A stretch of DNA of 64,000 bases. It comes from Vairimorpha necatrix. Lineage: Eukaryota. Location of the stretch: the NCBI GenBank assembly GCA_036630325.1, contig CP142727.1, positions 310,001 through 374,000 of the forward strand, written 5' to 3'. Shown piece by piece: positions 1 through 64,000 of the stretch; positions within the stretch are counted from its first letter, which is position 1; every line of letters begins with the position of its first letter. Under the pieces are notes generated by a model that worked only from the letters and a program-made list of their open reading frames with translations, was not told the DNA's origin and ran no database searches. The position numbers were made by a program, and so were the translations under genes.

Positions 1-157
1 AATTCCAAAATATTTCCCTCCAACATTTATTAAATTAAGAGAGGGGGACGAAATGATGGAAAGGAAGAATAACTACCAAATTATAAATCTTCTAAAAACT
101 TTCCTCATTTATGAATAATTTATGAATAATTTGATCATTATTTATGAGGGATGATCT

Positions 158-456
158 TGTATTTGGGCCTAGTCTGAGGATAATATAATTTATTTAATCA
201 AAATCTTACTAGTTACTTTTTACAAGATACACTCACAAGATCTTTTATTAGTTCCTCCTTAAATCCAATATTAAGTTCTCGTTTAACTCTGTCTACTCAG
301 TATCAAGTCCATGTCTGATTGACATATTAAGTCTTTTTAAGGACTCTTGCTTCTTTTCTAATTGGATCTCTTTGATATGCGTACGGTGTAAATTAGTTAC
401 ATTTCCATCCCAAGTCATCACATAAGGAAGATTTTTAATTTGTGAGAGAAGCCACA
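158..456 (-). mobile_element. Degenerate solo-LTR-like dispersed repeat
   Basis: Reverse complement aligns in blocks with 3351-3660 (caagagtccttaaaa, tcaatcagacatg, aggaggaac, cttgtaaaaagtaa, gcccaaata). Minus-strand ends TGTGG...TACA. No clean TSD. Confidence 0.45.
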
Positions 457-640
457 TATTTGCAAGCAAGTCGTATTTATCTTTATATTAGTCTATATCT
501 GTGTCTAACATAGACATGAGAAAGTGTCTAAATATTTAATATTTAGACAATTAATATTTAGTTTATATTTAGATAATATTTGTTAGTTTATATTTGTTAG
601 TTTATATTTGTTAATTAATTTATAAGCCTGCCCTTCTTTT

Positions 641-883
641 ATGAAGTCTAAATATTTAAATTATCTCTCTGTCTTTCTTACTTCTCTCTTCACTTTCCTC
701 TCCATCTTCTACTGTCACTCTGAGATCAGTCCACAGTACAAAGTCCTCTTTGTACTTCTCATTTCTTCTCTAGTCTTCTTTAGCACTAGAATTAGTGTCT
801 ATAAATCTTTTATCTTACAAGTGGGTATATTTACTGGTCTAGTTTTGTGTACTAAACATGAAGCATATAAAGAAGAACAATAA
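641..883 (+). CDS. Small hypothetical membrane protein (80 aa)
   Basis: CCC motif upstream (gcccttcttttATG); two to three hydrophobic segments. Confidence 0.5.
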   Translation: MKSKYLNYLSVFLTSLFTFLSIFYCHSEISPQYKVLFVLLISSLVFFSTRISVYKSFILQVGIFTGLVLCTKHEAYKEEQ

Positions 884-991
884 ACTTTAAAAATACACAA
901 TAGTAAATTCAATATGAAAACTAACACTATTATTATATTTTTTAATATTAGACATTTTAAGATTTTATTTTTTTGGCCCATTTTTTTATAA

Positions 992-1693
992 ATGAAAATT
1001 CTTATTGAAGAATCAAATGACCAATTCATCAAGTTCATTTTACAAGACACTTTCATTTCTTACGCTAACGCTCTCAGGCGCATTTTAATCTCTGAAGTCC
1101 CAACTGTAGCCATAGACTTAGTAGAAATAGAAATCAACAACACATCTCTCCCAGACGAGGTCATAAGCCACAGACTAGGCTTAATTCCTCTTTATCTCAA
1201 GAAAGATCTTCTCTACAAATCAGAATGTACTTGTCTAAACTCATGTGATAACTGTAGTATCAATATATCCCTAAATATATCAAACAACACTGACACTCCT
1301 ATTGTAGTAACTTGTAAAGATTTGAAGAGTTCTGATCCTGTTTCTATAAAACCCCAACCTGTTATTTGTAAATTAGGCACACGACAAAATATAAAAGTAA
1401 ATTGTAAAGCATTTAAAGGTCAAGGAAAAACTCATTCTAAATGGAGTCCCGTGTCAGTAATAAGTTATGAATATGATAGTGGGAATAGAAGTAGAAGTAC
1501 AATGTATTGGAGAGAGAAAGATTATGATAATGAAGAAAAAGAAGAAGATGCTAATTTAATAGACGAGATAAATGAAGTAAAAATGTGTGTGGAAGTGGTA
1601 GAAGGATTTGGGAGGCCGATAGAAATATTGAGAAAAGGATTGGAGATAATGAAGAAGAAATTTGAGACATTAAGAGGAGATTTAATAAATTAA
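992..1693 (+). CDS. RPB3: DNA-directed RNA polymerase II subunit RPB3
   Basis: ANALRRILISEVPTVAID, DEVISHRLGLIPL, Zn loop C-x-C-x3-C-x2-C, GKTHSKWSP. Confidence 0.9.
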   Translation: MKILIEESNDQFIKFILQDTFISYANALRRILISEVPTVAIDLVEIEINNTSLPDEVISHRLGLIPLYLKKDLLYKSECTCLNSCDNCSINISLNISNNTDTPIVVTCKDLKSSDPVSIKPQPVICKLGTRQNIKVNCKAFKGQGKTHSKWSPVSVISYEYDSGNRSRSTMYWREKDYDNEEKEEDANLIDEINEVKMCVEVVEGFGRPIEILRKGLEIMKKKFETLRGDLIN

Positions 1694-1744
1694 AAAAAAA
1701 GTATAATTAATTAAAAAAATTTATCATTTAATTTATAAAACATT

Positions 1745-4230
1745 AAGTAAAATTATGACGAGCGGAAAAATTTATGAAAAATATATAAAAAACAATTAAA
1801 AACTTAGCTGATATCGTAAAAACATTTAGGCCAAATTATTGACGAACGGAAAAATACTTTTTAAAACAGGCTTGACGACATAAAAATTTTTAAAAAAGAT
1901 TAATACAAAAAACAAACATTGTAAGGCACTTATTTTTATTGATAAAGTTGATTATATAAAAAATTTATCTAAGCTACCTTAATAGAACAAAAAAGATGAG
2001 TAAAACCTTACTGTTTTAAAATCAAATAGACTTGACGACATAAAAATTTTAAAAAAGATTAATACAAAAAACAAACATTGTAACTCAATTATTTTGATTG
2101 ATGAGGGAGATTTAGTAAAAAATTTTTATATTAGCTCTAGTACAAAAATAAAACAACAAGTATAAATAAGATAGACATAAACAAGCTCGACGATATATAA
2201 AAAAAACTTATTATGACAAACATATATTGTAAAACACAAAATTATAATTAATACAAAAGGTTGAAAAAGATTTTCATAAAGCTACATTAATAAAACATGC
2301 TAAAACGAGAAAGTAAAACAGTAAGCAAAAATTATGACTAGCTTAAAAAAAAAACTTTGCTGTAACAAATAAATTCGCTGGACGATATAAAAAAAGAAAA
2401 TAGTTTATTATGACAAACATATATTGTATTAAAAGGCAAATTAGGATTTTTTAAATAAAAATAATGTCACCATATAATTTAAATAAACATGTTTTAAATA
2501 AACATGATAAAATTATTTAGAACAGTAGCAAAATTTAGAACGAGCCGAAACAAAGTAACTTTACTTTAAAAAAAACTTATATTGTAAAATTAAAATTAAT
2601 AAGTGAAATTTAATAAAAGAAAAATTTTTAATTTAAAGATGCTTTCAGGTATATTTTCTTATTACATGTTGCAAAGATAACGATAAAAGTATATGAAAAA
2701 GCAAAATATGAAAGGCTGAAAAAATCAAGGCAAAACTTTATCTTATATTACATAAATTTAATAGACTTGACGATGTCATAAAGAAAAAGTTAAATATTGA
2801 AAACAAATATTAAAGACAACTTTTTCAGAGTAAGGTAGATTTAAAAATAATCAAACGTTTTATATTAGCTACCAGTACAATAAAAAAACATCTCTTAGAC
2901 TTTTATTGTATATGAAAAAAATAAGACAAAATATATGATGAGCGGGAAAAAAATTACTGTGAAAACAAATAGGCTTGGCAATATAAAAAAGACTTTATTA
3001 CAAAAATATATTCTAATCATATATATAAAAGAATTTATTTTATTTAGTGTGAATGTCACTATTTATATTAAAGAAATATGTTTTGGACAAAAATGACCAA
3101 GTATAATAAATATAGTAAGCAAAAATTAAGACGATTGAAAAAAAAAATAAAGACAAAAATTATGAAAAATACAAAATGTAAACATTTAATGTAATGGATA
3201 AGATCAATTCAATAAAAAATTATAAAATCTACTATTACTTTAAAAAAACATAATAAGTCTGAGCTGATTTTGAATATTAAAAACAAAAACAAAAAAAAAC
3301 TTTGAGTTGAAAAAATAAACGGGCTTGACGATATAAAAAAGATAGTTTATCGTGGGAGAGACGCCTAAGGTACGAATAGGGACACGTAGAAAAAATAATA
3401 AAACAATTTTAAATCTTTACACATAATATACTAATAAGTTGCTAGATGCTAAAAATATAGCATATATAAGACAAGAGTCCTTAAAATGACTTTAGAAAGC
3501 CCAACTATATCAATCAGACATGAGCTTGTTTCTGATCAGGCAGAGGCATTCGAGGATCCAATATGTGAATTTCAGGAGGAACTCTGGGATGGTCAGAAAA
3601 ATTCTGAGTATACTTGTAAAAAGTAATTAGTAAGTAAGATGAATATTATGCCCAAATAAATTATTTATTTTTTACTAAAAATACATATGTTTAGACAATT
3701 ACAATAATGAAATCCTGTACATAAAAACATATTTCTAAAAATACATGATCATTTAACGTGCCAAAAAATTAAAAAGAAGAATTACAGTGAAATTTTATCG
3801 GAAATCTAAACACGCAAACAGATACAAAATAAACAAAAGAATGCAATCAATAAAAAACTTATTTTTTTTAGTGCAGAAATATATTTTAAAAGGACTTATT
3901 GCAAAAAGGCTAATCATGTGGCTACCTCAAAAAAAGACGAAATGAAGCTTGCAGAGCTTTAATCTGCAAATCTAAAAAAGACAGAAATTGTAAAAAAAAA
4001 GACGACGGCACAAAACTGCCTACACAATTAAAAGCTTACTAGATATATGATATTTTATATGAGAAAGAACATTTATAAAACATATGATTATGAAATAATA
4101 ATATAATATAATCTGAGTAAAAAGATATGATATAGTGTAAGACAAGTATTATTTAACGTATAAGACGAAATAAGCCAAAAACTAGCCAATATTTAGAAAT
4201 GAAAAAAAATTTACGATTTAAAAAAACTTC
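1745..4230. repeat. Degenerate A-rich tandem array, unit about 160-200 bp
   Basis: cttgacgacataaaaa-like motif recurs near 1871, 2031, 2186, 2378, 2766, 2974, 3324, with aaattatgacgagc-like and agctac-like motifs in constant order; strong A skew; no ORF. Confidence 0.65.
3351..3660 (+). mobile_element. Degenerate solo-LTR-like dispersed repeat inserted in the A-rich array
   Basis: Homologous (inverted) to 158-456; higher GC than flanks; interrupts an array unit after tagtttat. Confidence 0.45.
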
Positions 4231-4434
4231 ACTACTTTGCCCATTAAGTAGGTTTACGTTCTAATATGCGGCCTAAATGTGGATTATATCTAGATCTAGA
4301 TTATATAATATTTCAAAGTTGCATATTTAAATTTTCTATAAATTATACCATATTCTTAGAAAATTAAGACCTTTTCTCATAAATCTTATATTAGAAATTT
4401 TAACTATCTTTAGTTAGATGGTCAATAAAATTGA

Positions 4435-5447
4435 GGCTAAAGTTAGTTTTAGGACGCAAATTTCGATATAGGGTTTATTGTTTTTTTGCCCCTTTTTTTA
4501 AAAATGGAAGAAAGAAAATGTGGAGGAAGAATTAGAAATAGTGTTTAAAATCTAATTACTAAAAGACAAAATCAGATTTGCAGTGTGTGTGATTATAGAA
4601 TAAGATTCACGAGAAAATAGAGTTGTGTTTTAATTTGTACCTCGAAAGATTGTAAGAAGCAAACATCGATATGGACGAATACTTTCTTTGAAAACTCCAA
4701 ACTCGATCATATCACAATTTTGCAGGTACTAAATTTGTGAATTTTTGGCTATTCTCGTAAATTTATTTGCCAAATTCTCTGTTGTTCAAAACCTCCGATA
4801 TCTTTTTTACTTAAAAATTAAAGAAATTAAACCTCTATGATAAATATTTATCATCTTTAAACAAGATGGGAGGAGAAGATGTCATTGTTGAAATTGATGA
4901 AACTAAAATCGGAAAAAATAAATATAACAGAGGAAAATTAGCGAAGGGGGTTTGGTGTTTCGGCATGAACGAACGTACTATCGAACGTAAGATTGTGGTT
5001 CTATATATTAAGAAAAGAGATAAAAAACTCTTATAGATCTCTTATTGAAATTCGTTGATACAAAAAGCACTATACATAGTGATATGTGGAGGGCTTATCA
5101 TTCTTTGGGCACCTTATTTAAAAAAACATTATATGGTAAACCATTCATTAAACTTTCGAGTTCCAAATACTGGAGTACTCACCAATACCATTGAAGGTAA
5201 TTGGCGTTCGCTCAAAAATTCTTCTTTAACAGAAATAGGTCCAAAACCAGCGCCAAACTTTATTTACTTAGGTATATGCTCTAGAGAAATTCCTCATATT
5301 CTGTTTTCGATGCATTATTAAATGTATTGTTCTAATTTTAATTTTTGTTCCTTCCTCCACATTTTCTTTCTTCCATTTTTAAAAAAAGGGGCAAAAAAAA
5401 CAAAAAAACCCTATATCGAAATTTGCGTCCTAAAGCTAACTTTAGCC
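4435..5447 (+). mobile_element. Merlin (ISXO2/IS1595-like) DNA transposon, defective
   Basis: About 90-95 bp TIRs starting GGCTAAAGTTAG; perfect 8-bp TSD AAAATTGA (4427-4434, 5448-5455). Confidence 0.92.
4504..5335 (+). pseudogene. Merlin DDE transposase pseudogene (frameshifts and stops)
   Basis: Motifs across frames: IVEIDETKIGKNKYNRG, GVWCFG, HSDMWRAY, VNHSLNF, TNTIEGNWR. Confidence 0.85.
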
Positions 5448-5738
5448 AAAATTGATGCTTGAATATTTGAAACTAGCGACAACCCGAATTAAAATATATT
5501 AAATGCTAAAATATGTGGTCCTTTGAAATTCCTTTTATATATACCCAAGTTTAAGATTTAAACAGCAGGAACAATGTTTTATCAATAATCCGGAATACTA
5601 AAAAATTAATAAAATTTTGATTTATCAAAGTTTATATAATTATTTTAAAACACTTAATAAGTGTTTTTCTTAAATTTTATTTATTCTACCATATAATTTT
5701 TTTTTTTCACTTTATACATTTCTGTTATGTATTATCTT

Positions 5739-5896
5739 TTGCAATATTGCAAACCTTTCTCCCTTTTACAAGGGACATTTGCAATATGTTAAAACTTTCT
5801 TTATTTTACAAGGGACATTTGCAATATGTTAAAACTTTCTCCCTTTTACAAGGGACAGTTGCAATATGTAAAAACCTTTCTTTATTTAACAAGGGA
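5739..5896. repeat. 4 x 40-bp tandem repeat abutting tRNA-Phe
   Basis: gcaata at 5741, 5781, 5821, 5861; unit ttgcaatatgttaaaactttct(ccct/ttat)tttacaagggaca. Confidence 0.92.
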
Positions 5897-5964
5897 GATT
5901 AGCTCAGTGGGAGAGCATTAGACTGAAGATCTAAGGGTCCCGGGTTCAATCCCCGGATCTCCCA
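5893..5964 (+). tRNA. tRNA-Phe (GAA)
   Basis: Acceptor GGGAGAT/ATCTCCC, D arm gctc/gagc, anticodon arm ttaga-ctGAAga-tctaa, T arm ccggg-ttcaatc-cccgg, downstream oligo-T. Confidence 0.96.
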
Positions 5965-6090
5965 TAAAATTATTTTTTTTTTGAAAATTTAAATTTGTTT
6001 TTTTAAATTACACTGTGCTGTTTTATGCTGCGTTATTTTACGCTTTTCTGATTTATGCTTCTTTGTCTTTTAAGTTTTTTTGCCCTTAAA

Positions 6091-6510
6091 ATGACTTCTT
6101 CAGAATCAGAAGGACAGTTCGAAGGCCTTATCAATGATCTCAAAGATAAAGTTATTTCCATGGAGATATTAGAAGGTTCAGATTCTTACTATAAACAAGA
6201 CACAGAAGGGGCTTCTAGTGACCAATATGATCTCATACGTAGTATCACTGAATCTGATACTCTTAAAATAGTCCAGAATATTAAGTATGATAATTTAAAG
6301 TACATGTTTCTTAAGAATATTGGAGATGAAGGGAAGCCGCCTGTTTATCTTTACATTTCTACAGATGTAGACCAGAATAACATGAAGAGAGGGATGTTTA
6401 TAACAGCCTTTTATTGTTATTCATTGGTGTTTACATTTGATTTTAAGAAGCTTAATAATACGACAGCCAAAATAATAAACATACTTGATCAATATCAAGC
6501 AGAAGAATAA
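6091..6510 (+). CDS. Hypothetical protein
   Basis: Open frame; start moved to the ATG after gcccttaaa. Confidence 0.7.
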   Translation: MTSSESEGQFEGLINDLKDKVISMEILEGSDSYYKQDTEGASSDQYDLIRSITESDTLKIVQNIKYDNLKYMFLKNIGDEGKPPVYLYISTDVDQNNMKRGMFITAFYCYSLVFTFDFKKLNNTTAKIINILDQYQAEE

Positions 6511-6672
6511 AATAATTTAAATTTATGCAAATATAAAATATATAAGTTTAAGTTTATGCAAATATAAAATATATAAGTTTATGCAAATATAAACATATTA
6601 TATTTATGCATATTTAAGTTTATTTTAAAATAAAGTTTATTTTAAAATATTATATTTTTAAATATTCCTTTT

Positions 6673-6960
6673 TTATTCAGATGCTGCAATTTGTAGCTCT
6701 TTGATCTTCTTTTGAGTTCTCTTATTTGATCCCAATCTTCTCTTAAGGAATATTGTCGCCCTGGCAATATCTTTCAATTTCAAAATACTAATAGCTTTAC
6801 TCTCATATGGTGCATATCCACTAATTTCCCTTACTAAACTTCTTGCAAATTTCTTCTCTTCTATTCTTTTACTATTCTTCTTATATTTTGGCATAATTTT
6901 CGGGATGTCGATTTTTGTCACTTGATGATGAACTTGTGTTTTTTTCAAGCCTCTTCTCAT
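6673..6960 (-). CDS. RPL36: 60S ribosomal protein L36 (eL36)
   Basis: GLKK...[32 protein letters not shown] motif upstream. Confidence 0.9.
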
Positions 6961-7139
6961 TTTTAAGGGGGTCAGAATTAAAATTTATAAAATTGTCATA
7001 TTTTGAATGGCGCATTTAAAAAAATTATAATGTCGCATCTAAATCTGTGTGTTTAAATCTAAATCTGAGTGTTTAAATTTCTGTGTTCTTCTTTTTAAAT
7101 CTGATTCTTCTTTCTAAATTAAGTATCCCTCTTTTCTGT

Positions 7140-7697
7140 ATGGACTCTGAAGACCAGTCAAGTTTAGACACAAATAAAAATAAACTTCCTCCCCAAGGAT
7201 ACACTTGTAAATGGGAAGGTTGCTCTGAACAGAATATTGATGACTTATTTACACATCTCAAAATATGTCATCTAAATCTCCAAACTGAGTACAAGTGCAT
7301 GTGGACAGGATGCCAGAAATATAACGAAGCAAATGTGTCTAAAGGTGGAGTTTATTCTCATTGCAGAACTCATATACCAAATTTAACAAAGAAAGAATCA
7401 ACAGAGAAAACATGGACATGTCAAATTTGTAAAATGGAATTTACAAGTATGAGCATTTATTACAGGCATAAAAAGAAACACAGCATTTTAGAGAAAAAAG
7501 AAGAAAATGATATCTTGAGAATTAGTGCCTTAAGTAGACTTTTAGAAGCGCATAAAAAAGATACAGAAGAATTAAGAAGAAATATTTATGAGAAGAATAT
7601 GAATATTAAATTTCTAAATGGGGAAATATTGGAAATAATAAAGAAATATGTCAAAGGGACGAATATTTATGATGGGAATAATACATGGGAACAATAA
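7140..7697 (+). CDS. C2H2 zinc-finger protein with C-terminal coiled coil
   Basis: CKWEGC...HLKICH, CMWTGC...HCRTH, CQIC...HKKKH; ATG after ccctcttttctgt. Confidence 0.85.
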   Translation: MDSEDQSSLDTNKNKLPPQGYTCKWEGCSEQNIDDLFTHLKICHLNLQTEYKCMWTGCQKYNEANVSKGGVYSHCRTHIPNLTKKESTEKTWTCQICKMEFTSMSIYYRHKKKHSILEKKEENDILRISALSRLLEAHKKDTEELRRNIYEKNMNIKFLNGEILEIIKKYVKGTNIYDGNNTWEQ

Positions 7698-7842
7698 ATG
7701 AAACATATTTATGCAAAAAAAAATATAATATAATTTATACATAAAAAATTATTTAATTTGTGCATATTAATATTTGATTTGTGCATATTAATATATAAAT
7801 TTTGCATATTAAAGTACTCCACATATAATTCTATATGCTCTT

Positions 7843-8943
7843 CTATAATTTATCTTGACAATATTTTATATACGCGGCCCATTCCTTAGGGGCTTCTTCA
7901 TCATAATGCGTATTTATTCCTTTTAACTTCTTCCTTATTATTCTTATATTATCTCTATTATGTAAAATATCATGAAACAGATCTTCTTGTGTCACTGTCT
8001 GATGGACTTGTCTACTGACTTGGTATCTCAAGACATTCCTCACTTTCTTCTTTATATCTTCATGTTTAATTAGTAACTCATTTGTAATATTAGAAATCTC
8101 TAAATCTACATTTAATATTTCATTATCTATCTCTTGTATTTCTCTATAAATATTTGACATCTTAATTAATAAAATAAACTCTGAATATAATTTAGTAATC
8201 TTTTCTGTGGCTTGAGATTCACTTCGTCTATTTTTCCGACTTGGTTTTAAAATTCTTCGTCTGAAACAGACGTAGGAAGGGCATTCTGCGCATTCATCTC
8301 TTAAAAGAAACTTGTATTTTATTGACTCATAAATATTTTTATAAATCTTATCATCTATTAAACTTATATTTGATTCTGAATTTACTACATTATTTGTAAT
8401 TAAATTGTATACATTATTTGGATCTATATTATTTATATCTGCATTTACTACGTTATCTAAATTTACTACTGCTTGATTGTTATCAATACTATTAAGTGTA
8501 TAATTTGTCTTTTGGATTTGTAATGGTCTTTGTTTATTTATAACCCTTTGATTATCATCAATCTCACTCTGTATAACTCTTATAATCTTCATATACTCAT
8601 TCTCATCTATTTGTAATCCTTTTATCAATTCATAATCTTCATCACTAAACCAATAACTAATATTCACATCTTTATGATACTTACAATATTTACTAGGTAC
8701 AATATTCCTTATACTTACATAATCATCTACTTCTAATATCACTGGTACAGGAATATCTCCTTTTTTATTTTCTATAACTTTTTTAAGATGAACTTCTTTT
8801 TCTTCTTCTGCTTCCATACCAGAATCAATAGGAGGAAGTGTAAATTCTTCAAGACATGAAGGATCAATATCCTTCATGTCTAGTACTTTGATCTTTTCAG
8901 TATTGTCGATTTTTAAACTTTTTTTTCTTTTTGGTGGAAGCAT
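7843..8943 (-). CDS. EPL1: Enhancer of polycomb-like NuA4 subunit
   Basis: SGMEAEEEKEVHL, IPVP, YVCFRRR..K..RK.RR motifs; start MLPPKRKK after CCC motif. Confidence 0.8.
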   Translation of the reverse strand: MLPPKRKKSLKIDNTEKIKVLDMKDIDPSCLEEFTLPPIDSGMEAEEEKEVHLKKVIENKKGDIPVPVILEVDDYVSIRNIVPSKYCKYHKDVNISYWFSDEDYELIKGLQIDENEYMKIIRVIQSEIDDNQRVINKQRPLQIQKTNYTLNSIDNNQAVVNLDNVVNADINNIDPNNVYNLITNNVVNSESNISLIDDKIYKNIYESIKYKFLLRDECAECPSYVCFRRRILKPSRKNRRSESQATEKITKLYSEFILLIKMSNIYREIQEIDNEILNVDLEISNITNELLIKHEDIKKKVRNVLRYQVSRQVHQTVTQEDLFHDILHNRDNIRIIRKKLKGINTHYDEEAPKEWAAYIKYCQDKL

Positions 8944-9305
8944 TAAAAATTTATGGATTGGGAAAAAAAATTTCTTTTTATGTTTTTTTTTGGGGAATTT
9001 GTTTGTTTTAAGAAACAAAGTCAGAAAAAAAGCATAAAAAAATCAAAAAGAAATTATAAAATTGTAAAAAAAATATTAAATGAAAAAAATAAGAAATTTC
9101 ATATCAATAGCATAGACAATAGATGAAAAAAAAAATTAAAAATTATACATGCACAGAAAAGATTGAAATATTTATAGCAAATAAATGATTCTAATTTAAT
9201 TATGGACAACAAAAGAATATGATCTATTCATGTTAAAAAAGATTAAAAATATTTAATGTAGAAAGATAATCAGAGCTAAAGTGCATGATAAAAGATCATG
9301 AATAT

Positions 9306-9360
9306 TGTTAAAGATAATTGTAAGTTAAGGGTTAAATTTATTAAATATATATTCTCAAAA
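9306..9360. repeat. Dispersed repeat (about 50 bp), copies at 56166 and 57124
   Basis: tgt..aagataattgtaagtt...aatatatattctca shared; all copies begin TGT. Confidence 0.7.
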
Positions 9361-9744
9361 ATGCCGAAAAAAGTTATGGGTGTGTTGGTTCTAACCCACC
9401 ACATAGAGACGGACTAGTTCTACTATAAGCAATTGTTTTCTTAAATTGTGGCATGAAAAATTAAGTTTCCATCTTAGTTAGTAATCAGCAGATTTGTTCT
9501 AACGATGTAAAGTTATATCTTTCAAAATGTCCATTTGGAATTACTGACTTCTCTTATGACATCCTAAAGCGGTGTCTCACCATGCATCTTGTCTATCAAG
9601 GAATAATATGATCAGGACAGTTCTCAGATTATAAATATAGACATTTATTGCACATAGTGAGATTCTTAGTTTCTAGATTCATAAAATATTCAGATATTTT
9701 ATAACTTCTTCATAGACAAATATTAAGGCGATCTTATATTTCAG

Positions 9745-10470
9745 TCATGACTGCTTAATAAATGTCTCCGCTAGAAATCTGAGTTGTTTTTCTGAGTACA
9801 CTAGTCCGTTTCTCTGTGCCCTCAGTTCTATAAATATCTCTATAAATTCCTCTACACTGTACATTTCCCCGTGTAAAATGTCGTACATTATAAAGAAGCC
9901 CGTCCTCCCCACTCCCGCTAGACAGTGCACAAGTGGCCGTGTTTTATTCAGATTTTTATAATATTCGTAGAATATTATGAATTCCTTTTCGTCTGGTATG
10001 TCATGATCTCTCCAGTTCTCATATCTCAAGATTCTACAGTCTTCATATTCCTCGTCGTAGAATATTATTTCTTCTTCTTTTTTGTATGGTGTGCTCTTTT
10101 TAGGACATTTATGATAATTTATATCTTTTATACAGGAGATTACAATATCAGAATATTTTATCAGATCTCTAAATCCTTGTATGTTTCCTTCTTTTGGTTT
10201 GGAAGCTGCGAAATATTTTCTAGGCAATTTATTATTTATACTTATAGATATTTCAGAGTAATTTACATATCCACGGACTAAGATCTCCTTGTTTTTGATA
10301 TATTCTGTTTTGTATGGAGTGAAGATTGTTCTATCACATTTATTTGGGGGCTTACAGAATGGCAAGCATATTCTTGTCATTTTGTCGAGTAATTTCTTGT
10401 AGTCTTTCTTTCTTAGTAAGTTTAAGAACTTATCCTTATTTTTTAGTAGTTCGATTTTTACTAAATTCAT
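9745..10470 (-). CDS. Protein tyrosine phosphatase (classical PTP fold, divergent)
   Basis: VHCLAGVGRTG P-loop, YENWRDHDIP (WPD-loop equivalent), LRAQRNGLV...Q; CCCC upstream. Confidence 0.88.
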   Translation of the reverse strand: MNLVKIELLKNKDKFLNLLRKKDYKKLLDKMTRICLPFCKPPNKCDRTIFTPYKTEYIKNKEILVRGYVNYSEISISINNKLPRKYFAASKPKEGNIQGFRDLIKYSDIVISCIKDINYHKCPKKSTPYKKEEEIIFYDEEYEDCRILRYENWRDHDIPDEKEFIIFYEYYKNLNKTRPLVHCLAGVGRTGFFIMYDILHGEMYSVEEFIEIFIELRAQRNGLVYSEKQLRFLAETFIKQS

Positions 10471-10744
10471 CTAAGGGGCGAATATATAGAGAAGAAAAGC
10501 ATGTGAATGAATATGGTAGATTTTACATTAATGAAGTATCTTATACGGGGCATGAAAATATCTGCAATTATAGGCAGAATTTAACAAGGCGCTTACAACC
10601 AGAAGATTCATGTGAAAACATAAAGACAGACTACAGAGATAATAAGCACGATAATACCACAGTATATAAAAACAGTGTAAATTCCCATTTAGGACAAGAA
10701 CATTGAAGAAATGACGTAAATGAATTTGCTCAATGTACCTTATA

Positions 10745-10950
10745 CTTCTAGTTTAACAATAATAGGTTCCGCGTTGGCGTCTCCTGCTTGTAGGAACCTT
10801 CTAGTCCTTTTCACATCTTCTTCGGTAGTCCAGAGAATTGCTCTCTGGCGTGACCATCTGGTTGTACGCTCTTAACAAGTCTTATGGTATTGATTTGTGA
10901 AACTTATTCACTATACCGTCTCAAGTAATTACGTAAGGAATAATTAACTC
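10745..10950 (-). mobile_element. 3' fragment of RLE-type non-LTR retrotransposon
   Basis: Aligns with 54640-54870 (gttggcgtc..ctgcttgtag, ccagagaattgct, gatttgtgaaa, cactataccg). Confidence 0.7.
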
Positions 10951-11227
10951 AATGATGTATTTTATACTTATTAATTGACTCAGTGTCCCGAATGGCTTTA
11001 ACAGAAATGCTTTTTAAACTCTAATAAGATAATAATGTCATTGATTGTTGCATATATTGGTTATATATCTATGAGTATAATGATATATAAATGAGTGTTT
11101 AAAATATATTATCAGATTAAAGTACTGAACTTTAAATCATAGAATTTAAGGATAATATCTAAATTTTTATTCCATTTGGCCTTTACTTTTCTGGTCTTAA
11201 AATATTTCATTTTTCCCTTTTAGCATA

Positions 11228-11707
11228 ATGGACAATATTTTATCACAACTGAGAAAATCCACACAGAAAACAAACACACAGACCAAAGAGAAAGAAGAAC
11301 CAGTAGAAATTGCAGAAGAAGAGAGTTCTACTCTGAACTTGTCCTCTGCAAACTTGTCCTCTTCTTCTGTAGTCACGCCTTTTTCAATCATGAAACTTGA
11401 TTTTGATAGACTCAGAAATATCAAAGGAGACACAAATATCTCGGAAATATTAAAAACCCAGGACTATAAAATTCCGGAAGAGGCTGCTATGATAGTAAAA
11501 AAGGTAGAGAAATTCTCTGATGAAATATGTCACATTGAACTAGTAGACGAGACTGGGACTATTGGGTGCTCATGTATGTACAAATTAGTAAAAGAAAATG
11601 ATATAAAAATAGGGAATATAATAAAAATCAAGGGATTTAGTCTCTGGAAAATAGGGACAAATCATATAAACTTAGTACAAAAAAACATAATAGAGATTTA
11701 TAATTAA
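11228..11707 (+). CDS. OB-fold protein, HROB/MCM8IP (DUF4539)-like
   Basis: C-terminal LVDETGTI...IKIGNIIKIKGFSLW...HINLVQKNIIEIY resembles the HROB OB domain; low-complexity N-terminus. Confidence 0.6.
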   Translation: MDNILSQLRKSTQKTNTQTKEKEEPVEIAEEESSTLNLSSANLSSSSVVTPFSIMKLDFDRLRNIKGDTNISEILKTQDYKIPEEAAMIVKKVEKFSDEICHIELVDETGTIGCSCMYKLVKENDIKIGNIIKIKGFSLWKIGTNHINLVQKNIIEIYN

Positions 11708-11858
11708 AACACTACAATAAAATTATATTTAAGAAATTATAACACTCTAGTATAAAACTTTATATTTTTTATTTAAAGTTAAGGGAGAAATTTACATTAA
11801 AGAGCTTTTCTTTTACTTTATTTTCCTTATTTATGCTGAAATATTTTTGACCCCAAAA

Positions 11859-14450
11859 ATGGATTATATAAAAAAATTCAATGAGTTAAAAACTAATATT
11901 TATAAAAACACTGACTCTATTTTTAACCACGAAATGTCTACACTAACCCAATTACTCTCAATAAAAGACACTTCAAAAATAAATATCCACAATAAAAATG
12001 ATATTATAGCTGATTACGAATTCAAAAAAGAAGTCTTAAATTTAATCTTAGAACTAATCGAAAATAACCTAATTATTAAAGATAAATCTTTAATAAATAA
12101 AATAGCAGATTTAATTATAAAAGATATTCCAGAAATAAGTGTAGACTTCTGTTTACAACTTGAAGATTTAGTAAAAAAAATCTGGAAAATTTGTATAAAA
12201 ATATTATTTTATTGTGGGCAGATCGAAGATCTGCCCCAAATTAAAAAATTTATTGAAAATCAAAATATTCCAGATTTACGAAATATTTCACTTTCTCTAA
12301 TTTTTAAATGTGAAAATTTTAAATCTTACGATTTGGAAAATTTGAGCAATTTTTCATCTTTCTCCGTTTTATATGAAGTCGTAAAACTTTATAAAAACGA
12401 ATTACCAGAAGAAATCAAATTTAAAATTCTAGTAAATATAAATAATTTAATTTCTAAAGAAGAATATTTTTCAAATGAAAAATATTTTCTAAGTCCAAAT
12501 ATGAAAATCAAGAGCAATATAAAAATTACAGAAAAAACACTCAATTTTGCTTATTTAATTTTTTATGAGATAAATTTTTTACCTTTTTATAATTTAATAA
12601 AAGTACCAAAAGATTCTACATTTACAAATGAATACATGATGTTTCTTTATTCTTTAGTTGTAGACGAAACATCAACTTTGAAAATTCATCAAATTTTACA
12701 ATCTGAAGAAGTTTATTCTGATTTGTATAACGGAGTAAATAGTCTGGTTTTTAATCATGACAATGAAAAACAAGATATAAATCCTGAAGACGAAAAATAC
12801 CTCTTTTTTATTTTGGAAGTGGTAGTTAAAATGTTGTATACAACTGATAATGAAATTATAAAAATGTATTTTTTAATGTTTTGTGACCCATTAATGAAAT
12901 ATAGTCTAGTAAATGACTTAAATAATAATATTATTTATGATTATTTATCATATTACTGTAATGATAGGGAAACATACCTAAATATTATAGAATTTTATAA
13001 AAGTAAAAAAAATTTTAATAGAGAAAATATCTTTACAAATTCATATAATCCAAGTTTAATAAGATTCTTATGGAATATTAATCAAGATTTGTCTGTAGAA
13101 CTAGCTTTATATTCTTTGAGATCTGAAGACCCGGAAACTGTAAAAATGTGCTTCGAAATATTTGAAAAAACAGATTTAGACATTTCTAATAACATTTTAC
13201 TAAATTCTAATCATATTCGTCGTACAATATTAAAAAGTGACGAATTAATTAATATTATAATTAATTATCAAATTAATAAAAAAATCATAATTGATGATAT
13301 ATTATTAATAAACGTCATAATGAGTACAGAAAACTATAAATTCTTTGAATACGCTGAATTATTTAAAGATTTTGGGAAATATATGAACGATAAATTTTTA
13401 GAAAGATTAATTGGTAATATTGAAGGAGGTCTGGAATTTATTGAAAATCATATTACTAAAAATACAGTCAAGTTTATAAAAAATAATGAAAAATGGTTTA
13501 ATTTGTTCCTGACAAATAATAAGAAATTTTATCCGCAAATTTTTAAAATTTATGAAAAAATTTTAATGATCGATAAAAATTTGGAAATGAGTTTTGAAGA
13601 TGGATTTTTATTATTGGAAGTACCTGAATCATCAGTGTTTAGAATTTTAAGTCATAAAATTGTGCAAAATGCCTCGTTTATTGACAAAAAATCCAATATA
13701 ATAAAAAAAAATATAAAAAACAAATATATTACTAATAAAGAATTTGAAATGGATAAAGAAGTGTTAAAAGATTATGTATTGTATCTTAAAGCACGACAAA
13801 TGGTAGGAGATAATATTGAGCCACTTGTAAAATTTTTATTATCTGATTATTCCAATAGTAATGCGTCAATTGTAAATGATATTGTAGGATATTACAAATT
13901 GATGTCTGGTACAAATTTAGATGTAAAAAGTGAGAACGTGTTATGCACTTATGATTGTAAAGATACAAGTTTCGTAATCAGAAATTTTTATAAAGTAAAT
14001 GATTACGAGAAAAATTTTTTATTAATGAAATTGGACGATAATATTTCATCACAAGATGAGCATAAGATTTTAAAGATGATCAAAGATATTATAACATCGT
14101 ATTCTAGTAATAAAATGTTATATAGGCAGTGTTTGACCCTCCTACTAAAATTAAATAATATTGATGGTATAGTCAGGCTTATAGAAGATTATGATGATAA
14201 AAATTTGTTGCTAAAAATTAATATTAGAAATTTAATGACTGGTGGATTATATTTCAATCCTAAGCTTATTAATGTAGGGAATCAAGATTTACAAGTAGCA
14301 GCAGTTAGTTTATTGTATTTTAAGAATGTTTGGAATATTAATTCATTGAGGAATTGGATATCAATGCTTTATAAAGAGTGTAGAGATAATGAAGATATAA
14401 AATATCTTGTTGATGATATAAGTAAGAAACATGATATTGAAATTTATTAA
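11859..14450 (+). CDS. Large hypothetical, probably alpha-helical protein (about 860 aa)
   Basis: Long ORF; ccccaaaaATG; no motif recognised. Confidence 0.8.
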   Translation: MDYIKKFNELKTNIYKNTDSIFNHEMSTLTQLLSIKDTSKINIHNKNDIIADYEFKKEVLNLILELIENNLIIKDKSLINKIADLIIKDIPEISVDFCLQLEDLVKKIWKICIKILFYCGQIEDLPQIKKFIENQNIPDLRNISLSLIFKCENFKSYDLENLSNFSSFSVLYEVVKLYKNELPEEIKFKILVNINNLISKEEYFSNEKYFLSPNMKIKSNIKITEKTLNFAYLIFYEINFLPFYNLIKVPKDSTFTNEYMMFLYSLVVDETSTLKIHQILQSEEVYSDLYNGVNSLVFNHDNEKQDINPEDEKYLFFILEVVVKMLYTTDNEIIKMYFLMFCDPLMKYSLVNDLNNNIIYDYLSYYCNDRETYLNIIEFYKSKKNFNRENIFTNSYNPSLIRFLWNINQDLSVELALYSLRSEDPETVKMCFEIFEKTDLDISNNILLNSNHIRRTILKSDELINIIINYQINKKIIIDDILLINVIMSTENYKFFEYAELFKDFGKYMNDKFLERLIGNIEGGLEFIENHITKNTVKFIKNNEKWFNLFLTNNKKFYPQIFKIYEKILMIDKNLEMSFEDGFLLLEVPESSVFRILSHKIVQNASFIDKKSNIIKKNIKNKYITNKEFEMDKEVLKDYVLYLKARQMVGDNIEPLVKFLLSDYSNSNASIVNDIVGYYKLMSGTNLDVKSENVLCTYDCKDTSFVIRNFYKVNDYEKNFLLMKLDDNISSQDEHKILKMIKDIITSYSSNKMLYRQCLTLLLKLNNIDGIVRLIEDYDDKNLLLKINIRNLMTGGLYFNPKLINVGNQDLQVAAVSLLYFKNVWNINSLRNWISMLYKECRDNEDIKYLVDDISKKHDIEIY

Positions 14451-16280
14451 ATAAAAATTTTTTAAGTATGAAAAAAAAATATTTTTAAGAGGTAAATATA
14501 TAATTATCAATATAAGTTGACATGAGAAAAATCATGACCGAGATGTCACTTGTTTTTTTAATATTTTTTAGGTTTTGGTCAAAAACTCATTGGATTTCCT
14601 TATAAGTAAACATAACTTCAAGGGTTGATTGCCAAAAAGTCAATTTTTTATTTTATTTTCATTTAATTTTGTTATCATACTGTTCAAATTTAGCATACGA
14701 AATATCTGCGCGCTAAAATTAGGCAAAGCCCAATTTATTTAAAAAAAAATAAAAATTTGTTTATTTCGTTATAATACCTTCTATTCTTCTTTAACTTTCC
14801 ATAGACAACGTTCGACTTTTCCATTATCAGCCACAGAGTTCCTCGCCGACTTAATAACCTTTTCTTAAATAACAAGCCTATGTTAAATTAAGCCAGCTAA
14901 GGGTTACGAGGTCATTTAAAGAGCTCATGTTTGTATATGCTTCCGTTTGAGTTCAATAGAAGTATTTTAGAGAGCGTGTGTAAAAATTACAATTCTGTCC
15001 CAAGTCGTCGCGTAAGATATACTTTTTAGCTCGTATTAGTAGAAAAATCTTAGTATAAAAAAGCTAATTATAAGGTGTTAGTGTTATCAATAAAATTAAA
15101 ATATTTTTTCATAACATAAAATTCAAATTTATAACCGTAGAATTACACAAGAAAGGTATTTAAACTCCTCAATTATATGTTTTATGAAAAAAATATAATT
15201 TTTAACTAAGACATGCTCCAGCAAAAGAACGTTTAAATAATTAGTTTTTGTGGTAAAAAACGTTTAATCTATCGGTTAATTTTTTTTTAAAATTGTCAAA
15301 ATTTTAAAGCCAGAATGATAATTGAAATCGAAATTGATCAAATCAGTTATTAAATCTTCTTCTTTGTTTTTTTACTGAAAATTTATAATTTTAATCTATT
15401 TACATAATTAAAAGTATAATATTACATAATTGATTTAGAATGCATGCAATTAATGAATATAATTCTTAAATCATTGTGTCTTTCATATAACAGTTTTTAA
15501 TTTCATAGTCGTTTAAGTTTTTTTTAAGAAAATTTCAATTGATTTCGAAAATAAATTCTTTGTAAGCATTAACATGTCCAAGAGGTATTAAATAATTTAA
15601 AGGGATGTTTCTTTTACGGAGATATTGCATTAATTACTTCAATTAGTATACTAGAGCACTTGGTCCTAATGTTTGTATTCTTGGTAGACGAAATATTCCA
15701 ATAATTGGTTAATTCTGATCGCTCAAGTTCAATGCATTAATACAGCATAGCCATTGTTTTCAAATATATTTATACTAACAAATATGATTTACAAATTATT
15801 AAACGTTTACTGCGATTGCCGGACTGCTTTTTATTGTTTTATTCATTCTTAACAATTAAGTTTTACTTCACTTGATGACATCTAGTTAGTGTATTGATAC
15901 ACTAGTTAAATATTTATTAAAAATCGTTGAGTCACGCCCAGTCAAGATTTTTTCCATTTAAAATTAACACTTCTTTGTCATGCAGTAAGGCTTTAAGAAC
16001 AAATCGATATGTGACGTCATTATAGTGCATAAATTCCCTTAATTATCCCATTTTCTAATTAAATTATTTATAAAAATCGTTAAGTACATTCTATATAATT
16101 CATATGAATATTCGTTAGTTTATATCTTTTTCTATAATCTATTATTATAGATTAGAAATATTTGATAATTAAATCTTGAAGAATTTATCGATCTTTGTAA
16201 TAAAACATGTATGTGCAATTGAAAATGAAAGTTGTTTCTAAGTATTTTTTTCGAAAAAAAGTAAAAAAATTGCCCCTTTA

Positions 16281-17255
16281 ATGTATTCATTTTTTTATTT
16301 TGTCCAATTATCTACAACAATGATCGATGTAATTACAACAACTAATAACCAAACATATCCACTGGACGCTATTATAGACAAAACCAACGAGAAAATTTGC
16401 GATACATTGATGAAAAACTTTAATGAAATTGAAATTTTATATGAAACTGTTGTTTACTTTGCAAAACTTATTTGGAATGCTGTAACAAAACATCCATCTT
16501 TTCGTATTTGGAACAATAAAATATTTTTAGACTATGAAAGTACTCAAAAAAGAAAACAAATGATGGATAAATTTATTGATATGATCTTAGATATTTTTAA
16601 TTCAAAAGAAAAATATCCATCGTCGAAAGAATTGTTATCGAGCGCAGAGATAGATATTATTAATGATCTAAACAATGAACCAAGATATTCTTTAACGGTT
16701 TCTGAAATGAGATTTCTTATTAACCTTAAAGATGCCACAATTGAATATTATAATATGTTAAATTTTTGCGATAAAAACAATTCAGATAAATTATTTTCGA
16801 TAAAAGATATGATTCAAAAAATTGTAATGGAAAGCACGTGTTTTACTTGTGAAACTGGGGTTGATTTTCCGGATATAGTTGTTAAAATGTGTTATCGTAC
16901 GAAGGAAATCTATACTAAATGTTTCGGTCAAGCGGGAATTAGATATTTCGCAGGCAACGTTACTGAAAATCGCAAAAAATATCTAATCTCCGATTGTTAT
17001 AATGAAAGTTATGATTTTTTGGACTTTAATATAGAAAAAGAAGATACTATTAAAATCAAAAAAGATATTAATTATTTTGACATTGAAGACGATGCACCTA
17101 GTACGGGTTATTGGTTTGATTTTTTATTTAGTGTATTGATGATTATCATCCTTACAATATTTGCTTTGATCATTTTTAAGTGCATACTAAAATATAGTAA
17201 GAAATGTTATAAAAAATACATAAAATATAGGAGGAGGGAATTGTTAAGTGTCTAA
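16281..17255 (+). CDS. Putative type I membrane / surface protein
   Basis: gcccctttaATG; hydrophobic N-terminus; C-terminal TM (FLFSVLMIIILTIFALIIF) followed by basic tail. Confidence 0.75.
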   Translation: MYSFFYFVQLSTTMIDVITTTNNQTYPLDAIIDKTNEKICDTLMKNFNEIEILYETVVYFAKLIWNAVTKHPSFRIWNNKIFLDYESTQKRKQMMDKFIDMILDIFNSKEKYPSSKELLSSAEIDIINDLNNEPRYSLTVSEMRFLINLKDATIEYYNMLNFCDKNNSDKLFSIKDMIQKIVMESTCFTCETGVDFPDIVVKMCYRTKEIYTKCFGQAGIRYFAGNVTENRKKYLISDCYNESYDFLDFNIEKEDTIKIKKDINYFDIEDDAPSTGYWFDFLFSVLMIIILTIFALIIFKCILKYSKKCYKKYIKYRRRELLSV

Positions 17256-18199
17256 GCAAATGCATTATAAAAAAAAACTATTCATCAAAAATAAAATTAT
17301 TTAGGAATCAGAATTACTACTTTGATAAATTATTTTTTTTTATGAGCTAAACGTAAGAATGTCTTTGATTAAAAAATTTAAATGATATTGGATTTTATTA
17401 ATTGAAATGATCATATTACAATAAAATTCATAAAATTAATTCATAAATTGTGAATATCGTTTCATTTTACAAAAAAGTCTTCAATATATATTTTATATAG
17501 AATACAGACTTAAATGAACATAAAACACAACTGATTATAATAAATATCTCAAAAATACAAATATCTGTTGATGATACATGTGCTTACAAACTAAAAATTT
17601 ATACTTAGTGTTTTTATAAAAAAAAAAAATTTGAATAAATTTTTATTTATATTAGATATTTAATATTGTACTTTCGTAAAAAACAACAATTTGAACAATT
17701 TATCAAACAAAAACAAAGTATGTTGTATAAATTTACACTGATACATTGTGGTCATATTTTTATTTTTTCGAATTATGATTTGTGATAGGAATTCACCTTA
17801 AAATTTTGTTGTATTAAATTTATCGATACAATATCTATGAAAAATAAAAATTAACATTTTTAGTGACTATAAGATACCGCAATCTTATTTCAAACAAAAA
17901 TACGTTCGCCTTTTATTTATTTCTGATAGATATTTATATAATTTCTTCAATGGTTTATATTATAAAAAAAAGTATAAAGAGTTCATAATAGTTTTTTTTA
18001 TGTGTGTTTCTGCTAAATTATACAATTTGATTCTTATTTTAATTCGCTCAATAAAATTTAGGTTTTTACACCAAAGTATCTGTTTTTTTTTGTCGCACAA
18101 ATGTTAGATATAAAATTGTTGTAACTTTAGATCATTATACAACTAAAAATACAAAGACCTTTTAAACATTAAAATCGATAAAATAACAACTAAATAAAA

Positions 18200-18830
18200 T
18201 TATAACATGGCTGGTTGAAATCCATGAAGACCACTAGGGTTTTAATTTCCATGATACTATTGGAACAACTCAGATGTTATACAATCAAAATTATTATAAA
18301 GTTGATTCAACGAAAAAAGTGCGCTTATCCATGGGAAGATTGGCTTCTGTGCAGAAAGGACTTTAGCCACAAATCAGAAACACCTCTGATAGATAATCTA
18401 AACATTAAAGTATCTTCTAATTTCGGCCTAACAGAAGCCCACGACTAAAGCGCTCTGTGGTGTGATCTCAAAGCCAACTAATAGACCAGACGATGAAGAA
18501 CAAAAAAGGTCTCGTGGACTGTTTCATATGTAATTTGTGACTCGGAACCCAAGTTTGAGAAACTATCTGTCAACGTAGTGTATAAAATGCTGAGCTAGTG
18601 ATGTATCGATTTAAGGAGCCGTGTGTGCGATACAGATAATTGCATCTACCCTTGAACCAGTACGATGATGTTTCTATTCAATTTACATAAACCATGGGCG
18701 CTAGTATTTTCGCTGCAAGGTCCCACAACACAGATTGAGGTATAGATGGAAAAATATACGTCTGGCACTAAAGGCTTATGGATACGATGGAGCTGGCTGC
18801 ACTAAAAAGTTATGTTGAACCAAATAATTT
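18200..18830 (+). pseudogene. Possible highly decayed non-LTR reverse transcriptase relic
   Basis: GC-richer patch; NVVYKMLS near 18571 resembles the LLNVxYKILS motif of RTE-like RTs. Confidence 0.3.
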
Positions 18831-19559
18831 TGTATCTCATAATTAGTTGATATAAACACTTCCAAAATTTTTTGGTCTAAATGGAAAGCTTCTGCCTGCT
18901 TCTTTTTGCAAGGAAAAAAAACGTGAACCTTACTATAAGCTCATAATCATTTTAAAATCATTGCTAAATATTTGAAACTATATATTACGATTTCTTCAAC
19001 ATTATACTTTGTTTTTTTTGATCTTTCCTCGAACAATTGTTTGAGTTTTTTAAAAAGTAATTTTATATATGGGATTTTTTTCAGATTTCCACAAAATACT
19101 TAATGCTGATATTTATATAAATAAAAAATACCATAATAGATCATATATTATAAACCCAAGTAAACATCTTTCAGTCATATTTGAACACACACCCAAATAC
19201 GAGGAAATTATAATTAAATATATATATTCGTTGTGAATATTTCAATTTCCTCTAAAAATTATATTAATGATTATAAACACATATTGTGGATAATAATATC
19301 AATTGGTTATCTATTTGGCTTCTAATTGTAACTCAAGTCTCTGTAGCAATTTTAGTTTTTGTGAATAGTTAAATACATTGTTTGAGACGCGTTATTTCGT
19401 TTTCTAAAACCTTTTAAAAAATTTAACTCTTCTCTATCATCTTCGACAAAAATAACAACTTGGATCTGAGTAATCGGACGATGTAAAATACCTTTTAAAA
19501 AAAATTTCTTATGTGATATTTTCACTATTAAATTGTTCATATCATACGATATATATAAT

Positions 19560-19810
19560 TGTGGTATCCCAGGGAAACCCGCCCGGTTATGAAGTAATAT
19601 TCTAAAATACTTTTAATAAATTGTTTTTTATTTGTTACAGTCCCTCTGGACTCTCTAACATGACGCTCTTTGGTCCTCTCATCCATCTCCTTTTATGTCC
19701 CCTTCCTTTTCTGAAAATATATTTATAGTAAATTTTGTTCATGAAAATTCAATGAGAGTTTTGACAGGGAGAGAAATAAAATAAATGTTGAAGACTAACA
19801 GTCTACAACA
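19560..19810. mobile_element. Solo LTR (251 bp)
   Basis: TGTGGTATC...CAACA ends; 5-bp TSD ATAAT (19555-19559, 19811-19815); first 9 nt match the Gypsy LTR start. Confidence 0.6.
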
Positions 19811-20748
19811 ATAATCAAAACCATCACTTATACTATATTTCCAGGAAAATCTTTTTAAAAAACTTTTAATATGATACAATAGATATGTGGCTACTTATTT
19901 AATAATATGCAATGTACGAAAGTAAAAAAAGGAAATACACTGCTAATTCGTAGTTTTTAAATTTTACAATTTATTGAAATTTTTTAAATTAAGTGTATTA
20001 AAGGATAAAAATTAAAATTGTATCTATCTGTTTTATGGATCCCATATTTACTTGAACTAAAAACATTTATTAAATTATTTAGTTTACATTAAAATCCCTC
20101 TATTTTTTTATTCTCTTCTAGTTCAAATGATCTATTAATATAAAAACATTATATCATGTGGCTTAGGTTTACTTATACTCTGGGTTTATGCCATGGTGTC
20201 GTTATAAAGCTTAAATATTCATATTTTTTTAATTGTAATTTGCACAACATTCGTCATACTACAAATAATATGTAATAAACTGATTTTACATAAAAATAGC
20301 AACTTAAATATTTGCATATTAAATTTTCAATTCGGTTTTTTAAGAAAGCAAAAAATATCTATGCCAGATAATAGAGATTTTTATAATGAATGCACACATT
20401 TTAAGATTACGTCTCAGTTTGCAAATTCAATATATAATAAGAAAATTTGGTATATACAAAGCAATCTTCATGATTTGTTTTTTAATAACGAGTTGTTAGC
20501 ATTATAAATGTCGTCTAATAAAAAGAAGATCGAATTTAATGGTTAGTATGTTGTTACTATTCTTAAAAACAAAACACCTTTTTTTGTATTTAATGCGAGA
20601 AATTGATCATATTAATGAGATACAACTCCAAAATATGTAATTTTCATATCTAATAGGTCTCTTGGTGACGTTTCAATAAATAGACATCGAACGTATATCC
20701 AATACAAATAAAGCAGCCTTTTTATAGAGTTGTGTCAAAAGAAGAATG

Positions 20749-20887
20749 TATATATATATATATATATATATAAAACTTTCAAAATATCCAATCTTTAAAT
20801 ACTTACATACTATGCAACTCTCGATTCAAAATCAGTTTTGCATTTCATGTGATTCAAGGATATATATATATATATATATATATATAT
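20749..20887. repeat. Two (TA)n microsatellites
   Basis: TA runs at 20749-20772 and 20860-20887. Confidence 0.9.
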
Positions 20888-22009
20888 GGATATTGTTAAA
20901 GAGTAAGAACGCAATAGACATAAATGGATCTGTGTTAACATAAGTATAAAAACAAAATATTGTTGTTTTAATGTGTCTTTAACTTCAAAGCCGAGTTTTT
21001 GATGATTATGGAACCTGTCTATAGGCATATAAGGCAAATGAGATTTTTTGAATTATATGTATTCGTTTAATAAACAAAAAAAAAACAGTTCAGTTTATAT
21101 TTTAGTTGATTAAAAAGTATTTAAGTTTCAATTTGTAAAATTAAAGATTAAGAGATCTTGAAGATTCGGCATTTTTAGGTGGTAAAGGCCACAAAGTCTA
21201 TTTTTTAACGGCAAAAGCTATACCTTATAGATTGCTGCCTAGCTATATTTAAGTGCAATATAAATAAATCTAAAACTTCTTACTTTTCAAAGTGCATGTT
21301 AATAACGCAGTTACTATTTTACATATGTTTAAGACAAGTCACTTTCAAAATAAATGTGATGACAACTTTTTGGAATAAAATCCCTCAGTTATGAGTCATA
21401 TGACGATCAATTAGCACATTATGATCAATCATGCATAATTTTTAGTGCGCAAAGGATTGAGAGTTAATAAAAAGCTATATTATTTTAAAGACATATTGGA
21501 GTTTTTAAAAAAAATAACTGGGATTTTCGTAAAAACATCACTTAAATTTGTTTAAAACAAAAAATTTAAGATATACGCCTACCTAAGACATTACGTTTAC
21601 CCTTAAACAATAATATTGTATAATAATTATTTTCTATTATTAAAAATTTTAATTTTTTAAACTGTTTATTTGAACGTGCATTTGTAATGGTGCAAAAGTC
21701 CAATATATGAGCAAATTTTGGATTTCCGTAACATAATCAAGATATTTCTATATAAATAATACGGTCGAAAATACTGTATATTACTACTTATTATAGCATT
21801 TTTGAAATGTTAAAAACAATCTAAGTACTAAAAAGAGACCTTTTTGCTATGATTGCAATGAGAGGATATATCGGAATGACAAAGAATTGAATGTAGACTT
21901 TAAAAATGTTTGCTATTCTTAGAAATGCAAAGTAAAAAACCTATAAAAATATTTTCAAAAACTATCTTAAAAAGAAAACATACAAAATTGTGTTCATTGA
22001 AAATAAATT

Positions 22010-22870
22010 TTATTGTTTGTTTTTGATCTCACTTTTTAACAAATTACATATATTTTGTATAGGTAATAAGTATTTATCTATTTTTTCGTAAAATTTGCCT
22101 ATGATATTTGTTAACAGTTCCATTTGATCTATAATAAAACACAGATCAAGAGAATTGATAGTAGTCTCTTGCAATATACACATTTTTGTATGGTATAGTA
22201 TTTTAGACAACGAAATGGTACTAATTAATTTACGAATGGAAAATTCTAAAGTCTGATAATGATTAAGAAAATATATACTGCTGTTGATAACTATATTATT
22301 GTGTGTATTGTTTGCTAAAATCCCAATTAATTCTTCAACAAAATCACAGATAAATATATAAAAATCTTTTTTGTTTTTAGTCAATTCTAAATTCTGTATC
22401 ATTTCTTTTAAAGCTTTAATGTGAATACTGGTCCCTTTTTTTAATCTAAATCCCGTAAAATAATGTTTTTTTCTATTCGTTTGAATTTCATTGAAAACAT
22501 CATCATACATAAAAAATTGTCCTTCGGAACAGTTGTTTATTTTATTTGAATTACTTCTTATTTCAGATAACTCATTATAAATATCTATTGATCTACCTAG
22601 TTCAACCAAAAGTAGATAATGATCATCCTTATTTTTAATCAAATGATTATCTATGACATTATAAAGCAAATTTAATTCTTCGAAATTCAATCTATTCAAA
22701 TTTCTTTTTATAAACTCACACTCAACAATGTCTTTCGCCGTTCTTTTATAACATAAATCATATAGTTGAATATTATGACTATTGTTATTGTAAAAAGATT
22801 CAGTATTATCTGAACAAAATACTACCAACAATGTGTAAAAAAGGATAATTTTTATATTAGCAGAAAACAT
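22010..22870 (-). CDS. Putative secreted protein, family member 1
   Basis: Signal-peptide-like N-terminus ending FCS; VIDNHLIKNKDDHYLLLVEL and ILYHTKMCILQE shared with paralogs; cccctATG. Confidence 0.8.
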   Translation of the reverse strand: MFSANIKIILFYTLLVVFCSDNTESFYNNNSHNIQLYDLCYKRTAKDIVECEFIKRNLNRLNFEELNLLYNVIDNHLIKNKDDHYLLLVELGRSIDIYNELSEIRSNSNKINNCSEGQFFMYDDVFNEIQTNRKKHYFTGFRLKKGTSIHIKALKEMIQNLELTKNKKDFYIFICDFVEELIGILANNTHNNIVINSSIYFLNHYQTLEFSIRKLISTISLSKILYHTKMCILQETTINSLDLCFIIDQMELLTNIIGKFYEKIDKYLLPIQNICNLLKSEIKNKQ

Positions 22871-23663
22871 AGGGGCATTAAATATAAAAAATTAATATTT
22901 ATATTTTTGCAATGTTTAGAATGAGTCAACACCTTAAATTTAGAATACAAAGTTTAATCATTTATAATTTATTATATACCCATAACTAAAGATCATTTAA
23001 ATGTGATATATAATTTACGAAATGAAAACCCTCTTTTTTTGAAAACACATGATCATTTCTATTTCTCATGTATATTATAAAAAAGCGCAAATGTAACTCG
23101 TCTTTTAACTCGAAATTGGTACACTTTATTATATTACAAATGTATATAAATATGTAAATTTCATTTTTTATAAATCTTTAGATCATGTTTACAGTAAAAA
23201 CTAATAAACAATGGATAATATCAAAGGCTTAAATCAAGGCTAATCTTTTGGCCATACTTGCAATAAAATGAAGCAATTTATAACTCCTTAACTATTTTTT
23301 TGTAAACACCTATGTTTACTTTTTGGATAACTCACTAATGCCAAAAATTACCTGACAGAACGCGAATTTGAAAGAATTATTTTTTTAGATATTAAAAATT
23401 AATGACCGTAAATTGTTTCATTTTTTGAAAGAGTTCGCAGTCATTATATATATTGCCCGCATATCGTCTATTTTGAATATTTATATTACTGTTAAAATCG
23501 TCTGTGACGATGCACTAGGTTTTTTGTGAATCTTGATATTATGTGGACAGGAAAATTATATTATGATTCGAGTTAGAAGAAGTAAAGAAAAGAAATGGGC
23601 TTTTAAATACCAGATTTTCCTTGTCGCATACCTGTAGAAATTGTATTCATAAACAATTCATAA

Positions 23664-24648
23664 TAAAAAGACTTATTGAGTGAATTTTTATTAGTCTTAA
23701 AAAATTATAGCACAGCTGCCCCCCCCCCCCCCGATCGTTCATGGGATTTAGCTCTTCTTAGACTTTGGTTTCTGTGGCATTATTTATGTTTTTCAACTCC
23801 AAATTTTCAGCTTCATTCCCCTTCGCTGACACCACCTCTTTAACAGTCGCCATATTCGCCATTGCGCATACAGCTCTGCCACTTCTTCTTCTCCTGCATC
23901 CTCCTGATCGTATCCTTGTCGTCGTTTTAAAGAGAAAGACTCTAGAGTCTTCTTCAGCGCAGTAGACTGGATGTATTCTACAAGGTAGGGTAAAATTTCA
24001 AGCTCCCTGATGTATTTTCTGTGATATTTGGTCACCGCCCAATCCTTTGTCATTACATAAGGAACTATTATTGTCCGGGTTAAGAATTAGTTCCAGTTCA
24101 TTTGCAAGAAGGTCATATAATCTTAGTTTTCAATTCTCGACTATAGTAAGTCGATCCTGGTTGGTTATACCAACTTCAACTATTAATATTTCTTTCTTCT
24201 TCTTGTCAAACACAAGAATATCAGGCTTATTATGGGTAACCTTTATATTAGCATATTCTCATGTCTACTCTTATTTCTGCATGATCATTTTCCATGATCT
24301 CTTGTACTGAGTGTCCACGTATTTTCTTTGTCTTTTTAAACCCATATTTAATACATAGTAAGAGATGAATGCATCTAACTACCTCGTTGTGTCTTTTCAT
24401 ATAATCAAACCCCAGCATTCGATCACACTTAGTAGCTAAATGATCAACGGTCTTCCTATGAGATCCACAATGGGGACATTGTAACTCTTGTCCACAGAAA
24501 ATATTTCTATCCTGTAGGAAGCAGTAAATTGCTTCGGATTTAGCCTGATTGTTTCCTTTTACCAGCCAGGCAGAAGAGTCCCCAATGCTTACTAAATCAT
24601 TGTCTGTAACTTTAAACAACTTTCCATGGTTTGTCTTTATCTTAATTC
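23664..24648 (-). mobile_element. 5'-truncated RLE-type non-LTR retrotransposon (R4/NeSL-like), defective
   Basis: CPHC...TVDHLATKC zinc knuckle, KRHNEVV, NKPDILVFD...IVEVGIT, KLRLYDLLANEL; in-frame stops; possible TSD taaacRattcataa. Confidence 0.85.
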
Positions 24649-24734
24649 TAAACGATTCATAAAAACTTATTTACGGTAGACTTATTTAAAGGGAATGTGG
24701 TTTAATTGTCTGCTAGTAAATTTGCAAATGTAAT

Positions 24735-24972
24735 TGACATATCCTAATTCGAAGTATGTCTCTAAAATATTTTTATTTACAATTTTTTTATTTATGTTGT
24801 TAGATATAGGGTTCTTCCCTGTGATTGTTTTCTGTTTAGTTCGTCTGGTGTTCATCGTTGTTGTTGTTTATGTATGGATAAGGGCTGAAATTATATTTAT
24901 AGTTTTATATGTTTGTTGTGTAAACAAACAAACAATTCTTCTTGTGGATCTGTGCTGCACAAAGATACCACA
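24735..24972 (-). repeat. 3' LTR
   Basis: Direct repeat of 28686-28923; preceded on the minus strand by the polypurine tract. Confidence 0.95.
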
Positions 24973-24993
24973 ATCTGCCCTTTCCACCAAAAA

Positions 24994-27900
24994 TCAATAG
25001 CTGGTCATCCTTTTTACATTGTCAATGTGTATCCATTCATTTTTTCCACTTATCTTTAGCCATCTTCCCTTCTTACTAACTACTGTGACCTTGTATGGTC
25101 CTAAATAACAATCATCAATTTTTGATCCTGTAAAATTTTTCAAGAAGATCTTATCTCCAATTTTGAATCTATTAATGTCTTCGTTGTTCGTCATTTCCCA
25201 GTTGCTTGTTTTATTATCAATATTTTTTATAGTGTGCGGTTCATGCTTTCCAACCTGCTTGTTTAAGTCAAACGGGGAATATCCGGTTACTATTGCTATG
25301 GGTTGTTCATGGATCCCTCTATGGAAGTTGATATTCAATCTTCTCATAATCATTTTCGTTACTTTCGCTATATTTTCTCCTCTGTACATTCGTATCACTT
25401 CTGCTATTGTCTGATTTAGGCGTTCACTGATGCCATTTGACGAAGGATGATACATAGGTGTTGCAATCTTATTAATGTTTTGTTTTTCTAAAAATATATC
25501 AAACTCTTTGCTGGTGTATTGCTTTCCATTGTCGCAGATTACTGTTTGTGGGCAACCGAAATCTTCGATCCATTTTTTAAATTCCTTTATTAATTTTGTA
25601 GTAGTTGTTTTTTCCATTAAAATTACTCTTGTATACCTACTGTAAATATCAGTTATCGTCAAAAAAAATGCTTTTTCATTAGGTAACGAGTGTTCGTACT
25701 CTACTATTTCAAACGGGCCAAAAATGTCCGTACTTATCTTCTTCATTAATTGGTCTGATTCTATTTTTAAGCTTTTCTTCTTCTTTGTTTTGATTTTCTT
25801 GCATTTAATGCAAACAATGCATTTGCTGACAACTTGCAAAATTCTCTTTTTTATGTTTTTTATATTGTACTTTCTTTTAATATTCTGATACATAACTGTC
25901 ACTCCTGGGTGTACAGTAAATTTGTGTATTTCTTCGATAAATTCTACGGCCTTTTCTTCATGCACAATGTATCTACCGTGTTTGTCTAATAGATATTTTC
26001 CATCTTTTTCTTTTAAATATCGTTTTATGTAATACTCTAATTCGTCGTGTGAAAGCTTAATCGTAAAGCATCTTGAAAGTTTATCTGCTATATGGTTAGT
26101 CGCACCTTCAATGTTGCGTACCGTTACGTCGTATTCGTTCAATAAAAGTTTCCAACGTTCCGTTCTTTTAGATATCGTTTTATTTTCAAAAATGCAGTTT
26201 CTACTGTCTGTCTGTATCTCTATTCTGTATCCCAGAATAAGCACTCTGTAAAATTCTAATGTTTTAATGATTGCAAACATTTCCTTTTCGACAATCGTAT
26301 AATTTTTCTCCGTGTTGTTGAATTTCCTGCTGTAATACCCTATGACTCCATGGGCCTGAAAAATAACTGCTCCCATGCCTTCATTTGAGGCGTCACATTG
26401 TATAATAAATACTCTTTTAAAATCTGGTAAATTTAGTTGTGCTGACGTTTTTATTTCGTGCTTAATCTTCTTTAAGGCTTTAGTTTGAAGTTCTCCCCAC
26501 TTTTCTTTAGTATTTGCTTGTAGCAGCATTGATATGCAAGCAATTCTTCTGCTAACATCTGGTATAAAATTACGATACCATGTTATTATTCCCATTATTT
26601 TTTGGATTTCTTTCTTAGATGTTGGGGTTGCATTCTCATTTATCAGTTTATCTATATTTTTCGTATCAATTCGTATTTGATTACCTTCTATTATATTACC
26701 TAATATTTCTAGTCGTCTTGTTGCAAACATACTCTTTTCAAAGTTTATTTTCACGTTATATAGAGAGAGTCGATCTAATACTTGAGACAAGGTCTGGTTA
26801 TGTTCGCTAGGTGTCTCTCCATATATCACAATATCATCAATATATATTATTATTTTTTCAATCCCATCTAGTATTAGATTTATTGTTTTCTGAAACAACT
26901 TAGGGCCAGATTTGATGCCGAAAGGTATTCTTTTGTACCTGTATTGTTCTCCAAATATGGTAAAACTTGTAATATCTCTACTATATTCGTCCAGTTCCAG
27001 CTGGTTAAAGCCGTTCTTTAAATCAATCTTGCTAAAAAACGTGTTTCCTCCGAGTTTAAGTAAGTTTTCGAAAATTTTTGGTATTAAGCATATCTCATCC
27101 TTGATGAATCTATTGACTATTCTATAATCAACTACTAATCTTAGTTCCTTTGTTTTCTTTTCAATAAAGAAAGAAGGACTCGCATAGTAGTTTCTGCTTC
27201 TTTCAATTATGTCGTTATTTTGAAGTCGTAATATTTATTTCTTTGCTTCTTGTTCGTATTTTAATGGGACCGTATAATATCTCAGGTCTAACTTATGGTC
27301 TTTAATTTTATCCTCAATGTATAGTTTTATAGGTTTTATGTTGATTTTTTTATAATCATCATTCTTTTTCACATATTCTTTTAATTTGTATGGTATTTCC
27401 GAGTTCTCCACAATTTTAGCATCTTCGATCAATAAGACTCGTTCATACAATATTGCATCCATTTCGTCCTCATTGATCTTATCAGCTCCTATCATAGGTA
27501 TCATATTTTTATGAACCATTACACACTTATTTTTGTAATCCAGTAGCCAGCCATTGTTAAGCAAAAAATCGTTGCCTAGAATCATTTTTACAGGTAGTTC
27601 GTTGTATATGTATACGTCTTCTTCAATTTTTTTCTTTACTCCTTCTAATTTTATCGCTACTCTGGCTTTCTTATGAGTGCGTCCTGTCGATCCGTTTCCG
27701 AATTGGAGTGTTACTTCTTCGGTTTCATACATGTCAAGTTTTAATTCCTTAGCTGCTTCTTCATTCAAAAAACTTCTATTAGCTCCATTGTCTATCATTA
27801 TTTCAATTACTGTATTGTTTATCTTTCCCTTGATTTGTGTCTTCTCAAAGTTATTCACCTTTTCCTTGATGTAATAAAAATTATTTTTCTGATTTTTTCC

Positions 27901-28806
27901 TTTCTGTTTGTTATAAAAATCCTTATCGTATTTTGTGCATTCTTCTGTTGTGTGATTACAGTGCTTGTGAAACTTGCAATATTTGTCAGTAAATTTATTC
28001 GTATTATTGTCGTCTTTTTTGAAAACGCTTTTGCTCTCGTAACTGTCTGAGTTGCGTGTTTCTTTCATCTCTTTAGCTCTGATTCTGATCTTGTTCTCAA
28101 GACTTTTCAAAAATTCAAAAGAGTCCCGATAAGTTCCTAGACCATATTCTATTACTCGACCGTATGTAAACTTTCCTAGTCCTGCGTGGAAGGCTTCGTC
28201 GAATAACTTTTCTACTTCAGCTTCAGTTAACTGTTCCATGGTTTTTATAATTACTAAAATCTCCTTGATTGCGTCATAATAGTCTTGCATCTTTTCATAG
28301 TGAGTCTGATGTATGTTTAATAATTTTCTCCTATAATATCTACGCTCCTCTGGCGGAAACTTAAAAGCTATCAAATATCGCTTGATTTCTCTCCAAGACT
28401 GATTCTTATCAAAATCTACTAATCTCGAATCTTTTATTAGTTGTTTTAGTATTGCAAATTGTATTTGTTTGTTCCATTTGTTCATATTTATCAAATTTTC
28501 AAATTCATCGCACCATTTTATGATGTCGATTACTTCTATCTGTTCTATAATTTTCACTTCTTGTGTTAAATTATGTTCTAATCCTTCTATCTTCATTGAG
28601 AAGGTTAATCCTTTTAATTTCGTTTCTTGGTCAGTTTTTTGTTTCATCTTTATTTCGTTTAGGTTCTCATCTTTTGAGCTCAAATTGACATATCCTAATT
28701 CGAAGTATGTCTCTAAAATATTTTTATTTACAATTTTTTTATTTATGTTGTTAGATATAGGGTTCTTCCCTGTGATTGTTTTCTGTTTAGTTCGTCTGGT
28801 GTTCAT
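24994..28806 (-). pseudogene. gag-pol polyprotein (1271 codons) with a single in-frame TAA at 27235-27237
   Basis: CKFHKHCNHTTEEC, MIDNGANRSF (PR), LRLVVDYR / SKIDLKNGF / YIDDIVI (RT), CDASNEGMGA (RH), H-H-C-C and DIFGP/CDNG/SNGISER (IN), all in one frame. Confidence 0.93.
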
Positions 28807-28923
28807 CGTTGTTGTTGTTTATGTATGGATAAGGGCTGAAATTATATTTATAGTTTTATATGTTTGTTGTGTAAACAAACAAACAATTCTTCTTGTGGAT
28901 CTGTGCTGCACAAAGATACCACA
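28686..28923 (-). repeat. 5' LTR
   Basis: Direct repeat of 24735-24972; contains TATA-like tataaaactataaata, a CCC motif and the ATG at 28806. Confidence 0.95.
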
Positions 28924-30130
28924 GTAATGTTTATACTTAAAAAATCTTTATTTTTTTACATAATTTTATAGGCGTGCGCTATTAAAATATATAAAACTAA
29001 GTATTTCGATCATATTTCAGGAATAATTTTTTTTATTATTTATCTAATAAATGCTCGATTTTATTGTGTAATGAAATGATGTATACAATTATTAGTATTA
29101 CAATTAATGATAATTATTTTTATATTTTGCTTAATAATATTAGTGTGTTTGAAAAATGTTGAATTAGAGCAACTAGCACATCAATGTTTTGCGCATTATT
29201 TATACGTATTAAATTTGTTTTAAAAAAGTTATTTTAGGTGGTTGATTAATACTTAGTTCCTTGTTATCCTTCTTTATTCTTTTATTTGGGAACAAAACAT
29301 TAATTTGACGGTATTAAATTTAAAAGTGTCTTATCAATAATCCGAATTAGATTACACATAATTGGTCTTTGTGGTCACTTATTTACCACGGTAGATATAT
29401 AGGAGTGTCAGTGATTTTTGACTGAGTCCAAGTGTATATCAAATTGAAGACTACTTAAAAAATCACTTAATTTTATAGAGTAAAGGAAAAATATACGAAG
29501 TAAGACTCATGATAAGGAATCTTAGAGCTATCTTATACTTACTAATCAGATATTAAGCAGTATTAAAGAACGAAAAGTTTTATTCTTCTATAAATTACAT
29601 ATTTTAAACTTATATACCTTAAAAATAACTCTCGGTTCGCCATTTTGAATTTTTTTTTTTGAGGGATATATTGAGAATATAAAAGATATTTCAATCTACA
29701 GAGCAGAATACCCGTAAATGAAGACGCAATATGCAAAGACGAGAAGGTGGGGACCCATGGAAGGTACATTTATACTTGGTTTGAGAAATTTATTTGGTTT
29801 TGAATTTATCGATGTTAAAGATCTATAAAAATTAAAGATCCTCTTGATATAGTTTTACACATTTACGAATATTATATATAAAAAAACATGAAATTAAAAT
29901 GCTAATAATCTATTAATATGGATATAATATTTTATTCGTATACTGATCAATTGATTTTCCAATTTTTACTTAAAACAGGCCAAAAAATCAAACGCGGCTC
30001 CAATATTTTATATGACGATCAAGAAATTATAAGTAAAGTAGGTTTTATTTATTAAGCTAGTGCAGAGAAAGTAGAAAAACTATTTTTTACCTTAAAAAAT
30101 TAATAAGATTGTTATAATTCATTATTTTAA

Positions 30131-30976
30131 TTATTTATTTATACTTTCATTTATCATTTTTTCAATATTTTGCACAAAATGGAAAATTTGTTCTATATCC
30201 TCATAAAATCTTATGATGTTTCTTTTCAATGGACCCATGCGTGATAAAATATTTTTCTTAAGGTATTTTTCAATATCTTCTTCAAGTATACATTTTTCTG
30301 TATGAAGTATTATTATGGGAAGTGGAATGTTATTAATTATTGTTTTAATATATTTTTCATATATCTGATAAAATTTGAGTAGATATGAATAATGTGTTTT
30401 AACATTACATTGGAACGGGATGACATGAATATATTCTATAATTTTTTGTATAAAATTCAATATAAATACATAGAACTTTATCTTATTATTCGGCAAACTT
30501 GAGTTCCTAAAATGTTTTCTCAAAATTATAAAATATTTTCCCGAATAACATTCTAAATTATAAATCTTATTGTATATTTTTTTTCTATTTATTCTAATTT
30601 CGTTTATTATATCATCATTCAGATTAACAAATGTGTCATAATTATTTGACATATTGTTTAATGCTTTATTTAATATTAAAATTTCATCTAAGACTTTCAT
30701 TGCTTGATTTAAGTCTAAAAGAAGTAAATAATGATTATCTTTTTTTTTGATCAGTTGATTTTCAATGACATTATTTAACACTCCTAATTCTTCGGGCTTT
30801 AACATACTTAGATTTTGATTAAAATATTTTAACTCTACGTCGTCCAATATAATTCCTTCGGCTGATAATTCATCTATTTGATTATTATTATAGTCAATTA
30901 AATCAAATTTATTCGAACAAAATAATGATAAAATAATACTAAACATCAAGTAAATGTTTTTTCTAAGTGTAAACAT
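30131..30976 (-). CDS. Putative secreted protein, family member 2
   Basis: VIENQLIKKKDNHYLLLLDL, ILHTEKCILEE; ccccATG; signal-like N-terminus ending FCS. Confidence 0.8.
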   Translation of the reverse strand: MFTLRKNIYLMFSIILSLFCSNKFDLIDYNNNQIDELSAEGIILDDVELKYFNQNLSMLKPEELGVLNNVIENQLIKKKDNHYLLLLDLNQAMKVLDEILILNKALNNMSNNYDTFVNLNDDIINEIRINRKKIYNKIYNLECYSGKYFIILRKHFRNSSLPNNKIKFYVFILNFIQKIIEYIHVIPFQCNVKTHYSYLLKFYQIYEKYIKTIINNIPLPIIILHTEKCILEEDIEKYLKKNILSRMGPLKRNIIRFYEDIEQIFHFVQNIEKMINESINK

Positions 30977-32999
30977 GGGGCTCTCTACTTGCTAAAAATC
31001 AATATTATATTTTCAACAACCTCAAAATTACCGAACAATACTTGTTATTATTATATGTTTCGAATTTGACTTTACAAATTTAGTAAATAGTTTTCACGGG
31101 AGCATTTTTTAACATCTGTGGATATATTATTTTTTTCAAATCAACGTAACATTGATTTAAGAAATTTTATTTGCACATCTACCATTTGTCTATTATTTGT
31201 AAAAAAATGTATCATCATTTTTATACAGATTAGTTATATATTTCAAAATGAATGAGGACGTGGGTTCAATTTTCAACTATCACCTTTTAAACTATTAAAA
31301 CTTGAAATTATAAACAAAATAATGCCATTACAAGAAAAGTAATTATTTAATTTTTGTATTTAGTATTTTTGATATTTTACGTGTAATATTGATGTCTTTT
31401 CACACAACCATCCGAATATCATTTGCAATATCACGACTGTTGTTTTATTTTTTTTATCTGACAACATGTAAGCTTTATTTTTTTTAGAATTTGCCTGAAC
31501 GTATATGGATTTTTTTATTAGTCTAATTGTCGTAAGAAAAACTAGGATTTATAATATATTAATAGGCTTAATGTCATTCCATGACGTTAAACTACGTAAG
31601 TATACTATTAATTTTATTGAAACTTAATTTTTTAATGAAATTGTTACATAATGATATTTACTACATGAATAAATTTAAATATTATATACTTCACTAAAAT
31701 TATTTTATCATCTATAATACAATTGGAGACATTTTTTTGGATTATAGATGTCAAATATAATCTTAACGAATAAATCAGCGTGGGCAAAGAACTGAAAATG
31801 AGGGCAGAAATGGTAGAGACAAGACGTAAAGCACGAATAATGATTTAGTGCCTTCTCGGAAGTAAATTATGTATTTATTGGTTTTTTTTGATCTATATTT
31901 TTATATGTCTTTCGCTTTTCCAAAGCACAGCATGTGTGAAAGAACAAAATCATATCGAGTGAATCTTTGTAATAGATGCTGCAAATACTCGGGAAAATTG
32001 CACGTTTTCTTATAGCATCATTAATAAAAATCTCAAATTTTCTTAAAAAACATTTTTGTATACGTTCATAATAGGTTTAATGAAATTTCTTTATAATTTT
32101 TATAAAAAAATTACAAGAGCTATCATATGTCATAAAATTACATTCGCCTTTATCTTAATTTCACCTTAAACTCTAATACTAATTTTAAAAATATTGTAGT
32201 TTATATTATTGTTTATACGGTTATAATTTTTAGGAGATCTTTTACGTATTTTCTCCAACAGTTCGTACTATCATACTATTCTCGGCATCGTAACAACTTT
32301 CAATATTCAAGAATATTTCAGATTAAAAAAAAAATATATGTATTGTTGTATAATAGATATAAAAAGGATAGAGGAATAAATAAAGTTTAAAATTAATATG
32401 CGATTCAAAGATATCCAAATGCAAATACAGTCGTGCTACTTTATTAGAAATTTTTTACAATATTTGTCAAGTCATCTTCCTATCTACAACTATTGTATAC
32501 TCTCAAGAGTTTTCTTACGCCATGCAATTAAATGTATGCTTGTCTAGTCGGCAACATTTTTCCTCAAATATTTTGGTGTTTCTAATACGCTATACTGCTC
32601 CAAGTAAGCACCATAAAAAAAACCATGATCTTGCACTCATGGGATTTGGGCGAGCATATTTGTTATTATTTTTAAACTATACTTTGGAAATTACTGTTTT
32701 AATACTAAAATTTCAAACTTAAAAATTCGGATCCTTTGCTTAAATATAAATACAATATATGTTATAAATTTTAATTTTTATTTAGACCTAATTGTAGCAT
32801 CCACTTATCTATACGTAATTTTTAGATCGAAACTATTGCACATATCTTCCAGAATACTAATATGTTTTTATTGTTTTATGGAGAAATTTCTCAAATTATA
32901 GTATAAATCTGAGAATATACACTATTTTTTTAAATAAATCTATATAAGAAGAAACAATTCATTTAAGCATCATTGGCGAATTAATTATTTATTGAAGCT

Positions 33000-33180
33000 T
33001 TTGTTTGTATTCTTTTTTTCAGTTTGCCTTTAAAGCTGCGAGCTCTATCTGGTCACACAACCTTCTAGCTACCTCTGCTATGTTCTTGGTCCCCGATACT
33101 CCCTCAGCGAGTCCCTGAGGTGTTTAAATGAAATCCTTTCTAGTGTCTTTTCTATAATTACATTTGAATCTAAGACGGTA
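33000..33180 (-). mobile_element. 3' fragment of RLE-type non-LTR retrotransposon
   Basis: Minus strand reads EKTLERISFKHLRD, matching KKTLESFSLKRRQG and KKTLESNSLEYRRRG in the other copies. Confidence 0.55.
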
Positions 33181-34880
33181 TTAGTCGATAGGACGATGGT
33201 ATTAACAACATTATGTGATATGTTTTCACATTTCCATCCATGTAATGACGTATGGAATTATTTGAACTTTTTATTTGTACATTAGGCCCAATTCATTTTC
33301 CAAGATATCGTAATTTCCGAGTTTGGCCTTCCTCCTTTTTTAAATTATCGTGGATAATTGTTCCAATTCCGATAGTGTTACAACATCATTGACAATATAT
33401 ATTATTATATCCCGTTGTAGTATATTTAAACTTATTTTTTCTCAATATGTAAATCATATTAATTTAGTCATAAAACGCTATTTAATAAATTAATGACAAA
33501 ATCTATAAAAAAATTATATGAAGTTAATGATATGATGGTACATCAATTAAGAATTTTTAATGCATAGTTATGTAATTATCTCGAGAAATTGTGAGAATTA
33601 ACATTTTTTTAGTCAAAGGTGTTTTCTGCATTGAATTTTTCATGTTTCATCAGAGTATTTACAAATTAAAAATCAAAATTAATTTCTCTTGAATTTGAGA
33701 TAATATGTAGCAAAAAGCTTTGTAAAAAATACATTGTAATAGTATAATAATGTACTTATTGTTCTTGTATAAACTTACTTATGTAAAATAATAAAAAATT
33801 TTCGAATACCCTGCCATGAAGAGTACAATTAATTTGTAAGTAAGAGGAAACGTAATAACACACAAATAGTTGTCTATTACTACAATTGGAATACAAGTCG
33901 AGTTTTGAGTCAAATAGGACAAACCAAAATCATATAAATAAAATTTACAGAATTAGGTGAAATTTTCAGAAAATATTTGACAGAAAGCCGTTTCGTTAAT
34001 TTCAATGGTAACAAGCAAGCGATAAATTATTCTTATTTGTATTGAGTATAGAAAGTCTAGGTCGCCACAACAAGTTTTTGTAGCTGTAAAAGCATTTGTA
34101 AAGCCTTTTTGACCCTTAGCAAGAAATTTGTATCCAATGACACACCATGATGAGGACGCAGGATATAAGTTCTCGATCATTTTGTATAAAGATGAAAAGG
34201 TACTTTGATTTCATTAGACTCACATCGCATTTCTTACTAAAAGTTTCAGTCAACCCCTAGTTTGATAGCATACTTCATATGTACTCTCTATAAAAGTTTC
34301 TTTCATTGAAATAGATATATCTATTAACAGGTAAGTCTTTTTAGTGTATTAGCATTAAAATTATTTAATCTTGAGTTTATGTCTTCTAATCATCATCATC
34401 ATATATATAAAAGAATTTTATTTAATTTTTTACCCCTCTTTTTTGTGACTTTGAAATTTCTAAACTTCATATTATAGCTTATTGTGTTATTATAATATCA
34501 AATATAAACTCATTGAAGGATTTTGACTATCGTAAGTGTGTATGTTATAAGTTGATACTTTTTTGTTTTAATTATTATTTTTGTAGAACTCAGTTCCAAA
34601 ATATCGTCAGAATCGTTTTTTAGAATTTATTTAACCCTTCTAGAAAAAATTGACAAAAATAATAACCAAAGAAAAGTTGAATGTAAGTGTCAAAAATTGA
34701 GCTTAGAAGTTTCCAAAATTATCTCATTGTAATTATTAAATGTTTTTAGCTCAACTTTACTCCTTATATGTTACTAAAAAGTATTTTGTAAATTCATGTT
34801 TTTTCCTTTTCAAATTTATTTTTCCCAAAATGGAAACTCAAAAAATAAAGTAGAAATAAATGCCATGAACAATATATCAA

Positions 34881-34913
34881 TCCCGTTTTCCAAAACGGGA
34901 AAGCATACGCTAG
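34881..34913 (+). mobile_element. Helitron-like 3' terminus
   Basis: Hairpin tcccgtttt-cc-aaaacggga, 9-nt spacer, then CTAG followed by T. Confidence 0.5.
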
Positions 34914-35054
34914 TCTTTTTAATAAAAGATTGTTTTCAGAAAAAAATTGAGAATTTTCAGTGACACAATAAAGTAAAATATCTTAATAATTTAATTTGTC
35001 AAGGAATTACTAGTTGTTATTCAAATAAAAATAATTTATAAACAAGTATTTTTT

Positions 35055-35704
35055 GGTACATGACCGTTTGGAACCCGCTTTGGGAAAATGAACCAGCATT
35101 GAAATTTTAAAGGACCCCCCTTTAAAAAAATGGCAAAATTGGCAAAAACAATGTTTGTTGAGGCAGATGAGGTTTTTAGTGATGAAATGTATTCATTCAT
35201 GGAATATAAAGAAAAGTTTATTTTGGAAACATTTGATGCTGAATCGACGTGCGCCTTGATCGTTTCTGTAACTTATAGAAATACTGCTTTTCCTTGAGGT
35301 AATACAAGAAAATGTATAACCTGTTTCTCTTATGATCTCTAATCAATGGATAGCATATGATGCCACATTAGCTAAGCGAAGGGATGGAGCACAGTACTAA
35401 GAATCACTCCATAAATGCTATAACATCTAGCGATTCTGAGTCACAACACCATATAATTTAGTTAGTTTTGGCTCATTTCGATAAGAGATATTCGATCTTA
35501 ACATAAACAAAGAAGAACACTATGAGTACCTTTTACAGTTTCACTGGGCTTTCCAAATTCCCAAAAATCACCGGAAAAATTGTCTTCTGTCATTATTTAA
35601 AATAAATCGTTAAGTCCCTTTTTTTTTTTTTTATTTTTCCCTTTTTTTGAATTTTTTCAATGCGGGTTCATTTTCCCAAAGCGGGTTCCAAACGGTCATG
35701 TACC
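35055..35704 (+). mobile_element. Second Merlin-type element, internally deleted and non-autonomous
   Basis: About 50-bp TIRs GGTACATGACCGTTTGGAACCCGCTTTGGGAAAATGAACC; 8-bp TSD TATTTTTT; remnants FVEADE and QWIAY. Confidence 0.88.
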
Positions 35705-36543
35705 TATTTTTTATAAAAGGTATAATAATTAAAACAGAAATAACATATAAACCCTCACCATTTTACTGCATTTGAAAATAAACGTATTAAAATATAATCC
35801 AATATTTAATTCTGTTTAAACTACGAATTACGTGTCTGAAAGTATACATAGTATGATATCTATGTAATGTAAATAGGTTATTACATAAAAATCGCCAATA
35901 TTAAATCAAAGATGGTCATGTATGAGGGGTAACACTTGACAACACTTCAAGGAAGAATATTAATATCATAATGTACACAATAAAAGCAAATGCCAGATTA
36001 ATTTTTTATAAATTTTCGTAGCATTCGTTGTTTAAGTCGGATGGGAAGGTCTATTGCGCATTATGTTAGGATGACAAACGCATTATATTTTTTCTACAAA
36101 CTTTAATATAGGTATAATAATATACTAGAAAATTATTTTGACATTTAAATGAACCGTTTTTGTATATACAGTGATCCCGAGATCGTGTGATCTAAGTAAT
36201 GGGTCCATATGTCAATACCCCAACATGACATCATCATATACATCGAACGGATTATTTCAAAGATTGAGGCGAAGCACAAAGTTTATATCTTCGGAGAATG
36301 TTGTTATACGAAAGGGAGATGTTTAAGTATGTTTTTTACGATGAGAGAATATTCTATTGGAGCTGAGATGCAATGAATACGACTAATCTTTCTATAACAT
36401 AGTTGTAGAAAGTGTAATTTAAAAATTTGTCTTGCATATTACCATTTAAATGTTCAATCATGTTAAATAAATTTCTCTGAGCGTAACTATTACAAAAACA
36501 GATATTCTACGAATAAAATATAATAATATTTGTAGGTTGGTTT

Positions 36544-37401
36544 TTAACGTTTGCTTTTATTTTCTTTTACAATGTTTTCTATATTTCGTAAAAATAAAAA
36601 ACTTTGTTCTGCACCATTGTAATATCTTATAATATTCCTTCTTAATGGTCTAAGTCGAGCTAATATCCTCATCAAAGATAGTTCATCGATATCAGCCTCC
36701 TCTAATATACATTTTTCTGTATGATATAATATTGTAGGAAGTTTAATGTTATTAATAATTAATCTAATATATTTTTCATACAAGTGATAAAATCTAAGAA
36801 GATACAAATAATGTGATTTAACGGGGCATCGCATAGGAGCTACATAAATATATTCTAAAGTTTTTCTTGTCAAACCAAGTATAAATAAATAAAACTTAAT
36901 CTTATTTCTCGACAAATCCGCTTTTTTTATAAGTTTTCTCAGTGAAATAAAATATTTTACTGAATAACAGTGAAGATTATAAACCTTAGCATAGACTCTT
37001 CTCCTGTTTATTTTAAGTTCACTCAATATTTTATTATTTATATCGATAATGTCATATTTATTGGGGGTATTGTTCAATTCTATATTTATTATTCTGAGTT
37101 CTTTAAAAACTTCTATTGATTTACTTAATTCAGCAAGAAGTAAATAATGATCATCTTCTTTTCTAATCAAATGATTATCGACAACATCATTAAGTACGTC
37201 TAGTTCTTTGGGACTTAACGTACTTAAATTAAGTTTTAGATATTCAAGCTCTACGCCTTCCATTGCAATCCTATTATCGAGCACACCATCTTTTTGCAGT
37301 TCATGGTTGTTATTAGCGTCAATTGAATCGGAGATAATCGAACATAATATCTTTGTATTAATAAAGAAATATCGATAAATATTTTTCATGACTGAAAACA
37401 T
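36544..37401 (-). CDS. Putative secreted protein, family member 3
   Basis: VVDNHLIRKEDDHYLLLAEL, ILYHTEKCILEE; start set at aacccATG (MFSVMKN) to match paralogs. Confidence 0.8.
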   Translation of the reverse strand: MFSVMKNIYRYFFINTKILCSIISDSIDANNNHELQKDGVLDNRIAMEGVELEYLKLNLSTLSPKELDVLNDVVDNHLIRKEDDHYLLLAELSKSIEVFKELRIINIELNNTPNKYDIIDINNKILSELKINRRRVYAKVYNLHCYSVKYFISLRKLIKKADLSRNKIKFYLFILGLTRKTLEYIYVAPMRCPVKSHYLYLLRFYHLYEKYIRLIINNIKLPTILYHTEKCILEEADIDELSLMRILARLRPLRRNIIRYYNGAEQSFLFLRNIENIVKENKSKR

Positions 37402-37686
37402 GGGTTTATTACTAATATTTTTCATTAATATTTCATATTTTCATAGACTCAAATTGTTTTAAAATAGTTTTATCTCATTTTTTAATACTATTATCCTGAT
37501 TGTTATTTTATTTCTGACTTTTGACATTGTACGTTCCAACTTTAATCCTCAAATATGAAATAATCAAATAAGTTAATTTTTAATATAAAAGACTAATAAA
37601 GAAAGTTTTAAATGTACTAAATATATATGATATTTGTTTTTTTTTGTTCGTTTTATAGCACATTAATTTTTTTGAATATAAAATTA

Positions 37687-37717
<31 letters not shown>

Positions 37718-40700
37718 GCTTTTCGTTGCTTTTTACGCGCATCTATAGTAAATTTGCTCATGCAGTTGTTTTATATGTCATTTGAATTTAATTAAAGTTT
37801 CGTACTTTCTCATATCTTTATTTCGAATGTAAAATCTGAAAAATTTCAAAAATGATTGTATCATTATTTTTTTCTGAATAATTTATATGACTATCTTTGA
37901 AGTATAAATATGATGTATGATGCAAACATAAATAAGAATCAATTTTTGGAAAAGCTTTGTAAAAAAATATCCTAATATAATCAAATAAAAAAATCACACA
38001 TGGTTGATATTGTAACTTCTTCTGTAAAACATATCTGCATATATATTCAATACTGTTTTTTAAACAATTTTTATTGTAATAAATAAAAAGTCAGTCAAAA
38101 AGGTATAAAATAAATTTTAATACATGATTTTGTAACCCAATAATTAAATATACTTTAGGGTGTCTACATATTCTTACAACAAAACTATTTTATCGATTTT
38201 TTTTGTATTTAAACGCCTCTTGGCCCACAAACCTTCATTTCCGACTTTATAATTTAACCTAAGGTTATTTTTCGGGTTTTACATGGTAATAGTGGATGGT
38301 TATTTGCTTAAGGAGACAAATAATCTTTGACATTCTTATAATTACATGCTATATATATATATTAATATTTTTTTATCATTTCGTTTACTAATTTTAATGT
38401 TGGCTCGTGTTATTTTTTTCAATAAAGGTCTGATACAAATATCGGGCCTACCTAGGTTAATTATACTTCGGAGAAATATAGGCAAATTTGAACATTAAAG
38501 AATCGCAATTTATTTTAATACAACTTTTTACAAAAGACATATGAAATTATATATTCAATAAATGGTAAATAACAAAATTTACAGTAAATATGTATTAATT
38601 CCATTTTTTTTTACCTTTTTAGGTATGTTTATTCCATTGAGTTAAATGTACACATAATTATTAATGCGTATATGAATATAGTATTGACGATCAAGTTTGT
38701 AAAGTTCACTAAAAAACGCGGATACTTTTCTTATCACATGTGATTGTTTATTACTTGTGTATGGCGTTACATATTCGTTAAATATAAAGGAAGTTTACAG
38801 TGTTTGATCAAACAGCTATATAAGTATGGTATCTAAACTTTTAGAATAAAATTTTGTAAGAGTATTTGTTTAATATTCTTATGTTTATGATTCAAAATGT
38901 TTTTGTTTACCTACTGTTTATTTGCTGTGTTCTCTTTGAATTTATCAATGCTGCTTACAGACATTTTGCTTCATTTGCGACAACTGTCGACAATATACAT
39001 AAAGTATGCGAATAACGTTCAATCTTTATTTTTTTGCAAATATTTTTTTTAATTGCTTAGGTAAAATCGCAAAAACGAATTTAATTTTAACAAGTACGTT
39101 ATTTATGTGTTTAAGGTGATTGTTTAAAACATATCATAACTTATATACTATAAAGTGTAAAAAAAATATATTTTTGTCAAAAATTTTTCTTTAATTGCTT
39201 TTACTATTAATTTTCTCTATTTACACATAAAATTTAGGACCTACAGGCAGATAATTAAACATTGTTTTTCTAGCACATTCAATAATTTAAGTTTAATTAC
39301 ATTAAATCCTAATATTAGAACTCGTCATGTTCTTCTTTAGTATGTTTTACTTATCCATTAATTTGATTGAATCTCGAACGACATGTGCTAAATATTAATA
39401 TTTATTGAAAAAAAACTTGAAAAAAATAAAAATGAACATAAAACTGCTCCTAATTTAGTTCTAACCTAAAATTATTCGATGTTTTTTATCTTGTATTTTT
39501 AAAAGGGATTTATTAAAAGTTTATCTCATGTCTAATATTTTATCATCGTTTCCGATACTCAGTTAATTTTAAACAGTCACGATTCCACAATTGGGTAATA
39601 ATGTTATGAATTATTAAAGATAAGGTTTGAATTTTAAGCTAAAAATTTCAACTAATAGAGCCACAAATTCGTTTCTTTTTAATTCAGATAGAATAACAAA
39701 TTAATATTGATTTATTTTGTGATACTTGTAATGTTACATGAAGGTATTTAATAAAAATTCTTATAGCAATTATGAGGAATATATATCATTATCTTATGAT
39801 AAAAACATTAAAGTTCGCAAGGTTTTTTAAGCAGAGGGCACGATAAATCACATTCAAAATGCCGAAACTAGGTTATTTACCAAAAGAAATGTTTTGTAAG
39901 TGGTATTATGACTAAATTAGATTAAAAAATTGTAGCCTATAATAGCAGATCTATAAATCAGATGAAGATTTTTGATGAACAGATACAAAGAAATTTATTA
40001 ACAGTTTTTGCAAAAATATAGGCAAATGTGAAAGATTGTCAGTTGGTTAGGGAAAAGGTAAGGTTTTTGGCGAGATGTTGATTGAGCTGTATAAACAGGA
40101 AATTAACAGATATATAAATATCTAGATTTATCAACAATAAATATTTATATATATATTAGGTAGTAGCAAGGCCTTACTGAGGCATCACTTTGTATAGTCG
40201 GAAAGGCGTAAAAAAATATCTATTTTTATTTTAATTATAACCATGTCTAGGAATGATTTAAATTGAGTTTTTATAGTCTCATCTTCTCTAAAGTTCACAA
40301 ATTTACATGCATACTATATTATCAAGAGTAAATTGATATAATTAAGCTCAGATTTTTTTTGTCGGAAAAAAAATTTGCAAAAAAATTAACACTTGTTCTG
40401 CCCGACGAATAAATAGAATGGCGTCAAAGCAGTGCTAAAATTCTTATGGTGCCCAGCACAACACCTACCAGATTCGTTCTAATAATAACTTCGATTAATG
40501 AAGAAAAAAATTTGCGTTGAACAAAAAGTAATTATATTTTTTTTTATGTTCTGTCTCACCGCTACATATTATGCCATGCATTATTCCTCGGGGAAAGCAT
40601 TAATCACGTACAATTGATGTTTCGAGTTGTACATTTTAACTTTTTTTTAAAACATATTTTAATAAGAAAGGTAAATCATAAAAACTTCCAGATTTGGTAA

Positions 40701-40884
40701 ATTGATAAATCTTTATTAATTCTCATCTAAAAAGCTATTTAAATTATCTTATCTAAGTCAAAAAAGTATAAGATAAAGTTAATTTCTAATGCAATTAAAT
40801 AAAAATTTTTACTATTTTTTCAATAAAATAAAAAATTGTAGAAATCATTTAGTAAAAAACAGAATATAAATTCTTTATTTAATT

Positions 40885-41823
40885 TTAATAAGTTGGCAAA
40901 TTATTTATGGCTTCCTGTGATACAAAATCTGTGGAAACTATTTCATTTTTGAAATTTGTCAAATCTTTATAAGTATTTTTTATTGTTACTTCAGTTACAT
41001 TTGTGACATATTGTATGTCTTTCTGTACTTTCTTTTCTTCTGGTATCAAATTAGTGACCATGTAAATAATGGCGGCTGCTATCGAGTCGGGACTCTTACC
41101 GGCCAAGATACCCAATTCAGAAACACGCGAAGAAATAGAAAAAGCGAGTCTTTGGATTTTTATATTCAGTCTAAGATCAGAACAGAATCTTGCTACAATG
41201 TCTTTTGTAGACATGACAGTTAAATTTTCCACATGTGGACTTATTAATTTAAAACTTTTACCAATTTCTTTTTTTTGTACAGTTGTAATGAGACTGATTT
41301 CCTTGAAAGTACGAGGACAGCCTTCCAGCCTACAGGCTATGTAAATACAGGCGCCGACTACACCTTCGATATTTTTACCTTTAAGAAGTTTTTTATCGTC
41401 TACGATTTTAAAAATATGACAAGCTCTGTCGATCACAGTCTTCGTGATATTTGCTCTGTCGCAAAAAGCAGTTATTAAATTTATGCCATGTTTTAGAGCC
41501 CTTTCTGGGCCTCTCATGGCTGTCTTAAGTTGGATCTTCTGTAAGTTATAAGAAGATGTACCAGGGACAGATGAGATCATTGTGTCTAATTGTTCAGTGT
41601 CCAAAAATGGATTACTTACACTTCCAGTCCTACAAGGATCGGCTTTGTTACTGTCAGAGAAAGATCTCCATTCACTTGATTCGTCAATGATACGATTGCC
41701 TACGACACAACCACACCTACCACAAACATTAAAACCATTTCTATAGTCTTCTATAATATTCTGTGCTTCTCCACAGTCATTACATTTTTGTACATAAGAT
41801 TTAATTTTTATTGCTGAAGTCAT
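40885..41823 (-). CDS. SUA7: Transcription initiation factor TFIIB
   Basis: Zn ribbon CNDC...CGRCG, IDESSEWRSF, cyclin repeats ACIYIACR / GKSPDSIAAAIIY. Confidence 0.95.
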   Translation of the reverse strand: MTSAIKIKSYVQKCNDCGEAQNIIEDYRNGFNVCGRCGCVVGNRIIDESSEWRSFSDSNKADPCRTGSVSNPFLDTEQLDTMISSVPGTSSYNLQKIQLKTAMRGPERALKHGINLITAFCDRANITKTVIDRACHIFKIVDDKKLLKGKNIEGVVGACIYIACRLEGCPRTFKEISLITTVQKKEIGKSFKLISPHVENLTVMSTKDIVARFCSDLRLNIKIQRLAFSISSRVSELGILAGKSPDSIAAAIIYMVTNLIPEEKKVQKDIQYVTNVTEVTIKNTYKDLTNFKNEIVSTDFVSQEAINNLPTY

Positions 41824-42149
41824 TGTTTATTTTAGGGGGTACAATTTATGAAAATATTTGAAACATTTTGTCAGGGGAAGAAACAAATTAAAAAAATAAC
41901 TGAAAAATAAGATCAACTTTAAACCAATCAAAAATGCATAAATAAAAAAGGGGTTTTTTTAAAGGAGGCAGAGAAGAATGCCTTTTATTTGAAGATGAAC
42001 TATATTTTTTTGATAAATTTAAGATTTCTTAAATAGTTTTCTAAATCTCAAAATGGTTTAAGATTATATAATTTTGTTATGTTAAATTATTTTTCTTGTT
42101 TCATCTTTATGCAGTAAAAAAAAATTAATATTTTAAATTAGTAAATTAT

Positions 42150-42632
42150 TTATTTTCTACGGAATACCATACCTGCTCTAATATGTCTTCCATTAGATTT
42201 ACTTCTTTGACCATGGACTTTCAATCCACAGGCTACTCTGCATAATCTAACATGTCTCATCTTCTTTCCCTTTTCAAGCATCATTCTGTACTCGGCGTCC
42301 ATTCTTGTGCTTACTAAATGCACGTCATTTCCGTCTACTGGATTTCTTTTAAAATTGAAAAATGAAGTAGGAATTCCTACGCTTGTGGGGTCAGCAATGG
42401 CTTTCTGAATCTTTTCAAGCTCATCAGAATTCAAGTCACCTGCTCTTCTTAAGACATCAACTCCTACTCTTTTACAAATAGCATTAGATATCCTCTTTCC
42501 TACGCCAGTGATGGCACACAGAGCATGAGCTATCCTCTTGGTACCATCTACGTTTGTATTAAAAATACGAATAATATGCTGTAATTCCTGAGGATCACTT
42601 GTGTATGATCTTACTTCATTTTCAGCTGACAT
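42150..42632 (-). CDS. RPS18: 40S ribosomal protein S18 (uS13)
   Basis: [43 protein letters not shown]. Confidence 0.95.
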
Positions 42633-42685
42633 TTTTATGGGTAAAAAATTTGAATTTTAAATTTTTAAAAAAACTGCCCCTACAA

Positions 42686-42907
42686 ATGGCAAGTAAACTT
42701 AAAAAATCTTGGAAAGATGAAAAGAAAAAATCTAAGACTGCAATATTTTCATTAGAAAAACAGAAAGTCATGAAGCAGGAAAGATTACAAAAAGCCAAAA
42801 TATTAAGAGAGAAGATTAAAGGACTTAAAGAAAAGAAGAAGCAGTACTATTTAGATTTAGCAAGACAGAAAGCTGATAAATTTGAAGCCGATAAATTATT
42901 AAATTGA
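42686..42907 (+). CDS. Small basic coiled-coil protein, Cgr1-like (rRNA processing)
   Basis: gcccctacaaATG; KSWK...SLEK..MKQER...K.LKEKK pattern. Confidence 0.6.
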
Positions 42908-42974
42908 ATTTAAACTTTAAATTACATATTTTATTATTTCGATTCTTTATAGTTAAAGTCTTAATTTATATTTA

Positions 42975-43160
42975 AAATGTGTTTTACAATTTCAACTTTT
43001 TTTAAATGAGTTACACAATTTCAACTTTTTTTTAAATGAGTTGTACAATTTCAACTTTTTTTTAAATGAGTTGTACAATTTCAACTTTTTTTTTAAATGT
43101 GTTTTACAATTTCAATGAATTTTTTAAAATGTGTTTTACAATTTCAACATTTTTTTAAAT
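42975..43160. repeat. About 6 x 30-bp tandem repeat between convergent genes
   Basis: Unit aaatgWgttNtacaatttcaacttttttt. Confidence 0.9.
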
Positions 43161-43172
43161 TTTTTTTATTTC

Positions 43173-43973
43173 TCAAATATATTCTTTAATTTCTTCTGTT
43201 ATAATTATCGTGTTATTTTTCATTATCAAATACAGAACATCTTCTTTTATCTCAAAATTACTTAACCTACCTTCATAATTCTCATTATAAATAATCTTAA
43301 GATTTAGATCAAACAATGAGAAGTTGTTCTCTTCATCTAATGTCACAATATGATCTTTCCAAAATCTCGCTGTTTTTATAATGAAAGATACTTCGGTGTA
43401 TAAAAAATTTATCCCTGACTTATCACAAGCAGCCAATTTATTATTAAAAAACGATATACAAATTTTATTCCCTGATACATCAAAAGATAAAATGTTCTCG
43501 TCCATTTTGAGTATCTCTACTAATTTATTATCTTCCAAGCAACAGACGCTGCCGTCTTCATATGCCAAATATAACTTGTCATCTTGAATAGCGCCTACAC
43601 ATACGCCTCTTTTGACGGGATAAACTTGCGACAGAACTAAGTTTCTATAAATTTGGATTTCTTTATCACTGATGACAATAAACTTATCATTGAGGAAAAG
43701 TACAAAATCAAGAGACTCTTTCTTACACACCTCTTTAGAGAGGTCTTCTTTGCTAATATCAAGCGAATAAATTTTATCCTTTGTGTAATACAAAAATTTA
43801 TCATCTTTGATATATCCGCCTAAAGGATTGTGTTCTAATTTTATTTCTTTATAAAAAGGTTCTTTGATTACACAGCATTTGTTACAAAAATATGCTGTAA
43901 GATTTTTATCTTTAAAAATACCGTTAACTGTCAAATTTATCTTAAAAATCATATAGGGGACAAAATTGTTCAT
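43173..43973 (-). CDS. WD40 / beta-propeller-like protein
   Basis: Repeated beta-strand pattern (LYLAYEDGSV, ILSFDVSGNKICISFFNNKL). Confidence 0.7.
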   Translation of the reverse strand: MNNFVPYMIFKINLTVNGIFKDKNLTAYFCNKCCVIKEPFYKEIKLEHNPLGGYIKDDKFLYYTKDKIYSLDISKEDLSKEVCKKESLDFVLFLNDKFIVISDKEIQIYRNLVLSQVYPVKRGVCVGAIQDDKLYLAYEDGSVCCLEDNKLVEILKMDENILSFDVSGNKICISFFNNKLAACDKSGINFLYTEVSFIIKTARFWKDHIVTLDEENNFSLFDLNLKIIYNENYEGRLSNFEIKEDVLYLIMKNNTIIITEEIKEYI

Positions 43974-44036
43974 AAGTTTATAGCATCAAGGTAAAAAGCT
44001 TAATATGAGTAATTAGTATTTTATTTTTAGACATTG

Positions 44037-44888
44037 TCATATAGAAGATTTATTTTTTTTTGTTTTTTTAAACTTTTTGTTTTTTATTCTTTTATATCTA
44101 TCTTTACACTGTTTAACACTTCGTTTAGTCATTTCACTGATCTCTTCCCAATTATTCCCATAAAACTTCATCAAAATTTCATCATCTTCTTTACTCCATT
44201 TCCCTTTTTTTATTTTAGGGTCTAATGAGTCAACCCACCTCTCTCTACACTGCGAATCCGTTCTGTGTGGAACAAACTCGGAAATATACTTCCATCCCTT
44301 GTAATAATATTTATTAACTGCTTCGATCAAACAAGCATCTTCCTCTTTGGTCCATTTTCCTTTATTGCCATCTAACCTTTTATACCTTTGTAAACATTGA
44401 CTTCTCGATCTAGAAGGTATGAAAGTTGATATCAATGACCAATTTTTATTATATTTAGCTACTAAATCTACTAATTGTTTGTCTTCCTCTTTTGTCCATG
44501 ATGCTGGTTCTCGTTTATTTTCTAACTTCCAATATCTTTTAATACATTGAATAGGATGAATATTTAAAGTAAAGCCGATAGACAACCAAGATGTATTTTG
44601 TTCTACTAAATCTAATAATAAAGTGTCTTTTTGTTTAGTCCACGAAGATCCTTGTTTTCGAAAATATTTTGTAATAATTTCGTTGTAGCATGTGTGCTTG
44701 TCTATATTAATTTTATTTGATAATGAAATCCAAAACGGATCATTCGGATTTTCAATAAATTTTTGGTCTATGTTTTCCGGGTATTTGTATTTTCTCTTAT
44801 TGTGGTATAAATAATGAAGTGCGGGGTTTTTCTGTTTAACGTTCAAAATAAAAGTAAGGGGGATTCTTTTATGTAAATTAATTTTCAT
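44037..44888 (-). CDS. Multi-repeat Myb DNA-binding protein
   Basis: WTKQKD, WTKEEDKQL...RSRSQCLQRY, KGKWTKEED...RTDSQCRERW, KGKWSKEDD. Confidence 0.9.
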   Translation of the reverse strand: MKINLHKRIPLTFILNVKQKNPALHYLYHNKRKYKYPENIDQKFIENPNDPFWISLSNKINIDKHTCYNEIITKYFRKQGSSWTKQKDTLLLDLVEQNTSWLSIGFTLNIHPIQCIKRYWKLENKREPASWTKEEDKQLVDLVAKYNKNWSLISTFIPSRSRSQCLQRYKRLDGNKGKWTKEEDACLIEAVNKYYYKGWKYISEFVPHRTDSQCRERWVDSLDPKIKKGKWSKEDDEILMKFYGNNWEEISEMTKRSVKQCKDRYKRIKNKKFKKTKKNKSSI

Positions 44889-45011
44889 AATTTAAATATT
44901 TTACATTTTTAAGTTATTAAAAACTACAATATTGTTTTAATGACATTTTAATAAATTGCCCGTTTTTAATATAATAACTGACATTTTTTATTAAAAGTTT
45001 TGCCCCTTTTA

Positions 45012-46028
45012 ATGAGAGACTTAAACTTTAATACACAAATCTCTTTATCAATTTTAACCAAAAAAACTATAGAAATTCCTTTTACTAATAAAGAAAACAA
45101 TCTGAGTTTTGTTAAACTTATTTGTAAATTAACAAGAGGCTCAAAATATTCTTTAAAATCAAATAATCTTCATTTCGTACCAGGGAGATTAGTAGGCGGA
45201 ACGTACGAATACAAATGTACAGACGAAATGTTTAATTACATTCACAATCTACTAATAATCTTACCATTTAGTGATACAAAAACGACAATAAAGTTTACAG
45301 GCATGACAGATAAAAATCATTGTATCGATATAATTCGTATCGCATATTTTAAACTATTAAAAATTTTTAATATTCCAGATCTTGAACTAGAAGTAAAAAA
45401 AAGAGGCTTTTATAGTCATGATAAAGCAGAAATAGACACATATGGCGGAGAAGTACATTTTACATGTGGGATTATTAAAGAAATAAAAAATATTGACATT
45501 ATAAACACAGAATGTTTAGAAAAAACCAGAGCTTTATTAATTAGTGCCCGATTAAATTCCACTTATGTACATGATATGTCAACAAAACTAATTGATTTAT
45601 TAGAAGATTACAGTTTAAAAATTTTTACAAACATTTATAATAGAAATAACTCAGGACCATATGTTGGTTATCAGTGTACAGTGTTTTGTGAATCAAAACA
45701 AGGAATATTTTATAGTACTGAAGATGGAGGTATAAAAAAACCAGAAGATGTTTCAAATGAGGCCACTAATAATTTGTTAAAAAGTGTTAATAGAGGAGGA
45801 ATATTTGATTATAAGCTTAATAATATACTTTTCATATATTTGGCTTTGTCTAGTAGTGACATTAGTAGAATAAGAATTTCGAAACCCGATAAACAAAATT
45901 TTGAGATATTGGAAATATTAAAAAAATTTACAAATTTCCGATATCAAATAAAAAAAGATGAAGATGGATATCTTATGATTTCATCGGGGATTGGATATAT
46001 AAATTATAATTTAAAATTGAACTCATAA
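45012..46028 (+). CDS. RCL1: RNA 3'-terminal phosphate cyclase-like protein
   Basis: FVPGRLVGG, ELEVKKRGF...GGEVHF, SGPYVGY, PEDV; lacks an obvious RtcA catalytic His motif. Confidence 0.8.
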   Translation: MRDLNFNTQISLSILTKKTIEIPFTNKENNLSFVKLICKLTRGSKYSLKSNNLHFVPGRLVGGTYEYKCTDEMFNYIHNLLIILPFSDTKTTIKFTGMTDKNHCIDIIRIAYFKLLKIFNIPDLELEVKKRGFYSHDKAEIDTYGGEVHFTCGIIKEIKNIDIINTECLEKTRALLISARLNSTYVHDMSTKLIDLLEDYSLKIFTNIYNRNNSGPYVGYQCTVFCESKQGIFYSTEDGGIKKPEDVSNEATNNLLKSVNRGGIFDYKLNNILFIYLALSSSDISRIRISKPDKQNFEILEILKKFTNFRYQIKKDEDGYLMISSGIGYINYNLKLNS

Positions 46029-46144
46029 ATAAATAGATAAATTTATATTTTATAAGTCACATTAATTTTATAATTGATTGTCAAATAACCTAATAATGCT
46101 CATAATAATATGTGTTTTTTCAAATATATTTAAATATTTACACT

Positions 46145-46762
46145 TTATTTTTTGATATATTTTTGAATTGTCTCAATAAATTTTTTCTTATCTGATACCT
46201 TAAAGTACGATGATCCTATAATTACAAAATCAAAATCTTTCACATCTTCTATAGTGTCCAAATTTATCCCTCCATCAACTCCAACTTCTATTTTTGCCCT
46301 ATCAATATTTTTAATTTTTTTAACACACTCTTTTATGAATTTCTGATTACCAAATCCTGGATACACTGTCATAATCAATATTTTACTTATAATATCGTCC
46401 ATACAAACATCTTCCACTGTTGTATCTGGAGAAATAGCCAAGCCTATTTTTTTATTTTTATTTTTTAAAAATTTTAATGTGTCTGATAAATTTTTTATTT
46501 CAAAATGTACAAAGACAGTATCGACTTTTTGAAGATTAATAAGGTCAAGTATTGTAATAGGGGATGCTACCATTAAATGTAGGTCGAAAATGAAATCATA
46601 TTCCAATACTTTATTTATTATTGATGGGCCGAAAGATATATTAGGGACAAATGATGTATCAAGAATATCAAGATGAAGATGAGAAATGTTATTAGATTTT
46701 AATTCTTTCAAAGTATGGTTCAGATTTAGAAGATCACAGTCTAAAATGCTAATATATATCAT
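46145..46762 (-). CDS. RPE1: Ribulose-phosphate 3-epimerase
   Basis: HLDILDTSFVPNISFG, DLHLMV, MTVYPGFGNQ, VDGGIN. Confidence 0.95.
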   Translation of the reverse strand: MIYISILDCDLLNLNHTLKELKSNNISHLHLDILDTSFVPNISFGPSIINKVLEYDFIFDLHLMVASPITILDLINLQKVDTVFVHFEIKNLSDTLKFLKNKNKKIGLAISPDTTVEDVCMDDIISKILIMTVYPGFGNQKFIKECVKKIKNIDRAKIEVGVDGGINLDTIEDVKDFDFVIIGSSYFKVSDKKKFIETIQKYIKK

Positions 46763-47052
46763 TTACAATACTAGGGTGTTAGTTTTAATATGACATGTTT
46801 CATTTGTCACATTGAAAATTCAGAAACCTCTTTTATAAAAACTTGGCTTTGTCAAAATAACATGTAAAAATGTGTATTCCATTTAAATTTTTTTTTTTGA
46901 TGGCTGTTACAAGATAAACATGTTTTAGCGTATACAAATAAGAATTTTAATAAAATAAATCGAATAAGCGCATTATATGTCTTTAATATTTGTTACTTTT
47001 ATTTTTATATGTTTCACTGGAAATATATTAATTAAAAAAATAATAAATAAAC

Positions 47053-47562
47053 ATGAACAAAGAACAAAGTTATCTTAGAATATTTATCATTTTACTAATT
47101 CTATGGTGTGGTTTCCTAGTGAAACATTACCTTTTCCCCAATTCGATGTCTGATAAGTCCATTGGCCAGTCTGTGATACAAAGCGTGTCTCCGAAAGTAG
47201 GTGAGATAGGACTAATCCACAACAAGAAGTTATCAAACAAGGAAGTCAAAGAAAGACTTGGTAGATCAACTTGGACTCTTTTACATACCATGGCCGCCGT
47301 ATACCCCGCATTCCCCACTGTACAACATAAAAGAGACACACTACAGTTCATTTATCTTCTTTCCTCGCTTTTTCCTTGCGCAGAGTGCGCAGGCCATTTC
47401 CAGAAATTGTTAAGTCTCAATCCTCCTCAAGTTTCTTCACATGATAATTTTGTTCAATGGCTCTGTAAAGCTCACAATATAGTCAACAAGAGATTAAATA
47501 AGCCGATACAAGATTGTACTAAAGTAGAAGGAGTTTGGAGCTGCGGATGTGAAGCCGAATAA
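47053..47562 (+). CDS. Erv1/Alr-family FAD sulfhydryl oxidase with N-terminal TM (Erv2-like)
   Basis: LGRSTWTLLHT, PCAECAGHF, WLCKAHNIVNKRLNKP, C-terminal CGC. Confidence 0.92.
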   Translation: MNKEQSYLRIFIILLILWCGFLVKHYLFPNSMSDKSIGQSVIQSVSPKVGEIGLIHNKKLSNKEVKERLGRSTWTLLHTMAAVYPAFPTVQHKRDTLQFIYLLSSLFPCAECAGHFQKLLSLNPPQVSSHDNFVQWLCKAHNIVNKRLNKPIQDCTKVEGVWSCGCEAE

Positions 47563-47609
47563 ATTTTTAGAAATTTTTATAATTTTTTATTATTTTTTGC
47601 CCTACAAAA

Positions 47610-48162
47610 ATGTAAGTGAAAATTTCTTAATTTTAGGGAATCTGAAAAAAAAATCAACAAGAGCGAAAAAGCACGTTCAATGGCAGCCAAAGTTTTAAAT
47701 TGTGGTAAAAACAAGATTTGGTTAGATCCATCTGGTAAAGAGCAGATTAACCAAGTTAGTACTAGGGAACAAATCCGTCAGCTTATTGATGACAATGTAA
47801 TCATCAAGAAATTAGACAAATATAATTCCAAAGGAAGAAGTCGAATTTACAAGGAAGCAGTTGCTAAAGGAAGACACATGGGCTTAGGAAAGAGACTTGG
47901 TACTGCGAATGCTAGACTCAATAAGAAGACTTTATGGATTAAGAAGATCAGAGTTATGAGGAAAGAATTAAAAGACATGAAAGCTGAAGGGAAAATTAAT
48001 GCAGAAGAATATCAATTATTTAGGAAGAGAGCGAAGGGAAACTTATTTAAAAATAGAGTGACCATGAAGGAGCACATTGCTAAGAAACAAGCAGCTGAAC
48101 TTAGAATTAAAGAATTAGAAGAACAAGCTAAAGCTTTAAAGATGAAGAAGAACAGTAATTAA
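47610..48162 (+). CDS. RPL19: 60S ribosomal protein L19 (eL19); exons 47610-47611 and 47637-48162
   Basis: [41 protein letters not shown]; splicing restores ATG in frame. Confidence 0.93.
47612..47636 (+). other. 25-nt spliceosomal intron splitting the start codon (AT/G)
   Basis: GTAAGT...cttaat.tttAG; removal gives ATG GAA TCT... in frame with RPL19. Confidence 0.88.
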
Positions 48163-48502
48163 ATCTATTAAGTAAAAATGAACAAATTATAATTTATATC
48201 TTAATTTATTGCATAAACAAACTTAATAAAAATATATTGTGCATAAACAAAGTTATAAATAAACTCATAAATAATTTATTGTGCATAAACAAAACAATAA
48301 AAAAATACTCATAAATTTGACATCCTCAACTTAAAAAGATGCCGTAGAGGAATAAGTGGCTAGAGCTGTAAGTGCACTTCTGAAAGGTCAAGTGCTAAGA
48401 AGAATGAGAGATTATGAAGAGCTATTCATTTATTTAATCAAATATTTTGAGGGTGTTTTTTAAAATGTAGTTTTGCACTATTTTCTTGTCCCTTTTAAAT
48501 TT

Positions 48503-48850
48503 ATGCAAAATAGTAATTTAAAGAAACAAATTTATGAACTAACAAAATGCATAAAAGAAGGAAACTACAAAAAACCAGAAAACATTGACAACTTAGAAGA
48601 AAAAATAAATACTCTAGAAAACAAAATAAATACACAAATTAATAATTTAAATTTTAAAGTAGAAAATTCTACTATGAAGACAATCTCAGATGTAAATGGA
48701 GAAATAAGTTAAATTCTGAATTTTACATTAGAAAAAAAAAATAAAGAAAAATATTATGAGAAACTTAGTGGATTTTATAGTAACAGGAAAAGGGAATATT
48801 TATGGGATACAGAGAAAATTAATGAATTTTTTAAATCTTTAATGCAATGA
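48503..48850 (+). pseudogene. Small coiled-coil ORF with in-frame TAA at 48710-48712 and 45 further open codons
   Basis: CCC motif upstream; the same frame continues ILNFTLEKK...FFKSLMQ*. Confidence 0.45.
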
Positions 48851-48879
48851 AATGTGTTTAATAAATAATAATCTTAGTT

Positions 48880-49288
48880 ATAAGAAAATTTAGTCTATTT
48901 TTGAAAATGCTAATTTTGTGTATTAGATCATAAAAATATTATGTTTTTTACAGAAATATTTGTTAAAGAACATGCAAGATCGACTTGTCTATATTTTTCT
49001 ATGTGGTTTTTGATTTTCAAAGGACTCTCTTCTATTTTATTTATCTTTTTTCTAATTAGAATATTCTTGACCCGTTTTATGTCAAAGATGGTGTTTTTTC
49101 ACTGTACTGTTTCTTCGTTATGTACGCCAGGATTTTCAAAGAAAAACAGTTTTTCTTTACTTCGCTCTCCTTCAGTACTTATAAATACGAAAATCTGTTA
49201 AATCTATCCAAAGATTATAATTGTGTCTGTTGTGTGAATTTTCTATCAAGATTTAAATGAAAAGAAATGTTTACGAATTTGTCTCCGT
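48880..49288 (-). pseudogene. Possible decayed ORF
   Basis: Minus frame QIFVFISTEGERSKEKLFFFENPG...*KNTIFDIKRVKNILIRKK... broken by stops. Confidence 0.3.
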
Positions 49289-49878
49289 TTAAGAGGTTTC
49301 TATTTCGACAATATAAATCACAGAATCATCATGGAGATGAGGAGACAAACAGGTCAGATTTTTATATTTTTTTATAATTTTAGGCGTAATTTTACGTATC
49401 ATCCCAAATATAAGTGACGGCGCTTCTTTGTTTTCTTTTTTTATCTTTTTTACAATATTTTCACTCAGAAAATATGGCTGTCCATCCCAAGCTTGATAAA
49501 TTAATTTATTAACGGTAAATTCAAAAGATTCCTCGTAATAAACCGCCAAATACGGAAAATCAAAATAATTCGCATTTTTACAAGATACCAATTTCTTAAA
49601 ACAAATAGTATCTCGTATTTCGTTAAGTAGAATCAATTTAACTTTGAAGACATTTTTAAATTCTATTGAACAGATCGGGCATTTTTTGGAAAATTCTATC
49701 ATCTCCATGAGACATTCTTTACAGAAGACGTGGTTGCAATCTGTAATTAAACTATTTTTAGGATAAGAAAGACAAATACAACAATCTGAATCGTTTTTCT
49801 AATAAAATAGCTTACATTTTCATATTTTAAACCTGTGTCTCGTGATTTTAATACGACTTTATTGGAATTGAAAATCAT
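49289..49878 (-). CDS. RING E3 ligase, RNF10/Mag2-like; frame break near 49799-49815
   Basis: CCICL...ITDCNHVFCKECL...CPIC RING upstream of the listed ORF; IYQAWDGQPYFL matches the RNF10/Mag2 motif; ATG 49878 follows CCCC. Confidence 0.75.
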
Positions 49879-49927
49879 AACCAATTTGGGGTATAAAAAA
49901 TTTTTAAATTCATTTTTCATCCCTAAA

Positions 49928-50188
49928 ATGGAACATAAAACTATTTGTACTCCTTTTAATAAGACTGGTTATTGTAAATATGGTGATGCTTGTAAATATT
50001 CACATATAAGAATTAATACACAGTCATTAGAAAATATCTGCCCTATTTGTAGGCTGAAAATATCTAGTGCTGTTTTTACTAATTGTAATCACGAATATTG
50101 CAAGGAATGCATTACAGAATCGAAAGACGCATTAGAAAAATGTGTATTTTGTGGAGAAGAAACACATGGAATATTTTACAAAAAATAA
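49928..50188 (+). CDS. CWC24: Pre-mRNA splicing factor Cwc24/RNF113 (minimal CCCH + RING)
   Basis: CTPFNKTGYCKYGDACKYSH then CPIC...TNCNHEYCKEC...CVFCGEETHGIF; ccctaaaATG. Confidence 0.85.
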   Translation: MEHKTICTPFNKTGYCKYGDACKYSHIRINTQSLENICPICRLKISSAVFTNCNHEYCKECITESKDALEKCVFCGEETHGIFYKK

Positions 50189-50345
50189 AAAAAAAATTTA
50201 TAATTTTTTTATAAATCATGGAGGCATACGAAATATTTTACAGAATAAAATTGAATATCAAAATTAAATTCCAAAAAAGGAAAATATTTCAAAACTTAAT
50301 TTTTAAAAATCCAATATTTTTCTACTAGTTAAATTTTTACCCTAA

Positions 50346-51941
50346 ATGTCTCAACTCCTCACTGACGAAATTGGTCAAGCCTTTGAAATCACTGATGATT
50401 CAAATATCAGAGTACAAGGCAAAAACACAATTTATACAAATATATCCATCGTAAATAACATTACGAATTTCATTTCTTCTTCTTTTGGTCCATGTGGTAT
50501 GGACAAAATACTACAAAGTAAAGACGACGAAATAACAGTCACTAATGATGGAGCCACAATTCTCAGAGAAATGGACATGACAGACAATGACATAGCCCAA
50601 TTATTTGTACAGCTGAGTGAAGCACAAGATAATGAAATAGGAGATGGCACTACGGGAGTATTGATACTGGCCAATGCTATGCTACAAAACAGTAAACAAC
50701 TCATGGAGAAAGGAATTCATCCTATAAGAATAGCAGAAACTTATGACAATATGCTTAATAAAGCGATAGACCATCTTACACAAATATCTGAGCCTATAAA
50801 GAATAAGAAAGAAGCCATGCTAAATGCAGCTAAGACGAGTTTGTACAGTAAAGTCGTGTCTAAAGCACACAATAAATTTGCCGAAATTTGTGTAGAAGCC
50901 ATTTTATCAGTCGCAGACGTAGAAAGAAAAGATGTGGATTTTAGTCTCATAAATTACGAGAAGAAATTTGCCAATGATGTGTCAGAGACAGAACTCATAA
51001 AAGGAATGGCCATAAAAAAGGAATTTAGTCATCCACAAATGAAAAAAGAATATAAAAATGCGAAAATAGCACTTTTAGCTTGTCCATTTGAACCACCAAA
51101 ATTGAAAAATAAGCACAGTTTGCTTATAAAAAATCCAGAAGAATTTAAAGCTCTACAAAATTATGAGAAAGAAACCTTTCTTGATATGATAAAAAGTCTA
51201 AAAGACGCCAAAGTAGATCTTGTAATGTGCCAATGGGGATTTGATGATGAAGCAAATTCCTTATTAATGGAAAATAATCTCCCAGCTATAAGATGGGTAG
51301 GAGGAAATGACCTTGATTTGATAGCAGTACACGTAAATGGAAATATTATTTCTAGATTTGAAGATCTGAAATATGAAGATTTGGGCCAAGCCGACGTCAT
51401 GGAAATTTCTGATGGTACTGAAAATGAAAAGCTTATCATAATCCAAAATAATAAACAGAAGAAAGCCGTGACTATCATTGTAAAAGGCGGAAATGACATG
51501 ATCATTGAAGAAGCGAAGAGATCACTTCAGGATGGCCTGTGTGCAGTAAGAAATGTCCTTATTAATGACAGATTAGTCTATGGCGGCGGAGCATCAGAAA
51601 TTTCTACGTCTATTTTTATCGAGCAAGAAAGTGCAAAATATTCTGGAGAAGAACAAGAATGTATCATTGCATTTAGTAGAGCACTAGAACAAGTGCCTCT
51701 ACTCCTGGCCCAAAATAGTAACTTTGATTCACTTAAAACACTCACGGAATTGAGAAAAAGACAAATTGAAAGTAAAAATCCATTTTTAGGCGTAGATTGT
51801 CTTGAACTTAATGAGAATAATATGAAGACACTGAATATCTTTGATACTTTGAGCAGTAAAATAAGTCAGTTGCAGAGTGCAGTACAATTTGTCAGTACGA
51901 TCCTTAAGATTAATGATGTAATAGTCAATAGTAATAAATAA
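50346..51941 (+). CDS. CCT5: T-complex protein 1 subunit epsilon
   Basis: TNDGATIL, EIGDGTTGV, FSHPQM, CPFEPPK, CQWGFDDEAN. Confidence 0.95.
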   Translation: MSQLLTDEIGQAFEITDDSNIRVQGKNTIYTNISIVNNITNFISSSFGPCGMDKILQSKDDEITVTNDGATILREMDMTDNDIAQLFVQLSEAQDNEIGDGTTGVLILANAMLQNSKQLMEKGIHPIRIAETYDNMLNKAIDHLTQISEPIKNKKEAMLNAAKTSLYSKVVSKAHNKFAEICVEAILSVADVERKDVDFSLINYEKKFANDVSETELIKGMAIKKEFSHPQMKKEYKNAKIALLACPFEPPKLKNKHSLLIKNPEEFKALQNYEKETFLDMIKSLKDAKVDLVMCQWGFDDEANSLLMENNLPAIRWVGGNDLDLIAVHVNGNIISRFEDLKYEDLGQADVMEISDGTENEKLIIIQNNKQKKAVTIIVKGGNDMIIEEAKRSLQDGLCAVRNVLINDRLVYGGGASEISTSIFIEQESAKYSGEEQECIIAFSRALEQVPLLLAQNSNFDSLKTLTELRKRQIESKNPFLGVDCLELNENNMKTLNIFDTLSSKISQLQSAVQFVSTILKINDVIVNSNK

Positions 51942-52193
51942 ATTAATAATAACATCTTTCTATCTTTGATTGCTTCTAAACTTCATAAGCACAATTGTGT
52001 AATCTTTGTATCCATTTAAATTAATATAAAAAGACAAACAGCAAATAGAATAATAAACTTCGTAGATACGACACTTTGCCCAACATTCTTTCCTTAAATT
52101 GGATGTAAAAATGCAATATGTGCTTAATTGGGATAGAACATTGCGAGGAACCACGCAAGACAAGGAAGTAAACTCGAAATTAAAGACCAAATT

Positions 52194-52232
52194 TCCAGTA
52201 GTCCACTGAGAGCACCTCGGTGGACTACTGGA
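52194..52232. other. 17-bp inverted repeat (strong hairpin)
   Basis: tccagtagtccactgag-agcac-ctcggtggactactgga with one U.G pair. Confidence 0.9.
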
Positions 52233-53644
52233 GAGGAGAAGTAGATCATAGGCTTACCTACGTAAGAAGTACTTGGAAAAGGCTTGACAATCTTTAGTGA
52301 TGTTTAAGGCAAAATTAGAAAAATAAAAAAGATGCAAAAATTAATATCTAAATATATTCATCTACATTGAAAACCGCATTTAAGTTATTTTGTCATTGAA
52401 CGTAGAGCCTCAAAACGCAACATGTCGACTAAATAACGAGAATACTGGGCGATTGTATCCTATCAAATATCTCTTTTTTAAATTATATTGCAGCAAGCTC
52501 CGCCATACACCATGGACTTTAACTCCTAAAAACCAATTTTTTGTTTCTACTTAGATTTTTTTTCTCTTATGCATTATGCAAAATTTTATCTATTTATAGT
52601 TTTTATGCATAATAAACAAACAAACAAAACAATTATTTGTGGCTTACTACAATATATTAAATTTTTTTTATATGCTTCGATGTACATGTTTCTTTTTATG
52701 TAAATTAAAATAACCACTAAATATAGTTTAGTTCTGCAGTAGACAATAGAATTTTTATAGGCATAAATAACATGATGTGTATTGTATATTAAGTTATGAC
52801 GTGTCACACTTTGTTTGTTTTTATATTTATATGTCTTATTTGCAAATATAACTAATACTCATTTCTTCTTATTGTGGTTGTATATAAAGCAGCCTTTAAT
52901 TTTGAGCTAATATGTTTATATTAATTTTTGACTTGTTAATAGAAATGTGGCAGATTAAGTTCTTTATTGATCAATTAATTTTGACGTCGTTTAGGAAACT
53001 TTAGACAAGTGATTTAAATTTTAGCTTATATCATTTTTCGGACATGTCTTTGTTCAATTTTTATTAATATTTATAATTATTTAAAACACTCACAATAGAT
53101 CTGATCGGTATAATAAATCTTTTATCACTTATAAACATCAAATACAATAAACCATCAGTAAATATTAAACAACCGTGTTGTAAAAAAATATCACATTATT
53201 TGGATTCTTTTTAAAAGCTGTTGAGACATGTCAATTAAGATTTTTTACTGGAATTCGTTAAATTGGCGGGAATTTTGACATGTATCAATTATCCTTTCGC
53301 GAAATGAAAACTAAATTGATCATATTGTTGAGGATTTAAAATAAAATATATTAATTCTTGATTTTTCAATTTTGTTTGTTGACATTTTTTTAAGTCAAAA
53401 TTTAAACTTTACTATTTCAATTATTAATCTTATTTACACAATTAAAACGCGTTATTTACTAAATGTCAAAAATTTTATAAATAAATCTTATTGATGTGGA
53501 ATGCACATTTTTATAGAAAAACTTGCATTTTTCTCAATAACTCAGTGTTTTAATAATTTTTCATCTTTTTTTTCTAATGTTTTTGTTTACTTAAAAAATT
53601 TTAAAAATTTTAAATATTTTTTGAATAATTTCACCCTTGGCTCT

Positions 53645-54484
53645 ATGGATTTTTCTAAAGACTTGTTTGTTCAAAACATGCTTGATTATTGTGTAAAACT
53701 TATTATGTGCTTCTGTAAATTCAGAATTTGCTTGTTGGAATATTTTAATGTATTAAACAATTTTATCATCGAACTTATGAATTTGTTTTTTAGAAAAAAA
53801 GCGAAAGTACTACCGAAAGACGACATGTTTTTGGTATTTAATGGCGATACAAAACTTAAAGAAATGGTGTGTTCCAAATCTACCAAGATTTCGACTTCTA
53901 AATCATCGTCAATTATAAAATGTTGGGATTATAAAGAAGACAGAGTTTATGAGACTAATCTCAATATGAATGATCTAATTACTCATTATTTTAAATCTTA
54001 TAAGATTTATGAGAAGAATAAGCGATCTTTTTTGTCTAAAATAGATTCTGTGTATGTTGTACTTACAGACATAGCAAGAAGTACCGAACTGTGGAATAAA
54101 GATCGATTTAAAATGGCGAAGAGTATTATTGAACATGATAATATTTTTTATGAATTAATTGATCAATTTTGCGGAATAGAATTGAGAAATGAAGGGGATT
54201 CTTTTTTGGCAGCATTTTTGGATAAAAATAAGTGCTTAGAATTCGCTAAAAATTTTTATAGTCGAGTTTCTAATATACATTTTGATGAGAAATATAAAAT
54301 TGAAGTCAAAGTGGTAGTAAATAAAGAAAAAATTCTGTACAAAAAATCAAGAGATTTAATAAGTCAGAATATTAAAGATACTTATGAAATGATAAGACAT
54401 ACATCTACTAACAAAATATGTATAAATGAAGCATTTATGAATAATCAGAAAGATAAAATGTTTTGTGTCCACTATTGTAAATAA
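53645..54484 (+). CDS. Class III nucleotidyl cyclase (adenylate cyclase)-like domain protein
   Basis: VVLTDIARSTELW and ELRNEGDSFLAAF; start after cacccttggctct. Confidence 0.8.
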   Translation: MDFSKDLFVQNMLDYCVKLIMCFCKFRICLLEYFNVLNNFIIELMNLFFRKKAKVLPKDDMFLVFNGDTKLKEMVCSKSTKISTSKSSSIIKCWDYKEDRVYETNLNMNDLITHYFKSYKIYEKNKRSFLSKIDSVYVVLTDIARSTELWNKDRFKMAKSIIEHDNIFYELIDQFCGIELRNEGDSFLAAFLDKNKCLEFAKNFYSRVSNIHFDEKYKIEVKVVVNKEKILYKKSRDLISQNIKDTYEMIRHTSTNKICINEAFMNNQKDKMFCVHYCK

Positions 54485-54589
54485 ATTGTATTTTTAATTT
54501 AAAAAAATTTAGTATTGTTTTATAAATTTAACATCTATTTATTCAGTTTTGTTTTATATAATTTCGAGGTTACTTATAAATAAAAAATT

Positions 54590-56580
54590 TTATTAGGGGC
54601 TGCTAAGTGTAGTTTATACTTCTAATTTAACAATAATAGGTCTCGTGTTGGCGTCTTCTGCTTGTAGTAGCTTCCGGCTTCATGGGCCTTTCCGCATCGG
54701 CTTCGTCTCCTCTCCTTCGATATTCCAGAGAATTGCTTTCTAGCGTCTTCTTTGGCGCAATCATTTGGATGTACGCTGTTATCTTCTTAGAAATTTCGAG
54801 TCTTGTGGTATAAGATTTGTGAAATTTGATCACTATACCGATCAAGTGATTATATAGGAAGTTATTTCTGTTTTAAACCCCATATATTAAGCCAGTTTGT
54901 TCGCAAGGACATCATACTTTCTTAACTTATCGTTTTTTATTTGCTGTAGGTTTTCTTGTGATGTGACACCTATCTCGATTATTCTGATCAATTTGTTCTT
55001 TTTACTTACTACGACAATGTCCGGGTTATTATATTTGATCTTTATGTCCGTTTTTACCGTCGTGTCTATTCTCATTTCCACATCTTTGTTGGCAACTTTT
55101 TTTTTGTACTGAGTGGTTTCTTGATTTCTTCTTAGGCTGAACTTTATATTTTTACACAGAAGTAAGTGGATCAATATAACAATTTCATTATGCCTTCTCA
55201 TGTAATCGTGTCCTTGCATTTTTTCGCACCTTGTAGCTAGATGATCCACAGTCTTTGCTGATTTATTACAATGAGTGCAGTTTATAATCGATCTATAAAT
55301 ATATTTCGGTCTTGTAGGGCACATAACTTACTTTCTGTCCTGATATTCGTGTTACCTACTTTAAGCCATAATGATGAGTTTTTAATGTCGACTATTTCAT
55401 TTTATTTTGCCCTGAACAATTTTATATGTCATGTTGCATTATTTATGTTGTTGTATTGGTAGTTAGCTGTGCCTCCGCTAACGATTTCTGTTCCATATCT
55501 TTTAGCTTATATTTTTCGAAACGTATGCTTTGATTAGAGATAAGTGAGTTTTCTTTTATGCTGGTTTATTATAATAGCTCGTCTTCTAGGGTAGATATTG
55601 ACCGTTTGTTCGAAGTCCGATATTAGTTTGAATAGCATACACTTTTAAATACTCCACTAGTTAGTCCTCTTCTAAGCGCATAACGGGGCAGGTATGCCTT
55701 TCTTTGCATGCCGGTTGTAAATAGCCTCCATGATGTTCAATGATATTCTAATGCAGAGTCTATCTCCTCAAATATCTACGGTTCTAAATCTAGTACTTCG
55801 ACATTAAAATTTATTATTGAGATAGCAAAATCCTTAATAGCTTTGTAGGTGTTCTTGCCGTTAATTTTGGTATTGCTTATCATTCTTACTCGTGACTTTA
55901 TTTTTCCTTAATGAATTCAATTGTACTATTACTTGTTTGTTTTCCCCGGGGTCTAGAACTCCTAGGTATTTATATTCGTCATCCAGTGCCATAATAACCA
56001 TTTTTGTGCTGCTGATATCGCAATTTATCGCAGATTTCTTTTCATTCATTTCATCCCGAGCTCATAAGGTTACTTATTATGTATTGTTTTGTATAATTTG
56101 AAATGTAAATTTTTAAGTATAAATTTGATTAATTTTAAATCTTGTATAATAATATGTTTAGAAATTGTATAAGATAATTGTAAGTTTAGGTTTAAATTTC
56201 TAAATATATATTCTCAGCATACCCGCGAAAATTTAGAACTGAGCGTTGTATTTATCTCTACTACTTTGATCTCAAAATAAAAATGCATTTTTTATGTTAG
56301 CTGACTTTGGGCAGCGCTTTACTTTTTCGCTTATTACTATCTCTTCTAGTATTGTTCTTTACGGTACTTTCTTTCCTTGTTATAATACATAAACTCTAGG
56401 GGCATGGAATTTTTCTTACACATGCCTTTCCAACAATAGACTTAGATCTTGTCCGTCTTTCTCATTTATCAACTATAACACAATTCCTTTTTTATATTCT
56501 TCTCGTTTTGAATCTTTCTGGATTTTTAAACACCAATGCTTCAGCTATCATGCCTCGTTAGTTTTAAATGTGAATGGTAG
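54590..56580 (-). mobile_element. Decayed RLE-type non-LTR retrotransposon
   Basis: CTHC...TVDHLATRC, RRHNE, NPDIVVV, IEIGVT, KLRKYDVLAN, RT remnant YKYLGV; many frameshifts; 5' boundary uncertain (may reach about 57630). Confidence 0.8.
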
Positions 56581-56585
56581 GATTA

Positions 56586-56779
56586 TGACGTATCTTAGGC
56601 GGAGATACGTCTCGATGAGATTAAAGGTATTTTCAAAAGTAATGCTTTTTCTATTTTTAGCGTTTGTATTCATCTTCTTGCTCACCATGCCTTTTTTTGG
56701 GTTTTCGCTATTTATAGTTTTATATGTTTGTTTGTAAACAAACAACAACAAGAAGTTTTAATAGACCATTTTTCCAACA
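56586..56779 (-). mobile_element. Solo LTR related to the Gypsy element at 24735-28923
   Basis: TG...CA, perfect TSD GATTA (56581-56585, 56780-56784); shares atttatagttttatatgtttgtt..taaacaaaca and the tgac.tatc.ta terminus. Confidence 0.85.
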
Positions 56780-58355
56780 GATTATAGTGCCCCATTATAT
56801 GAACATGGAATATTTGTTAAAAATAGTAAACAAATAATGTGATGAGCTTTGTTTTGTTTGGTCAGGTCATCGCAGATTACCACTACACTTAATCTGGATA
56901 TTTTTTGTTCCAGATCTTACAGTCAATATTTTCCTTCATAACTCCTCTACGTCTTCACCTATCCGGTTCCTTGACTGATGTAAGTCATCGCCTTCTCTTC
57001 TGTTAGACAACCAACCATCTCCATTCTAACATCTACTGCATTTTTTTACGTCTCATGCCTCGACAGAACTTACAATCTCTTCTTTTTTTTTGTTTGGGGT
57101 TAATAATTTTTTATTCTCGACAATGTTAAAGATAATTGTAAGTTAATAGTTGGATTTATTATATTGTAAATCTCATAGGAGTTTAATAATTATTGTTTTT
57201 AAAATTTTTTTTTGTTATTATTAAGGTTTAAATTTTAAAAAAAAGACAAATTAAGTATTACATAGAATTCGAATGCTTAAACTGTATGTATGTATAGTGT
57301 TGGTTAATATTTAGGTCATTTAAGAGTTTTTTTCTTTTGACTCAGAAAGCTCTTCTGTGCCATTGAATTTTGGGCTAATGCAAATCTGTTGCCAGTTATG
57401 ATTATTAAGACTAATTTATTCGAAGGATTATTTATGCATGCGTTTATTAAATCTAGTTTAGAAATTTTAGTGGGTGCTCTGTCTATTATAAAATCTTTTT
57501 GATCTCGCTACATCGACTTATGCCTTAACACTGACATATGATGACTGCGCTGACTTGTCGCGTAATTGCTTGCAACTTATTATGATACTTAGTTCTGAAA
57601 TTAGACTCCCTCTATTTCGTCTATCCATAAATTCGTATAATTAATAAGTTGACTCATATTATTGTAATATGAACATAATTCGTTATATTTAATATACCAT
57701 ATTTAATAATTAATATATTGAATCATAAAAGATTTAATCAAAATTATAAAAAACAGGATTTTTTGTTAATAAATAATATCACAATGTTTTTCTAAAGGTT
57801 TATTAATAATATTACAATTATTTGATTAAAATTTTATAAATAATCTTTATAATAAAAGATGTTTCCACGTTGATATATGAATTTACAAATAAGGTAATAA
57901 TTTCTAAATGATCTTAGTAAAAAACAGACATAATATTAATGTTATATACAAAATGTTTATAAAACTTTTATATTAAGCAATTTACATAATCATAATAAAA
58001 TGATAAAAATAAAGCTGCCATTTACTTTTTAAAATATATTTTTTATTTTAAGGGTTTAAAATATTTTATCTTCGTTTTTAATCCAGTCACAAATGTAAAA
58101 AACATTTCACTGATCAAACTCAAAATCAAATAAAAGAAAAAGTAAACCATAAATACGTGATAAGAATATTTTTTATATGTTTACAATTATTATGACAAAA
58201 TTCTATACATTAAAAATCTTTATTAAAAACTGACATTACTAATTTAGTAAGAAGATTTTACACTTTAAAGTTGTGATAAATCGTTATTTATGAAATTTAT
58301 GACCAATTATTAATTGTAATTTTTCATATAAAAAAAAATTGATCTTCTGGGGTAA

Positions 58356-59507
58356 ATGTCCTCTATGTCTTCTGATAATGATATTGTGATAGTAGAAGCT
58401 TTAAGAACACCGTTGTCTAGAGCAACAAGAGGAAATTTTAAAGATCTGACTAATGATATGCTTGTATACTACGCTATAAAAGGAATTTTAGAAAAAACTA
58501 AAATTGAAGCGAAACTTATAGACGAAATATGTTTCGGCCACGGATTGTCGCCATTGAATGGCACACAGCCACTGAGAATAGGCGCGCTACGAGCGGGCGT
58601 TCCTTTGACAGTGCCGATTTCGACTTATAACAGACAATGTGCATCAGGACTTGATGCAGTAAACACTCTGGCAAATAAAATAAGAGTAGGAGAAATACAA
58701 ATAGGACTAGCAGGGGGATTTGAATCAATGACATCTTATTCTATCGACCAAGGGAAGTCTACTTGTCTTGATACAGACCAAGAAAAAGTCAAAGAATGTT
58801 TTTTGTCTATGGGAGAGACAGCCGAATTACTGGCTGAGAAATATAATATTATAAGAGAAGAATCAGATAAATATGCTCTAGAAAGTCAAAGAAGAGCTTT
58901 TGAGGCAACAGAAAAAGGTCTTTATAGTAATGAAATAATTCCTGTTGTGGTTAATAATCAAGTAATTGATAAAGACGATGGTATTCGTCTGACAAGCCTT
59001 GACAAACTTGGAAACTTGCGCTCTGTTTTCAAAGAAAATGGCGTGTGCACTGCTGGAAATTCCTCGCAATTATCAGACGGCGCATCTGCGATTTTGCTAA
59101 TGAAAAGAGAAAAAGCAAGTGAATTAAATTTAAAGATTATGGGAAGTTTAGTCGATTATGTGTGTGTAGGAACTAATCCTTCTCTTATGGGACAAGGACC
59201 AGTGCCCGCTGTAAGGAAATTGCTCAGTAAAAATAATTTGACTATTGAAAATATTGATTATTTTGAGATAAATGAAGCATTTGCCTGTCAAGCTGTTCAT
59301 TGTATCAAGGAATTGGGAATACCAAGTCATAAGGTAAATTTACAAGGAGGGTCTATTGCCTTAGGTCATCCTATTGGGTGCACTGGGGCCAGATTGGTGG
59401 CGACATTGTTGAATGTTATGAGAAATAATAATTTACGAGGATATGGAATTATTTCGCTTTGTGTTGGCACTGGACAAGGAGTCGCTGCTTTAATAAAAAT
59501 AGAATAA
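58356..59507 (+). CDS. Thiolase (acetyl-CoA C-acyltransferase)
   Basis: NRQCASGL, NSSQLSDGA, EINEAFA, GHPIGCTG, LCVGTGQG; GGGG motif upstream. Confidence 0.95.
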   Translation: MSSMSSDNDIVIVEALRTPLSRATRGNFKDLTNDMLVYYAIKGILEKTKIEAKLIDEICFGHGLSPLNGTQPLRIGALRAGVPLTVPISTYNRQCASGLDAVNTLANKIRVGEIQIGLAGGFESMTSYSIDQGKSTCLDTDQEKVKECFLSMGETAELLAEKYNIIREESDKYALESQRRAFEATEKGLYSNEIIPVVVNNQVIDKDDGIRLTSLDKLGNLRSVFKENGVCTAGNSSQLSDGASAILLMKREKASELNLKIMGSLVDYVCVGTNPSLMGQGPVPAVRKLLSKNNLTIENIDYFEINEAFACQAVHCIKELGIPSHKVNLQGGSIALGHPIGCTGARLVATLLNVMRNNNLRGYGIISLCVGTGQGVAALIKIE

Positions 59508-59647
59508 AACTATTTTAAAAAATATTTATTATTATTTATTAATAATTACTCAAGCTTGTATTGATAATTTTGAAGTTATAAATTTTATACTTTTTTTTGT
59601 TTATATTAAAAAAAAACAATATTGTTTGTTAATCAACCCTCTTTAAA

Positions 59648-62608
59648 ATGAAAAAAGAAAACAGAATCATTACTTCTAAATACAACAAATACACTTTTTT
59701 CTTTGTGAATATGTATCATCAACTCAGTAAACCGAGTAATCTTTTCTTTTTATTGACGATGGTCTTACTCACCATCCCGCAAATATCGCCTTTCAATCCT
59801 TACACGTATTTACTTGCTTTCTCGCTTGTAACAGGCACTTCTATGATAAAAGACGGAATTGAAGACTATAAAAGGCACAAAGAAGATAAAATTGTCAATA
59901 TGAAAATAATAAATGTCGCTTATATAGAAGACAAAATGATTTATAGTAAGGAAATACACGCCGAAGATATAAAACAAGGCGATTTTGTAATATTAAAACC
60001 AGAAGAAGAAATTCCTGGAGACTGCGTACTTTTATTAAGCAAAATTAAAGAAAAATGTAAAGGTTATTGTTTTGTGGACACGAGTAACTTAGATGGAGAA
60101 TCGAATCTGAAGAAAAAAACTTCTCACACTGTAAAAGACTGTTTACAAAACTGTGCGGAAAGTAGAAGCGACCAAATGTCCTATGACTTTTGCCAATGTG
60201 AATACGACCTATTAGAAAATGTCAAGAATTCAACTGTAAAAGACACAGGTGACGTATTCAATAAATTTGAATGTACGCTGACGACACAAGATCGCGAATT
60301 TCTGTGTAACGAACGAAACATTTTGTTACGAGGAATGAAGCTTAAAAATGTAGACAGTGCTTTGGTTTATATAGTAGCAGTAGGTGGACAAACAAAACTT
60401 GGAAAAAGTAATGTAATGCCTAGAAAAGGCACGTCTTTATTTGAAATGGAACTCACGAAAATTGTAATGATAATATTTGTAATCTATTTCGTTCTTTTAT
60501 GTTCTACAGCGATACTTGGTTCGCTCTTTCTTAGAAAAAATAATTTACAATATTTATATTTGGGAACTTATCTTTCTTCTGATGCTTTAAAATTGACAGG
60601 TACTAATTATATTATGTTCAGTTACCTTATACCACTGTCTTTATTTGTAACTCTAGAAGTATCGAGAATGTTCCACGCGCTTTATATTTCACATGATGAA
60701 AATCTTGAGCGAGACGGAATTAAATCTGTCTGTAGAAATTCTAATGTCACTGAAGATTTAGGTATGATCGAATATATCCTGAGTGATAAAACAGGCACTT
60801 TAACTAAAAACAAAATGGTATTTAAAAAAATTCATGTTTTAGGCAGTGAAGAAATAATCGATGTTAGCGAATTGAAGTTCAATTTCTCTAATATTGATGA
60901 AATTTCTGATCTAATTAAGTTTTCTAATGTTAAAGATGAAGTTTATAGAAATTTTTTCTTGACTTTTTTATTGTTGTGTTGCAACAGTGTAGAACCTTTA
61001 AATGGCAAATTAGAAGGAATTTCTCAAGATGAAATCTGTATTCTACAGAAATTAGAAGCCAATGGTATTCAATTATTGCGTAGAGAAGAAGATTTTTTAT
61101 TATTGAAAATTGGTAATATTAATATAAAATGTAATATAGAATATATTTTAGATTTTAGTTCGTCTAGACAAAGAATGTCTGTTATAGTAAAATTTTTAGA
61201 TAAGATTTTCATGTTTTCCAAAGGATCTGATCAAATGATGTTAGACGAAAAAAAAATCAATGTAAAAATTTTAAACCGGGAATCAGTTTCAAAAATAGTT
61301 AATAAAAATTCTAGTTACAGAACATTAATCTGTGCTTACAGAGAAATTACAAATGAAGAATTAATAAATTTAAAAAATGATCTAGAAAGTGTAAATCTTG
61401 AAGATCACGAAGAAAAAGAAGATTTTTTCTTCAAAAAATTAGAAAAAAATCTCGAATACATTGGCACTACTTTTATTGAAGATGAATTGCAAGATGAGGT
61501 CAAAGAGACCATAGAAATGTTAAAAGAAGCAGGTATTAAGATTTGGATGATAACAGGTGATAAAAAAGAGACTGCTTTAAGTTGTGCAATAGATTCTGGA
61601 TTAATGACTAATTTACGAGATAATAGTGTAATTTCTATAGAAGGCAGACGAGTGGACGAAGAATTAAGAAATCCAAATATTTTATCTTACAAGTCAGTTA
61701 TAATTTACAGATCGACACCAAAACAAAAAAGTCAAATAGCTTTAATACTTAGAAATTTCAAAAAGAATACACTCGCCATTGGGGATGGTAACAATGATGT
61801 GCCCATGTTATTAACCTCCCATGTCGGAGTTGGCATTTTAGGCAAAGAAGGAAACCAAGCAGGAATTTCTGCAGATTTCGCAGTTCCAGATTTCAGAAGT
61901 TTAAAATATTTGATTTTTATTCACGGCAGGTACAATTTCATTAGATTTTCTAAAGTGACTTTAAATGGATTGTATAAGAATATTTATTTGATTATTATAC
62001 AATATTTGTATAATTTTTATACTGGGTTCTCTGGTAAACCAGTTTATAATAATTTTTTCTTAAATTATTATAATGTTTTATTTACTTCCTTGATTCCTGC
62101 TACTATTTGTTGCTTTGACAAAGATCTTCCTGAAGATTATTTACTTAGAAATCCCAGGGAATACAAATCGACAACGAGCTTTTTCTGTAAATCCGTGATC
62201 TTTCTAGGAATAATTTACGGAATTATTCAAGGTTTGGTAGTTTTCCTTCTTGTACTTGGCGTGTTTTTTATTAAAGATCTTGTCAGAAGAGACGGGAAAG
62301 TGGCTGGATATAATGGCATGAATAATCTTATGTCTTTGATTGTATTTTTTAGTGTCTTTCTTGGACAAATAAGGCTGATATCTTTTTATACAATTTATTC
62401 TTATGTGGCTATATTCTTGAGCCTGTTATTACTTTTCTTGACTTTATTTGTAATTCAAGATACTTCCTTAGGTGGGAATATGTGGATATTAATGAGTATA
62501 CCTTCAGCATATTTTACATTTCTATTTATTATGTTATTTACTTATATATCTGAGTTATGTCTTAGTAAAATATTTTATAAGCTTGTAAATAAAAAAGAAA
62601 TAAATTGA
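59648..62608 (+). CDS. Phospholipid-translocating P4-type ATPase (flippase)
   Basis: LDGESNLK, IPLSLFVT, SDKTGTLT, WMITGDK, AIGDGNNDV. Confidence 0.95.
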   Translation: MKKENRIITSKYNKYTFFFVNMYHQLSKPSNLFFLLTMVLLTIPQISPFNPYTYLLAFSLVTGTSMIKDGIEDYKRHKEDKIVNMKIINVAYIEDKMIYSKEIHAEDIKQGDFVILKPEEEIPGDCVLLLSKIKEKCKGYCFVDTSNLDGESNLKKKTSHTVKDCLQNCAESRSDQMSYDFCQCEYDLLENVKNSTVKDTGDVFNKFECTLTTQDREFLCNERNILLRGMKLKNVDSALVYIVAVGGQTKLGKSNVMPRKGTSLFEMELTKIVMIIFVIYFVLLCSTAILGSLFLRKNNLQYLYLGTYLSSDALKLTGTNYIMFSYLIPLSLFVTLEVSRMFHALYISHDENLERDGIKSVCRNSNVTEDLGMIEYILSDKTGTLTKNKMVFKKIHVLGSEEIIDVSELKFNFSNIDEISDLIKFSNVKDEVYRNFFLTFLLLCCNSVEPLNGKLEGISQDEICILQKLEANGIQLLRREEDFLLLKIGNINIKCNIEYILDFSSSRQRMSVIVKFLDKIFMFSKGSDQMMLDEKKINVKILNRESVSKIVNKNSSYRTLICAYREITNEELINLKNDLESVNLEDHEEKEDFFFKKLEKNLEYIGTTFIEDELQDEVKETIEMLKEAGIKIWMITGDKKETALSCAIDSGLMTNLRDNSVISIEGRRVDEELRNPNILSYKSVIIYRSTPKQKSQIALILRNFKKNTLAIGDGNNDVPMLLTSHVGVGILGKEGNQAGISADFAVPDFRSLKYLIFIHGRYNFIRFSKVTLNGLYKNIYLIIIQYLYNFYTGFSGKPVYNNFFLNYYNVLFTSLIPATICCFDKDLPEDYLLRNPREYKSTTSFFCKSVIFLGIIYGIIQGLVVFLLVLGVFFIKDLVRRDGKVAGYNGMNNLMSLIVFFSVFLGQIRLISFYTIYSYVAIFLSLLLLFLTLFVIQDTSLGGNMWILMSIPSAYFTFLFIMLFTYISELCLSKIFYKLVNKKEIN

Positions 62609-62707
62609 AAAAATTTATTTTTTATGCATTATGACGTAATGTGAAACAAACAAATTGTTGTTGTGACGCAATAAAAAATTTATTCATTTTTTTAGTAAAA
62701 TTAAACT

Positions 62708-64000
62708 TTATTTCTTATTTTTAGTTTTCTTAGATGGAGTTTCGATGACATTTTTTTGTTCAGAACTTACAGATGCACCTCGCTTGACTCTTTTTGGTAC
62801 TGCGACTGGGACTGTCTCTACGCTTTCATGAGCCCTTGATGCCCTACGTGTGGATCGTGGGGTCACAGTTAATTTATTAAATGATGACATTTTTTGATCT
62901 TCTTTCTTTTTTGTATTTTTCTCTGGGGTATTTTCCTTCTTTTTTGTATTTTTCTCTGGGGTATTTTCCTTCTTTTTTGTAGTTTTCTCTGGTAAAGTTT
63001 CTACTTTTAATTTTTCAAACCCTGCTTCTGATTCTCTTTCACTGTCTTTAACTTTTTTAGTGGCCTTTGATTTACTTTTTTCAGTTTCCTTAAGAGGTCG
63101 TTTTTTAGTATCTTTTCCTTTTTTTACTGGTTTATCTTTTTTCTTTTCTTCTTCACTTTCGTCGTCACCTTTTTCTTCATTTATTTCGTCTTCTCTTTCT
63201 TCAGTTACATTTTCTTCCACTCCAATTGGCTCTGCTTCACTTGGCCTTATTTCGCTTGGCTCTGGCTCACTTGTCTTTTCCTCTTCGACTATGTTTTCAT
63301 CTTCGTTTATACTTGCCTTTAATATTTCTGCTTCACTTTGTTTTGTTTCACTTGGCTTTTCTTCACTTAGCTTAATTTCGCCTGGCCTTTCTTCTGATTC
63401 GCTTCGTTTTATTTCACTTGCTTTTTCTTCTTCTTCTTCACTTAGCTTAATTTCGCCTGGTTTTGTTTCACTTGCTTTTTCTTCTGTAAAATTTGTCTCT
63501 GTTTCACTTGCCTTAAACATTTCTGTTTCGCTTGGCTTTTCTTCATCTTCGTTTACACTTGGCTTTTCATCTTCTGCTTTGATTTCTTTTGCTTCTGTTT
63601 CAGTTATTATTGGTACTTTAAGTGCTTCACTTTCTCTTATAAATATAACCTCTTCTTTTTCCTCTTCTGTTTCTGTTGCCTCGATTTTCTCTTGTTCTTC
63701 TCTAATCTTCTCATGTTTCTCTTCTTCTATTTCTTGGTTTATCATTTCTGTCAAATTTATACTCTCTGTTGATTTATTAATTTTATCATCTACTAATTTC
63801 TCCGCGTCTTTTAAGATTTCTTTCTCAATTACCGCATCTCCCAAATCTTTCACTTGTTTTTTAGAAATAAGTGGGTCAATAGGCGTGTCGACTACTACTG
63901 ACAAGTCAATGGTCTCTTTTATTTCTTCGTCTAGATCTTGTTGTTTATTTACAATGGCTTCTTTTATTAAACTGAGATCTCCTCCTTCTAAAGCTTCTTC
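62708..64000 (-). CDS. Low-complexity Glu/Lys-rich repeat protein, 5' end outside window
   Basis: Frame open to 64000; EK(P/A)SE repeats; tandem KKKENTPEKNT; basic C-terminus. Confidence 0.8.
   Translation of the reverse strand, partial: EEALEGGDLSLIKEAIVNKQQDLDEEIKETIDLSVVVDTPIDPLISKKQVKDLGDAVIEKEILKDAEKLVDDKINKSTESINLTEMINQEIEEEKHEKIREEQEKIEATETEEEKEEVIFIRESEALKVPIITETEAKEIKAEDEKPSVNEDEEKPSETEMFKASETETNFTEEKASETKPGEIKLSEEEEEKASEIKRSESEERPGEIKLSEEKPSETKQSEAEILKASINEDENIVEEEKTSEPEPSEIRPSEAEPIGVEENVTEEREDEINEEKGDDESEEEKKKDKPVKKGKDTKKRPLKETEKSKSKATKKVKDSERESEAGFEKLKVETLPEKTTKKKENTPEKNTKKKENTPEKNTKKKEDQKMSSFNKLTVTPRSTRRASRAHESVETVPVAVPKRVKRGASVSSEQKNVIETPSKKTKNKK

Follow-up and report, generated by a model that had tools for sequence, protein, structure and literature searches.

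A compact Ty3/gypsy-type retrotransposon of a microsporidian whose Gag probably starts inside the long terminal repeat

Where does the Gag protein of an LTR retrotransposon begin? The window, the whole stretch of 64,000 nucleotides of DNA that was analysed, contains an LTR retrotransposon of 4189 bp on the minus strand (24735-28923). Its reading frame opens in the middle of the 5' long terminal repeat (LTR) and runs across the end of the LTR, where a primer-binding site (PBS) would be sought. Two questions follow: whether the part of the frame within the LTR is translated, and what stands in the place of the PBS. The first can be answered with a probability of about 0.8: the element belongs to a Nosema/Vairimorpha-like microsporidian, is young, very compact and of the Ty3/gypsy type, and has the Gag initiation codon in its LTR.

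The anatomy of the element can be read directly. Its main features are these:

28923..28686, minus strand: 5' LTR of 238 nt, TG..CA, 100% identical to the 3' LTR; its U3/R/U5 boundaries are predicted
24972..24735, minus strand: 3' LTR of 238 nt, TG..CA, 100% identical to the 5' LTR
28924..28928, minus strand: upstream copy of the target-site duplication ATTAC (same 5 nt at 24730-24734)
24730..24734, minus strand: downstream copy of the target-site duplication ATTAC (same 5 nt at 28924-28928)
27235..28806, minus strand: gag-protease ORF of 523 aa, from ATG 28806 in the LTR to an in-frame TAA (27237-27235), with Pfam protease families
24994..27234, minus strand: RT-RNase H-integrase part, 746 codons, frame unchanged directly past the TAA
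24974..24988, minus strand: polypurine-tract-like sequence GGTGGAAAGGGCAGA, downstream of the pol stop, with its end 1 nt short of the 3' LTR
28743-28738 and 28728-28723, minus strand: two AATAAA hexamers in the part of gag that the LTR encodes; as candidate poly(A) signals they would mark the end of R

A direct repeat of 241 nt with 100% identity (24732-24972 and 28683-28923) resolves into the two 238-nt LTRs; its three surplus bases are a coincidence, the target duplication happening to match the bases that follow the 5' LTR. Non-coding internal sequence amounts to 21 nt in all, from the pol stop to the 3' LTR.

The first part of the ORF matches the retropepsin families PF13975/PF12384. The second matches, in order, PF00078 (RVT_1), PF17917/PF17919 (RT-RNase H), PF17921 (integrase zinc domain) and PF00665 (rve). 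It is this order of protease, RT, RNase H and integrase that assigns the element to Ty3/gypsy (Metaviridae), and the direct TG..CA LTRs with a short duplication and the polypurine tract before the 3' LTR are also those of that group. Retrotrans_gag (PF03732) matches the first part weakly, at 21.4 bits, below its cut-off of 24.1. The Pfam search gave no chromodomain at the integrase C-terminus, no family being found there at E <= 0.001. Gag has a putative zinc knuckle at residues 277-290 (27937-27978, minus strand) of the form C-X2-H-X4-H-X4-C, unlike the usual CCHC; the same spacing occurs in the consensus of an alignment of 50 relatives.

The sole break of the gag-pol frame is the in-frame TAA at the protease/RT boundary (27235-27237, minus strand), a position that is Glu in the relatives from V. 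necatrix and N. granulosis. Judged by its identical LTRs, the window copy looks recently inserted, yet it has a nonsense codon.

Some further observations concern the same locus. A search for RNA runs over 27900-29100 listed none, and the single run in which the sequence was found, X1, consists of contigs. One X1 contig, at depth 3.8, has a different letter at 27237, which makes a sense codon. Against the window copy, the X1 contigs also show gaps of one base in gag/pol (27036, 27365, 28251 and 28467) at depths below 5, their depth is below 1 across 28526-28827, and loose ends at 28818, 28845 and 28886 are more LTR variants in that sample. A search of the 64-kb window for a second gag copy found none. 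An ORF of 135 aa on the plus strand (28520-28927) is the antisense of the lysine/asparagine-rich start of gag and was taken as an artefact.

The preliminary description of this DNA placed the start of gag-pol in mid-LTR, downstream of a TATA-like tract, and had the frame open for about 40 codons across the LTR end. All of this holds. ATG 28806 is position 118 of the 238-nt LTR, and the frame continues from it for 40 codons and 1 nt within the LTR and then onward. The LTR-encoded peptides that had been quoted for the element and for a solo LTR are both exact on re-translation. An in-frame TAA lies four codons upstream of the ATG. One other ATG exists in the LTR, out of frame at position 233, and the ATG at position 118 is the only in-frame one before the conserved motif described below. 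The overlap also follows from length: read through the TAA, the ORF has 1271 codons or 3813 nt, more than the 3713 nt of the internal region, and so it must overlap the LTR. The promoter is predicted from one feature:

28845..28852, minus strand: TATA box TATAAATA at LTR positions 72-79, starting 46 nt before ATG 28806, part of a 38-nt core shared with solo LTR A at 97% identity

The gag initiation codon is thus downstream of the predicted LTR promoter and upstream of the LTR end, which is the layout of Ty1.

The proposed course of expression starts at this promoter. RNA polymerase II would begin about 25-30 nt past the TATA box, which would leave a leader of roughly 15-25 nt, and ATG 28806 would be the first AUG of the transcript and the one used. 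R and U5, within their predicted limits, would be translated as Gag codons 1-40, a disordered basic stretch followed by the conserved helix ILETYFEL. The same reading would put the candidate poly(A) signals within codons, along with the terminal CA of the LTR and the primer-site position. This layout would be common to the whole element family, beyond the window copy.

Two other LTRs in the window allow the layout to be compared:

56586..56779, minus strand: solo LTR A, of a related family, 194 nt, TG..CA, with the duplication GATTA (plus strand) on both sides
19560..19810, minus strand: solo LTR B, of a third family, 251 nt, TG..CA, with the duplication ATTAT

Solo LTR A had already been noted as a diverged LTR with an open homologous frame, as it proves to be. 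It has TATAAATA 43 nt before ATG 56673, from which 29 codons and 1 nt are open to the LTR end, and an additional in-frame ATG at 56688. Solo LTR B was detected because residues 100-138 of P0025, a V. necatrix Gag-protease, match there; its peptide is 90% identical to them. Here TATAAATA stands 41 nt before ATG 19686, and 42 codons and 1 nt are open to the LTR end. The distance from TATA box to ATG is thus 46, 43 and 41 nt in the element, solo A and solo B, and the LTR end falls after codon position 1 in all three families, a conservation of phase that is seen directly in the DNA.

In each of the three families the frames other than gag contain 2-5 stops each. When the segments were shuffled 20000 times, the gag frame was open by chance in 639 cases for the element (3.2%), 2375 for solo A (11.9%) and 764 for solo B (3.8%). 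A comparison of dN/dS and indel phase across the LTR families, which the preliminary description had proposed as a check, agrees with a coding function. The indels among the three peptides are in frame, and synonymous differences are present: pN is 0.33-0.44 against a saturated pS of 0.78-0.97, figures that come from just 29-36 codons in an alignment by amino-acid similarity, a procedure that tends to lower pN. On these comparisons of sequence, the LTR-encoded peptide is inherited and not accidental.

The LTRs of the element and of solo A are otherwise very diverged, and the 38-nt core, with the TATA box at its end, is an exception (28845-28882 against 56709-56745). Within it, TGTTTGTT/AACAAACA form an inverted repeat of 8 bp. 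At 52591-52642 there is a less similar copy of the core, 76% identical over 55 nt, with no ORF. The core may be a shared promoter element.

Other repeated sequences were seen in the window. Stretches of 72-74% nucleotide identity link two minus-strand ORFs, one of 281 aa (30131-30976) and one of 293 aa (36544-37425), which look like a diverged local gene pair. A repeat of 67 nt with 87% identity occurs at 10727-10793 and 54601-54667, 44 kb apart. Near it, an ORF at 54887-55324 codes for 145 aa, is Cys/His-rich and has no Pfam match. Repeat and ORF may be the remnant of another mobile element.

If the peptide is a part of Gag, it should be found in the proteins of related elements. Relatives were collected by a word-indexed search and by an exhaustive search with Gag residues 1-300 at E <= 0.001. 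The closest protein in the word-indexed search is a near-length V. necatrix polyprotein of 889 aa with 59% identity. Two full-length N. granulosis polyproteins, P0148 and P0149, are 44-47% identical; they are continuous proteins of 1273 and 1281 aa, and NCBI names the N. granulosis relatives "Tf2-6 polyprotein". A single polyprotein in the closest relatives, from V. necatrix and N. granulosis, places the element in the microsporidian Ty3/gypsy clade, the window copy differing by its one in-frame TAA. Scans of metagenome contigs and viral contigs found no DNA encoding the relatives.

The exhaustive search returned 147 proteins. The LTR-encoded motif lies in the first 200 residues of 37 of them, and in about 26 of these within the first 45 or so; most of the other hits start further into Gag. 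These N-termini are gene-finder calls. The motif, K-S-[IL]-L-E-x-Y-[FL]-x-x-G, then Y/H, then L-[NS]-S, is present in Gag of V. necatrix, N. granulosis and many further relatives, and it recurs in proteins that are 20-25% identical elsewhere. P0001, P0148 and P0149 align to the LTR-encoded peptide from their own N-termini. The conservation of the protein is thus observed directly, and in the 50-row alignment (A2) the columns of the motif are conserved to the same degree as the capsid core.

An AlphaFold model built on A2 has a mean pLDDT of 84.1. In the model, residues 1-29 are disordered, residues 30-37 form a helix within a 10-residue block of mean pLDDT 90, and a predicted capsid-like helical body follows. 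In Foldseek the model comes closest to the capsids of PNMA2, HIV and copia, with E values no better than 0.013.

A gene model from V. necatrix gives a further view of this junction. P0025, which matches 19561-19677, is named ERO1 and has about 100 unrelated residues ahead of Gag-protease. Its solo-B-like peptide runs straight into Gag. To judge from the sequence, P0025 is probably a chimeric annotation caused by an ORF start inside the LTR. Because Gag starts in the LTR, solo LTRs bear short ORFs, and gene models like this one can be chimeras. For the annotation of microsporidian genomes the rule would be that Gag of these elements starts in the LTR.

The proteins also carry a trace of where the LTR ends. 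Fifty were taken in which the N-terminal motif is followed by [LMV]-[NSIT]-S. Left out were at least six proteins that have an N-terminus off this junction pattern (P0133, P0113, P0091, P0114, P0018 and P0139), as well as the proteins that lack the N-terminal region. The residue at the LTR end is compatible with a codon ending in C in 50/50 (the background share of incompatible residues is 0.26), and the next residue is compatible with a codon starting with A in 49/50 (background 0.49). This pattern fits a terminal CA at the same codon positions throughout the family. On that reading, every member of the family would begin Gag within its LTR. The conservation of the junction residues V-N-L-S-S-K is partly driven by nucleotides, and hence is by itself no argument for translation.

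What stands in the place of the PBS is one further feature:

28673..28684, minus strand: TTTGAGCTCAAA, a perfect palindrome of 12 nt at the PBS position, beginning at the second base past the terminal CA and forming the codons L-S-S-K

The bases after the LTR had been called the PBS region, a name they do not bear out: there is a palindrome and no PBS of the tRNA type. No TGG occurs in the 60 nt after the LTR, the first seen by eye being roughly 170 nt downstream, and the lack of a TGG near the LTR end means that there is no ordinary tRNA PBS. A complement to a tRNA 3' end just past the 5' LTR was likewise absent, the host tRNA compared being tRNA-Phe alone. As a primer, tRNA-Phe gives a weak gapped duplex of -13.7 kcal/mol (a value with no shuffle control) and was rejected. 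Its gene at 5893-5964 is the only tRNA gene of the window; directly upstream of it, at 5738-5888, are three overlapping copies of a 71-nt unit, 40 nt apart.

A fold-back of the Tf1 type was also tried and set aside. LTR positions 86-135 pair with the 30 nt past the LTR at -6.3 kcal/mol, against -6.0 +/- 2.1 in 500 shuffles; with the whole LTR the value is -12.5 kcal/mol, which 57 of 300 shuffles equal.

A palindrome alone is not rare. The 64-kb window has 101 perfect palindromes of at least 12 nt, of which 24 include G/C, and the weight therefore falls on position and covariation. The codons used are minor ones: TTG makes up 15 of 94 Leu codons, AGC 13 of 52 Ser codons and TCA 11 of 52.

The covariation is seen in the relatives. 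When the first position is L (TTG), the fourth residue is compatible with a codon starting with A in 34/34 proteins; with M (ATG) it is compatible with T in 13/13, and with V (GTG) it is compatible with C in 3/3. The 10-nt palindrome N-TGA-NN-TCA-N' is thus possible in 50/50, where shuffles, which ignore relatedness, have a mean of 31.9 and reach 50 in 0/20000. In the clade that mixes L, M and V, 27/27 are compatible against a shuffle mean of 14.8. Unambiguous residues alone divide 27:0 against 0:5 (Fisher p = 5e-6). The same test at neighbouring positions gave no such link. The middle residue is N, S or I, with the codons AAT, AGC and ATA, whose last two bases are self-complementary; this position belonged to the pattern by which the proteins were selected.

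Both positions change together between the sister rows P0068/P0097, P0039/P0056 and P0083/P0100. A quick tree has 6 of 47 branches starred and yields one supported independent pair (seven on the unsupported best tree); with a single supported pair, a sign test on phylogenetic contrasts cannot reach significance. The covariation means that the pairing partner of the palindrome is the palindrome itself. The pattern suggests RNA-RNA self-pairing at this site, for dimerisation, priming in trans, or both.

The palindrome could be a dimerisation site of the genomic RNA and nothing more, with priming by an unrecognised host RNA, for instance half a tRNA or a piece from within one. In other elements, palindromes within or close to the PBS are described as serving dimerisation: the Ty1 palindromes PAL1 and PAL2, at the 5' end, mediate it, as does PBS-PAL of MMTV (PMC6844567). 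Half-tRNA primers are reported for copia-type elements (PMC6317226), and the comparison with host tRNAs covered Phe alone. Against this, the core of the palindrome sits exactly at the place of a PBS, 2 nt past the terminal CA; the long interval without TGG holds for this reading too; and a fixed host primer would forbid covarying changes between families. Dimerisation alone is a serious possibility, its chances falling somewhat short of even.

Alternatively, the tRNA PBS may have been replaced by this palindrome of 10-12 nt in gag codons. Two co-packaged genomic RNAs would pair, and one of them, once cleaved where the duplex ends, would serve as primer for minus-strand synthesis on the other. 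The core beginning 2 nt past U5 would give the geometry of a PBS. This proposal is tentative and rather unlikely as it stands. If true, trans self-priming would be a third mode of priming, beside tRNA priming and the Tf1-type fold-back. With a covarying palindrome at the PBS position, the mechanism of priming and dimerisation is now directly testable, and this is the part most worth pursuit.

The constraint on nucleotides at the junction also bears on the first question. The conserved "peptide" might be a mere translation of cis-acting R, U5 and primer-site nucleotides, with Gag starting at Met54 or Met71 and the stretch from 28806 to the LTR end serving as leader. The terminal CA and the palindrome do constrain the junction residues at the nucleotide level, the AATAAA hexamers lie within the segment, and residues 1-29 are predicted to be disordered and are poorly conserved. 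Other evidence points the other way. Ahead of the junction the motif shows substitutions of the kind seen in proteins (I/L/F, E/D/N/Q, Y/H), and between the three LTRs of the window some differences are synonymous. An open frame, in-frame indels and a single phase of the LTR end in 3/3 LTRs and 50/50 proteins are not what a leader would maintain. The preliminary description had allowed that other copies might start at the downstream methionine, MKQKTDQ. This Met54 is not conserved even in the closest relative, and A2 has no conserved downstream Met column. An untranslated leader is thus very improbable, and a start of Gag in the LTR remains the preferred reading.

Why should R and U5 be coding at all? 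Adaptation to short 5' UTRs had been offered as the cause, and it is a plausible one. Leaders of less than 7 nt and a CCC motif within 15 bp of start codons are described for E. cuniculi (PMC2803860). E. aedis is described with long leaders, so that short leaders are not universal in microsporidia (PMC2474625). In the element, the motif that had been called "host-style" is this:

28833..28835, minus strand: CCC at -29..-27 of ATG 28806

In 15 of the 24 host ORFs of the window, CCC begins 4-19 nt upstream, which puts the CCC of the element about 10-25 nt farther from its ATG than in these host genes; the term does not fit. The leader length estimated from the TATA box would be short for a retroelement and not host-like. 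General compaction accounts for the overlap of gag and LTR equally well. That compaction is extreme: of 4189 bp, only about 117 nt of LTR upstream of the ATG, with their second copy in the 3' LTR, and the 21 internal nt are non-coding. Candidate poly(A) signals, the LTR end that integrase would recognise and the primer-site position are written in gag codons.

An ATG in every LTR has a consequence outside the element as well:

24855 to 24682, minus strand: read-out ORF of the 3' LTR from ATG 24855, 57 aa, stopping 17 codons into the flank

It had been proposed that each LTR is a portable cassette of promoter plus ATG. As anatomy this follows, since each LTR combines an ATG with a TATA box and has a frame that is open through its end. 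But 3/3 read-out ORFs in the window soon end in the flank, after 17 codons for the 3' LTR, 12 for solo A and 7 for solo B, and reach no host ORF. That the LTRs act for the host as mobile cassettes, tagging or driving genes nearby, is scarcely credible.

The nearest known layout is that of Ty1 of S. cerevisiae. The view that gag normally starts downstream of the PBS, from which the preliminary description set out, ignores this element. As described, Ty1 has an LTR of 334 bp, its RNA starts at nt 241, and a 5' UTR of 53 nt leads to the AUG at nt 294; its PBS (nt 335-347) can be silently mutated within GAG (PMC5454406). As in that description, the Gag AUG of the window element lies in the 5' LTR and the primer-site position within the gag frame. 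The extent of the overlap differs: by arithmetic from the same figures, about 14 codons of Ty1 lie in the LTR, against 40 here, which take up half of the LTR and include both AATAAA hexamers. Ty1 has a PBS for tRNAiMet, and the window element has no tRNA PBS. The two also belong to different superfamilies, since integrase is C-terminal here, unlike in Ty1 (Ty1/copia, Pseudoviridae). The pol gene of Ty1 is expressed by a frameshift, whereas the relatives of the window element have one continuous gag-pol ORF.

In this last respect the element resembles other microsporidian Ty3/gypsy elements, such as Nbr of N. bombycis and the microsporidia-specific groups described in 2014 by Parisot et al. One polyprotein that joins Gag, PR, RT, RNaseH and IN is given as typical of them (PMC4202319, PMC2474625), and the relatives of the window element have one. 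A statement on a gag start in the LTR or a missing tRNA PBS in microsporidian elements was not found in the literature searched; Xu et al. 2006 (Nbr) and the supplements of PMC4202319 lay outside that search, and an earlier description for such elements is possible.

Another likeness is to Tf1/Tf2 of S. pombe, where gag and pol likewise form a single ORF and a PBS that complements a tRNA is missing. The PBS of Tf1 pairs with the first bases of its own RNA. In the window element, unlike Tf1, the sequence after the LTR is self-complementary, and its complement in the LTR, taken with a predicted start site, is no better than shuffles. Self-priming is described for the Tf1/sushi group as a whole (PMC6317226), from which the element further differs in having no chromodomain by Pfam.

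The palindrome has its closest counterparts in the DIS of HIV and PBS-PAL of MMTV, short self-complementary sequences described at or beside the primer site (PMC6844567). Those of HIV and MMTV accompany a tRNA PBS, whereas the palindrome of the window element replaces the PBS and lies in codons. By this comparison a start of gag in the LTR is of a known kind, with its precedent in Ty1. The window element differs from Ty1 in its superfamily, in the extent of the overlap, in the clade-wide conservation of phase and in having a palindrome in place of a tRNA PBS.

Follow-up and report, generated by a model that had tools for sequence, protein, structure and literature searches.

A 12-bp palindrome at the primer-binding-site position in a clade of Ty3/Gypsy elements of the microsporidian Vairimorpha necatrix

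In the genome of Vairimorpha necatrix, a clade of Ty3/Gypsy elements carries a perfect palindrome where a tRNA primer-binding site (PBS) is expected. A tRNA primer, bound at the position now held by the palindrome, is the usual start of copying in LTR elements. The data fix four points: the palindrome stands in the PBS register, the tRNA site is excluded, the length is exactly 12 bp, and the symmetry is kept rather than the sequence. As judged from the sequences, the palindromic PBS is confirmed as a clade trait and not a single-copy oddity.

The element in the window

The window is the whole stretch of DNA that was analysed, 64,000 nucleotides of contig CP142727.1 (positions 310,001 to 374,000). 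It contains a Ty3/Gypsy element on the minus strand, spanning positions 28923 to 24735. The 5' LTR (28686..28923, minus strand) and the 3' LTR (24735..24972, minus strand) are identical, 238 bp long and of the form TG...CA. A 5-bp target-site duplication (TSD), GTAAT on the plus strand, flanks the element (28924..28928 at the 5' side and 24730..24734 at the 3' side). With its identical LTRs and TSD, the element is a young copy. A polypurine-tract (PPT) region (24973..24990, minus strand; …GGAAAGGGCAGAT) adjoins the 3' LTR. The TG...CA LTRs, a TSD within the range of 4–6 bp, the PPT ahead of the 3' LTR, and the polyprotein domain order PR-RT-RH-IN are all those of Ty3/Gypsy elements.

The first ATG of the polyprotein frame is at 28806, within the 5' LTR, and the frame crosses the palindrome as N-L-S-S-K. 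The gag-protease part (27238..28806, minus strand) scored above the cut-off for the aspartyl protease and below it for Retrotrans_gag. It is followed by an in-frame TAA (27235..27237, minus strand), which interrupts the polyprotein of this copy, and by the part with RT, RNase H, and integrase (24994..27234, minus strand), without a chromodomain hit. The RNase H catalytic motifs were seen in the RT-RNase H alignment. The TAA is absent from two sister copies, both with a single open frame of 1274 codons. These copies differ from the window element at 23 and 29 of 4,189 bases and have the same palindromic site. The best protein matches of the window element were microsporidian (Nosema, Vairimorpha, Dictyocoela, and Hamiltosporidium).

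LTR positions 38–124 (window ~28800–28886) form a TTGTTTG-rich stem-loop segment common to 24 other short genome matches, a possible promoter or polyadenylation element of several families. Elsewhere in the window, two inverted-repeat pairs look like MITE or DNA-transposon ends (35055–35704, 50 nt at 98%; 4429–5453, 76 nt at 83%). Tandem arrays of ~30-nt units (42968–43159) and ~40-nt units (5738–5888) were also observed, the second just upstream of a tRNA-Phe gene (5893–5964).

The palindrome and its occurrence at LTR edges

In minus-strand reading, ...GGATATGTCA (28686) closes the 5' LTR; a single spacer base, A (28685), the palindrome TTTGAGCTCAAA (28684–28673), and AGATG follow. No TGG is present at this junction. 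The preliminary description had placed a perfect 12-bp palindrome just inside the 5' LTR, at the place of the PBS, and it is indeed seen there, one base inside the LTR. The same description had found neither TGG nor a self-priming complement in the LTR, which proved correct as well: the best match of the site in the LTR was 8/12, the same as in shuffles (mean 7.7).

Genome-wide, TTTGAGCTCAAA occurs 24 times vs. once for a reversed control, and 20 of the 24 copies are LTR-leader junctions. None of the four non-element copies was covered by an Rfam family. In two cases, the 12-mer lies ~30 nt downstream of a tRNA-Ser(GCT) gene, past the T-run terminator, probably by chance in a duplicated segment. 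A generic degenerate palindrome pattern gave 2,809 matches in the genome vs. 2,169 for its control.

The survey of LTR edges covered 127 genome stretches. Of these, 30 came from a DNA search, 17 surrounded further copies of the 12-mer, and 80 were chosen among the 150 RT matches listed. Overall, 78 elements with TSD-confirmed ends were called, and two that had been miscalled (truncated 3' LTRs) were removed (n = 76). At the LTR edge, 58 elements had a perfect palindrome (12 bp or longer) and 18 had TGG. The two features were mutually exclusive, since each of the 76 elements had one of them, none both, and none neither. Nine of the 58 palindromic elements had been fetched on account of their palindrome; this bias does not affect the other 49. 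When the two removed elements were inspected, together with 11 of the 14 repeat pairs lacking a confirmed TSD, seven palindromes and six TGG sites were seen. The palindrome at the LTR edge in 58/58 non-TGG elements compares with a chance rate of 0.5%, as palindromes of at least 10 bp centred 5–8 nt from a random internal position were found at 963 of 193,994 positions.

Relative to the LTR end, the palindrome starts at −1, +1, or +2, and the TGG of the tRNA-primed elements at 0 to +3. The terminal A of the LTR is inside the palindromic duplex in 4/58 elements. Eleven different central 12-mers coexist in the genome, among them TTTGAGCTCAAA, GTTGAATTCAAC, GTTAAATTTAAC, TTTGATATCAAA, TATGACGTCATA, and AATGAGCTCATT.

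Several further peculiarities were observed. One family has a perfect 24-bp palindrome spanning the LTR end, as would be expected had plus-strand synthesis run beyond the primer site into U5. Five short copies (2.6–2.7 kb) without RT, located at several sites, keep both LTRs and a perfect palindrome and are possibly a non-autonomous, still mobile subfamily. The LTRs of one family begin with TA, not TG, and the LTR of one element ends with TA, not CA; the TSDs are intact in both cases. The purine tract of most palindromic elements ends with GG-Y-AG and two more bases before the 3' LTR (e.g., window 24973–24979), and in most TGG elements purines extend up to the 3' LTR or close to it. The plus-strand primer end may therefore also differ between the two clades.

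Flank-anchored patterns, blind to the site itself, were applied to three families. All 13 junctions of the first family and 12 of the 14 junctions of the second were perfect. The third family gave 11 perfect junctions and one with 8 bp of symmetry followed by unrelated sequence; its remaining pattern rows were 3' or solo LTR ends. In the second family, each of the two imperfect copies contains a G·T mismatch and shows decay, with stops in RT and with 14 differences from the subfamily in ~600 nt in one copy and ~199 in the other. Decay after insertion is the simplest reading of these mismatches. The spacer base varies within families (A/T in one, T/G in another).

Symmetry and covariation across the clade

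The RT-RNase H tree comprised 88 sequences and was midpoint-rooted, with no formal root; 17 elements with too short an RT piece were omitted. All 41 palindromic elements on the tree grouped with microsporidian database proteins, and a single branch with FastTree support of 1.0 parted the palindromic elements from 17 TGG elements and 10 other Gypsy proteins. The amino acid that follows the third RNase H aspartate was S or N in 38/38 aligned palindromic elements (three more were gapped) and H in 17/17 TGG elements, other Gypsy proteins being mixed; in this alignment it tracks the clade.

According to parsimony on the RT tree (41 elements), at least 16 two-sided changes occurred in the palindrome, the minimum numbers at pairs 1 to 6 being 6, 0, 1, 0, 2, and 7. 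The innermost pair underwent at least six two-sided changes and took all four Watson-Crick forms (AT, GC, TA, and CG). The preliminary description had proposed to check whether the palindrome is conserved with compensatory changes across copies and relatives, and this was the case: the palindrome is kept, and two-sided changes occur clade-wide. Hairpin loops need at least 3 nt. The innermost pair thus cannot form in a hairpin, and its covariation indicates that two strands are paired.

Pairs 1–6 hold in 23/23 family representatives and pair 7 in only 6/23, which gives a sharp 12-bp edge; a count made on 22 of these representatives showed no unpaired cell at the six pairs. The covariation score was 0.372 vs. 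0.111 for shuffled sequences (0/500) and ≤0.116 for slid pairings, with controls that ignore relatedness and a scored structure derived from the same sequences. Pairs 2 and 4 show no variation, a sign that sequence-specific or coding demands may act as well; with T and A fixed, the core reads TRA-NN-TYA.

At the DNA level, the evidence is from this single genome, and other species were reached through protein sequences only. In palindromic and tRNA-primed families alike, the gag frame begins within the 5' LTR and continues across U5 and the PBS. In Ty1, the gag frame likewise starts within the 5' LTR. Since the frame crosses the site in both clades, database proteins record the site. A 5-mer codable by a clade-type palindrome was found within the first 90 residues of 11/22 database proteins (background 12/10,901 positions). 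Two of them were set aside, one matching a family of the own genome and one with the 5-mer at a misfit position. The remaining nine (five from Nosema granulosis, one each from Hamiltosporidium and Dictyocoela, and two others) are compatible, at the protein level only, with the palindrome in other species. The other 11/22 proteins were without such a 5-mer, and for most of these the annotated start seems to lie downstream. Across families, the palindrome is read in two frames (L-N-S and F-E-F-K), so coding constraint alone fails to explain it.

The outgroup consisted of distantly related Gypsy elements on metagenome and viral contigs (83 loci, 25–35% identity). None of the 49 with a called LTR pair, which came mostly from one assembly and had some rough boundaries, showed a palindrome of at least 10 bp at the LTR edge. 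No relatives were found by a single-protein metagenome scan and a prokaryote-genome scan, and a gag-region protein search gave three hits and no new relatives.

Tests of known primers

The tRNA set consisted of 42 host genes (40 of the 63 listed, equal-score copies being skipped, and two more) and contained no His, Val, or named Tyr. The longest match of the window site to these tRNAs was 2 nt at the 3' end and 7 nt internally. The 23 palindromic junction types matched the 42 tRNAs over 1–2 nt at 3' ends and 5–8 nt internally. As the positive control, 8/9 TGG junction types matched 3' ends of tRNA-Ser or tRNA-Leu over 10–14 nt. Priming by a tRNA 3' end or an internal segment was rejected on the short matches to the 42 host tRNAs.

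The search for LTR complements was extended to 29/29 junction types: the best complements had 7–10 matches, none above shuffles (lowest fraction 0.10), and priming of the Tf1 type was rejected. A second arm like CHSeq2 of the GalEa element was rejected as well, as only 1/31 junctions reached 8/9 matches; the window element had 5/9. The Rfam scan over the window element gave no hits at E ≤ 1.

The window 12-mer had a self-duplex energy of −15.3 kcal/mol, which is expected of any palindrome, and a hairpin energy of 0.0. Overall, isolated hairpins had 0 to −1.1 kcal/mol vs. −8.8 to −15.5 kcal/mol for duplexes. Flank pairing above shuffles (z < −1.64) was found in 10/33 palindromic junctions vs. 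1/9 TGG junctions. The LTR and leader of the window element folded no better than shuffles (z −1.5). Predicted folds often loop out the central 4 nt of the palindrome; this was not so in the window element.

A possible mechanism of priming

The position of the palindrome, the loss of the tRNA site, the strict clade-wide symmetry, the covariation of the innermost pair, and the fixed 12-bp length were directly observed, and from them we infer a route through an RNA dimer, cleavage, priming, and repair. In the reading that we favour, and to which we give an even chance of being right, two genomic RNAs pair through the palindrome, and one of them, cut by RNase H, primes the other. The palindrome would serve as the element's primer-binding site, and the element's own RNA would act in trans as the primer. 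Two genomic RNAs packaged together would pair antiparallel across the 12 bases, and, close to the 3' edge of the duplex, the RNase H of the element would nick one of them, as the Tf1 RNase H does on an RNA:RNA duplex. RNase H cleavage of an RNA duplex into a primer is established for Tf1, according to the accessible text (PMC7175516). The 5' fragment, consisting of R-U5 and the site, would remain paired, and its 3'-OH would start minus-strand strong-stop DNA with the partner RNA as the template. Later, plus-strand DNA would copy the primer into the reverse complement of the site, and this complement would pair with the site's minus-strand copy to allow the second strand transfer. This transfer would require full symmetry, and a one-sided mutation would give a heteroduplex resolved as a two-sided change. 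Copying of the primer into plus-strand DNA would be a one-step route to two-sided changes.

Since the terminal A of the LTR lies within the duplex in a few elements (4/58), the primer end is probably one base inside the duplex, after base 11; the data suggest such an end or a retained ribonucleotide. If the primer ended after base 11, the extra bases following CA would number 0, 2, or 3, which is within the 0–3 range of the tRNA-primed relatives. The preliminary description had supposed a non-canonical primer, either through pairing of two RNAs or from a tRNA fragment. The general supposition and the RNA-RNA option agree with a palindrome that, in the sequences compared, is kept through two-sided changes. 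The tRNA-fragment option had to be abandoned: the longest match was 7 nt for the window element and did not exceed 8 nt in any palindromic family, and there are 11 different 12-mers.

Alternatively, the element might prime itself in cis: one RNA would be cut behind the site, and its end would snap back as a 4-bp stem with a 4-nt loop, aided by U5-leader pairing. Full symmetry would then be needed only when the second strand transfer takes place, to another RNA left uncut. Many monomer folds do show the site as a 4-bp stem-loop atop a longer U5-leader stem, and the excess of flank pairing in palindromic over TGG junctions points weakly in the same direction. Fold-back priming combined with a symmetric second strand transfer fits the covariation as priming in trans does, and it stays viable because this transfer would likewise demand full symmetry. 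However, the hairpins are far less stable than the duplexes, 23/33 junctions are without flank pairing, and the predicted folds of the window element change with the stretch folded. We consider such priming in cis possible, though unlikely.

The palindrome could also be only a dimerisation or packaging signal, comparable to the retroviral DIS or Ty1 PAL1/PAL2, priming being done by something unseen, for instance a protein primer or a site in another place. Dimerisation of Ty1 RNA is driven by self-complementary palindromes (PMC6844567, accessible part), and covariation of the innermost pair fits any intermolecular duplex. Known dimer palindromes, however, come in addition to a PBS, as far as the accessible text of PMC5445492 goes, whereas here the palindrome stands in the PBS register, and it and TGG exclude each other in 76/76 elements. 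Moreover, it is a primer lying 0–3 nt away that has to define the LTR end, and this is exactly the place of the palindrome. A purely dimerising role is therefore improbable.

We see little prospect for a site that acts at the level of double-stranded DNA, as the target of a dimeric protein (integrase or a host bZIP-like factor), or that is kept by a gag coding constraint. The TRA-NN-TYA core and the gag frame open across the site in both clades are in keeping with these roles, but a binding site should keep its letters at the centre and the ends, both of which take all four pairs, the site is read in two frames, and neither role supplies a primer. Priming by a host RNA, be it a tRNA fragment, a missing tRNA, or a small RNA, is very improbable and largely refuted by the covariation. 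The tRNA set is incomplete in His, Val, and named Tyr, and two exact 12-mers do lie near tRNA-Ser(GCT) genes. Yet these copies are beyond the terminator and, like the other non-element copies, outside any Rfam family, the palindromic types fall well short of the tRNA matches of the TGG types, and eleven 12-mers would demand as many host RNAs. Chance, an assembly artefact, or a repair scar (P-nucleotide palindrome) is refuted, with practically no probability left, by the presence of the palindrome in all three full copies of the family and in 58 separate insertions with their own TSDs, against the 0.5% background.

Relation to known elements

The closest published case is the Conserved Hairpin Site (CHSeq1/CHSeq2) of the fungal Ty1/Copia element GalEa, proposed as a stand-in for the PBS (Donnart et al., 2017; PMC5445492); in the accessible part of that paper, the palindromic site is left unexplained. 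The shared features are the absence of a tRNA PBS, a short conserved palindrome adjoining the 5' LTR, and the absence of an LTR complement, as reported in the same part. GalEa, however, is a Copia element, whereas the window element is Gypsy by domain order. CHSeq1 has 10 bp including the last A of the LTR vs. 12 bp here, with that A included in only 4/58 elements, and the GalEa site has a second arm 12–41 bp downstream, as described there, which 30/31 junctions lack here. In addition, 11 sequence variants with two-sided changes occur in our elements.

Tf1, Tf2, Tj1, and sushi elements are likewise Gypsy and tRNA-independent, and at their PBS an RNA:RNA duplex of 11–12 bp forms, which RNase H cuts in Tf1 (accessible texts of PMC7175516 and PMC4600332). 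According to the same texts, the Tf1 primer is the transcript's initial 11 bases and is LTR-encoded, whereas no complement was found here in 29/29 junction types. The Tf1 PBS, as presented in the part of PMC5445492 available, is not palindromic, unlike the site described here. The retroviral DIS and Ty1 PAL1/PAL2 are similar in being self-complementary, near the 5' end, and able to join two genomic RNAs (PMC6844567, accessible part); they coexist with a tRNA PBS, whereas here the palindrome occupies and replaces it. The dictyostelid Skipper is also a Gypsy element with a replaced PBS, no LTR complement, and priming unexplained in the accessible text (PMC5006619). Its site, in the same text, is a polypyrimidine run and not a palindrome, and the elements bear a chromodomain.

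The three microsporidia-specific Ty3/Gypsy groups of Parisot et al. (2014) resemble the present elements in their single polyprotein, microsporidian relatives, and several clades per genome (PMC4202319, main text); PBS, primer, tRNA, and palindrome are not mentioned in that main text. In the accessible literature, with most subscription papers and supplements outside it, we came across no palindromic PBS reported for Gypsy or microsporidian elements, a result that does not establish its absence from print.

Significance

How reverse transcription starts without a tRNA site is the question addressed here, the GalEa and Skipper sites being without a mechanism. The site described here belongs with the tRNA-independent priming sites, and there is a real chance that its mechanism is new. 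The V. necatrix genome holds palindromic and tRNA-primed Gypsy clades together and offers 11 natural variants of a fixed 12-bp length in three registers relative to the LTR end. Beside tRNA priming and Tf1-type self-priming in cis, there could be a third start of LTR reverse transcription, a proposal for which we see the arguments as evenly balanced. RNAs would pair via a palindromic PBS, and one, after cutting, would prime the other; dimerisation and priming would be one step, and the site would be re-symmetrised in each cycle. Such a start would have originated independently in microsporidian Gypsy and fungal Copia elements, which would explain the GalEa site. If this is true, these elements would have a host-independent priming route, packaging of two genomes would be obligatory for them, and annotation tools based on the PBS would mis-score a whole class of active elements.
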